Positions 1-64,000 of a stretch of 64,000 nucleotides of DNA are shown here, one piece after another. A program made the position numbers and the translations under genes. The first letter of the stretch is position 1. Every line of letters starts with the position of its first letter. This DNA comes from Trichosphaerium sp. ATCC 40318 (Eukaryota; Protista; Tubulinea): assembly GCA_038496445.1 (NCBI GenBank), contig JALMLS010000370.1, forward strand, positions 124,001-188,000, given 5' to 3'. The notes under the pieces are model-generated. The model had not been told where the DNA came from and made no database searches. It saw only the letters and a list, made by a program, of their open reading frames with translations.

Positions 1-1060
1 TGTACTATGCAAAATTAATGACAATTCAAAGATAATGTATACAAATAGTAATATTCCAATTAAATCCATCAATAACTCTAGATAGCAAATTTGGTCCAAT
101 CCATCCCCTAGTATTTTTACATTAAATGCCATTTTTTATGTTATTGTACCATTTTTTGTTAATGTTACCAACTGGTACCACTGCTGAGGCCATGGCATCA
201 TAAAAAGCATGTATAAAAGTGTTATTGGGCTCAAAATTCACTAAAACTCCATTGGTGGTATGAGCTTTTTTTTTATTGCTTTGTTTAACAACCACCTACA
301 ACAAATAACCAAATAATAGTTAAATATGAAAGTACTTTATTTAGCGAGTGTATTGGTTTGAGCAATATTTCATCCCAATCCAAATAAGTTCCACCATATT
401 TAAGTAACAAAGCAATTCTCCAAAGATCAGACTGAAAGGCTAAATGCAATTGCACACTTTGCCAAGTATTACTGTTAGTAGTAAAGTGATTTAACCATTT
501 CTTGTTTAAAGACAACAAGGAATGTTTATCCAATATTTGTTCATTGACATTTGGTAGTAATCTAAGTCGTGGGTCTTGATGTAAATTCAGTGCACCATCA
601 TTTTTGTTTCTAGTTTGTGATAAATAACATAAACTAATGCACCTCACCTCCAGCATGTGACTTTATGTTGTGGGTGGAAGCGGGCAGCAGCTTCAATTGC
701 ACACGCTGTTCTTGTTGATAATTGTTTGACACCTTAATACATTTAACACTTCACACACGTGAAATTCATACCCAAACAAACAAAATGAATTTGACGGGAG
801 TAATGCTCTTTCTCAGTAATAGACTATCACCGTTAGCTTTAAAAATGAAGCGTACGAACAATGGGTGTAAGGTATGAAGCGTTTTCCACACGCACGTAAG
901 TATGCGGTCTATAATCCAAATCACGAGCGTTTAGGATAGGCTGAATTGTAAAGAACACAATTACAGTACTCAACACAAGCAATCCAACAATGTTTCGCGT
1001 AGTTCCCTTTTACCAGTTAGACAGACCACCAAAATATCCTCACACCTTGCTGCAACGCAT
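1..1060 (-). CDS. GT32-family (DXD) alpha-1,4-glycosyltransferase, type II membrane protein; 3' end runs off the window
   Basis: Spliced N-terminus MRCSK|GTTRNIVGLLVLSTVIVFFTIQ (signal anchor). Motifs RTACAIEAAARFHP, SDLWRIALLLKYGGTYLDWD and GWIGPNLLSRV. Confidence 0.85.
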
Positions 1061-1190
1061 AGAACAACAGGCGCCAGTTCAAATAAACACGTGTTTTGAC
1101 TGAGACGGTCACAATAGCAACTTAAGCGCTAAATAGCTAAATATTTTTTTACAAATTTATACAAAAGCTTCTATCACAGATTTGATGAAC

Positions 1191-2075
1191 CTACGGTATT
1201 GTGTAGGTTGTAAAAAACTCAATCTCTGTGTTTCGTCGGCCTATTGTCGCTGGTCTGTTTCCTAAGGAAACTCCTGGCGTATTAGTGCGCTTTAAACGCC
1301 TTGGGCTACTCTGAAATTCTCCAATTTCATTTTTGTGAGAGCTGGGGGACAAGATTTGCGGTGGTTTAAGGCCAGAAATCGTTTCATCACCAAACATCCT
1401 GAAAGTGCTTTGACGGCCTAGCACTGTCTCAGTTGCCTTTGGCACAATGCCCAGTCCTAACGAGAAAAGTTGTTGCTTTGTCTCTGGCTCCTAGAAAAGG
1501 AGTTGGCACAAGTTGATTGGCAGAGATAACGTGCCGTTTCACCATTTTCTTGCAGCTCGATATCGCTGTCACTACTTGTGTACCCTCCTATGGGTATCTC
1601 AACCTCCTTTGTTGGGTTAACTTGAATGGATGACGTCGATACACTCAAAATCCAAAAAAGAATCATGTACCAACATAATTTCGTCTTCAGAGCTGCTGCT
1701 GTAACTATCCTGCACGTCCCCGGTTACTTCAAAGTTCTAAATTCGGATAGTGAGCTTTCGGATTTTGATGGCAAACTGGATAACGAGCAAAATAGCTATG
1801 CACCATTTCTTCGTCGGAAACATCGCTTGATGAATCATCAGCGGCGTGGTAACAGCTGCGCAATAACGATTGGCCAAAATGTAACTTTTTGTGCGTTGAT
1901 TGTTCTGTAACTGATTGTAAGTAACCTCACATTGTTGTTGCATGCACGAACCTCCGCCGTTACCGATTATGAGAACTTTTCTGTTAAATCTCACGCCCAC
2001 ATTGGATTTAGAAGGTCTTGCACCCGCTGCGCGCATACAAGGACGTATTGATACTAATCGCATTATGAAAATCAA
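1191..2075 (-). CDS. Hypothetical Ser/acidic low-complexity protein or degenerate gene; structure unresolved
   Basis: Chain of minus-strand frames with repeated acidic Ser motifs (DDSSSDVSDEE, SYSSSSEDE, YTSSDSDIE). No recognisable domain and no clean splice model. Confidence 0.3.
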
Positions 2076-2352
2076 AATAGAAGCGAAATGTTCTAAAAAA
2101 AAATGCCAAAAACACTACATACGCATAGAACTGCTCATGTTGTACTAATAATACTATTGCCTGCGCTCAGGCAATCGCCATGGCCAGTGTTGTGAGAATG
2201 ATGTAGACCTGGTTAAGGCAATCTACCACACCTACAGTTCACCAAAAAAAGCTTACAAATTGTCAGGATTTGGTATAAAAACGTAGCGAGCGCTACATTG
2301 GTATGACAACTTCGATCAATTCTATCGAGACACGCAAATTGGCTTCTAGCTA

Positions 2353-15132
<12,780 letters not shown>

Positions 15133-15265
15133 TTTTTGTAAATAAGAAAAAAGTGCTTTACCACACCAAACCCATCAAGTATCAGTATGTATTTATTTAC
15201 AAACAACCAACTGCACAAGCGCTTTGAATGAAAACCTTTTGTGCTTAAAAACTATTTGCCAATCT

Positions 15266-17072
15266 CTAGTTGTAAATGTCCTGGCCAATACTTTGCGCGG
15301 CATCATGTGCGACTGCCTGCACTGTAGGATACTCAAAAGGTACTGGCTGTTGAAATCCTTGTTGTTGCCCAACACGCGTTAAAGTGTGTTGACCGTCAGG
15401 ATTGGCGCCTGGTGCGTGGCCGTGTTGCTCGATGGCGGTATTCCAAAAATTGCAGTCATCCGTTTCTATAATGTACTTGGAAAATAGGGCGTGTTCCTCT
15501 CCCTCAGGCGGTGTTTGGCCCACAGCCTCGAAGGTCAGTGAACAAATCCCAGATTCGCCTACTGTGTATGGGAAAGATACGACTGGACTCACAGGTGACT
15601 TTGCAACGATGAGTCTCCGAACGCTTGACGACAAACCAGGGAATAGTCCTAATTCTAAATTGGCATACCACAAAAAATTACGAGGCGTGTATCTTACCTT
15701 GGTGGTAGTCCACAACTAGTCTAGTGTTCACGCAATGAGACCATAGTGTACCCAAAGCAGCGGTCACTCCTGGAGCCTGTTGTGCTAAATGTGCCTCTAC
15801 AAACGCAACAAAGTTGAGAAGAGGTACAAGAAAACAAAATTTATCAAATAGAGTGAAAACAGTTAGTACCTTGAAAGTCCCAGTGAACTGATGTCCGCTT
15901 GGATGTCACTTGGTTAACGACAACCACTGGTATGTTGAAAGCTTCCGCGTAGTACTTTAACTTGGCAGCAGCCTGACTAAGATAACTCTGACGTTTTGCA
16001 ATCTGCTGTGATCCTTAATTTGCCACCAAATACATGTCAGAGTTCACGAACGTGTTGTAGTGAGTACCGTATTCCTTTCTGACGAGTGAGGCGATGGAAT
16101 CTACAATAACCAAGCGAATGTCTTCCTCTATAATGAGCTCTTCAAGTGAATCAGTCTCTCGTGTGCCCACTAGCCTGTTGAGGGTCAATATGAGGCCATG
16201 CACGGATTGTTACATTAGGTTTTCACAAATAAAAGGTTACACAGAGATGAGATAGTATCAAATAACAATACTAGTCAATCAAATCCTGTGAGATAAAACT
16301 AACTACGTACAGGTCTAAAAATTGAGTGGCAGTTTCTACATCTCGCTTTACTAATACGCGCGTTGCCATCTCAACTTTTGTAGCATCAGACGTCAATTTA
16401 TCCGGGTAAAGCGATTGGGCTATTTGCATCAAGCGCTCAGCCGAGAAAGTTTGTTCCATGTCTATGTAGTATACTCGGCCTGGCAACTCATCTAAACGTT
16501 TCGTTTTACACTTGTATAAGATATATAGTAAACCGGTGTGCAAGTACCTGAATGTGATGGTAAACATGCCGTCGCTGCTATCATGTGACAAAACTGAGTC
16601 TTGCCAGCACCGGCTGGTCCAACTATCTGGAGCGATATGAGCAAAATCAAGTGAACGTCAGTGCAATTACCTCTGTAACCGATCCTGACGGTACGCCTCC
16701 ACGTAAATACGCGTCAAGTGGAGGTATTGATGTAGATAGGCGCCCTTCTTCTCTATTCTGAAGCACTTGGAGAATCTTTGGTTGAAGTTAACGTCGCTAT
16801 CGCAGGTTGTGTCTTAATTACCGTTGTTGGTTCATTGATTACATTTTGGCTGACTTTATCAACTATATCTAACACCAGTGCGTGTGGCAAGTTTAAATCA
16901 GTCAACAGTTCAAGTGTAGACTTTTCTAGCACATCCTAGGTTATAACTAAGCTTTGTTATTCTCAGTATTTTGTGTTACCCTGCAATCATTGTAATTACG
17001 CTTTGAAAACCTTTCCAGTACTTCATCGCTCCATTTATCAACTTTTCGTAGACTGCGTACGTTTTGTAGCAT
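15266..17072 (-). CDS. RAD51B: RAD51 paralogue B
   Basis: GVPSGSVTEIVGPAGAGKTQ (Walker A), VYYIDMEQTFSAERL, IRLVIVDSIASLVRKEY (Walker B), PVVVVNQVT, TAALGTLWSHCVNTRL and IVAKSPVSP. Confidence 0.9.
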
Positions 17073-17205
17073 GGTTTGTTGAATGTAGACCTTATTTGAC
17101 TTTTTATTTTTTTGTGACTTTATAAAAAGACAAACGTTACACTTTAAAAATGGCCACTTGATGGGTTTTATTTACATTTGTTGGTGGATTAGGAAGTAGT
17201 CGAAT

Positions 17206-20200
17206 TCAAACCGCTAAATCCAAAGCCTTGCACAAGTACGTGAGAAAAGAAAAAAAACAAGTTTGTGCTGTACCTTTTTGAGCTGTTGGAGTACTTTTGC
17301 GTACCCGCAAACATCTGAAAGTGCACCGTCACGAACACTTGTACGAACTTTGTTAAGACCAACCACTATTAGGCCAAATATCTTTATCGTGGCTTGCTTA
17401 ATTTGTTCTAGTTTCGCCAGTTGTGTTTCGCTCAACTCTTGAGGAGCTGAGGAACGTGCTTCTAATCGCGATAAATCCCAAACTTTGTTAGGATCCGAGG
17501 CTGCTAACATCTACGACAAGTCCAGTAAGATATAGGAACTCCGTTTTGACGTGTATAGGCGGTACCTTTTGCATTATAGAGGCAACACGACTAAGACGCA
17601 CAATAGCCGTCATAGCTTTTTCAGTGAGTGCACTTTTAGAGTACACCTTTACCTTTACAATGATTTGGTTGATAGCAGCTTCACAGCCCCTCTTCACTGC
17701 GAACAGCATGGAATCGCTAGCTCGTTTTTTCTTCATTGCCACCTCTGGTAGGCGTGTTGATTTGGTTTTGACAGGTGCTTTAGGTTTATTAGCTGCATCA
17801 ATACTTGACGCAGGTCCTTTCAACAGCCTATGAATAAGGAACACTAGGCGACCAATAGACTTGGCAGCTTGCATCTGTTTACCCTTAAACACCTAAATGA
17901 TCCAAAGTTACTATACGGTTAAATGGAGGGAGAGAGTCGTACTTCATTGAGCTGGGCGATAAGAGATTGACCACAGAACGTACTTATCTCATCGAGAAGC
18001 GTAGTTGTAATGGCACAGATAGACTCGTACTTCTTCTGAGACTCTGTAGGAACGCCTTTATTAGGTGGCAATACTACAACCTTTGGATCTGGAACTTGGT
18101 AGAGTCTTGTTCGCGATGTTTTGATCAGCTTGTAGAAATGTATGTAAGCTGTAAAGTAGTATACATGAGCCACGAACCTTGGTAACTGTGCGAGTAACCT
18201 TGGCAAGCACAACTACCTGCGCCAGTCCTAGGTTAGGTAGAGAGGCCTACAACAATGTTATGTCTGGTGTTACGTAATATTAAGGTTGTTCAAAACACAA
18301 AAGGGATATAGATATGCTAGTAGGCTGTTCCAAAACCATGCTGATAAAAACCAAAAGAATGAATAAATACCTTTAGCTTAATAGCATATGTCAGTATTTC
18401 TTTGACTTTGCTAGAGCTCGTCTTGATAATTGCAGAAAACTCAGTCACGTCCAAAGCTGCGGGCGCTGAAATTTTGAAAATGCGTTCAATCAACTATTTT
18501 TAAACCAAAGTTACTACAAGTTACCAAAACCTCATAACGACGCACGTCATCTACTGCCTTTATGGCTCGTATGAATCTGATACATTGATGGGAATAATAA
18601 GACGGCTCAGCCTTCTTCAAATCTTCTTCTAGTTTATCAGTTGCACTATGTCAAAACGGTAAATCCCCCACATTCAACAAGTGGTAAACACGAACGTTTT
18701 TATGTCTTCGTGAACAGATTCTAAGCACTTGGCCACAGCAGCCACCAGTCCTTTGAATTTTGGGTTGGCTCTGTTGTTAGATAGCTGACGTGCAGTAAGG
18801 TTGGTAAGGTCTTGCTCAGTAATATCTTCAACTAGTGGCAGATTATTTACTTTCTACAAAGGCACCGGTTAGCTTGCAAACTCCCTTTTTTGAATAAAGT
18901 ACAGCTAATTTAAGTAGCCTAGCCAACTCACCTTTTTAATCCAAAGTACACATCGAGAGAGTGTAGCCACTGCACGTATCGACCCAATAGCGGCCAATTC
19001 CATAAGATAGGGTTTAAGCAATGCTAATTTGTCACTTATCTTTGCAGCTTCCTTGAGGTTGTATACTGTTACTTATCTTGCAAAACAAAACAATTTCAAA
19101 ACGTTAAATGCTCCAAAAACACAAATAATTACCTCATCGGCTTTAGCCTTTAGCTTGATGACATAAGGCTCAGCGTCTACCTTGATAGAAGAATCTATCT
19201 GCATCTTGGTGACTTGCATAGTGCCATGTGCTTTCACGAGGCTACTGGCATCAGTATCAACGCCAACAGGCATTCGCCGCTCTTTGGGTGGTGGCACTCT
19301 TGCGGACATACTGCCGCTGTGTTGTAATTGGCGTCTTGGCGCAAAACTGTCAAACTCTGCTCCTTTGCCAATATTAGTACTAGCACTCTAATCTATTTAA
19401 GTTTTGCAAGCGTACTCTTGGCATTTGCTTTTATCTTCGGTACAGCAGCTGACTGAAATCTTTGTCTTGGATTCTCTGGTTTGTGATCTGAAGATGAGCT
19501 GGAAGTTTCGCTGTCCACCGGTTCTTCTTCAGTAATGCTGAATACAACTTCTGGAATTGCTTCCGCCAACTTTTGAACCACCATATCAACTGCAGGAGAT
19601 CGCTCTACACGTGTCTGCGGCGCTTCCTCGGCTGGAGGATTAGGCGTCTCATCAGAGGTAGTACTGTCACTTTCAACCACTTGCACTTCCACATTAACGC
19701 TCGGATCCTTCGGCAGTGTAGGTATTTCTACTACCTCTTGTGGCACTGGAGGTTTCGCTGTAGGTGGTTTATCCGCTTGGAACATAGGATTGTGGAAGCC
19801 TGAGCCTTCTGCCATCTTGGGCGTAGACACACCTGATTCACTATCACTGACAGGCAATTCTTTAACTTGCACTGGTAGTGAGACCGCTTCAGGTACAGAT
19901 TCCTTGGATTTCTTGTTCTTTTTATCTCGTTTTTTCTTGGCTTTTTTCTTGTCACGCTTCTTGTCTCGCTTATCTCGCCTGTCTACACTACGTTTCCGTT
20001 TCTTAGTACGCTCAATGGCTATTGTTTCAACTGGTTTCGGAGGTTTAGGCTGTGGAGGGGCAACCTCTCGGTCACCACCTTGTGCTATCTCATTGAGTAG
20101 GTCCTTTATACTTTTGATAAGAACAGCTCTTTCACTCAACTCGTTGTTATCCATCGTGTCAATAACGTTTTTGATCTTATCAATTTGACTAGAAACCTCT

Positions 20201-22238
20201 CTGAAAGATATCGCTGCGACCATAAAGTGGGCCTAAATTTGTTCGTTACATTAAATAGAACACGCTGGTTGTACTTTGGCATCCAGGATCTCATTGGCGG
20301 AGCTGACAGGTGCCCTGTTCGCTAGCATGCCAACAGATAGTTTTTTTCGCTCCATAAGCGCATGGTCGCTGTCCTGCCTGCTTGACAACTGGCGTGCCAC
20401 CGTCTTGAACAGCTCGTTCACTTTCATTAGTTCCATGGCTGTTGTGAACGATCCCAAGTCTCCGTATACTAAAGCCAAGGGTGTTAAGGAAATGGTTGCG
20501 GTTAAAAACTAGTGTGTTGTTACCTCGAGTAATGAACTCTTCAATCACTGACAGATTTGCCAAAATATCCTTACACATTGTCAGGATATCAAGAAAACCT
20601 TACTACTGAGCGTACCTCACGGAACTTGCGAGATTCGCTATTTTGAGTGGATGACTCCTCCATTGAAGGGAAATTGAAGTCCTGTAACTCAGCTGCGAGT
20701 TCATTGAGATGCTCAAGTTGCTCTTCAATGTCAGAAGTGCCATCTAACATGAGCATTGTATCAACTGAGGCATTATCACCTAATAATGATGTTTGAATGA
20801 AAACACGAAACAAGAATTGTATTTGCGAGTATTGTAGGTACCTGAGCCCATTGCAGCCGCAAGTAATTCAGCGCTAGTTTGCGTATTGGATTCATCTTTT
20901 TGAGCAGGGGATGGCGCAACATCTTCTAAGACAGCAAATGACACTTTGTGACCCTACAATTAAATGGTCAAATCAATATTGATTCCCTTTATTGTGCAAA
21001 CGAACGAGTTGTTTTGGAGGCGCCGCTGCTTCTGCTATGCCCTTCTTCTTTCCCTTTTAGGTACTGATTAGATAAACCCACATAGTGCATTTTTAATGGT
21101 GTACCAAACGAACAGATTGTCTGAATCTTGATCCAATACTGTGCCTACGAGATTTTCGTTTTGGAGTCGGTGCAGTATTGCGTGCGCTCCCCTCAAAGTG
21201 TATGGCAAGCTTTGCAACTATTAATAAAAAACATTTTGGCGCTATCAATAAAAAAGAAGGAACGTACCTCCTGCGGTACGATTGTGTCACCAAAGAAATA
21301 TTCAACTTTTTCAATGAGCAACTGCACAACCCCATTTGCACTTATACTATCCTGAATGATCGTTTCGACATCGCCAGCAAACGATCTAAGCAAACTTGGT
21401 GCAAATACTATGGCTAAATTGGCAGAGTCCATCATGTTGAGCCTGAGTGTAATTAATTAATATCAATTCAATGCTAAACTTGCAACAAAGCGTACTCCTT
21501 CACACCGTGAACCAAACTTAATAGTTTGAGAACCATGTATAGGCTCCTTGAATGACCTGCAAATATTAAATAAAAATCCGTATGAGTTAGAAGGCTACGC
21601 ACCACTTGGTAGGTTTTCTATAAGGCGTTTAATGGCTTGATTTCTCTGTGCCCTATTTACTATTTCTATCACGTGACGTATTAGCGACACGCATTATATT
21701 CGACTGGAGTACCCCATGAGCTGATAAACCCATCATAGAGATCGAATGTAATGAGAGGTTCCTAGACAAAACGTGTAAGGCCATACGCAATTATGACGGT
21801 TGTAATAATAAGATAATTATATAAAAACCGTTAATCGTACCGGCAACTCCCTTATCCACATCTTCAATACGCCCGCAACAACGTGCACACGCGCTTTGGC
21901 TTCAAGGAAATTTGGTCTGCCGCCTTGGTTTTGTGAGTATTCAGAAAAAAAGACATGCAACGTTTAAAAACCGCTTACCATGTTGATAAACCTTCTTATA
22001 TTCCTGTATTTGTTTGAAATTACCAGGGATACGAAACATGCCTCTTGTGGCAACTAAATATGTGACGATCAATACGCTAGTTACTAACTACATTGGGCGT
22101 ACCCTTTGGAATTAAGAACGCCACAGTATCCTCCAAAGGCGCTGGAAGGATAGGCGACTGGGGGTCTAGCCGAGAGCCAAATACCTTCCCCCTCCCATAT
22201 TCATCCTCTTTAAACAACTTTTTGAACTTTTTAAACAT
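17206..22238 (-). CDS. RhoGAP protein with long helical and low-complexity C-terminal region
   Basis: GKVFGSRL, GMFRIPG (arginine finger), HVVAGVLKMWIRELP-EPLITF and NMMDSANLAIVFAPSLLR. Followed by a K-rich NLS-like tract, a P/E/S-rich linker and amphipathic helical blocks. Confidence 0.85.
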
Positions 22239-22420
22239 TGCACTACTACGGAACTCTCTGGCCGCTGTATTTTAACACTCACACGCGTAGAGTTTGTGTG
22301 GTATTACGGTAGTGCTTTCTTATTGTAAGGACAGCTTATTTATTCAATTAAGGCAAACGGAACCACTAATTGGTGTTTGCAGCCTCTAACAGGTGTTTCA
22401 CGAGGTCTGACTCACTGTTC

Positions 22421-23025
22421 ATGGCGAAGCGCAATCGTTCCTACGATACGAGCGAAGTAATTCAAGGGATAAAGAAACAACGAAAGGAAACATCATGTTT
22501 GATAACTCTAGATGACGAAGAAGTGAAAGAACTGTTTGATTTATTAGACAAGGACAAAAACGGTTAGATGCTCGTTTTGGGAATCCCATATAACGCTGGT
22601 ACCAGGCAAAATTACTTGGGTGGAAATTGAGGCGTCAATGAAGGCAGTGGGTATGGATTGCGACGAAACTGAAGCAAAACGCATGATAGCCACCATAGAT
22701 ACAAATAGTATGCACTAGCGTTGCACGTGTCACTTACCTGCCCAACTTAGAGGATGGCATGATAGATGCGGATGAATTCAAGAAGCTTCTCACTGCTGAG
22801 CTAGAAAGCACTGAATTGACAGAACTGGAATTTGTCTTCAGCTTGTTTGACCGCACAGGGAAGGAACGACTAACGATAAAGGACTTGAAGGCAGCCGCGC
22901 AAGAGTTGAGAGAAGACGTAACAGACGCAGACCTAGCGAGCATGGTTTCTATTGCAGACAAAGATAACAAGGGCTATGTAACATCAGACGATTTTGTCAG
23001 CTTTATGTCGGCGCCTTGGACGTAG
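22421..23025 (+). CDS. Four-EF-hand centrin/calmodulin-like protein
   Basis: ELFDLLDKDKNG, IDTN-DGMIDADEF, FSLFDRTGKERLTIKDLK and ADKDNKGYVTSDDF; two introns. Confidence 0.88.
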
Positions 23026-23165
23026 TGTAGTGAGTGCAACCAAAAAGAGGAAAGAAGGTTTTTGTTTGACAATCAAAAGCGTAATTATCCAGTTGGAACC
23101 GAACTTGTATTTACCAAAAAAAATTGGTACAAAAAGTAAACTGGTTTTTGTAAGTCACAGTTCAA

Positions 23166-24162
23166 TTACTGCGTCTTCTTCTCTGTTTGAGCCTTTTTGG
23201 AGGAGTAGTTGCGGTAGTAGAATCCAAAGAAAAGCAACATGATGGTAAATACAGCATACCAGCCGAATGCAAGGGACCAGAATCCGTTAGGGTGGTTGCA
23301 CTTTCCGTAAAAGAGATTTGGGTACATCTAGCGACTGGTCAGCTGGTGAAAACAAAATAGAAAAAAAGAAATTGAGGCTGTAGCGTACCTTTGGGTATGC
23401 GCAGCCAACAAGCAAACCAATAAATTGAATGATTTGAATCTGAGTCAAGTACTTGCGCCACCAGAAACGGTAACCAAGTGTGGTCAATCCGTAGTACATG
23501 TACATGATGGTGTGGACAAATGTGTTAGCTACCATAGGTTCGTATACCATGTAGATACCCTACAAACGAGGAGTTAGTAGTGGTATTTCAAACAAACCCA
23601 AATTAAAAAAAAAAAAACAGTGTGCTTACAGTTTCCATTTGACTCCAACCAACAAAGGCCATGATAACGTGGTGGTACACGTGCAAGAAGATCAAGTCTT
23701 TTTGCTTAAGGACGAGGAAGAGAGTGTCAAACCATTCGTAGTACTTGCTCAAATAGAAAGAATACGACCAAAACGCGAGTGCGCCTTTAGCGTACTTGTT
23801 TTCTGGATCGCAATTCAAATATTCCCAACCTACGTTGATAGTGAGAATCGTAAAACCGAGCGTAAAAAGATGTGTAATTACTATTTTTACGCACCATCTT
23901 GTTTGTAGTATTTGACCAGTGTGACCAAGGTACCAACGAGCATTAGCAACGACCACAAGCTGAGGAAGATGTTGTGCAAGAAAAAGATGAATGTCAACTT
24001 CAATGGTTTGGTTCCCTTTAACAAGTATTGTAATCCGTACATCACCACCAAATAGCCAATACTGGCGTAGACAGGGAAGTAAAACGAAGCACCGAAGGTT
24101 GTTTCTTTGTTTAACTCCCAATTGTCGATGAAATCAACGACGACTGCAGTAGCGTTTTCCAT
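23166..24162 (-). CDS. ELO/GNS1-SUR4 fatty-acid elongase
   Basis: HNIFLSLWS, FYLSKYYEWFDTLFLVL, FLHVYHH (His box), NTFVHTIMYMYY and KYLTQIQIIQF; C-terminal KKTQ ER-retention-like end. Confidence 0.95.
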
Positions 24163-24508
24163 AGTGTATAGCCTTCATAGTATTAGTTACAGCTGTATTT
24201 GGCGAAGCAAAAAATAAGAAAAAGAACTAAATTGTTCTGTCTCTCGACCGCAGTAACAACTAGCGATATTGGGAACAAACTTACTGTTTTGTTACAGTGA
24301 GGAAGGGGATGGGAATGAAAGGTAAATCTGTAAATTGAGCCTAGTATACAATTTGTAAACCAGTGAACTGCCGCCCGAATGACTAAGTTTCAACACTCGA
24401 GTTGGAGAAAGATGTTGACAAATCAAGGGCTGTTTGTCTGTGAAAATTTAGGTACAGTTTGTTGACGCCCAAATAACACGAAAACTTTGTCATTAACGCC
24501 AACACATT

Positions 24509-27500
24509 ATGGCTGAGAGCGAAGTAAAGCTCCTTAGCCTTGTGCTATCTAAATTTGCGCTGGTGGAAGGGTCAGACCTTTCTGATTTGTTAGCCAGGTA
24601 TTTGATGCCTATCATACTAAAATTCTCGTCTCCTCACGAGGTTACGCGTAAAAAAGTACTACAAGTGTTAAACCACATAACGCAACTAGTGTCGCCTCAA
24701 CACAGTGTTCGGTACGTAAATACATGAGGTAATTTTAACGCTTTTTGAAGCTTACCAATGACGGATTTGGTGACTGAATATTTAAAGCCTAAAATATCGA
24801 GTTTCGCGCGGAATATACTCCTCATGTACATTGAGATGGGTTTTGATCGTGAACCAAAAGAGGTACAAATTGTTGATGTTGTGTTGTGTTGTGTGACTCA
24901 CTTATTCGCCAGAATCGTACTAAATTGTGCTTGATGCTACTAAGCAGCACCATGCAATTGCAGGGAAAGCATAGAGATTCAGCGTTACACTTGGCCGTAC
25001 CTGTATGATGAGTGATTCTTTTAATAAGTATATGTATAATGTTTATATCTGACAGTCACGTGTGTAGGTGCTACAGACGATCAAAGTACCTCAAGACAAG
25101 CTCAAGTGCAAAGCAGCCGTACCATTCTTATCATCTCTTCAAGGTTAGGTGCACTATAAACTGCTAAATTGCTAATATGATTTCATATAGATGTAGTTCT
25201 CGTTTTGGACTTTTGTGTTGACATAATGTTGTACAATCCTCGTCCCACTGAGTGCGTCCTTATACTGCAATAATCAAAGTACTTACGTTGTTTTTAGCGC
25301 TAATCCCATGGGCCCTGTAGCAGTCTGTCCAGGGCTTAGTCTAGTAGCCACAAAACGATTACAAACCAAAAAAGTGCTCACTACGGCGGAGGTAGAGGCT
25401 AGAAAGGTACTTGTAATACTTCTTAAGGCTTGATTAACTTTTTACCAGCTTGGAATTATTTCGTTTTGGGTTGATGTGACCACAGCTGCTGCGATTCCTG
25501 AGGTACTTTCACACTAATTCATCCACGAACAAATATAACCCAATGTAAGGTTTTGTTGATACCACTGTTCTTGACAGCTTCAGCAGATATTCTACACACT
25601 GTTCAAAGAGAAGGGACGAACGCACTTAAAAAACTGGACAAACTGGACTTGGAAAATAAAGGTGTAAGTATTTGCAATAGAAAATAGACAGTGGATCCTG
25701 TTTCAATCTAACCCCTGATGGACTTTAGATTATTGCAAAACTGTTTGCAATGTTTCATGGTTCTCCGAACACAATAGCCGCTAATGTAAAGCGGTTACCA
25801 TACAATTTTATGGGCCGTGAATTGATAATGGATCACTTATCGAAATCCAAGCTTGCAACCAATTTTTTCCCACAAACACTTCAAACAATTTTTGAATGTC
25901 TTTTTGGTGTACGGAAAATCTGATTACATTCAACACTCAATTGTTTCAGGTTGGATCAAGTGCACGTCTAAGAACTCAAGGCATGATTTTTACACAAAGA
26001 GTATTCAGAATTGCAGACAAGGCACAGCTAAAAGTGATGGCTCCGATTGTCCTCGGTGGCTTGCTAAAATATCTTGGGCAACTACGCGATGGCTCTTCTA
26101 CAGCCAAACCCTCAGAAGTGACAAGCGCTAAAAGCTCTATTTTGTCCGCAATAAGCGCATTGGCACAGCGCACTCCAGAATTATTTGCTGGCAACGTCAA
26201 AATGCTCAAGGTACAAAACTAAGGCAATCACATTGGTTCATTATTTTCTCATCGTTTGCTGGTAGGAACTTTTTGACTCGATGCTCACAGAAGAACCATC
26301 CATACGTATTGCATTACAAGAGTGCTTATCCAGTCTGTGTCCAGCCTACACTGGCAGTGCGGATAGTTTATCCCTCAAGCCATATCTCTCGCAATTTATT
26401 GAACAGGTAACAGCCGCAACCTCACCGTTATCCCCTTTACTTAGTAATTCCTTTAGAAATTGCCACAAGCACGATTTGCAGCTTTGTTTTACATGAACAG
26501 ACTGTTCCCATTCAGCGATCCTAACGCTCGTTTCGCAAACTTGCTTCACACAAATGACTCGAAAAATGAAATTAAGACTGAAGCAAGAAAGGCACTAAAA
26601 TCATACAATAGATCGACATATGTTCTAACACTATTGTAGGGATTGCAACCATACATAGTAGTTAAGAATGATATTAAACGAGATGACAACACAAAGTGGC
26701 CTGATTGGGCAGGTCAGTATCTATTCCTTCCCCTTGCTTTTCAGAAAAACTACGTCGTAATTCAAACAATTAACATCAATTGTATAGAGTTTATTGCCAC
26801 AATCAACAAAGAAATGGTTGCTCGAAAGCCTTCTGATGATGCTGGTCAAGTGTTCCCACCAAGTATATTCCGACAGATACTGCTGTTTGCAGACAAGGTA
26901 TTTACGCACAACAAACAAAAAGACCAAAGTTTCAAGGAGTACATACTCACCTTTGGCGATGCTACTAGCGATGCCAATCCTGTTGCGGGTTACAGGTAAG
27001 CCACAGTTATCCAATGCATTCACCTTACAATTGTTAAGAGGGTTATTACGCCGTGGTGTTGTCGAAGGCAAAAGCAATGCAGAGTTACTTAGCACTTCTG
27101 TAAAGTTGATTAACCAGTTAATCACATACAACCCTGACATGTTTGGGCCGTTGTATGCCGCTGAAATGGATTTGTTTGTACCTCTACTGAACACTGGTAC
27201 TCGCGATGGCATGAAGATAATAGCAAAAATCATCTCAATTTTACTGCCTTACTACGACAAGACCAAGCGTGCTACCCTCATAGAACAGATAATAAAACAA
27301 GTTGAAGCTAGTGAATACGCACCAATATGGTGCATTGGCTTTATTATTTCAAGGTACAACAAATTACACAAAAGGTTACCTAACTTACTTGCTACAGATG
27401 CACGGAAGTAGGGCTTGGAGCCGAAATAGAACCAATATCAAAACGTGTTATACCAGTATTGCTCAAAATTTTAGCTGCTAAAAACACACACGATCAAATA

Positions 27501-30500
27501 GCAGCCGCTCAAGCAATTGGCCTCATCGGTTAGTCTATTTTTATTATTGTTGAGGAAAAAAGTTAACACTGTTTTAGGTCGTTTTTCTGCATTACCGTTC
27601 GCTGATGGCAATCCATCCGATTCAGATACCACATTGACTAAATGTAGCATTGCTACAAAACTTGGTGGCGGCTTGATGTCTCCAGAACGGACTGTGGTGC
27701 GCACCTTATTTTCATTTGTGTCACTCACATTGAACGAATTGTAACACAACCTTCCAATTGTAGATTGAAGCAGCTGCCCTCGCGTTGGCAAATTTGTGTC
27801 TAGGAGAAAATAACCCACTTTTGTCGACTATTGCTATTGATGCTATATTCCGCCGTGCTGACTACAAACAACCTGACTTACACTTCACCCTTGGGTAAGA
27901 GCAAACATCACAATAAATGTATGATTCAATTAAATGGGGTATAGGGAAGCGTTGGCTGTCATAGGAGCTGGTTGGAAGTCTGAGATGTCTCGTGATCCTA
28001 TTACTGGTAACGGGCCACAACACAAATCACCTATAGAGAAGCAAGATGAGCCTATGAATACAATAGTGAACAGGTTGCTTAAACAAACCTTTCACAAAAC
28101 ACTGACTCGTCCTGGTAAGTTCTGTTTTTCCTTTTTTTTTCTACGCACTTGTAATTGACGATTAGTATTTAGGAGCATCAATATGGCTTCTTTGCATCCT
28201 GAAATACTCAGGGCAGCATCCAATATTGTCTGGGTGGCTGAAAGAGATCCAGGAAGTTTACTCCCAGTGTTTGGGTGCCAACGATGGTAATAATCCTCCC
28301 TATTTAAACCTATATAACTCACTCTCTCCTAGATTTGGTCCAAGAAGTGGCTGCAAAGGCTCTTGTTCTCGTATATGATCATGGCGACGAAGGATCCAAG
28401 GGTGAATTGGTTAAAACACTTGTAGAAGCCATCAGCAAAGGTGTGAGATTGAGTTTTGTCGTTGAGGTTAATATTGGTGATAGGTAAGGCTGGTGCCAAG
28501 GTCGAAGATGATACCAAGCTATTCAAAGAGGGCGCGCTAAAGATTGGCGGTGGCAAGAGCATATCCACATACAAGGTAAAAAATACCTCTTCCTCAAGTT
28601 ACAAAAACTTACATTTTGAAGGAACTTTGTGATGTAGCAGCTCAAACCAATCAACCAGATCTCGTATATAAACTGATGAATCTGTCATCACACCACACCC
28701 TCTGGAACTCGAAGAAGGGCGCAGCGTTTGCAGCAACTGAACTAGCAGACAAAGCGGGTGAAGCAATGAAGGAGTACTATCCTGTTCTTATCCCAAAGCT
28801 GTTCCGGTACATAATTTGGAACTACTGCCGTTAATTAGTTATCACGTGTTAATACGAATTTAGTGGATCTTATGATCCTAACTCACGCATTGCACAAGCG
28901 ATGAAGAATATCCTTTTCTCAATGGTAAAAAATCTGACCACAGCGAGTGCGTTTTGAAAAGTATTCTCCATATGAAACACTAACAAGAGCAACAGCGAAT
29001 GATTACTTTGATGTAATTATGAAGGACCTTGTGTCGCACCTCTGGGCGCCAATGTGGCGAGAGCGCGAAGCTGCAGCTATGGTATATCTCCCTTCCTAGT
29101 TATTGACACGGGCTAATATGTGGTAGGGCGTTTGTGATGCATTGCAAGGCAAGACCATGACTCAAGCGGAACCATTTCTTCAAGAGCTGTGGGAAAAGAT
29201 ATTTAAACTCCTAGATGATCAAAAAGAAACTGTCAGAAACGCAGCTATGATGGCCGCCAAGAGCGTTAGCTCCTTGACCGCTAGGTAAGTTTCACGTGAT
29301 GTTGCGAACGCGTTCAGCTAAGACTTATTGTAGATTGTGCGATCCGAGGTTTGCTAAACGGGAGGAAGGCCAACGTGCAGTTGCTATCGCTTTCCCTGTA
29401 TTGATGAATAAGGTATTGTATTGCACTCTTTGTATTTACAAGTTGTGGCTAATAACATTTGGTCTAGGGTCTGAAATCACCCGTAAAGGAAGTTCAGCAA
29501 TTCACTGTGAATAACATTTACAAAATTGCTCGTGTATCATCTCACTTACTGCGAACGCATATTGCCACTGTTGCATCTACGCTCCTAGAATGCCTGTCAG
29601 CTCTAGAACCGCGAGGCCTTGACTACATGTCATTCCATGCACAAAGCTCTGGCATTGGTCAAGAGCAGTTTGGTACGTACCGAACCAATACCACTCTACT
29701 CCACATCACTAACACACTTTGTAGAAGCGATTAGATTGGAAGTGTCAAAGTTGAGCGTTGTCAATGACACGCTAGATATTTGTGTTCGACAAGTGGATGC
29801 TACCAACATTGAAGAGCTTGCGATCAAGCTAGCAGAATTATTGAAGAACGGTATAGGACTTACGACTCGCGTTGGTACAGCCAGATTCATTGGATCTTTG
29901 GCAAATCTCAAGAAAAAGGTATTTTTGTTTTTTGTAAAGCGAGTCCACACACACAGAATGATTTTAATGAACCATTGAGCAGCAAATTGCAACGAGTAGA
30001 AGCAGTATCGGAAAGCTATTAAATGGTTTATTGCGTGGTACTGGTGCTAAATCACCGTCTGAACGCAAAGCGTATGCTGTTGCCCTAGGATTGTTGATGC
30101 CAATTGCGAGCGATAAGCAAGTTGGTAAAACGATAGAAAGGGTACGGTAACAAATAAGAGTTGCAACACCTGTTCATTTTTCTTTGTAGCTTTTGCGGGT
30201 ATTTAACAACGAATCTACACCAGAAGCAATAGAAGGTGCCTCTCACTTTATCTATGAGATTGCCAAGACCTCTCCAAAACGGATGCAACCTTACTTTGAG
30301 TACGTCTCCTGTCTTACTTCTTTTGTGTGCTTAACGAAGTGGTAGCGTGCTGATGCCAATTGTATTTTTATATCGCCAAGACAGCAGCGATACAGTCAAA
30401 AAGCTGTTCAACAACATTTGGGTTGAGATGGTACTTCTTACTCCATTGTTTGACATGATACTTTTATATTTACACACTATGAACAGGGAGCATCCATCGC

Positions 30501-31797
30501 ATTGTATGCAAAACAAATATCCAAGAGGCTCACAGAAACACTGGACAATGATAGCTGGGCACTCAAACGTCAAGGAGCTGACGCTATATGTTTGCTTGTA
30601 GAATCAACAAGCGCACTCTCACTAGCAAAGTTTTCACCTGGACTTTTGAATGCACTCATCGCTGCTCTTCGAGGTACATGCGATGTCTTTGTTTGCATAA
30701 CTTTGTGGAATAAAGAACTCAACCCTATTTTAGGACGTACTTGGGATGGTAAACACAAGTTATTGAAGGCTATTCATATGGTCATCGTTGATGCTCGGCT
30801 GTACACAGATCTGACCAAGGTTTGTTGTTAGGTGCTTATTGAGTATTAATCAATCGTTTCATTTAGGAGCTCACAGCTGACTGCAACCTACCAACAAGGC
30901 TTGTTATTATCAATAAGCTCCTTCCAGAATGTAAAAACAAAAATGAGGAGTATGCTTATGAGGCTATTGCAGTGTTAGGCAAGATACTTGAACACTTTCA
31001 CAAGGTACATATTTTTTTTGTTGGTACTTGCTGCTTACCACTTACGCCCATAGTATGATGATAAGTTTGATGCTTTTGACTTGGTCCATGTGCGTATTAT
31101 CATCTTTTTTGGTGTTCGTGTGGCCATCACTGACAACTACAAAGGAGGCAATGTTGAAAAGGATTACTGAGGTTGAAACACTCAAGGATTCTGATAAGCC
31201 CAAAGCATCCGCCAAAGCCAATTCGGCCACTTCTAGAGTGCACGCTGAAGCCTTCAAGACTATGCTTGCTGCTTGGCCTGAAGTATACGCTACACAGAGC
31301 AAACACGTGTCTTCAATAGGCACTCTCTTGATAGACCGACTAGAAAACACAGTGTGGAATGTAAAGTACGCGCACAAACTTATTCTATACAGTCAAAAAC
31401 GAAATCTAACGTACTTGAAAAAGGGTTGCTGTTTTTGAGGCTATCAAAACGTTCATAAAGCGATTGCACATCACAGGGCTATCAGACGCTGAAGGCGGGC
31501 TACTAACACAACCAATGCTGGTAACACTGTTGAAAGTCATCTTTTCGAATGTAAAAACTTCCAGCTACACTGCAGTACATTTGCAGGCATTGCAACTGTT
31601 GTATGTTACGCTCAGGCAAACCAAAGGTAACAACACATCATTCTGTTTTCTGCACAGTGCTAAAAACACATATTATAGATTCCGCTTTATGGTCCTCAGA
31701 AATGTTGCAGGAGTTGAGAACAGAGTTGGATAGCATTGAGCATCAAGCACTCAAGTATGAGGTCGACAAGATCAATGGTTTATTGCTAGTAAGTTAA
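24509..31797 (+). CDS. ECM29: Proteasome adaptor and scaffold protein ECM29 (HEAT repeats)
   Basis: LARYLMPIILKFSSPHEVTRKKVLQVLNHI, STYKELCDVA..NQPDLVYKLMNLSSHHTLWNSKKGAAF, LIPKLFR.SYDPN, WREREAA, DDQKETVR and GIGLTTRVG. Confidence 0.93.
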
Positions 31798-31963
31798 TAC
31801 TGCATTCTCTTTTCATACTAAAACCCTATAGAACTCTGGATTCCCTAATAAGAAACAAAAGCTCCGGTAAAGCCAAATACTAATTTATGTAAACTGTCGT
31901 AAAAATAAAAATGATTGCTTCTTTGTATATCTATCTCTTTTTGACCCTTGTTACATTGCTTGG

Positions 31964-34513
31964 TTAAAAGCTCTTTGGTAACTTTTTCTCAACCTTTTCG
32001 TATCTCCTTATCATCTCGGCGTACATTTGTGTCAGTTGTGGATCAGGCGCAGCGGCAAGCACAACATCTGGATCACCTACAACAGAGTGATACGGAAGAT
32101 AGATGCCCTTAAAATAACATGTTAATAAAAACTCAAATCATTTCGTAAGTACCTTGGTGTCACACACGCTACCGTGCATGGCTCGGTACGCTGCTCCCAA
32201 GGCAGCGGATGCCTCGCTTTTAGCTGTGTAGACGGGTACACCTGAGAATATGTAAGCGGTGATGATTTATCAAATGACACGTGAAAATAAAATCCTAAAT
32301 GCTTGCCGAATACGTTCGCCATGATCTTAAGGATCGCAGGGTTTACGGAAGCGCCACCGGTTGCAATAATTCTTTGAGTGACATTTACACCAATGTTCTT
32401 TGCGTGGAGGTACATTGACATCATTTGACCTTCAATAACAGCGCGGCAGTGCATGTCAGGGTGATTGAATTCGTTTACAGAGTTGCCTACACTATCGAAG
32501 AGATAGGTGCCCTTGAAATAGTGAGCAGCGAGAAGACAAAGTGAGGTTCTACCTTTTTAATGCGTGGTGTAATTTCATCAGCTTCAAAATATATGCCAAT
32601 GTTGCCTTGGTTGCCGGGCATACTATTTGCTAGTTGTTTACCGAAGTTATTCCACTTTTGTTTTTCAGACAGTGTAGCCGTTGTTTGGTTTACGCCATAG
32701 CTATCTCTCACAGATGTTCGTGTTAGAGATCCATTTTTGTAGCAAATGAGCGCCATGTATCCAGCAGGATCTGTAGGATTGCCAAAGACGTGTCCTACAC
32801 CATCGAGTAAACTAGTGCTATCTAGCAATTGGAAATGGCTCGGTACCTTCTTCTGCTGATGGCTGAGCCGTTGGCATTGTGGCAAAGAGGGTATCAGATG
32901 TCCCAAGAGATATTGCAATTTCTCCATCCTTTAAGCGCAGACCAGCTACAGAGCTCGGGTTGTCTCCTATTCACACAATACAGCATCAGTACAATATCTC
33001 AATTTCGGAGGCAGCAGTAAATTTACCTGTGCCCAGTATGACCTGGCAATCTTTAGAGAAACCATACCGAGCTCTCATGTAATTTGAGATTGGTCCACAA
33101 CTAATGTATGAGTCTTGTATCTTGTTTATGTGTTAGAGAGACTCAAACAAATATAAAAAAGATGAGGATTCTCCAATACCGATCCTAGTTTTTCTTCCAA
33201 GTTGCGTCCTCCCATGCTCAGCAATTTTGGTACCTCAATAAAAATGTAAGAAAAGTGAATGTAGGGTAAAGCAGGCTGAGCAGTACCCATTGTTTTGTGC
33301 GAATATCCATCAGGTTCATACCAGCGCCATCACCCGGTTCGATTGGAGTGTATGCACCTTTACATGACGTCTTAGTGCCGCATTAAACCACGTGCATACT
33401 GTACCTCGTAGTAGTGATGTTACAAAGCTACTGACCAATGAGATACGCTCAGTATTTGCGTATTCCCGAGATTTTGTTTTTGAAATCTACTTCCAATAAG
33501 CGCAATGCTAGCTACCAGGAACGCACCTTTGCAATTTGCGAAAGTGTGAATCTTTCGTACATTCGCGATCCTGTAGCCTTAGCCACGGCCTCAGCACCTC
33601 CAAAAGCGTTTTCAATTCGCTTACAAATTTGTCTAGACACTGGGTCAGTCACGTGTTCAAATACATCTCATGAATACGTCGTGGAAGAGTCTCTCCATAT
33701 TGGGCTATTAGGTACTGAAAAACCATCTTTTAATGCGTGCTCAAGTGTGTAATTCGGATTCGCTAACTCTAGTTTTTCCAAGGAACCTCAACTTCTTGTT
33801 AACGTGACAAGTGTACACTTGGCGGGAGTCATCAGTTAGATACCTCTCTTCCAATAAACGGAGCCATGTTGCTGTCCAGAAGCAGAAATTGCCATGACAT
33901 TTTCGAAGGGAAATTCTTCAAGCTTCAATTGGGTCAACATCTTGTCCATTGCTGAAACCTACACACTTGTGTCATAAAGCCATTCCGAAACAACCACCAC
34001 ATCGTACCCACATAAGTGTAGGACTGGTCACTTCGCCGTTTGGACCTTCTACAAAGCCATCGGTAGTCTAGAAATGATTTTGAGGGTGACACGTGTTTTT
34101 ATTGGCATTTGTGCAAACCTTAAATTCAACCAAATCTGCATAACTGATTTTTCTGGTGCCTACTTGCTTCAATTTCTCATCGACAGCGACCATTGTGAGA
34201 GATTGCGTTGAGCAATCTAATCCAACAAAAATGGGCGTCTTTATGTGTGTCCACCCAGTAGACTCCTGAAAAATACCTCCTTCAAACATAGCTTCTTTGA
34301 GCTCGTCTTGGAAGTAGTAGCAAGCGACACCTGCAGATGCTAACATTTTTTGTAAAAAGTTGGCTAACAAAAGGCACAAGTACCCAATACGCCTATTATA
34401 GCGATGGTACCGAACCGAGACTTCGGCCGTTCACCAACGTTGTGATAGTTTCGCGTTTTTTTGGAGTATTGCGCTCGCGATGAGTGAAAATATGAGCGAG
34501 AGATCCTGTACAT
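31964..34513 (-). CDS. XYLB: Xylulose kinase (FGGY family, eukaryotic XYLB type) with N-terminal presequence and transmembrane segment
   Basis: FVGLDCSTQS, ISASGQQHGSVYW, PIWRDSST, GSRMYERFTLSQI, ERISLVSSF, GAGMNLMDI, TGDNP, ISLGTSDT, MALICYKNGSLTR, IIATGGASVN and SAALGAAYRA. Confidence 0.93.
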
Positions 34514-34595
34514 GCGGTTATAAAATGATAAAAATGACAAACAACTTTCAAATTCAGTAAACAGTTTTCAACAGCAATAAAACTCCACTGGCAAC

Positions 34596-35801
34596 ATGTA
34601 CCGCACCATTAAAACGCGGTGGCGACAAAGGCAAGTTCTAAGAGAGACTAGTAGGCGTTATTGCTCTGAAATTGCGTATGGTATCCGTAAGGGCATCCAA
34701 ATACTAGAGTGTAGCGACGCTAAGCAAAAAGCGACACTATCAATTGAGGCTACCACTATAATAATGGAGCAAGCAACCACAGCGTTTTCAGGTAAATTCT
34801 TGAGCCTGTCACGCTACTTATGTACGGTTCAGGCGTCGAAGATTGTTTGTCGCTTGTACCAGAGCGCCCTACTAACCCTGAGTTACCAAAACTACTATCA
34901 CCAACAGATATGCCTCGCTACAAAGACCTGAAAGCGTCAGGGATAAGTCCTGCTGTGGCAACACTGCACGGTCTGGCACACGTAGAATTAAGTGCAATAA
35001 CAATGGGTTGGGATACCATGCTTCGCTATGGCCACGAGAAGCTACCTGACAAGTTTTACAAAGACTGGGTAGAAACTTTTTTTTATTATTATTCTCCAAT
35101 GTGTAAACAACCCCAAAAAGTGACAAGTTATCAGGCAAAAATAGTATTTGATGAAGCTACACATTTTCTCTTGTTTTGTGAACGTCTGGAAGCATGTGGA
35201 TTCAACTATGGAGCACTTCCAGCGCACAATAATTTGTGGAACGTTCGTATAGTCAGTATGGAGATTCAATGTTTGCTAATGTTTAGACGGCTGAAATAAC
35301 CAGCCATAGCCTACTTGCAAGAATCGGTGTTATACAACTTGGTGCGTGCAATTATATTGTCAATGTATAAGAAAAGTTACCAGCCAATAGTGCAGGAGGC
35401 ACGTGCGCTAGATTCATGGCAGCGACTAGTCAAAAAGTTTGTGGGAAGTGATGATAATGTGTCTGCTAAAATTGTTGACAAAGTGTGCAGCGAAGAGATA
35501 TTGCACGTGCAGATTGGAATGGAATGGCACTCGAAACATATTCTGGGTTAAGTGGTTTACAGTGTATGTAGGTACCTATGGTTATGCGAACGAGATGGCA
35601 TAGAACCCATCCCGCACTTTCATGAGATTACGCGCAAGTACAACGGCTTACTTCCACCACCATTTAATAAGAAGCTCCGAGCACAAGTTGGTACGCCAAG
35701 GCTGTCAAAAAAAGGTAGCCATAATGACGGTCTGATTAGGTATGACTGAAGACTGGTACATGCCAGTTATGTACAAAAAACCAGAGCGCAGCATGCCGTA
35801 A
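34596..35801 (+). CDS. Ferritin-like diiron protein of the DUF455 (HI_0077-like) family with predicted mitochondrial presequence
   Basis: LHGLAHVELSAI, DEATHF, YGALPAHNNLW, VQEARALD, EEILHVQIG.W and PPFN; Arg-rich N-terminus ending RRYCS. Confidence 0.87.
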
Positions 35802-35970
35802 ATAGCTGATTAACGTACTCGGTGGGTCACTGAGACTCAAAAAAGCGATGTCAATAATTTTGTAAATACAATGTTTTTTATTTGAGTACACCCCGCTGTA
35901 GTGAACACATTAACGTGCTCCTGCTCGATAGAGCAACTGAGTTTCGTTGTTCGCCAAGATACTACGCAGA

Positions 35971-37899
35971 TTACTGCCTTTCTTGGAGACCAAGACCAGA
36001 TATTTGTGCGGTTCTGCCCTATACAAATCGACACGTGAGCAACAAATACAGTAACTATAGGACGTACACTTTTTTCGTTGCGTTTGAGCCACTCCAACAT
36101 AGCGTTGGTACCTTTGTTAATGACAGGTCTTGGAGGAACAACGAGAGGGTTGTGCGATACGTCCATAATTTTGATGTGTGCTAAAAAATAAATTAAAGGT
36201 GGCTCTCTTTAAAAATAGGTTAAATTGTTGTAAGAATCGTACATTGTAGTCGGTACATTTCCCATGGTAATTCAGAGAGCATATTGTGACTGACATCCAA
36301 CTTAATTAAATTATCTAATGACGCAACTTCTGGAGGGAGGTAAGCAATCTCGTTAGATTTACCCTCTAGCTGTGTCAAGTTAGAACAACCACCGATACCA
36401 GAGCACAATTTCTTGAGTTGGTTACCGTTCATGATCAATCTTTGAGAGGGTGTTAGACAGTCAACAGAGCAAACAGTTGGTGACGCACTTTTTCAGAGCA
36501 GTGAGCTGCCCAATCTCGTCTGGAAGATCGGTAATTTCGTTGTTGGAGCAATCAATCGCTTCGAGTTGTCTCATCATGCAGACTTCCATAGGAAGCGAAG
36601 AGAATTGATTTGCAGAAATTGAAATTTTAGTGAGGCCCTTGAGATTACCAAATTCCTTTGGCAACAGCATGTTCCTAATCTTTGTGGTGAGGCATGTTGC
36701 AATTCAAAAAAAACCACCAAACAAAACGCACGTGAGCTGATTTCCTCGCAATTCTAATACCTTCAAGCCAGCAAGCTTACCTACGATCATAGTTAGCGTT
36801 ATGAACCACATAAATGTATTGGTACTAACCAATATCTTTTGGTAGCGTCTTGAGCCTGTTGTTGGCCATATTTAATCTCTCCAACTGACCAAGCAAACCG
36901 AGCTGTGGTGGCACCGCAGGGAGTTGCATGTTGTTTGACATGTTCAACGTCTTCAGATTATTAAGTCCACCAATGGACGGATCTACGTATTCAATCTGTG
37001 CAACGCGGTAAGTTACGGTGAGACGTGTGCAAATAATAAAAAATGCGAAAAGGAAAAACGCTAAAATTTTATCCGCCGAAGATACGTACTCTCAAACCCG
37101 AGATGTCGAGTTCAGTCAAGGCAGGGAAATTAGTGAAGGCAGGTAGGGACATGAGAGCGCCATTTGAACCGATATTCAAATTGAGCAAGCCTCTCAAGTT
37201 AATAAAGCTATCTGGAAGGTCTTGGAGCCTGTTACAGCCTACGTCGAGCTGTTGTAAAGCGACCATATTGCCGATATCCTGTGGTAGTTTCCGGATGACG
37301 TTTTCGTGCACGTCAAGCTTTACAAGCGTTTTAAGAGAGCAAATAGCATCTGGGAGCGCTTGAAGTTGATTCTTACGGCAAATTAGCGTCTTTAGCGATA
37401 CTGATTTCCCCAAATCGGATGGTAGAGTCTTAAGGTTGTTCTCCGAGAGATCGAGATACGTAAGACTTGGGGCGGTTCCGATTTCATCGCAAATTTCGTC
37501 GAGTTGGTTATTCGTTAGCACTAGTTTCGAGAGTGATTGCATTTGACCGAGGGCAGGTGGGAGTGGGTTAAAGAATAGCTTGTTGTTTTGTAGATAGAGC
37601 TCTTTTAGCGTTTTCAATTGACGTATCTCTGGAGGGACATTGTTGACGCGGTTGTTCGATAGATCTAAGTACGTAATTTGGCTCAAACCACATAGTTCTA
37701 CCGGTATGGAAGACAATTCATTATGAGCAAGTACGAGACGCTTGCAAGCAATACTACGTATGTTGGCTGGCAATTCGTCAATCCCCTTTTGCGAAAGGTC
37801 AAGCTCCTCCGCTCTTGAGTACTTTTTGGACTTCATTTGCGAACGCAATTGCTTTGCGCTTGTGTGAGCTGTCTTTTTGTCCTTCTTTTTACGAAACAT
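35971..37899 (-). CDS. lrrA: Leucine-rich-repeat protein, Dictyostelium LrrA-like
   Basis: About 20 LxxLxLxxNxL repeats. N-terminus MKSKKYSRAEELDLSQKGIDELP..ACKRLVLAHNEL and LYLQNNKLFFNPLP resemble LrrA as recalled. Confidence 0.8.
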
Positions 37900-38105
37900 G
37901 CTGTATTTTTGATTAAATGTAGTTTGGTTTGATCAAAAATAGATTTTTGCCTGCCAAAAGCGTTGTGGTAAGCGCATAGTGCTGGGCGTTTTTATCTCAC
38001 TGCTGCTCTCGAGGGTATTATTTAGAGCGCAAGCTACATTTTTGGTGTTTTAAGTGCGAGTAAATGACAGCTTGGTAAACGCCAGTATTCTCAACAACTC
38101 AAAAC

Positions 38106-41100
38106 ATGTCCAAGCACAGATTCTCATCCTTGGATCTATGTTGTCAAATAAAACGCCTGAAGGAGACGATACAAGGCTTGCGCATATCTAACATCTATGA
38201 TATTAACAACAAAACGTATTTGCTCAAATTCGCCAAGTCCGGAGGTGGTGAAGGTTCTAAGATATTTGTACTTGTTGAGTATGTAAAAACGCTTGAAGGC
38301 AATCTAATAGTTGCAGGTCTGGTACACGTATACACACTACAACCTTCACGCGTGGTAAAAGTGACGCTCCGTCCGTTTTCACAATGAAGGTACATTAACG
38401 CTTCAAACGTTGTTCTAACCGCGCACAGCTACGAAAACACTTGCGTTACAAGCGCTTGGAGTCAATTGAGCAACTTGGCATGGATAGAATTTGTAAACTC
38501 AAATTTGTTAATGTAGATGAAGTATTCTACTTGCTATTCGAATTTTACGCTGGAGTACGCATGAAACGTAAAGTTTTGTAATTTTCTCGTGGAATTTACA
38601 CAAAAAAGGGTAATGTTGTGTTATGCGACAAAAACATGAAGATTCTCACAGTATTGAGGTACGTAGATTTAAAAAAAAAAAGTAGAAATGACGTGTGCAA
38701 GTAAAATGGAAATTTGTTTGAAAAACGTTGGTGGAGATCACTGAATCCTTTTTTTTGTAGGACGTACAAGTTTGATGAAGACCACTTTATTGCTACCAAT
38801 AGAACCTATCCATTGGACTTGATAAAAGAATTTCCAGAACCGACACTTGAACGGCTTCAGAAATCCATCGCAGATAATTCCAAGTCACTCATTAAAGATG
38901 CTTTGGCTAGAAATTTTTGTACGTCTACTGTCATGTTGTGTCTTATTTTTTTATTTGTTTAACAGTTTCATTGTAGTGCTTGGCGGTGAGATGGTAGCAC
39001 ACTGTCTTAAAAACGCAAATATTGTTCCAAAGACACCTGTAGCCAAGCTAACAGCCGACCAACTTAACGATATTCTTGCACAACTACAAGTTGCGAAAGA
39101 GTTTGTATTCCAAAAGGACTCTGGCAAGGGCTACATATTCTGTAAAAAAAAGGACGAAAAGAGCAAGCCAGAAGATGCCAAGGAAGGACGAGATTATCAA
39201 CTTTTCGCACCGTACAATTTTAGTCAATATGCTGGACAACCAGTCAAGGAGTTCCCTAATTTCGACGCTGCTGTTGATGAATACTTTTCGAAAATTGAAG
39301 GCACCAGAGCTAAGAGTTTCAACGAGCAACAGGAAGATAAAATAAAGAAAAGTCTGGCAAAAGTTAAACAAGGACAAGAAAAGCGTATTACTGCGCTCAA
39401 CAAACAAATCGAACTCTGTGATTTAAAAGCAAATTTGATAACACAGCACCTCCATCTCGTCGAACAGGTCATAAAGAGTGTCAATGCAGCATTGGCCGCC
39501 AGCATGAAATGGGATGACCTTTGGACTCACATACAAAAAGGCAAAGAAATGGGCGACCCTTCAGCACAGATAGTGCACAAGTTGTTGTTGAAACAAAATA
39601 AGGTAAAACAGAACACGTTACACGTGAACAAAACCGGCTCACAATTTCTAAGGCCATATTGGCACTGTACGATAGCCACTACGATGACGAAGAGGAAAGA
39701 GAGGATGAAGGAAATGCCAAGTGCACGCTGTACGTTTTTCGTGGTTATCTGAGCACTCCAATTGTTAACCTTTCTTTTGCGTCTAGTGTTGACATTGACC
39801 TATCTCTTTCTGCTCATGCCAACGCAACTGAATACTATAAAATCAAGAAAGCGTCAGTGGCCAAGTTGGGAAAGACTCACGAGTCAGCACAAATGTCCTT
39901 GAAGTCTGCCGAGAAAAAAGCAGCCAGCAAAATGCGTGATGTACGCAGAATTGTTAAAGCGTTTATTTTGTTGATTGACAAAACCCTCTAGGTTCGCACG
40001 AAAACAAATGTAACAAAGATCAGAAAGCAGAACTGGTTTGAAAAGTTTCGTTGGTTTATTAGCAGCGACGGTTATATAGTAATTTGTGGTGGCGATGTTC
40101 AACAGAACGAGGTACGATAAAAAACCTCACTATTTACCTTGGCAATGAAACTAAAGTTTTGATGGTGTAGCTCATCTACAGAAGATACTTGCAAAAAGGT
40201 GACATTTATGTACATGCACAGATACAGGGTGCTGCTAGTGTACGAGGCTCTTATATAGTCTGGAATATAAAACTAACATGCAGCGGTTTAGGTCGTCGTT
40301 AAGAACCCATCAGGTGAGGAAGTGCCCCCTTCAACGTTAATAGAGGCTGGGCAAATGGCTGTGTGTCACAGTTCAGCTTGGAAAGCAAAGGTAGTTGTCG
40401 CTGCTTACTGGGTATATGACCACCAAGTACGTAGTCTTTCACTGCTATAGGACATGGGTATACACGTGCTCATACTTTATAAGGTGTCTAAAACCGCTGA
40501 GTCTGGTGAGTACTTAGTTGCTGGAGCGTTTATGATCCGTGGTAAGAAGAACTTTTTACCGCCTTGCAACCTTCAATACGGCTACGGTATCTTGTGGAAA
40601 ATCCACCCTGATTCAGTCGTTAACCACATGAATGAGGGCAAGAAGCCACTCGCTCGATCTCTAGATGGTACGTTTTAATGAAGAGAATTGGTAGTATTCA
40701 ATATTCACATTGCAATGTAGCACCACCTGCCGACCCAAAAACCTCAGATGATCCTAAACCAGCTGGCACAGATGAGCAGAAACAAGAAAGTGAAAGTACT
40801 GCTGAAAAACCTAAAGAACAAGATGAGCCTCAACCAGAAACCAAAGACGATAGCAATGATCAACCTGGAGAGGATGTTGCCACTGAAGAAGTTAAAGAAG
40901 ATGCTGATAAAAGTAATGACGGTGATAAGCAGTCGGTAGATGACGCTAATGGTAAAGACGAAGAAACTACAGACGATGACAATGAAGAAGATGGAGAAGA
41001 TGGAGAAGACGAAGAAGACGAAGATGATGACGTAGATGAGGCCGCATTGCTGGCGGCATCTCAGTACATGTTGAATGAAGCTCCTGACAAGCCATTGACA

Positions 41101-42023
41101 AGTAAAGCTAAGCAACAAGCCAAACCAGTTGGACGTAATCTAAACGTACAAGGACAGGTACCACTCTACACCAGAATTGTTTATAGTATGTTCACTAATG
41201 TGTGATAGCTTCCTGGTGAATACTACAACAAGAAACACGAAACTACGTCCAAACCGAAGAAAAGATTAACCAAGACACAAAAGAGACGCCTCAAAAAGTA
41301 TGAATTGCAAGATGAGGAGGACAAAGCGTTGTTGTACAAACTCTACGGTATTGGCAAACAGCCAGAAAAAGGTAAAACTGGATTTATCTGACCGTATAGC
41401 ACCAAAGTATGCTCACAAAATGTAGATAAGGAACCAGAGGTTGAAGAACCTGTAAAGGTAGAATTGACTGTTGAGGAGAAGGCTATCAGAAAGCAACAGA
41501 ACCTTAAAAAGCAAAGAAGTCGTGAGAAAGAAGAAGAGGAGATCAGGCGGTTGATGAAACAAGAAAACGTGACATTGACTGAAGAACAACAAGCTCAGCT
41601 AGCCAAAATCACTGCTCAAGGGCTAGGTGTAAACTTGTCCGAGTATATTGGCAACCCGCTTACAGGAGACGCTTTGATGTTCGCCATCGCAGTATGTGCT
41701 CCATACTCAGCGCTGAGCAAGTATAAATACAAGGTACGCCAAATCTTGAAGCGCGTACGTGTTTTCGTGTTTACGTTCCGTAGGTAAAGCTAATGCCAGG
41801 CAACATGCGCAAGGGCAAGGCTTCAAAATTAGCACAATCTACAATGCTGCGTAACGCAAAGCTAGCCAAAGAGCGTGACTTGATGCGATCACTATCACCT
41901 AATGAACTTACGCAACCAATGCTTCCTGATGTTCGTGTCTCCTCTCCAGGAATCTACGGCCAAGCCAAGAAGAAGAAAGGAAAAGGAAAAGGAAAAAGAG
42001 GTAAAGGTAAAGGACGGCGGTGA
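38106..42023 (+). CDS. NEMF: Ribosome quality-control factor NEMF/Rqc2
   Basis: [111 protein letters not shown] and [21 protein letters not shown]. Confidence 0.96.
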
Positions 42024-42145
42024 TTGCCTCAACACATCCCCTCGCCCACAAAAAGAAATAAAGCGCAGTTAAAACAAAAGACGAAACAGCTTTATTCGAG
42101 CGTAACCAAACATAGGTTGTTTTAAGTGTGGTAAATACTCTATTT

Positions 42146-44027
42146 CTATTCCTCTGGTAGACCTCCAGACACTTCGCGGAACAATCTGCGTCTGTGGGAA
42201 TCCATACGTTCTAGACACAAGTTAGATCAAGATTGTGTTAAGGTTGGCGTACGTTGAGCGATAACTTCCTTTTCGAAGGCCAAGAACTTTGCGCGGCTGA
42301 CTTCCCTGAAACAAATGGCCAAAATCATGTCGTTCACTATCTTAAAGTCACCCAAAGTGACGTACGTGCCACAAGTTCTAGTTGAAATATAAGATGAAGA
42401 AAACATCTTGTTTTGCGCACCTGGCAGCTACGCTTCTGTAAAAGTTGGCGGCATAAGCCCTGTTGTTTGCGTGCACACCGTAAACCTTTACGCCCATCTC
42501 GTAGAGTTGATCTGCTTCTTCCTCCCAGTCAATCTATTACAGCATTGAGATACAAACATTTTTTAAAAAGCTGTTTATTACCTCTCTAGGCTTGCCAAAG
42601 CATTTACCATTCATGTACTGAGTCATTTGCTTTTTAACAGCCTCTTTTTCGTGCGGTTGATCGTCGCCTATCAAAACTAGGATACGTGTTGATCCCTCGG
42701 TCCAGTCAAAGTTTTGTATTTGCTCCAAAACAAGCTCGTAGCACTCAGGCGAATCGCCACCTGGAAGGCCTGTAGAATCCTTTACAAACTTGCTAATTTT
42801 TTTTGCATTGTCTGTAAGATCAACAGAGTCCATGCACTGCTTCTCTGTTCTACCACAGTAGTCGCCTGAAATATTGGATTGATTAATAAACCCCTTTTGT
42901 AAACTTTACAAAAAAAGAAAGTAGTCGTACCATGTGCTACAATGCCAATGCGAAGTCTGCCGTCTGGCACGTCTTGAAACAACCTCTTGGTCGTTTCTTG
43001 AATTGTAGTCTTAGCCTGAGCAAGCGCTTGTCCCATTGAGCCAGTGCAATCGAAGGAGAAGACAATCTCGGTAATCTAGTCGAGGTGTCAGTCAAACAAA
43101 AAAAAATTGGATTCTTACACCGCTGTCTGGTCCAGTGGATTTTGGTTCGCGATCCTTGAACTTGTTCTTGCTAAATCCAATATTTGAAGGTGTCCTCTAC
43201 AAGTAACATAAACGGATGAGCCTCATGGCAATTAGCATTGATACGTACACGGATCATTGGCTTTGATTTCTTGGCCTTCTTTACCGGCTTTTTGGCCGCT
43301 TTCCTTCCTACAAAAAGGTAAGTCGCTACGCCACCCAATCTTCGGCTGATTTACCCTTTTTGGCACGTGTTGTCTTGGTTGCACTCTTAGGTGGACGGCC
43401 GCGACCTCTCTTTGCTGTAGTCTATAATTTTGTAAAGGGTTATTTTCATATTATTTTTAAATTTAACGTTACTGGAACCGTACCTTTTTTGCTGCAGTTT
43501 TCTTTTTGGTAGCCTTTCTTTTGGTTGTCTTTTTCTTTTTCTTGGCTATTACCTTGAACAGGCGACCACTTTTGCGTTCAAAAATACCTTCTTCTTCTCC
43601 CCTACGGATCGTCAGATCTTAATTGAGTATTTTGGCGCACTTTATCAGACTTCTTCGAACAGCACCCTTAAAAGTGTTCTCTGGAACTTCGTAATTCGTG
43701 TAGATGTACTTGTAAATAGCTGCATGCGATGCCCACCCACGTTTTGCTACTTCCTACATTTAACCGTTAGCTGTTTGTAGTGCACACTCTCGCACGTACT
43801 TTGATGGCCTCGGCAGCCATTAGTTTGTAGCTCTTCTTTTTTGCTGTACCAGGAACCAACTCTCTTGTGGTTCTAAATTAACGTCGTTAGATTTACATGA
43901 GCGATATTCCATACCTCGAGTAGGCAGGTGCAGTGAGAACTTCGCTAATCGAAACAGTGCGCGCCAGCTTCGGCTTTCTTTTTCTCAACTCCATCCCAAA
44001 TGAGGACTTGGCTTTTCTCTTGGACAT
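42146..44027 (-). CDS. Linker histone H15 globular domain + K-rich tail + AT-hook + vWA (MIDAS) fusion protein
   Basis: SYKLMAAEAIK-EVAKRGWASHAAIYKYIYTNYEV..GEEEGIFERKSGRLFKV, then KKKTTKKKATKKK, then KRGRGRPPK, then EIVFSFDCTGSMG, RIGIVAHGDY, GGDSPECYELVL, ILVLIGDDQPH and IDWEEEA. Continuous frame through GT-AG introns. Confidence 0.85.
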
Positions 44028-44149
44028 GATACGTGTTTTTTGGTGCAGTTGGAAATGTTATCAGACAAAAACCGTAGTTGGGGCAGTGACTTAAACACAA
44101 ATTGTTTTTTGTTGTTTGTTTAATTCTTTTATTTTCGCTGCGTGCAATA

Positions 44150-47065
44150 TCAGCCATAACGGTTTACATAACGTGTGAACGCCATTACTGTGTCACTGCC
44201 TTCGTCGTCGTTGTATCTCGTTGCAAGGCGAGAAGAGCGCCTGTACATGTTAGGACCTAGACTGCTCTTGTTTGACTCCACTTGCTTAATTCCGGTCGTT
44301 ATTCTATTATACAGGTGTGTGATATTGGCTTTTAATTCTTTTTCACGTGTGCCTCTATCATCTAGCCACTGTAGTACTTGATCAAGCTACAACGGAAAAA
44401 AGTCAAAAAGAGTTACTCCAAGACAAGCCCTTCACAAAATACACAAAAAAAGTACCTGCTCTACAGTGTCATAGTAGCCCCACAATGCGGAAGCGGCAGG
44501 TGCTTTATATTTTTGTTTATCATTACTTGATGACTCCTTGACCATGTCCAACTTGATTGCGTTCGACCCTGTTGACTTTTTCTTGTCCTTGGGGTAGTTT
44601 GACACATTGCGCTTATGAAATTCGACATAGATTCGAGTTGCAGACGGCATAAGCCTACCTCTACTCAATCCTGTATGTTTGCCGAACCACTAATGGATCA
44701 ATTAAATGACAACCCAGTAGGCATATACTGAGCTATATAAACAGATTGATTGTTCTTACCCAGTAGTGGTTACAATATCTATCTCTGCCCAGAAAACACC
44801 TTCGCAAATCTGATTTCTCGCGCTTGATGAGCAATTGGTCGACTGGTTTTTTCTCTTTTTTTGCTAAACGTATATCCTTGTCTACGCTTATCACTTTTTG
44901 CATTGAGTCATTAACATGGTTGCTATCAAAGGGGTTAAGACATGAAAATGAGATTAGATCAAAAAAAAACCCTATCCGTACTGAGTAATGTTGTGCATCA
45001 GCAGATGTTCAACCAATTGCCGCAACAACCCCAACTTGACGTTCAAGTCCAAGCTAACATAATCTTGTACGCCATCAGATTGCAGTTCTTGTGGTAAGTC
45101 GTGAGGGAACTATACAGGATAAGGGTTCCACATGTGTCTTATTAGTATAATAATTAACGCCTATTGTACCTGCGTAACATATTGCTCTAAGCATCCCAAC
45201 CACTTGTCCAGTGCTGCAAGTTGGTCAGTATAATACACATATAAAACTGAAAAAGAAAAAAAAAGAGTGCGGAGCTCGTACTAAACTTTGTCTTTGAGAA
45301 GTTGTTCAGCCGCTCAACTTGCATTATCGCTGCAAGTAGACGATAGTGAAGAGACGCCACCAACCGTGATTTACCATCGTGCCTATTATGTGGTTAGTAA
45401 ATAAGACAGAACATCATGTTGTGGTGACTGCTGTTACTTACTTTATTGCGTCACTAAAATCATCGATGGAGAAGGGTGTCAAGCTTATTTGCTTTCTTCA
45501 AGGAACACGTGTCAATTGAAATGAAATAGTTTTGGATTTTCTGAACAGCCGAAAATTGTACGTACCCGAATGTGTTAACAAAATTCCATACAGTGAAAAG
45601 GTCACCTAGGCACTTTTGTGGCACATCTGTATCAGTGCACGGAGGCACCATTGGACTTTCATCCATATCACCACGCTCGATGAGTTCATCTGCAATTGGA
45701 TAGGCTATCTTGGGCTCCTACAAAAAGAATTAATACCACCAACCTCATATTTGTCAAGCAGTAGTTACGACAAAAAGACTAAGTTCGAGAATAAATACCT
45801 TTTTTTGGCGCTTTCCTGACGGTTCGTCACCATCGTTATCCATACTACGTTTTCGCTACAGCGTACAGATAAGCACGCAACTAGGACTGTTCTTTCGGAA
45901 AGAAAGACTACATACTTTTTTTTTATTCATTCTCTCTGTCAGCAGTTGCTGTATACTCTCAGGCAGCTCAGCAGCCAGCCCGTACTTCTCAATGTATTTG
46001 CTCTGTGCTATGAACGGAGCTCCTTTAAACGACTGCCTGAGCGATGCTTAGCAATTGGAAAATAGAGATTGGCAGTGATAATAATATTGTACTTGGTAGT
46101 GCATTCACGGAGCTTGTGTCGGACCAATTTTATAGTTAGCAAACCTCTTGGACGACTGAATTTGAAGTTAACCTAATGTCTAAAATTTAGGGTGATTACC
46201 TCAACGTATTCTTTTTGACACGCATTGTTGTCTTTTGCTTGATGCCAAGTTTAGATTGCTTTTTCTCATTTTTAGCCTACAATTATAGTTGTCACATAAC
46301 ACATTTTGTATCGATACTACACTTACCTCTGTAGCTTGAAATTCGATAGTAAGTTCTCCCTTACCTTGCGGAGAATCACGTACAGTAGCGAGCCTTTTGG
46401 ACTTGTAGTAGACAGTTTCTCCAACAAAGTAATTGTTCTGACATTAAAAAAAAAACAGTGTTAACTTTTCGACACTTTAGCAACAACTGGTTTACTACCA
46501 ACCTTTAGAAAAGTGTACACTTCCTTTGTCACAGACTCTAGAGTGCCCTGTTCTACGAGGGGTGTTAGTGAACCAAACACGGTTTTTCTGTTTGTGGCTA
46601 TTACTCCCAGTTTTATCACTACTTACTGTGGTGCGCTTTCGTTACTATGACACGTTCCCATGCATCACTCATTTTACTTAGACTTTCTATACCAGTGTAA
46701 GTTGATGTAAGCCAAAGTGTTAATTGCCTGTTGCATCAGCCTCGCTCTCCAATGCTTGTTGATATGTCAGGTTTTTGGTCTTGGTAATAGCGCATGAAAA
46801 GATACTCTGATTGTAGTATTCTATACGTTTTGTGTATTCCCTTTACACTGTCAATGGGGTAGAGTAAAAAGGTGTGTGTTGGTAAAAAATATGGCGGGAG
46901 CGTACTCATAGTCACGAAAAACCTCTCCGGTGAACCGCACCACGTAGACTTCTTCATCATCGCTAGTTTTTGTTATCATGTAACAAACAAACAGTAAAAC
47001 GCATCCTACGCAAGGTTTAAAGGTTTTGGCGTGAACTCTACCGCGTGCAAACCTACGAGAGGCAT
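44150..47065 (-). CDS. WAC-DDT-WHIM ISWI accessory subunit (ACF1/BAZ1A/Itc1-like), without PHD or bromodomain
   Basis: WAC: MPLVG..DDEEVYVVRFTGEVFRDYEEYTKRIEYYNQSIFSCAITKTKNLTYQQALESE. DDT: LGDLFTVWNFVNTFG. WSD/WHIM: FLGRDRYCNHYW and RGTREKELK. Confidence 0.9.
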
Positions 47066-47223
47066 TGCGATTTAATTAATTCAGTGGGTGTGGTGAATTA
47101 TTGTCGAAATTTCGACACATATTTAAAATGACCCACTTCGATGCTACAAAATAGTGTTTGCAAAAGAATTTTGACCTTACTAAGAGATGAGGGGGCATTG
47201 TTTATTTAATAGAAGCAACGACA

Positions 47224-49816
47224 TTATCTGCGACCGCGAGACTTTTTGGTTTTTTTGGTTTTTTTGCTTCGCTTGCTTTTCAATGAGTTATTTGATGCTA
47301 CAAGAGGTCTTTCTACTTGATCGCTATCATCGTTGTCGCTATCATCGGATTGCGTCAATTGTTCAGAAGGACGGTCATTGTCATCCGTGCTACCAACTTC
47401 TTGTGTTCCAGATCTGCGGTCTTGAAGCCATGACGAAAACGAAGTAGTTTCACCAAAGTGAGATTCCTCCGAGCTGCTTCCTTTTTCATCTTTATCCGTG
47501 GTTTTCTCAGGTAAATTCAAGGCAGCCATGCTGCTTCTTGGTGTAAGTTGAAGACTATCACTTCTACCTAACTCCACCTAAAAGACAAATATTAGGTATG
47601 GTATAAACACTTTGAGCTTTACCCCTGATTCAGTTTGTCGTGCTCCACCTATGCGTCTCATGATGTAGTAAAACGCAACTCCAAAGAGAACAATATTGGC
47701 TAACACGACACCAAGCACTATAAAAAATGAGAAGAAGGAGACAAAAACGTGATTTCACATACCGATTAAAACGATGTATACCACATTCATGTGATGCGTC
47801 CCAGTAGGGGCAGGAGAATTACCAGTAGATGCAGTTCCAGTACTAGCTTTTCGACCTGCTTTTATGTGTCCAACTACTACAGTATCTGGTTGCTCAACCG
47901 ATATAGGTTCCTGAAAAAATTGTTATTCTATCACTGCATACTTACACTGTTCGTACGATCAGGAAAATTTCTGCTTGTTTGTTAATTTGCTCAGTGACTG
48001 AAGCCACAAGGTCCTTAGATGCCAAAAATGCTTCAACAGTCGAGGCCGGGCCTAATCAAACTTTAGACGATTCGATCAACAACACGACAGTGTCACTTAC
48101 TTTCTCCTTTAGGACCATTCAAATACGACACACGAATATACGTTGATTGTTCTACAGCCCGCTTTCCTTCTTTATGATCTTGAAGAGTTACCTCAACAAA
48201 TGGCCACTCAGTCTTGCCAACAAAGGCTTCTCTGACAACTTCCAACCTCTCAAGACTTGGGTTGTTTGAAGTTTTTGGATCCGTTACTAATTTCAAGCTA
48301 AGTAATGTTAGTTTCAGGTTTCATCACTTGGGCGTACTGAATTTCCCCACATTGCTTGCTCTTTGAAGAAAATGTGATAATATCTTCCTAGTATACATAA
48401 GTGAGAAGAGTGTCAATTTGTTTCGTTGTGTACACTAAGAACCCAATTGATAGCTTCGCCTTCAATAAAGTGCCAAACAAATTCTGAGTCAGGGTAAAAT
48501 TTGGAAGAACCTTCAAATGTTTGTGGTAACTCCAGTTGTTCAACATCAAGCTGTGCAACATGTTATCAAAGAGTTGATTGATGAGATGACGTACGTCTTG
48601 TTTGGGTTCGATATTATTTTGTGCTCCAACTTTGATATTTATCTACAAAAAACCGGTTAGAGGTAACTAGCAATAAAGGCGGTTACATACTGGTTTACCA
48701 TCAAAATTGTCAATGTTCCAACCCAAATGGGCAGTATAAAACCCTGTCTTTTCGTTAAAAGTGACACAATCTAGGCGTGGGTGAAGCTACAATAAGTTAG
48801 TATATAGAGAGGTCTATAAGAGAACATACTCGTGGCGGTAGAGGTTTTGTAGGTGCCGCTGTAGGCGCTGGAGTTGGCGGCTTCGTTGGTGGAACTGTTG
48901 GTTGAGGTGTTGGCGCAGCAGTTGGTGCCTCAGTAGGAGCTGCCGTTGGTTCAGCAGTTGGCGCAACAGTAGTCGGAGCAACGGTGGTTGGCTCGGGTGT
49001 TGGTGCTGCTGTAGGGTGTGGCGTAGTTGGCGGTACCGTTGTAGGCGGGTGTGGCACAAATTCAGCTTCTTTGATGAGGTTCCCAAACAGATCCATCAAA
49101 ATTGCAACGCCTCTCGCTTCTGTATCTTTTACAGTGCGCACCTGCACAAGTAAGTATTTGATAACATGATGGTATGCGTACCTTCATATCCAAGTGGTGA
49201 TCGCCTCTGGTAAAAACGCCATCTGTATTTGATATAGGTGTTGCACGTACATTAAATCGGGCTGGCCTATATTTTTTACCGGATGTGTCTTGGTACTTGG
49301 AGCGTTCGTTGAGATGCAAATCAATAACCATCTCGGCTTCTGTTACTTGGACACTATTCATAGGCAACATAGAGATTAGAGGGAGCTACAAAAAATAGTT
49401 TAGACAAAGATCTGGACGAGTGGATCAAGCGGCCATCTACCTTGATAGTTGTTTCTCCATCTGCTTCTTTAGACGTGAAAGAAAGCTTATTTACGGTTAG
49501 TAAAATGGATTGTCAAAGGACTGTACCATTCTCAGATCGCCATTCTCGTCGAAGCTGACAGAGTTTATCATATCCAATTGGGCCTAACGCAGTGAGCATG
49601 AACCGCCTTGTCAAACTACTTACAATTTCAGCACTAGCTTGTGCATCAACTATACTTGTCAAAGTGGCTCCAATTAGCCCACCAAAGTTAACATTTGATA
49701 CGCTTTCGGCCTTGCATGCGTTTATCGCAATGAGACTCGCCAAAAAGGCGTAAAATAACCTAACAGGGATCGAATAAGCATCTAGGGGTGCTTTATGTAG
49801 GCGCGTACACTTTCAT
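47224..49816 (-). CDS. Type I membrane protein: signal peptide, DUF2589-like domain, PTAA mucin-like stalk, beta-rich domain, transmembrane helix, Ser/Asp- and Lys-rich tail
   Basis: Signal peptide MKVLFYAFLASLIAINACKA. Then NFGGLIGATLTSIVDAQA..MINSVSFDENG..TIKLPLISMLPMNSVQVTEAEMVIDL..DTEARGVAILMDLF; PT repeats; PRLDCVTFNEKTGFYTAHLGWN; transmembrane VVYIVLIVLGVVLANIVLFGVAFYYIM. Confidence 0.75.
48832..49053 (-). repeat. Pro/Thr/Ala tetrapeptide (PTxx) repeats
   Basis: PTTVPPTTPHPTAAPTPEPTTVAPTTVAPTAEPTAAPTEAPTAAPT... Confidence 0.9.
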
Positions 49817-50177
49817 GAGAAGTTTTTGAAACTACCGTAAGTGCGTTTAATTGGTCTCAATAGTCCCCAGGCACGGTGTAGAGACTTAATAGAGGCTGTA
49901 AAGAAAAATACGTTTCGGGTTGCATTCCACTCTGGTCTTCCTTTTTCAATGAAGCTTGCGATGTCTCTCATGAACACGACAACGAAGTACACATTGACAC
50001 GCTGCCCATAAAGGATTGTTTTAATGCTAATGAGTGTCAAGCATTTGTGAGTAACTGACAAAAATTATGAGTGAGGCGTAAGATATGGTTATTATTGTGA
50101 AAACAATTGCGGCTAGCACTGCATAATTGGTCAAAGTTATTACTTCGATTTCGTTTTTTAATTTTCGTAAGTTGTTA

Positions 50178-51534
50178 ATGACACTTGATACGCGCTACGC
50201 GATATTAATTACATTGGTGTATTTGGTTTGTGTTGAACCTCATGTTGTACGAAAGCACTCACAAAACTTACGCTAACGCGTCCGTCAGCGATTTAAATGC
50301 CCTGCACCGCGAAGTAGCAAGTCTGGGATAAAACAGGTTACATTGCTACCATCTTGAGCGCAAACAACCTAAGCAAGTATGTAGGGTCCGTGTGGTGACG
50401 AAACAGGCATGCTAGAAATGAATCCGAGAACAGCAGTGCAACCAGGGTTATTTACCGTATATTGGGAAGAAACTATCCAAGTAAGCCCTATTACGTTGCC
50501 CTAATTAATATCGTAAGCACTATGGAAGCCCTTTCCGAATTAGCCTTAGTATAAATGACGACTCGCTGTATGAGGACTTTGGTGCGCTCCATCAACTACG
50601 TTCGATCATTTGACACGTCCTAGTGCTTGCTGATCATATTCCTAATCATCACGTGGGTACGATTTGTGTAATTTCTTGATACACGTCAGTACAACTTCAT
50701 ATCCAACTCATTTTAATCCAAAGTCCCTGATGATATCGTCGACTATGCTCTCACAATAACGATACCGGATATTGACTGTGTAAAGTGCTCCCTTCAAATC
50801 ATACAACCAATGACGGTACCCCTCCTCTACTGTGCGCGTTTCATTAAAAGCTGACTAGATTTTAGGACAAGATAGGTAAGTTACAGTCGTAATGTGACGT
50901 CACACATATCCACAAACTTTTTTACAGGTGGAACCAACTGGTCAAATAAAACAGCGTGTATTTACGACGCCAATTCTCACACGGACAGAAACAATGAACC
51001 ATACTGCTTTAGTGTATACCACTCCTGCGCCAATATTCGGATAACAGGGTAGGGAACCCATCCATGAGGCACATACCCAATTGCTAACTACACATGTAGA
51101 AGTCAGGATCCTGCTGCCTGGGCATACTCTTATGAGGCTAGCAAGCCTACTGGATGGCCCTACGGTATGACACCTACAGCTAACCAATTCTTCAGTTGTT
51201 TATCATTTTTACAGCAAAGGGCGGAGAGTACCTTACCACAGAAACCACAGACTATGACGGTGAATGGCCTATGGGATTTAAAGGTCCTGAAGTAGGTATT
51301 TGTGCGCCAACGCTAGCACCAACTACTAGCGCTCCTGTAGCCCCAGTACCGCCAACCACTAGCGCCCCTATAGTGCCAGTAGAACCAATGTCACCGGTAG
51401 CACCAACTAGCAGCCCAACAGTTTCACCTACAGTTGATGTTTCTACCACTTCATCCGCCTTTACCCAATTTGTTGACCACATGGCAACAACATTTTTTTG
51501 CTTAATTGTCTTGGTGAGTGTCGTTAATTGCTGA
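50178..51534 (+). CDS. Secreted, probably GPI-anchored histidine-brace (LPMO-like, SCE4755-type) copper protein with P/T stalk
   Basis: Signal peptide ending ..VCVEP, then H-V-RFKCPAPRS..IKQGPCG, VYWEETIQHYGSPFRI, LADHIP, TIPDIDCVKCSLQIIQPMTDK and VYHSCANIRITG. C-terminal STTSSA-spacer-hydrophobic tail. Confidence 0.8.
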
Positions 51535-51596
51535 TAACTCAAGGGTGGATACAGCATTTTTTATGTATGTACAACAATAAAATACAATAGTTTACA

Positions 51597-54500
51597 TTAG
51601 TTAGTACTGCTAAAGGCGAATTCAGATATGAGAAGTACGTCTTGAATCGAAATGTCCATAGACGCGAAAATCGCAGCAGCTTTTTTTCTCAGTTCCGGTT
51701 GCCCGGACAGATTACTTAATAACGCAGTTGCAAGTGCTTCGTCATAAGGCATATCAACTGAGTTTGCATGGTCTGCGGCTTTTTGAAGACCTAAACAATA
51801 ATCACGTGGTGATCTAAACAGAACGATTTGGAAAAAAAAAAAACCCCGCCAACACTCGTTGTGTGCGTACCTTGCATAGCCCGTTCTATCTTTTCATGAA
51901 ACAAATCTAATAAGGCCTGAAAAATAGCATGCCGAGGTTGGCTAAACGCAAATATCTCGGAAAACTTGGAATGGTATCCAATGACTTTGTCAAGAGTGTG
52001 AATTATCTTCTGGCTTGATGGTGGGCTCACCCAGGAGTAATCCTGCTTAAGCGGTGTATTTGGTGCAGTGTACCAACATAGGATGAGGAGAGCCTCTATC
52101 AAAGATACATATCTATTGGAAAACATGAGGAAAAAAGTCGCAAAGCCTAAACTACTTGGCACTTACCCAGCGAAAGCGAAAAAAGCTGTTGGTGACGCTT
52201 TTGAAAGTATACGAGTTGCCTTGCTAGCCGTGTCCCATGCTTTATCCAAGTCGTTCTCATGAACATGCTTCATTGCTTTGAGGCCGTAATAGTTTATCTT
52301 GGACACTACATCGAGCACATAGGCGTTCAAGTCGACCTGTCCAAATGTAGAACGGACTTGATCCAACTTTGAAGAAAACTCTTCATATCGTCCCAACGCA
52401 TGTAAATTTCGAGCTTGGGCAATCATAGCAGACACACGTATCTGTATATCACCACGTTGCTGAGCAGACCTACAAGTGATTGTTAATGACGACATGTTGA
52501 AAAAAAAAAAGAGCAATTCAGCACACTCTTACTTTAATCCGCGATTAATACACTTGGAACTCTTCTTTAGTCTTCCTTGTAAGTAGTATATCGCAGAAAG
52601 CAAGATGGTCGATACTTCATACCGCCGCGAATCTTAAACTCAGGTCAGGAACCAAAGCATACTACGAGACAACCGTACCTCCGATACGTTTACCGAGCTT
52701 CCTCGCGTGTTTGAACGCACTGGTGGCTATAGTGGATCCAGTAAGCATTAACATTGTAATTCGAGTGACGAATCTTACCTTGGTGCCAGTCCGCAATAGC
52801 GGCAAAGTAGTTCCCTGCGTTTTGTTTAATGACAGCGAGGGACTTTGGGTCATTATTCGACATTTGTTCTGCTAACCGCAAATAATTATCTGCCACTGCA
52901 TATTTTTGAGGATTTAGTGACGCAGATAGTATGGCATTGCCGTACGCCTACATTAAACGCAGTTAAGTCAAGGCATGTATATAGTAATTGATATGGCGTA
53001 CCCTATATGTGGCATGTGTTGATCCTGATCCTGCTTCCACCCGTTCTACTTGTTGGGCGTACTTTATGGCTCGTGAAGCACAGTACTCTAAGCCATGTTT
53101 GTTACATTTATAGTAACTGACTTTTGTGAGGTATATGTAAAGCAACACTGCTTCTTTCATTTCATTTTGCTTTTTAAATGGCATTTTTTTGGGCAACTTG
53201 TTTATACCAAATGTTTTGCTTCGTGGCCCTTGAAGCTTTAACAGGCCTAATCCCTCTTCTAGCTGGGCTGTAGCGCTATCTAGTTTACCTAGATTAAATA
53301 GAGCTTGTCCAAGTTGTCTACGCCATGAAACTACAGTGACAAGCTTTATTGAAGGCTGTTGTCCCCATATTTCAAGTGCTTCATTGAAAATGAGGCAAGC
53401 CTCTGCGTTTGCATGTGCCTACAAAGCTTGTTATAAAAAAATTCACAACAACTTGTTGTATTTGTACGCACCACTATAGCGCCTTTACCAGCTCGATTGA
53501 AGTACTTTATAGCGCGTTGTGGCGTATTGGATAGTTTCCAATGGTAGGCGAGCACCTACAATCATGTAAGCAAATATGCTGAGGTTCTTTTTTGTTCTAA
53601 AAAGGAAACCGTACAGAGTTTGAACCGGCCGTTAATAGCTCCTTATGCGTCTCATAGTAGGTAGCGACCTTACCGTGTAATTCTTGACGTTTTTTGAGTA
53701 ACATTTGCTGGTATACCACCTATTTTATTCGGTTACTTTCAAACGAAACTGACACCAAATAATCGTACCTCTTGAAAAATGATATGGTTGAAAGTGTAAA
53801 CCAGGCGGTTGCTACCTGGTACCACGATACCCATCTGTTCCGTTAAGTTCAAGATATCGTACAACTCATCAGCAGTTGTTTTAGGTAGCATAGACTGAAG
53901 CATTGAAACTCTGAACTCTGAGCCTTGTACGCTAGCAACCTTCAAAACAATCCGTTGTTTCTAAGTGAGTCAGTCAGTACACGAATAAAGTCTTCTCTGC
54001 AACGAACCTGCTTCAGTCTGTCGAGTTTACTAGTGATTAAACCCGTCAACGCATTGCTACTGGCAAAAATGCTGACTATATCGGCTTCCTTACCAGAAGT
54101 TATTCTAACCTCACCTGACACAAGTTATGTTAAGCACAAAAATATAGTGTTTTACCTCCTTCAACAGAGACGTGCTCGTTTTGTGACAACGCATAAGCAA
54201 TCTCCTCAAGCAGTAGAGGATTGCCTTGCGCTTTTTCTACAATAGTAACGACTGCGTCGGGTAGCCTTAAAAAGACATGTAAGCACAAAGTGTCACTTTT
54301 ACCAACGTACTTTGTATTAATAAGTGCGCCTATCTTGGACAATATCAGGTTCTTGGCTGCTTTTTGAGACAAAGGAGACACTTGCAGGCGCACTGCTCTC
54401 TCCAAACTCAATATTTGACTGTATTGAAGAGGTTTTGGTGAGATAGGGCGCAACGAGAGCACCAATAAAATATCATCAGTTTTAGCTAATGCCAAGAACA

Positions 54501-57500
54501 GTGCCCAACTCGCCGAATCCAGCCTGTCAACAGAATTAGACCGCACCAGAAACAAAAAAAGGCTACATACCACTGCGCATTATCTATGACTATGATACGA
54601 ACTTTGGAATACTGTAATATACGTAGGAGCAGTATTTGAATGTACTAACAGAAAAAGAATTGTGAATATAATAGCTTAATAACAATAAACATACCTCTGC
54701 ACGTTGTTCTGGAGACATGGCCTTCGTAGTCTAGAGGATACATTTTTTAGCCAAGGAAGTAATCGCAACAAGAGACGCACCTCCGTTTCTGATATTTCCA
54801 TAGGTATCACAGCGTTTAATAGTGGCGCAAACTCAATCAAGGTTTCGTCCATTCGGAGAAGATAAGACAGAAACATTCTAGGAGAGCTAGGGCTGCTAAG
54901 CTTCGGGTCCATAACATGAGAAGCCACTAGGCTATGAACAATGTTCTTTACTCCACTATAAGCGGTTGTGTGCTTGATTGAGTCAGCAGAACTGAATGCA
55001 CATTTAATACTAAGACATTTAGTTAACAACTCCAATGATCAAGCTATCGTACTTTTGCTCTTTTATACTATTTACAAAGGACTTGAGGATTGCTATAAAA
55101 AAAAGTGAGGGTCAATGTGACATAGCCCTTAGGGAAAAAAGTGGTACCTGTCTTTCCAACACCGGCTTCTCCTTCTAACACGGCAACACCACAAATTTTA
55201 CCTTCCTGCTGATTCGAAGCCATTTCATCAAGCTGAGAAATAACTGTCTTGCGATCAAAAAGACAGAGTGATTTGTGGTAGCGGTTGAGAGACGATAATA
55301 TAATCTTTCTTTTTCCAACAGGAGAGAAAATATCAATCTAGAACCACCACGTGAGAAATAGAAAAAATTCTGGATTATACGTACTGGATTGCTTTTGCCT
55401 TTCACACGAATAGGTTGTAACACATCAAAAACCAACTGGCTTTTAACTCGCGTGTACGTTTCTTTGTCTACAAGTATACCGCCGTTGGCTCTGGACATGA
55501 GGCGTGCAGATAAATTCTATTTAAAATAGTGAGGACGCGCTGTTTTGAAGGGAACAGGACGTACAACAATATCGCCAACCATCGCATACTCCATCCTATC
55601 AGGCGAACCCACAGACCCGCAAAATGTATCCCCTGTTGTTACACCAATAGAACACTTTATACCAAGCTCTGAAATTGAATAGTGTCAGAAAATAACTGTA
55701 ACAAAGCACGCAAGTTCATGTACCCGTTAGCAATGCTAAAATATCAATAGCAGTATTAACGGCCCTAAATGAGTCATCTTCATGACCCAGCGGAGGGAGT
55801 CCAAATGCAGATATAAGCACAGAACCCTATTTAAAGTATTAGATTTTGGATACCTTTATCTTTGGCAGACTCATAAAATTACCTTATCATCGAACAAGAA
55901 CTGTCTGACGCTTCCTTCGTATGTGTAAATAGCTCTTTGCATACCGATCATAGCCTTCTGTAAAATATCCAAACGATCCTCTGCAAACTGAATGTCTAAA
56001 TTCACAAAAATAACAGATATACAACGCAATTCAGCCAGCCATTCGTGTGAGGTGGTTGCTTGGATTTGCTTTAGTACCTATACACATGTTAAGTACAATG
56101 ATAGTCAACTAGTATTTGTAACACGCACCGCCTGTGGTACATAGCCAGATAGGGCTTGTTCTACTCCCAAAAAGTTAGGCATGCTGTTTATAATTACCGG
56201 ACGCTCAATTTGTCCACCAGGTACTATGTTGTCAAGTCTAAAAAAAAACATGTTAAAGGTTTTTGACTAGATGTCCATCAACTCACCTCATATTTGGTAA
56301 GTTATCTAAAGCCACGTTTTGTAGAATAAAGTTCAAATCGCTAATATGTACAACGCCAGGATCATTTCCAGACCGCAATGAGACCTTATAAGTATGAGGA
56401 CAACCAGGTTCTGTAATTAATACCGTACATTAACACGTGATCTTATAAGGTTCCATGTGTCTCCGGACAAGAAGACCTCTCCAGGTTTTGCCATGTGCTC
56501 ACAATCACATGTTTGATCTAGAGCCTCGCCAGCAATCATGTATTCCTGTCGATTCTGACCACCAACGTAAATACCATATATTTTACCGGAGCCAATACCG
56601 CAGTGAATATTTAAAACACCCTCTGCAACTTCGTAGTTATTCAGCTTCTCCTTGATCTCCATAGCACATTGTACAGCGAGCATAGCTGCACAGGGCAATC
56701 CTTCTTCATTATCGGTTGGCCACACAGCCATGATAGCATCTCCAGCGAACTAATAAACAATCAGAATTAAGTTAAAGTTATAAAAATAAAAAAGAGATTG
56801 TGTACCTTTACAATATCTCCGCCGTGTGTAGATATCTGGGCAATCAGGGCGCCAAAGTAATTATTGAGATAGCCAGTTAATTTTTCAGTACCACCTTTCC
56901 CTTGAGCTCCAAGGCGCTCCGTAAGGGGTGTAAATCCAGAGATATCAACAAACATTACACAACCGTAATAACTTTCAATAAAAGGAGGTTGTAACACTTT
57001 TTGATTTGCTTTTAGCGATCGCATTACCAACTTGAAGGACGTTAAACTCATGCGTGCGCGACTTGTAATAACTTACCTTTGGTACAAACTTCTTCAAAGC
57101 GCTACATCTGACAGCTTGGTCTCGTGTCATTATCTCGACCGACTTTTCATTATGTATACCCAACAGCCAAAATGACTGGTTAAGATCATGTACGTCGCCT
57201 TGTATAGGCTCTACAGTAAGCGGTTCGTCCCTATGTAAGAAAGCTTCGGCCATTTTCCGTGGTACCCTGGCATTCTTATCAACAGTCTTTCCAATACGCT
57301 TCTTTATTTTGAAAACAAGGCTACGATATTCCTGTCCTTTATCCTAAAACAAACAGTATATTTGAGAACTAATCCTGAGCTAAATAGACTAACCTCAAAG
57401 CTGTACAGAAACGAATTATCTCGGAATGGTTGACTGTAAGTAACATGGAAAATCATGTTTTGATAATACATCGCCTTGACACATGTCAAAAATCACTAAA

Positions 57501-58724
57501 GCACTTAAAGCAAGCGTACAGTGCCAATTTTGCAAGCATCCTCACGTTGTAATCCCGTTATCTTCATAATTGCATCAACAAGTTGAAGTCCTTTTGACAA
57601 TGAAATCAGTGGCTTGTCAAGGAGTAGACACTTGTTTAATACCTGTAAAGCAATTCTCATACGTCTTTTCATACCACCGCTTGTCAGCACTCACTAGTAT
57701 GTCACCTTTTATTAATGTGTCTAAATATTTGGTAAGAAACTTAAAGCGGTGCATTTACAAACCTCTAAGCGAACGAACTTTGCCTAAAGCGAGCCATCCC
57801 TCCTCTTCAAATGCGGATAGGATTCCTTTGTTTATGTCAAATTACGTCACATTAAACGCTGCTAAGTACCTTTTTTCTTATTTGGATTAATAATCTTTGG
57901 TGGCGCATCCAAATTGCGTTGTTTCATTGGAGGACGCCGGTTTTCAAGTCCCAAACGAGCTGGAATAGGAGGTGCTATCTTCTTCTTGTTATGAGCTCTG
58001 TATGACTTTAGCGGTCTTGGTGGCGGCGTGGGGGCTTTGACGGTCTGAGGCCTCTTTGGATAAGGTGCTGAAAAGCGCCTAGACTTTTTTCTTGCAGCTG
58101 CCGCACTATTGTAACAAGTTATAAAAACAAAACAAAACCATAGTCTGTTGTAATCTTGTTGGTACGTACTCTATGAGGTCTTTTAGTGAGTTTCCTCGTG
58201 TGAGGGTTCTACGACAATACATTTTTAGTATGTGGTGTTAAAACAAAAAAAAAACAGTGGAATTCGAGTTACCTTGCTAAGCCTGCCGGTTGAGCCAATG
58301 AAATGCTCTCGCTCTCTACTGACGATCGCCTGCTGCTCGCAGCGCTTGATCTAACGCTATCGAAACCAAGGTTTTTTCTACGGACGTGCAATGACTTGCT
58401 GGTGGATTCAAGTGAGGTGCGTTTTCGTCCATTTGAGCGACCAAAGCCGCCTTTTCGCAAATGTCTTTTTGAAGAAACGTGCAAAGTGGCAGGCTGGTCG
58501 TTGCCAGTATCTGACGTCCTCCTCTTGCGTGGTCGCTCAGGGGATAGTGAAATTGCTAAAGATTGCGATCTATCCCTTCCAATGTTGACTGGTTGCTGAG
58601 TGGGGAACTCTGGGAGCGTTGAAATTGCTTCGCTTTTATCGTGATCATTTGAGCTGTATCTTGCTATTAGCTTATGTCGCAACGAACGCGTGTTTTGCGA
58701 TAAGCGCTTAAACTTGTTTCTCAT
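51597..58724 (-). CDS. Soluble class III nucleotidyl cyclase (ADCY10/SgcA family): DEP, two cyclase domains, P-loop/STAND NTPase, TPR-like region
   Basis: C1: VMFVDISGFTPLTERL, KFAGDA, IHCGIG. C2: AELRCISVIFV, RQFLFDDKGS, SIGVTTG, EYAMVGDIVNLSARLM. Walker A GEAGVGKT; KAQGNPLLLEE; FNHIIFQEVVY. DEP: DKRWYEKTYENCFTGLQLVD..IFHVTYSQPFRDNSFLYSF. Confidence 0.92.
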
Positions 58725-59131
58725 GCTTTGTTGGCCAATTTAGTGTCTGTTTTTCATCGCAATACTACCCTGCGCGATATGAAGTGCTGAATAAACGTTA
58801 CAGCTAAATACACTCGTTATTTTTAGTGGTTTGGACTACAATTTTATCTGTATGTAATTTATAAACTAACCTGTGGGCTATATTGTGGTTGGCGCTCTAT
58901 TTTAATGGATGCGTAACGGCTTTAAGCGAAATGTACCTCAATTCTTGCACTGAATAATTATTTAGAATGCAAACAGGTATTGAGCCGTAGCCAAGTACCA
59001 ATCAGTATCAACCACTTTACGAAGTGAAATCTACTTTTTGTTGAAGACTAAGGGAGAACTCTTGTAAGTTTTGCCGAAGTTGACCAAATCGCGGGAGTAA
59101 TTGAACACGCAGCAACGCTCTACCGTAAAAA

Positions 59132-60162
59132 ATGAGTACAGCCAAAGATATAGCTGCTCGCCTTCACAAGTTGGCACAAGACCCAGCCAGTAGAGCCATA
59201 CTGATTAAAGATAAAAAAGGCGCTATTGCTAGCTTGCTTATGTTTCTAAAAAACAAAGGTACAAAAGAAAAAGCCAACAGCTTGTCCTCGTTGCAGTAAA
59301 ACCATCCCCTAACCGCGCCGCAGACCCTGAAATAGTACTATTGGCGCTCGAAACCCTCCAGAAACTGTCTATAAGTCCAACAAACAGAACCGAACTGGCT
59401 TCTACCAAAGGACTAATGACAGTACTCAAGAAGCTCATGTTGTCTGGTAACCTTAAGCAAAAGAAGGTGAGAACCAATCGATTCAAAAAACATTTAAACA
59501 AAACAATTGCAAAACCTCGTTAGCCTGACGGCGTCTCACAAAAATCTAGGTCGCTATTTCAACATACACCAACTTGCAAGTAAGCAACAAAGTAAGACTA
59601 ATTCTGAGTTAATGTACATCTAGAGCACCAAAGAAGCCAGTGGACAAGAAGAGTTCCCTCGAATTCCTAAGGATAGGACAACTACCAGTACTGGTCGCCC
59701 TGTAACACATGTTCTTCTTTTCAACGAAGGCGAACAAGAGACTAATATGGTGCGATCGCCGCGTAAAAGGTTTTGCGGTGTTAACATTACACATAGAAAA
59801 AAGTTGAAAATTGTTTCATTCACGTTGCTGGTGTAGTATCATTTACTATGCAAACCGACCGCGAACCCCCTCAAGTACGGTCTCTACTTATGCGCATGTC
59901 AACCTAACACAATTTTAAGGCTGTAATACGTGCTACAACACCTTGCGACAGCATTATTGATTCCATCTTCAAAAGCACCACTATAAAATTAACCAAACAA
60001 GTTTTGAAGGAAAATGAACCAGGCTATCTTCCTGAACTGGATAATGAAGCAGGCTGGTTTAATCTCAACGGAATTATTTCTGTAGGTGCTACTAGGGCCA
60101 AGCAAACCAAGGCAAAGAAACCAGAAGGGTGGCTCGATACAGTAGGTAGTTACTTTTGGTAA
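59132..60162 (+). CDS. ARMC1: Armadillo repeat-containing protein 1 (ARM + HMA-like)
   Basis: LHKLAQDPASRAILIKD, LLMFL..DPEIVLLALETL, HVAGVVSFT, PGYLPE and terminal GWLDTVGSYFW* match the ARMC1 layout. Confidence 0.8.
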
Positions 60163-60494
60163 AAAAAAAGTGATTGCTTGCCAAATGTAGTGCGCCAGTA
60201 CAAGCACCGTACGACTCAAACCCAGTGTAGACACTATAGTGTCAGTTTGATGTACATTCCATAAAATACATTCCTTTCTGTACATTGGATTCATTATTTA
60301 TTTCAGTCCTCACCCTGCGAGAAATCAATAATATTAGCTACTCTACTGTTGTTCTGATACTGCAAGTCGGTATCTTTGCACCTAAATTAGCACAACTTAT
60401 TCTTGAAATACGACCTTAACACACAAAACAACAAAGAAGGTACTCGTCAAATCAACTCACCAAACCTAAATCTTTCACTAGAATAATACTAAAA

Positions 60495-61597
60495 ATGTCG
60501 TGGAGAGATTTCAAGATGGTACGCTTTGTAACTGCTCCAAATTTACCCTAATGCATAAACATAGGAGGCGCAGTTGAGTAAGTCCAGATATGAACATTTT
60601 TGAGCTCTCCAAGCTGATTAGATCTGATTAGGAGCCCAAAAAATTAACTCTAACTCCAAACGTACCCAATTGGGTATGCAAAAGGGTACTGGTGAAAAAC
60701 CAAGTCAGGTAGCGGATAGCGTAGCAAACCGTCACGCTGTTGGTGCGTTGAGCCAAAATCTTTTTGAGTTGGGCTAACTGGCCCTAGCACAACAAAAACA
60801 AAACTCCTACTCCAAGTCTGCTCAACTAGGCCACCAAAAAGGTACTGGAGAGAAGCACACTCAAGTTGCGGACGATGTGATGACCAAACACGCTACAAGC
60901 GCTCAAAAGCAGAACTCCTACTCCAAGTCTGCTCAACTAGGTCACCAAAAGGGTACTGGTGAGAAGCACAGCGCTGTTGCCGATGATGTTGCCACACGCA
61001 ATGCTCTTTGTACGTTTGACGCTCTAACGCGTTTATTATGCTAACGCTAGCTCATAGCCGCTCAAAAAACTGCGTCTTATTCTCGTGGTGAGCAACTCGG
61101 ACACCAAAAAGGTACCGGTGAAGCACCAACCCAAGGAACCGACTTGGCAACTGCTAACGCATTGGGTACGCGTACAGGAATTACAGACTGCTCATCTTTT
61201 CCGTTGTCATTGAAAATTGTCGTTTTAGCTTCATTTTTGGAATACATTTCCGTTAAAATATGAAATATTGACTGACACAAATTTAGAGCAACAAAAGATT
61301 GCTTCATCTGCTCGTGGCGAAACCCTTGGTACACACAAGGGCGACCAAGGCACGCGTGCTGCTGAAGGTGTACCACAACCTGACGGCTATGGTGAGAACC
61401 CAGACCATAACAACTATGCTGCTCCTGAACCTGCTGCACAAGAAGAGTACGGTGAAGAGTATGCTGGTGAAGAAGAGTACGCTGAAGAGTACGCTGGCGG
61501 AGAAGAATACGCCGAAGAGTACGCTGAAGAGTACGCCGGTGAAGAAGAATACGCCGAGGAGTACTATGGCGAAGAAGAATACGCTGAGGAATATTAA
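60495..61597 (+). CDS. LimE-repeat protein without a LIM domain: five ~37-aa repeats and an acidic EEY tail
   Basis: Repeat unit AQKQNSYSKSAQLGHQKGTGEKHTQVADDVMTKHATS; tail (EEYA/EEYAG)n. Confidence 0.75.
60790..61010 (+). repeat. 111-nt tandem duplication (37-aa unit)
   Basis: AACTCCTACTCCAAGTCTGCTCAACTAGG occurs at about 60802 and 60913. Confidence 0.9.
61441..61594 (+). repeat. GAAGAGTACGCT-type coding minisatellite (EEYA/EEYAG)
   Basis: About a dozen imperfect 12-18-nt units. Confidence 0.9.
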
Positions 61598-61866
61598 GAA
61601 TTTACTTAAATGTAAATTGCCTTTTTACTTAAATGTAAATTGCACCACAATAAATTGTACCATCTTCAAAGTTTGCTGTTTTTTTAGCGCCGTAGTTTGT
61701 ATAATGAGTGCTTAACCTGCGATATCTGGTAAAAAATGTTTAACATTGCGATAATCTCATTTGACTTTTTATGTATTTTTTACAGTATTGTACATTTTTT
61801 TTTTTTTTGCTTTACAAATTACACCACTACAACTAACAAGTACAAATTACAGCCACTCATTAAAAA

Positions 61867-63350
61867 CTAGCAAGACAATCTGTCGGCGTATGTCAGCCTA
61901 ATGAGGGGTAAGTGATTTTGTTTGTGGTAGATTTTCCGTACCTCCACTTCGTTCGTTTGATAGCAAGTACTAGATCTCGGGGCAGCGTCTTGTTCAGTTC
62001 TTTAGACTTAAATCGTTCGCCTTTGTTTACTATGTAGATGAGGAGAATACGCCTCAACCCACCCTCCAGCTTGAGCCGGTGTGACTCATTCACTTGTTTT
62101 TCAATCTCGGCGCTGTTTGCTTTTAATACTTTGGCTCTTGCGAAACAGATTAACGCTGCTTCGTAGTTTCCTTATGAGATATTTAGTTTCTATTCAAAAA
62201 AAACTTGAGATTCTCGTACCTATCTGTCGTTGTACTATGCCAAGGTTGGTGTATCCATTCGCATACTTGTCGTCTATTGTCAGAGCCTTTTCAAGGCATT
62301 CAAAGGATTCATCAATTTTTCCAATAGAAGCCAACGCTCGTCCCTTGTGGCTCCTACGCCACGTCAGAAATAAGTAAAGAAAGTCAATATTCTACTCTAA
62401 AAAAAAATCCAGCCAAATTGAATGCCAAACTCACCAAGGATTTGCGAAATTCTGTTTTAGCATCAAGGCTTTGTCAAGGCATTTTAACGCCATTCTGGGT
62501 TTATTCAGAACATTTAGAGCAGCTCCCTTGTTTTTAACCGTTAAACAAGTACATGTATAGACACAACCCGTTTTCGGGCGCGTTGGCGTACCTTGTTGTT
62601 CCAAGCGTTGAAATCTCCGGGATCCAAAGCAATCGCTCTATCGTAACATGTTATAGCCTCTAAAATTACAAATGTCAGCAAGTATTCGGTTCTGTTACTA
62701 GTGCACAGCGGTAATTTTTACACGTGTTTTTTTTCATTTTTTGATGAAAGCACTTTTTTACTACTTCAGTTTTTACGAAAATAGATAGGGTGTTTGTGTA
62801 CCTCCACATCTACCAAGGTGCCGTAGAACATATCCCTACGCGTTTGTAAGCAACTTCTATTTTTGACTTTTTTATGCATTCGTTTTTGACGAACTTTGTT
62901 GTTCCAAGCGCTCTTTGTGGCCTCTCCGTCGTCGATAGCTATTGCCTACGCGTTATTTAATACCATGCACAATATTTACGCGCTTATGGCTACATACTTT
63001 ATCATAGCAAGTAATAGCCTCTTCTAGCCTTCCAAGCTCATCTAATATCCACCCTACGTACTTTAACGCGTTTTCAATCGACTTTAGCGAACCTTGATTA
63101 TACCACACCAAACTGTCCATCGGACGCAATTTTAATGACTTGGCGTAGAATTCAAACGCGTTTTGGTAGTCTTGCAAGTTTCTATGGGCATTTCCCAGCC
63201 ATTGTAAAATGACGGGCTTGTTTGGAGCTCCCCGCTTCACAGCCGCACTCAATAAGCGTATGGCTTCTTTGTTACGTCCTTTTGATCGTTTGTATTTTAT
63301 GTAATTCACAATCCGCACCTTTGTTTACGCGGTCGATCCCTATTTGACAT
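61867..63350 (-). CDS. TPR-repeat protein
   Basis: LQWLGNAHRNLQDYQNAFEFYAKSL, VWYNQG, GWILDELGRLEEAITCYDK, AWNNKG, CYDRAIALDP and CLEKALTID. Confidence 0.9.
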
Positions 63351-63742
63351 AATACGTCCGGCGGAAGTGCCTCTATTTGTTCTTCATCGTATACATATTC
63401 ATTATGGACTCTTGGTTGCATTGGCTGTGATTGTGGTGTGGGTGGCTAAAAACAGAAATTACAGAAACTTAAACGCGACTGAAGGACAATTTTTTGTCTG
63501 TGCAATATGTGTACAGCCCGCGGAATATAAAAACTGCACGAGAAAAACGAGTGTTAGGTGACATGTACTTATTCTCTTTAACGCGAGATTTTTATATCTT
63601 ATTCAGGTGTTATAACCTCTTCGGAGCAACGTTGTGATACATTATTAGGAACGCCGAAACACCAAATGTTACTCATCGGCTTGAATTTAAGGGAAATTTC
63701 GCTCTGATGAAAATAATTAAGTTCAATTTTAGTCTGTGGTTG

Positions 63743-64000
63743 TTATCTTGCTGACTTGCGCAATGCTTTTACCACCACGCCTGGTATGTTGATGGAATCT
63801 ATTTTTGAGGGGTTACCGGATATAACAAGCCAATCCACGCTGTTGGAACCGGCTACATTTCCAATTGGCGACGTTACGCCTGAAAATGGATGCAATGGTG
63901 TATCCAGTGGCAATGAAGAGCTTTTGGAAAAAATAAATACACTTGTTGCTGAAAAAGCCGCAATCAAGGCTAAATACGATAAATTAAGGTCCAAGCGTAG
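63743..64000 (-). CDS. 3' end of an unidentified gene with a hydrophobic segment (partial)
   Basis: Open frame with LSYLALIAAFSATSVFIF, ending in TAA followed by AT-rich sequence; the 5' part is outside the window. Confidence 0.45.
   Translation of the reverse strand, partial: LRLDLNLSYLALIAAFSATSVFIFSKSSSLPLDTPLHPFSGVTSPIGNVAGSNSVDWLVISGNPSKIDSINIPGVVVKALRKSAR

What the first reader, a model, noticed from the sequence alone, without database searches (positions are those of the whole stretch)
42146..44027. Linker histone H1 (H15 + AT-hook) fused to a MIDAS-intact vWA domain
Seen in sequence: one spliced frame runs from MSKRKAK through a winged-helix H15 domain (SYKLMAAEAIK..ASHAAIYKYI..NY..LFKV), an H1-like K/A/T tail and an AT-hook (KRGRGRPPK) into ...PDSG|ITEIVFSFDCTGSMG. 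There is no stop and every junction I traced is canonical. Established: H15 + AT-hook is the plant GH1-HMGA layout, and DxTGS / GGDxPE / IGDxxPH / DWxxE marks the vWA subtype found in Dictyostelium VwkA-like and many bacterial proteins. I know of no characterised H1-vWA fusion. Inference: a nucleosome-binding protein that presents a metal-dependent interaction surface on chromatin, possibly a docking site for an AAA+ ATPase or remodeller.
Basis: partly seen in the sequence, partly recalled or inferred. Interest (0 to 1): 0.8.

Follow-up and report, generated by a model that had tools for sequence, protein, structure and literature searches.

The report
Amoeba linker histone fused to vWA domain
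This is a real, expressed amoeba gene for a DNA-packing linker histone (H1-type head, lysine-rich tail, one AT-hook) that runs on into a metal-site protein-docking (vWA) domain; the same layout is kept in another amoeba but nobody has studied it.

Summary
Observation confirmed. On the minus strand, 44027-42146, twelve exons joined by eleven GT-AG introns of 39-65 nt give one 450-residue frame. Intron-less contigs from four public studies show every junction. The key tail-to-vWA junction (43119|43075) appears in two of those studies.

Domains, in order:
- an H15 linker-histone head (exon 3 alone scores E 2.4e-4 against PF00538);
- a tail of 32% lysine;
- one AT-hook (PF02178, above cut-off);
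- a conserved pre-vWA motif;
- a complete vWA module, holding all ten invariant residues of its family.

The fusion is not a one-off. An environmental protein (P0070) and two Planoprotostelium fungivorum proteins share the layout and its linker motifs, and all three are unnamed and uncharacterised. Their nearest vWA relatives carry basic, SPKK-rich N-tails instead of H15.

The wider vWA family (Pfam VWA_4) swaps partners freely. Its best solved structural match is the integrin beta I-like domain.

I found no paper on H1-vWA. This scan had already noted another H1-VWA gene, and H1-TerD and H1-WWE genes, on other DNA of this genome.

Best reading, which is inferred: a chromatin-tethered adaptor that docks a partner through its metal site. 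The AAA+/remodeller idea has no support. This is a new variant of a known kind, of moderate interest.

The parts
42146..44027 (-). Whole coding region: 12 exons, 450 codons plus stop. Exons: 44027-43915, 43872-43800, 43753-43641, 43601-43484, 43421-43355, 43307-43249, 43196-43119, 43075-42931, 42865-42582, 42533-42421, 42377-42253, 42210-42146.
   Evidence: Model built. All 11 junctions seen in cDNA-type contigs.
44028..44117 (-). 5' untranslated leader, at least this long. No upstream ATG in it.
   Evidence: X4 contig covers 43915-44117. Sequence read.
42082..42145 (-). 3' untranslated region. Contigs end at 42082-42089.
   Evidence: table 8 (X1 record 1, X4 record 9).
43550..43832 (-). H15 (linker-histone globular, winged-helix) domain, residues about 52-117, split over exons 2-4 by introns 2 and 3.
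   Evidence: Exon 3 alone: PF00538 E 2.4e-4, 21.7 bits, profile positions 16-50 of 74. BLASTP of the N-terminus against the P0070 N-terminus gives E 1e-5. P0070's H15 passes Pfam and its only PDB hits are H5/H1.0.
43249..43549 (-). Lysine-rich H1-like tail (residues 117 to about 181; the measured stretch 117-207 has K 32%, pI 12.0), over exons 4-6.
   Evidence: Composition.
43386..43412 (-). AT-hook KRGRGRPPK (residues 143-151), in exon 5.
   Evidence: PF02178, 20 bits against a cut-off of 17.4. Coordinates.
43119..43160 (-). Conserved pre-vWA motif FKDREPKSTGPDSG (residues 194-207), at the end of exon 7.
   Evidence: Aligns to DFSDRQPQSTGPDSG of Planoprotostelium P0216/P0099 and to P0070. The equivalent segment is modelled at pLDDT above 90 against the vWA core.
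42146..43075 (-). vWA module with C-terminal helices (residues 208-450), exons 8-12.
   Evidence: Local phmmer of this part aligns end to end with homologues, best P0070 at E 2.4e-73. Orthologues pass PF00092/PF25106. AF2 model of the orthologous module has pLDDT 92.6, and its best PDB matches are integrin beta I-like domains.
43037..43051 (-). Metal-site loop 1, DCTGS (residues 216-220; the family's DxTGS in place of the classical DxSxS).
42744..42761 (-). GGDSPE (residues 291-296), matching the DxPE metal-site loop of integrin beta I-like domains.
   Evidence: Profile alignment to integrin beta-6. Coordinates.
42651..42671 (-). IGDDQPH (residues 321-327), the beta4-end aspartate of the metal site.

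Best explanation
SHOWN: this is one expressed gene of an amoeba-type eukaryote. Its single spliced mRNA encodes a 450-residue protein. The protein has a basic N-terminus, an H15 linker-histone winged helix, a lysine-rich H1-type tail with one AT-hook, a conserved linker motif (F-K-D-R-x-P-K-S-T-G-P-D-S-G) and a complete vWA module of the VWA_4 type. That module keeps every family-invariant residue, including the metal-site set DxTGS / GGDxPE / IGDxxPH. The layout is orthologously conserved in Planoprotostelium (two genes) and in an environmental eukaryote. The nearest relatives of its vWA all carry basic, SPKK-rich N-terminal tails.

INFERRED: the H15 head, the tail and the AT-hook hold the protein on linker or AT-rich DNA at nucleosomes, as they do in H1 and HMGA proteins. 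The acidic vWA module (pI 5.6) then acts as a docking surface. Its metal ion would be completed by an Asp or Glu of a partner protein, so a partner is recruited to, or held on, chromatin. The partner is unknown. Going by the domains this vWA family is fused to elsewhere (ubiquitin/SUMO-like, RING, BRCT, FHA, WWE), a ubiquitin-system or DNA-damage-signalling partner is the likeliest class.
For: - Gene model and transcripts. All 11 junctions are seen. One X1 contig carries exons 1-7. Exons 7-8 are joined in X2, with a 12-nt overhang in X7. One X4 contig carries exons 8-12.
- H15.
- AT-hook.
- Tail composition.
- vWA: end-to-end alignment to homologues. All 10 invariant and 19 of 20 near-invariant family residues are kept. 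Fold confirmed on orthologues. Integrin beta I-like domains are the closest solved fold and share the DxPE / D..H loops.
- Conserved clade: support 99/97 for the window protein, P0070, P0099, P0034, P0067, P0094, P0004, P0139, P0087 and P0001. The N-termini of the clade members measured have pI 9.4-11.6 and carry SPKK motifs; P0094 starts at the vWA and has none.
- Orthologues with H15 + vWA: P0070, P0099, P0216, sharing the R-x-LVP and STGPDSG motifs.
- Partner spectrum of the family.
Against: - No experiment or localisation exists for any member.
- The H15 hit of the window's own protein could be scored only exon by exon, and it lies 0.7 bit under Pfam's cut-off on 35 of 74 profile positions.
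- The AT-hook is absent from P0070 by my motif scan, and the alignment shows none in P0099 or P0216, so it is not a conserved part.
- Most clade members lack a detectable H15, so nucleosome-dyad binding may not be the conserved function.
- Metal binding is read from motifs only. I could not inspect the model's coordinates.
- Contigs break near the exon 7-8 junction in two of four runs. The 3' half has higher contig depth in X7 and X2, so extra shorter isoforms are not excluded.
- The ligand of this vWA subtype is unknown even for Dictyostelium VwkA (PMC2827801).
Confidence: 0.6

Rival explanations
1. Two products rather than one. The locus mainly makes an H1-like protein (exons 1-7) and a separate vWA protein (exons 8-12), and the joined mRNA is a minor read-through form.
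For. In X1 and X4 the assembled contigs end at or near the exon 7-8 border (43123, 43075). Contig depth of the vWA half exceeds that of the H1 half in X7 (40 against 7-10) and in X2 (18.5 against 5.4, with no H1-half contig). Retaining intron 7 would end the frame 8 codons later (sequence).
Against: The contig ends carry sequencing adaptors, so they are technical breaks (table 7). The in-frame splice 43119|43075 is seen in two studies. In X4 the two halves have equal depth (97 against 105). The first Met of the vWA half lies inside the DCTGSM metal loop, so a separate start would cut off strand beta1. Exon 7 encodes the conserved pre-vWA motif, which in intron-free homologues is continuous with the vWA, and exon 7 is spliced to the lysine-rich tail exons. 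Orthologues keep H15 and vWA in one ORF.
Confidence: 0.08
2. The basic N-terminal half is a general nucleic-acid or nuclear/nucleolar targeting region (RNA or naked DNA), not a nucleosome-binding linker histone. The conserved job of the clade is done by 'basic tail + vWA', and H15 is an optional extra.
For: Most clade members have basic N-tails (SPKK motifs in several) and no detectable H15. The three H15 bearers do not form one subclade. A bryozoan relative has the vWA first and a lysine-rich HC2-like tail last.
Against: H15 with its flanking R-x-LVP motif is kept between the window organism, Planoprotostelium and P0070. This argues for selection on the winged helix itself. H15 domains are known to bind nucleosomal or linker DNA (established knowledge).
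Confidence: 0.2
3. The vWA does not recruit a foreign partner. It self-associates, or binds an acidic segment of its own protein or of histones, and so acts as a chromatin-compaction or bridging module.
For: The vWA module is acidic (pI 5.6) beside a tail of pI 12. P0070 carries a long poly-Glu stretch in its tail that could serve as an internal metal-site ligand. The pre-vWA motif contains conserved Asp residues and packs on the domain.
Against: No direct evidence. The same vWA module works with very different partner domains (RING, ubiquitin, alpha-kinase, SAM, EF-hand). That fits a general partner-binding role better.
Confidence: 0.12

Closest known systems
Uncharacterised H15-vWA proteins of Planoprotostelium fungivorum (PROFUN_02952 = PRP88541.1 / A0A2P6NX63, and PROFUN_01931) and environmental protein P0070
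   Same: Same order of parts: R-x-LVP motif, H15, basic tail, the D/K-F-x-D/E-R...STGPDSG motif, and a vWA module with the C-terminal helices. The vWA is 51% identical to P0070's over 242 aligned positions, and both fall in one supported clade.
   Different: They have no AT-hook. The two Planoprotostelium models are joined to an upstream aspartyl protease or a Na/Ca exchanger, which is probably merged gene prediction. None is characterised.
Canonical linker histones H1/H5 (PF00538)
   Same: Short basic N-terminus, H15 winged helix, long lysine-rich tail.
   Different: A folded, acidic 243-residue vWA module follows the tail. The H15 wing is shorter, and the window's own H15 could be scored only in part.
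Plant GH1-HMGA proteins (H15 plus AT-hooks; from established knowledge)
   Same: H15 followed by a basic region with an AT-hook.
   Different: One AT-hook instead of several, and the hook is not kept in the orthologues. There is an extra vWA domain, and the organism is an amoeba. No phylogenetic link was tested.
VWA_4 (PF25106) family, including alpha-kinase/vWA proteins of the Dictyostelium VwkA type
   Same: Same vWA subtype with DxTGS, HGDYCD, GGDxPE, IGDxxPH and DW motifs plus C-terminal helices. Alpha-kinase/vWA clusters carry PF25106 and match the model at TM 0.73.
   Different: No kinase domain, and the vWA is C-terminal behind a histone. The vWA ligand is unknown even for VwkA (PMC2827801).
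Integrin beta I-like domain
   Same: Best solved structural match (Foldseek E 2e-10, TM about 0.6). Shared metal-site loops DxPE and D..H.
   Different: About 15% identity. The protein is intracellular, with no signal peptide, no hybrid or PSI domains, and no acidic ADMIDAS pair after the first loop.
Ku70/Ku80 (a DNA-bound protein that presents vWA domains as docking platforms; from established knowledge)
   Same: The logic is alike: a DNA-binding part holds a vWA domain on DNA, and the vWA recruits partners.
   Different: Unrelated DNA-binding fold. The Ku vWA domains lack a metal site. There is no sequence relationship beyond the fold.

Membership tests
Linker histone H1/H5 (Pfam PF00538, H15 domain) | Significant match to the H15 winged-helix profile | tested here: inconclusive
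Exon 3 alone scores E 2.4e-4, 21.7 bits against a cut-off of 22.4, covering profile positions 16-50 of 74. Exons 2 and 4 are too short to score alone. Indirect support is strong: the N-terminus aligns to P0070 (E 1e-5), whose H15 scores 30.8 bits and hits only H5/H1.0 in the PDB.
Linker histone H1/H5 (Pfam PF00538, H15 domain) | Tripartite layout: short N-terminal region, globular domain, long lysine-rich C-terminal tail | tested here: met
   Residues 1-44 have pI 11.4. H15 spans about 52-117. The stretch 117-207 is 32% K with pI 12.0.
Linker histone H1/H5 (Pfam PF00538, H15 domain) | Binds the nucleosome dyad and linker DNA | not testable with these tools
   Needs nucleosome binding assays or localisation.
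AT-hook (PF02178) | Match above the gathering score with an R-G-R-P core | tested here: met
   Exon 5 scores 20 bits against 17.4, with core KRGRGRPPK.
Plant GH1-HMGA | H15 followed by several AT-hooks and no other globular domain | tested here: not met
   One AT-hook only. A vWA domain follows. My motif scan found no AT-hook in P0070, and none is visible in P0099 or P0216 in the alignment.
vWA domain, VWA_4 subtype (PF25106 / PF00092) | Profile match and vWA fold | tested here: met
   By exon the match is only weak (exon 8 against PF25106, 15.2 bits). The joined module, compared locally, aligns end to end with family members (P0070 E 2.4e-73) that pass PF00092/PF25106. AF2 models of two orthologous modules have pLDDT 92.6 and 90.8 with vWA-fold matches.
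vWA domain, VWA_4 subtype (PF25106 / PF00092) | Family-invariant residues, including the metal-site loops | tested here: met
   All 10 invariant and 19 of 20 near-invariant columns are kept. Motifs DCTGS 216-220, HGDYC 255-259, GGDSPE 291-296, IGDDQPH 321-327 and DWEEE 352-356.
vWA domain, VWA_4 subtype (PF25106 / PF00092) | Binds a divalent cation and an acidic ligand residue | not testable with these tools
   Read from motifs and from the correspondence to integrin beta loops only.
VwkA-type alpha-kinase/vWA proteins | Alpha-kinase catalytic domain (PF02816) joined to the vWA | tested here: not met
   The 450-residue model has no room for a kinase and no hit to one. Only the vWA subtype is shared.
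Integrin beta subunits | I-like domain inserted in a hybrid domain, with PSI and EGF domains, a signal peptide and a transmembrane helix | tested here: not met
   None of these is present in the 450-residue model. The similarity is confined to the vWA fold.

The most novel reading that the evidence does not exclude
H15-tail-vWA proteins are an old amoebozoan class of 'effector-bearing linker histones'. They sit on linker DNA like H1 and use a metal-dependent vWA site to recruit a ubiquitin-like or ubiquitin-system partner. In this amoeba they would belong to a wider toolkit in which the H15 head delivers different sensor or adaptor domains to chromatin (vWA, and TerD and WWE according to other notes of this scan).
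Probability: 0.25. Interest if true: 0.7.

Novelty: new variant of a known kind. Interest (0 to 1): 0.5.

Why it matters
Linker histones are usually seen as purely architectural. A conserved, expressed H1 that carries a folded metal-site docking domain would be a natural case of a linker histone that recruits other proteins directly.

It also offers a tractable handle on the unknown ligand of the widespread VWA_4 / VwkA-type vWA domain. That domain occurs in animals, amoebae, bacteria, phages and giant viruses, fused to ubiquitin, RING, BRCT, FHA and kinase domains. Here the location of the domain's action, chromatin, can be guessed from the fusion partner.

Tried and rejected
1. Per-exon searches of the vWA core (exon 9) gave nothing useful in Pfam, NCBIfam, PADLOC or PDB sequences. 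Only the whole-library HMMER search opened the family.

2. A two-sequence H15 HMM (P0070 + P0099) did not find the window's H15, because the alignment was poor. Pairwise BLASTP did find it.

3. phmmer of the window's N-terminal half against the 150 vWA relatives found nothing. Pfam on those relatives was needed to see their H15.

4. The first word search with whole P0070 was swamped by low-complexity words. Restricting it to the vWA region worked.

5. No paralogue of the vWA lies in the window.

6. The window's own protein is not in either protein collection, so it has no protein id. I therefore could not scan or fold it whole.

7. Literature searches for linker histone with von Willebrand/vWA, for H15 domain architectures and for PF25106 gave nothing relevant.

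8. Rejected: a bacterial or defence-system origin (no PADLOC hit); a secreted or adhesion role (no signal peptide; basic nuclear-type N-terminus); and AAA+/MoxR coupling (no such partner domain among relatives).

9. Residue numbers printed beyond about residue 245 are 1-3 too low, because insertions were dropped by the alignment option I used. The numbers are the correct ones.
Full report
**1. What is in the sequence**

The finding lies on the minus strand. Reading 44150-42000 in reverse complement, I built the splice model in a script.
- It has twelve exons and eleven introns of 39-65 nt. Every intron has GT at the donor and AG at the acceptor.
- The frame is 1353 nt: 450 codons and a TAG that ends at 42146.
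- The start ATG is at 44027. At least 90 nt of transcribed leader lie upstream with no other ATG.

**2. Transcript evidence**

The look-up of sequencing runs returned nine runs from five studies holding 6-45% of the sampled 31-mers. For the eight best holders (26-45%), that is the share expected if only the exons are present.

Read laying on 41500-44600 with four runs from four studies showed contigs that lack the introns.
- All eleven junctions appear at exactly the modelled coordinates, with CT..AC ends on the plus strand (GT..AG on the minus strand).
- One X1 contig (619 nt) carries exons 1 to 7.
- One X4 contig (814 nt) carries exons 8 to 12.
- The junction that makes the fusion, 43119|43075 (…PDSG|ITEIV…), is in an X2 contig (59 nt + 117 nt).
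- In X7 the contig starting at 43119 is preceded by 12 letters identical to 43064-43075.
- The contig ends at 43123 (X1) and 43551 (X4) carry sequencing adaptors, so those breaks are technical.

Two limits apply. These are assembled contigs of runs whose RNA status is only guessed, and contigs cannot give isoform ratios. The vWA half has higher contig depth than the H1 half in X7 and X2, but equal depth in X4.

**3. Domains, exon by exon**

In Pfam:
- Exon 3 (37 aa) hits Linker_histone PF00538 (E 2.4e-4, 21.7 bits against a cut-off of 22.4) over profile positions 16-50 of 74.
- Exon 5 hits AT_hook PF02178 (20 bits against 17.4).
- Exon 8 hits VWA_4 PF25106 weakly (15.2 bits).
- Exon 9, the vWA core, hits nothing in Pfam, PDB sequences, NCBIfam or PADLOC. 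The language-model look-up placed it among integrin-beta and VWA_4 clusters.

The stretch from the end of H15 to the vWA (residues 117-207) is 32% lysine with pI 12.0. The vWA part has pI 5.6.

**4. Relatives**

The whole-library HMMER search with exon 9 gave 615 proteins at E ≤ 1e-3. The best was only 49-52% identical, so no close orthologue, and not the window's own protein, is in the library.

In a local script, the joined vWA part aligned end to end (about 245 of 250 residues) with many of them. The best was P0070 at E 2.4e-73.
- The homologous alignment runs without gaps across exon junctions 8|9 (inside HGDYC), 9|10 (PRE|IDW), 10|11 (AAR|TCG) and 11|12. This confirms the junctions independently.
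- The window's protein keeps all ten invariant and 19 of 20 near-invariant residues of a 100-member alignment of the module.
- The correct residue numbers are: DCTGS 216-220, HGDYC 255-259, GGDSPE 291-296, IGDDQPH 321-327, DWEEE 352-356.

**5. The fusion is conserved**

Pfam on the best relatives found three proteins with Linker_histone plus this vWA:

| Protein | Source | Linker_histone hit | Other parts of the model |
|---|---|---|---|
| P0070 (507 aa) | environmental | residues 51-110, 30.8 bits | vWA |
| P0099 (797 aa) | Planoprotostelium fungivorum PROFUN_02952, PRP88541.1 / A0A2P6NX63 | 36.1 bits | VWA_4, preceded by an aspartyl protease |
| P0216 (749 aa) | Planoprotostelium fungivorum PROFUN_01931 | 36.6 bits | VWA_4, preceded by a Na/Ca exchanger |

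The two Planoprotostelium upstream parts differ from each other. In P0099 the upstream part ends in a hydrophobic membrane or GPI-type segment. I therefore take them for merged gene predictions.

Aligned N-terminal halves share several features with the window's protein:
- an R-x-LVP motif before H15;
- helix 1 (PSYK-MI…IK);
- a basic tail;
- the pre-vWA motif, which reads KFKDREPK-STGPDSGITE in the window and DFSDRQPQ-STGPDSGMTE in Planoprotostelium.

BLASTP of the window's N-terminus against P0070's gives E 1e-5. P0070's H15 finds only H5 and H1.0 globular domains in the PDB.

Three word-index searches found no further protein with PF00538 among about 120 relatives. Among the 150 nearest representatives, only 2 carry H15. 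The layout is therefore rare but not unique.

**6. Family tree**

A maximum-likelihood tree of 70 vWA modules puts the window's protein in a clade with support 99/97. Its other members are P0070, P0099, P0034 (Protostelium nocturnum), P0067, P0094, P0004, P0139, P0087 and P0001 (Rigifila ramosa).
- The clade members whose N-terminus I measured have basic N-terminal extensions (pI 9.4-11.6), several with repeated SPKK-type motifs. P0094 starts at the vWA, and P0216 was not in the tree. In most of them the vWA module sits at the very C-terminus.
- The three H15 bearers lie at different basal positions in the clade. This fits an ancestral H15 that was lost or eroded in some lines, or repeated gain. 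The data do not decide between these.

**7. The vWA subtype**

AlphaFold models of the orthologous modules are confident: P0070:222-472 at pLDDT 92.6 and P0216:470-749 at pLDDT 90.8.
- In the second model, the conserved pre-vWA motif (model residues 21-38) is placed at pLDDT above 90. The peptide encoded by the window's exon 7 is therefore structurally part of the vWA module, while being spliced to the lysine-rich tail.
- The best solved structural matches are integrin beta I-like domains (E 2e-10, TM about 0.6).
- The family profile aligns its GGDxPE and IGDxxPH loops to the DxPE and D..H metal-site loops of integrin beta-6.
- The ESM Atlas and BFVD searches show the same module in bacteria (TM 0.80-0.87), phages, giant-virus RING proteins (TM 0.86), Basidiomycota and alpha-kinase/vWA proteins (PF02816 + PF25106, TM 0.73).

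Partner domains in the family:
- ubiquitin (12 of 150) and Rad60-SLD;
- RING and CCCH;
- BRCT and FHA;
- SAM, EF-hand + WWE, Ras, TROVE and bacterial HTH.

No ligand is known for this vWA subtype. The review of alpha-kinases (PMC2827801) reports no binding partner for the VwkA vWA.

**8. Interpretation**

Shown: a real, spliced, expressed gene for H15 + K-rich tail + AT-hook + vWA, with all vWA family-invariant residues, conserved as a layout in at least one other amoebozoan.

Inferred: the N-terminal half holds the protein on linker or AT-rich DNA, and the vWA presents a metal-dependent docking site for a partner.
- The partner spectrum of the family suggests ubiquitin-type or DNA-damage signalling.
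- It gives no support to the AAA+/remodeller suggestion.
- The rival readings are separate products, a general nucleic-acid tail rather than true H1 behaviour, or self or intramolecular binding. They are scored in the Rival explanations section.

**9. Context from the scan**

These notes are unchecked by me. They call the organism a marine amoeba. On other pieces of the same genome they report another H1-VWA gene with an extra C-terminal domain (s1-378574), an H1-TerD gene (s1-390574) and an H1-WWE gene (s1-404294), together with many other vWA fusions. The scan has therefore seen this kind of thing before, on other DNA of this genome.

**10. Novelty**

No paper in the searchable library describes an H1-vWA protein. 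The orthologues in public databases are unnamed. I rate this a new variant of a known kind: H15 used as a chromatin-targeting head, as in plant GH1-HMGA, and VWA_4 as a freely recombining adaptor domain.

Noticed in passing
window 38847-42023 (+): The neighbouring convergent gene is NFACT/NEMF(Rqc2)-like (PF05833 hit on the 301-aa ORF 38847-39752), with a Lys/Gly-rich C-terminus ending at 42023. Its intron 41732-41781 is confirmed by contigs. Its transcripts reach 42063, while the H1-vWA transcripts end at 42082-42089, so the two 3' ends lie about 20 nt apart.
   Followed up: partly
window 37069-37899 (-): A 276-aa uninterrupted ORF made of leucine-rich repeats (LRR_8 E 5e-30).
   Followed up: no
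P0099 and P0216 (Planoprotostelium fungivorum PROFUN_02952, PROFUN_01931): Both public gene models join the H15-vWA protein to a different upstream membrane protein (aspartyl protease with a hydrophobic C-terminal segment; Na/Ca exchanger). These are probably merged predictions, which hide the H15-vWA architecture in databases.
   Followed up: partly
P0220 (Watersipora subatra) and P0222 (Acytostelium subglobosum): Relatives with other chromatin-flavoured layouts: vWA followed by a lysine-rich 'HC2 histone H1-like' tail in a bryozoan, and vWA + EF-hands + WWE in a dictyostelid.
   Followed up: no
window 42113-42131 (3' UTR): Run X1 differs from the window at 42113 (T>G) and 42125 (A>G) and has one extra T after 42131, plus a coding-region difference at 42311 (A>G). 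This is strain or allele variation between samples that carry different organism labels.
   Followed up: no
Clade (P0139, P0004, P0087): vWA relatives without H15 carry repeated S/T-P-K/R-K/R motifs in their N-tails, like sperm-type histone tails. This suggests DNA binding is the shared theme of the clade.
   Followed up: partly

Follow-up and report, generated by a model that had tools for sequence, protein, structure and literature searches.

Mentions of DUF2589 (PF11655) in the literature are in passing only. The family is overwhelmingly bacterial, as an earlier sequence-only reading of this locus had it in calling the family mostly prokaryotic, and our search of the ESM Atlas returned DUF2589 clusters only, mostly from Pseudomonadota. 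The bacterial proteins stand alone, at ~190 aa (~191 aa in Vibrio natriegens, Thalassolituus, Bacterioplanoides and Aliikangiella), carry no signal peptide, and consist of a series of conserved blocks, namely, a helix with the pattern F..LIG.PL.A...AQ...VDFI..VGF, a strand [LIV]PL[LI].MLP, a central part rich in beta structure, and, at the C-terminus, a helix V R.V.D....G...L..L...I.E. The central hairpin is rich in Ser, Thr and Gly, and its AGWGP turn is invariant in 34 bacterial sequences. In all three bacterial contexts inspected, DUF2589 is encoded in a three-gene cassette, together with two conserved, unnamed partners for which no family was found in Pfam, NCBIfam or PADLOC; the N-terminus of partner 2 weakly resembles DUF2589 itself (hhalign P 0.002). 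The AlphaFold2 monomer of one bacterial representative, P0004 (34 sequences), was a poor model (pLDDT 51), and a wide PDB search with it peaked at Z 5.2, with SecB-like proteins, porins and many hot-dog thioesterases among the matches. Because these matches are within noise, we give no fold to DUF2589; a PDB sequence search with the DUF2589 profile likewise yielded chance-level matches only.

The marine amoeba Trichosphaerium has DUF2589 genes of its own, and a 100% match to a Trichosphaerium peptide of MMETSP0405 backs the identity of the organism. TRSP24482.t1, a 'DUF2589 domain-containing protein' gene with 3 introns, is listed as a transfer candidate in Table S3 of the genome paper (PMC10521059). 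On contig C226 of the genome studied here, we found three intron-bearing genes for secreted DUF2589 proteins (A, B and C), all of which pass the Pfam cut-off for PF11655, with scores of 47, 40 and 28 bits; TRSP24482.t1 is a member of this C226 cluster. Among those modelled, gene A has an acidic tail and gene C stops just past the domain. The secreted C226 DUF2589 is ~46% identical to DUF2589 proteins of marine Gammaproteobacteria that are encoded in bacterial gene contexts; specifically, the last exon of gene C shows 42-46% identity to PF11655 proteins of 191-197 aa (E down to 2e-20), and in the tree it falls, on a long branch, within the clade of gamma-type ~191-aa proteins (97/63 with P0002).

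A second group of relatives concerns the remainder of the protein described below. At least 34 other loci in the Trichosphaerium genome combine a Pro/Thr-rich stalk with a Cys-bracketed domain marked by the motif PRxDC (hereafter, domain 2) and bear different heads, Cys-rich PAN-like repeats and unassigned domains being examples. At ~22 loci, domain 2 adjoins a further, third domain, in which a KRQ motif is conserved. Searches of Pfam, NCBIfam and PADLOC with domain 2, the third domain and the paralogue heads yielded no family beyond weak Extensin/PT and PAN hints, and an AlphaFold2 prediction for domain 2 of the intron-free paralogue L071 gave an unusable model (pLDDT 41). Animal membrane-tethered mucins are comparable in the sense of working alike only: they, too, combine a signal peptide, a globular head, a Pro/Thr stalk, juxtamembrane domains, one transmembrane helix and a Ser/Thr-rich tail, but we found no sequence relationship between them and the window protein, and detected no SEA domain in the latter.

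Gene structure and predicted membrane layout

The window, that is, the whole stretch of 64,000 nucleotides that was analyzed, contains a minus-strand gene that we reconstructed as 15 exons encoding 656 aa in a single open frame of 1971 nt (Table 1). The boundaries proposed from the sequence proved exact, with 49816 being the A of the ATG and 47224 the final base of the stop codon on the minus strand, and every element that had been listed was found, in the order claimed. All 14 introns are GT-AG introns of 37-55 nt, and the frame is open over 14 of the 14 junctions. The frame of exon 2 is open but free of ATG, so we assigned the start to the sole ATG that enters it, across an intron of 49 nt (GTACGC..TTAG). 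With a GC content of 42.3%, against 41.3% for the window, the gene has native composition.

Table 1. Features of the reconstructed gene, in positions of the window
Feature	Position	Strand	Match or basis
Exon 1: ATG + 5 nt, start of signal peptide	49809..49816	-	inferred, from sequence alone
Exon 2: remaining signal peptide and DUF2589 N-terminal helix motif NFGGLIGATLTSIVDAQ (LIGxxLxxxxxAQ)	49624..49759	-	15.7 bits, profile positions 6-30
Exon 3: second half of the helix, LDMINSVSF..GDLRM	49527..49583	-	5.0 bits, profile positions 35-47
Exon 4: first strand of the head and variable loop	49441..49485	-	profile positions 62-72, collinear, ~0 bits; shared introns on both sides
Exon 5: DUF2589 core strand LPLISMLP.. 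and shortened, charged central hairpin	49182..49385	-	5.8 bits, bacterial profile positions 82-114
Exon 6, first 28 codons: C-terminal helix of the head, VRTVKD..GVAILMDLFGNLIKE (GV..LMDL)	49058..49141	-	3.8 bits, profile positions 162-188
Exon 6, remainder: 76-aa stalk	48830..49057	-	80% P+T+A; weak PT-repeat match
Exons 7-10: domain 2, Cys-bracketed PRxDC..Y.A.LGW (PRLDC..FYTAHLGWN..LPQTF)	48338..48786	-	common to an amoeba gene family
Exons 11-12: juxtamembrane region, ~100 aa	47948..48297	-	no family matched
Exons 13/14: transmembrane helix VVYIVLI/V/LGVVLANIVLFGVAFYYIM, split by intron 13, then RRIGGAR	47659..47784	-	Kyte-Doolittle
Exon 15: predicted cytoplasmic tail and stop codon	47224..47577	-	acidic, Ser/Thr-rich, polybasic end (composition)
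AATAAA, possible polyadenylation signal	47201..47206	-	20 nt past the stop; inferred

From the N-terminus, the predicted protein consists of a signal peptide, a head of ~150 aa, a 76-aa Pro/Thr/Ala stalk, domain 2 (with one bracketing Cys in exon 7 and the other in exon 10), a transmembrane helix and a tail of ~129 aa. The signal peptide, MKVLFYAFLASLIAINACKA, is assembled from the 8-nt exon 1 and exon 2 and reaches its hydropathy maximum, 2.44, in exon 2; the 12-residue Kyte-Doolittle maximum of the transmembrane helix, 2.62, lies in exon 14, and positive residues follow on the C-terminal side. Judged by hydropathy, this is a type I membrane layout, with a signal peptide, one transmembrane helix and a positive-inside flank. 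The exon model and the composition agree with the earlier proposal of an intron-split domain on a protein of the cell-surface type, and the predicted layout supports surface display. There are no N-x-S/T sequons across exons 2-14.

The tail had been described as basic, which fits the last 20 residues, a polybasic stretch with 12 K/R, but not the first 97, which are acidic (22 D/E vs 9 K/R). It contains 32 S/T per 117 residues encoded in exon 15; no Pfam family matched this exon, and a word search of the databases found no relative of comparable length. Domain 2 clearly belongs with the paralogues, matching their profiles with 37.6 bits for exon 7, 24.5 for exon 9 and 9.2 for exon 8, scores that 0 of 2000 shuffles reached in each case. 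The window gene and the paralogues L011, L012, L014 and L071 also have a phase-0 intron at the same position, after the stalk and two codons ahead of PRxDC. For exons 11-12, no Pfam or NCBIfam family was found, and a genome search returned the self-match only. Against the profile of the third domain of the paralogues, these exons scored no better than shuffles, and a 'SEA-like' reading made by eye was dropped. By eye, the region and the third domain have a KR pair in common, a similarity without statistical support.

The head domain and its ancestry

The head was matched exon by exon to a bacterial DUF2589 profile built from 125 proteins, and the scores were summed. Exons 2-6 aligned collinearly for a total of 30.3 bits, compared to a shuffle maximum of 10.2 bits (0 of 2000 reached the observed sum). 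We also scored every one of the 2757 open segments in the six frames of the window: exon 2 gave the best match to this profile, and three of the five best matches were consecutive exons of the window gene; a segment at 29699-30046 (minus strand), with 7.8 bits, had no Pfam match and was treated as a chance similarity. Among Pfam families, exon 5, which opens with the strand motif LPLxSMLP, matched PF11655 only (E 0.092, 13.5 bits, profile positions 67-120), below the PF11655 gathering cut-off of 23 bits, which no window exon attains alone. In tblastn searches, exons 2, 3 and 5 matched the C226 DUF2589 genes in order with E ~1e-4 each, exon 2 hitting genes C and A, and exon 3 showing 53% identity across 19 aa with the corresponding exon of gene C. 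The N-terminal helix, core strand and C-terminal helix are all present, in the same order as in the bacterial proteins. On these matches, which bear out the likeness to DUF2589 noticed in the sequence-only reading, the head is a genuine, if divergent, relative of this domain.

The head departs from the family in its central hairpin: that of P0004 and of gene C measures 47-48 aa, that of the window copy 36 aa, or 11-12 residues fewer. Unlike the bacterial domains, which keep the AGWGP turn, the window copy lacks it and contains no W; 33% of its hairpin residues are charged, vs 17% in P0004. When 1.84 billion representative sequences were searched with exon 5 (phmmer), nothing closely related to the fused head came up; the two matches, a 12-repeat FN3-like and a 4-repeat RRM-like protein, were rejected as spurious, with weak similarity summed across repeats.

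The intron positions relate the head to the C226 genes. One intron, ahead of the [LIV]P[LF] strand (profile position 81/82), and another, after the G..[RK][MT] motif at the end of exon 3, are common to the window gene and genes A, B and C, and a further one, ahead of VR.V and hence before exon 6, is one that the window gene shares with gene A. The window gene and the C226 genes thus have in common, besides genome, domain and signal peptides, two to three phase-0 intron positions. They differ in that the window copy, on contig C79, is unlinked to the C226 cluster, far more divergent, anchored in the membrane and mounted on a different stalk. In the tree, exon 5 of the window gene is saturated (branch length 10), which makes its placement impossible. 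Because of this saturation, we claim neither a donor nor monophyly from the tree, and it is the intron positions and the short local similarities that make the case for descent from the C226 genes.

These shared phase-0 introns suggest that the window head is a duplicate of an intron-bearing amoeba gene that was joined to a resident stalk cassette; direct fusion of bacterial DNA to the cassette appears unlikely, and a duplicate of a resident gene is probably what was used. The earlier notion of a domesticated bacterial module therefore stands in part: the comparisons support both the bacterial origin of the head and the surface layout, but the fusion probably took place via the amoeba's own C226-type gene, and the oligomer formation that was part of this notion is putative, drawing no support from the poor P0004 monomer model or from the dimer prediction given below. 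Compared with the stand-alone bacterial proteins, the window copy is secretory, split by introns and embedded in a 656-aa fusion with a membrane anchor.

Candidate functions and competing readings

In our view, these data are likely to be explained by one Trichosphaerium sp. gene for a predicted type I membrane glycoprotein that bears a divergent DUF2589 domain outermost and arose by the mounting of a C226-type copy on the stalk cassette. A bacterial gene would have integrated into the nuclear genome, gaining a signal peptide and introns, and then duplicated, after which one copy would have been joined to the stalk cassette of the PRxDC family at phase-0 introns. Where all three PRxDC paralogues inspected have short, hydrophobic GPI-like ends, the resulting protein would carry a transmembrane anchor followed by a long tail. 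The stalk would hold the head off the membrane, where it may act as a binding module, and the Ser/Thr-rich tail with its polybasic end could couple the protein to the cell cortex. Because the hairpin is shortened, charged and devoid of AGWGP, while the helices and the core strand are kept, the head more likely docks, to secreted DUF2589 proteins or to itself, than performs the job of the hairpin. This mechanism is drawn from the layout of the protein only, and the roles named in the sequence-only reading, in adhesion, in the glycocalyx or as a prey receptor, are likewise putative.

An unlikely but still serious alternative is that the protein is a passive structural part of the fibrous cell coat, or test, that covers Trichosphaerium (PMC10521059), with the head serving as an interchangeable cap that has no specific ligand. 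The mucin-like stalk, 80% Pro/Thr/Ala, and the pairing of domain 2 with different heads at the other loci of the family are in keeping with such a role, whereas the transmembrane helix and the Ser/Thr-rich tail, in place of a GPI-like end, suggest a link to the cell interior.

Rather improbable, in our estimate, is the possibility that the membrane-anchored copy is the tethering subunit of an extracellular multi-subunit assembly of secreted C226 proteins, that is, DUF2589 paralogues and a partner homologue, such that a bacterial module would have been rebuilt as a membrane-attached machine. The bacterial cassettes hold two conserved partners, and the weakly DUF2589-like N-terminus of partner 2 suggests that related subunits form a hetero-assembly. 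In the amoeba, several secreted paralogues are kept in a cluster, and the window copy retains the helices and core strand around a remodelled hairpin. However, the window gene and the cluster are on separate contigs, and a bacterial partner used as query found nothing across the amoeba genome; next to gene A, no more than a local match of 8 bits was seen. The complex prediction for two copies of P0004 adds no support, its score of 0.00 being no verdict and counting neither for nor against a dimer. We hold it doubtful that bacterial DUF2589 and its partner were rebuilt as an extracellular system in which the clustered paralogues form the working assembly and the window copy docks it to the cell surface and signals through the tail; if true, eukaryotes would have a surface machine of a new kind, bacterial in its ancestry.

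On a very improbable reading, two genes have been merged in the model: exons 1-6 would encode a secreted DUF2589 domain with its stalk, and exons 7-15 would belong to a surface-protein gene of their own. With exon 5 and the tail as queries, phmmer and word searches matched zero transcript-derived peptides, and retention of intron 6 would lead to a stop after 11 codons, making a secreted head-plus-stalk isoform possible. Yet exons 6 and 7 are just 43 nt apart, the length of intron 6, exon 7 lacks its own ATG and signal peptide, and the frame remains open through all junctions. We argue for a single transcript of head and membrane exons because exon 6, one open exon, encodes both the C-terminus of the head and the stalk, and because in four paralogues, too, the stalk lies directly upstream of the same phase-0 intron before PRxDC. 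Chance or convergence as the source of the likeness to DUF2589 is close to refuted: taken singly, the exons score low, with a Pfam maximum of 13.5 bits, and the large phmmer search gave only two spurious repeat proteins, but the collinear five-exon chain is out of reach of the shuffles, the exons independently match the amoeba's own PF11655 genes, and intron positions are held in common with the C226 genes.

If the window gene indeed encodes a surface protein with a C226-type DUF2589 head, it shows in a clear-cut way how a borrowed domain can be made part of a membrane protein. The locus would record the full path of a foreign domain, from a bacterial gene, to a nuclear gene with signal peptide and introns, to a tandem family and, finally, to exon-level fusion with a host display cassette, with intron positions as the trace of each step. 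Here, an uncharacterized domain is predicted to be exposed on the exterior of a eukaryotic cell by a defined stalk, which may make DUF2589 accessible to work on binding and localization in a way that the cytoplasmic bacterial proteins are not. Beyond this one gene, the locus draws attention to the PRxDC proteins, a large, unannotated group of stalked surface proteins whose heads are interchangeable; in an amoeba already noted for heavy gene transfer, this family is a candidate route from acquired domain to surface molecule.

Gene model and protein layout

Conceptual splicing by script joined the exons of the gene encoding the DUF2589-like head (hereafter, the window gene) into an unbroken 1971-nt frame of 656 codons. 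The boundaries proposed in the sequence-only reading hold, with the ATG at 49816 and the final base of the stop codon at 47224; AATAAA lies 20 nt 3' of the stop codon, and the G+C content of the gene is 42.3% versus 41.3% for the window. Exon joining served solely for this frame check and for conceptual translation, whereas all searches, family scans and profile scoring used single exons kept apart.

Locations and properties of the features discussed (L006, C226 locus; L017-L019, bacterial neighborhoods)
Feature	Location	Strand	Properties
Window gene	49816..47224	minus	15 coding exons, 14 introns, all GT..AG, 37-55 nt
Signal peptide	8-nt first coding exon and exon 2	minus	
DUF2589-like head	exons 2-6	minus	~150 residues
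Stalk	exon 6, together with final helix of head	minus	76 residues, 80% Pro/Thr/Ala
Domain with a cysteine at each end	exons 7-10	minus	2 Cys
Juxtamembrane stretch	exons 11-12	minus	~100 residues, unassigned
Hydrophobic helix, then RRIGGAR	across exons 13 and 14	minus	
Divergent neighbor	50178-51534	plus	Pro/Thr/Ser-rich stretch; hydrophobic GPI-like C-terminus
Gene A intron 1	L006:3905-3950		GC-AG boundary, donor GCAAGT; only way the gene A frame stays open
Divergent gene just upstream of gene A	L006:3272-3361	minus	signal peptide
Gene between B and C	L006:6900-7600	minus	long (EPVKT)n repeat stalk
DUF2589 gene followed by two partner genes	L017:3401-5504; L018:6001-7884; L019:6001-7946		partners ~230 aa and ~188 aa

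We argue for a single transcript because the end of the head and the stalk are encoded together in exon 6, intron 6 measures 43 nt, exon 7 lacks a start of its own, and the gene contains the family-wide junction between the stalk and domain 2, the domain with the PRxDC..Y.A.LGW motif. No transcript-derived peptide was found for exon 5 in a search of 1.84 billion proteins, nor for the tail exon. The tail, previously described as basic and rich in phospho-acceptors, is basic only at its very end, because its first 97 residues are acidic and Ser/Thr-rich and Lys/Arg make up 12 of the last 20.

Relationship of the head to DUF2589

The resemblance to DUF2589 noted earlier from sequence is borne out. 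Searched alone against Pfam, exon 5 matched only PF11655 (13.5 bits, E 0.092), in the expected region of the profile (positions 67-120 of 154). Against a profile of 125 bacterial DUF2589 proteins, exons 2, 3, 4, 5 and 6 aligned to positions 6-30, 35-47, 62-72, 82-114 and 162-188, a strictly collinear chain in which the exon scores add up to 30.3 bits, compared to 10.2 bits for the best chain in 2000 residue shuffles of these exons. Six-frame translation of the window gives 2757 open segments; among all of them, those of exons 2, 5 and 3 ranked 1st, 3rd and 5th, respectively. The head retains the N-terminal helix motifs, the LPL.SMLP strand and the C-terminal helix; its central Ser/Thr/Gly-rich hairpin is more charged and spans 36 residues versus 47-48 in a bacterial comparison protein (P0004) and gene C, and it is missing the AGWGP turn, a feature without variation across the bacterial alignment. 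By these sequence comparisons, the head is a true but divergent DUF2589 homologue, failing one family-invariant feature.

Structure prediction yielded a DUF2589 monomer model with a pLDDT of 51, for which structural matches were at noise level only, and the model of domain 2 was also poor. A large phmmer search with a 68-aa query (hits P0009 and P0010) matched an FN3-like protein of 12 repeats at E 1e-37, purely by adding up weak per-repeat matches, and we rejected it as an artefact; such multi-stretch matches to repeat proteins can mislead.

Origin of the head and its bacterial relatives

Across the whole 70-Mb Trichosphaerium genome, PF11655 gave matches of 47, 40 and 28 bits, which all fall in a 6-kb stretch of contig C226. 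The three genes modeled there (A, B and C) each encode a signal peptide and contain spliceosomal introns. One paralogue exon matches a peptide from the Trichosphaerium transcriptome MMETSP0405 (taxid 498012) at 100% identity. The last exon of gene C shares 42-46% identity with 191-197-aa PF11655 proteins (E down to 2e-20), members of a highly conserved group of ~1700 sequences in which the named sources are marine Gammaproteobacteria and an Opitutae MAG; all three relatives inspected sit in ordinary bacterial gene neighborhoods.

Taken one at a time, window exons 2, 3 and 5 match genes C and A in order (E ~1e-4, within the 10-kb C226 locus). More tellingly, intron positions are shared, all in phase 0: right before the [LIV]P[LF] strand at profile position 81/82 and after the G..[RK][MT] motif in the window gene and all of A, B and C, and before VR.V in the window gene and gene A. 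Because bacterial genes lack introns and these positions are common to the C226 genes, the most likely source of the head is an amoeba gene that had introns before, rather than an independent transfer. In the phylogeny proposed earlier, gene C sits on a long branch inside the gamma-type clade, and window exon 5, too short and too divergent, had a saturated branch and could not be placed.

Transfer of DUF2589 into Trichosphaerium is already on record, since the genome paper, which reports elevated gene transfer from bacteria, includes among its transfer candidates TRSP24482.t1, a "DUF2589 domain-containing protein" with 3 introns (PMC10521059, Table S3).

In bacteria, DUF2589 is patchy (6 of 201 sampled genomes in the phylum of the Opitutae MAG) and also occurs as paralogue pairs, as five genomes of that phylum (G079, G085, G088, G121, G163; loci L020-L030) each carry two different copies ~1.7 kb apart, of ~280 and ~200 aa (PF11655 ~98 and ~57 bits). 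In three unrelated bacterial neighborhoods, the same pair of genes follows DUF2589, and neither has a match in Pfam, NCBIfam or PADLOC; the N-terminus of the ~230-aa partner is weakly DUF2589-like (hhalign P 0.002), and the trio looks like a mobile three-gene cassette. The divergent gene upstream of gene A weakly matches a three-sequence profile of this partner (8.1 bits, E 0.12; …YREDPLL… vs …YKDHPLLEG…); a genome-wide Trichosphaerium search with one bacterial partner as query found nothing.

The stalked surface family and a possible role for the head

Exon 9 has weak paralogue matches in the genome, and a paralogue query gave 45 matches at 34 distinct loci (e.g., C144:91292, C16:575395, C21:198451, C157:121421). 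On inspection, the paralogues matched by exon 9 repeat one layout, in which a head that varies is followed by a Pro/Thr stalk, the PRxDC..Y.A.LGW motif and further domains. Profiles from the paralogue loci scored window exons 7, 9 and 8 at 37.6, 24.5 and 9.2 bits, with no shuffle as high, and the window gene shares with four paralogues a phase-0 intron placed exactly two codons ahead of PRxDC. Heads include Cys-rich PAN-like repeats at two loci (L011, L015) and other, unassigned types at L012-L014. At ~22 loci, domain 2 adjoins a third domain in which a KRQ motif is conserved, and window exons 11-12 did not match this domain above shuffles; the motif (S-K-R-Q) precedes a beta-strand and looks like a dibasic processing site. 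Unlike the three paralogues inspected for their C-termini, where the tails are short, hydrophobic and GPI-like, the window gene encodes a transmembrane helix and a long tail. Neither domain 2 nor the third domain is represented by a model in Pfam or NCBIfam, and these stalked surface proteins make up a large Trichosphaerium family that is unannotated. The divergent neighbor, described separately as LPMO-like in the sequence-only reading, lies ~360 bp from the window gene ATG, and the two genes, both secreted or surface, may share one promoter region.

The stalk would hold the head at a distance from the outer face of the membrane, so that binding is its probable task, and it might dock to secreted DUF2589 proteins or to itself; the tail could link the protein to the cell cortex. 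The main alternative is a purely structural coat role. We favor docking over whatever activity the hairpin confers because the helices and core strand are retained and the hairpin is remodeled. The initial observation of a DUF2589-like domain on a eukaryotic surface protein is confirmed, and the interpretation offered with it is partly supported, for bacterial ancestry and surface display. Fusion of a DUF2589 head to a stalked membrane protein appears to be unreported, and the window gene gives a known, uncharacterized family a new architecture.
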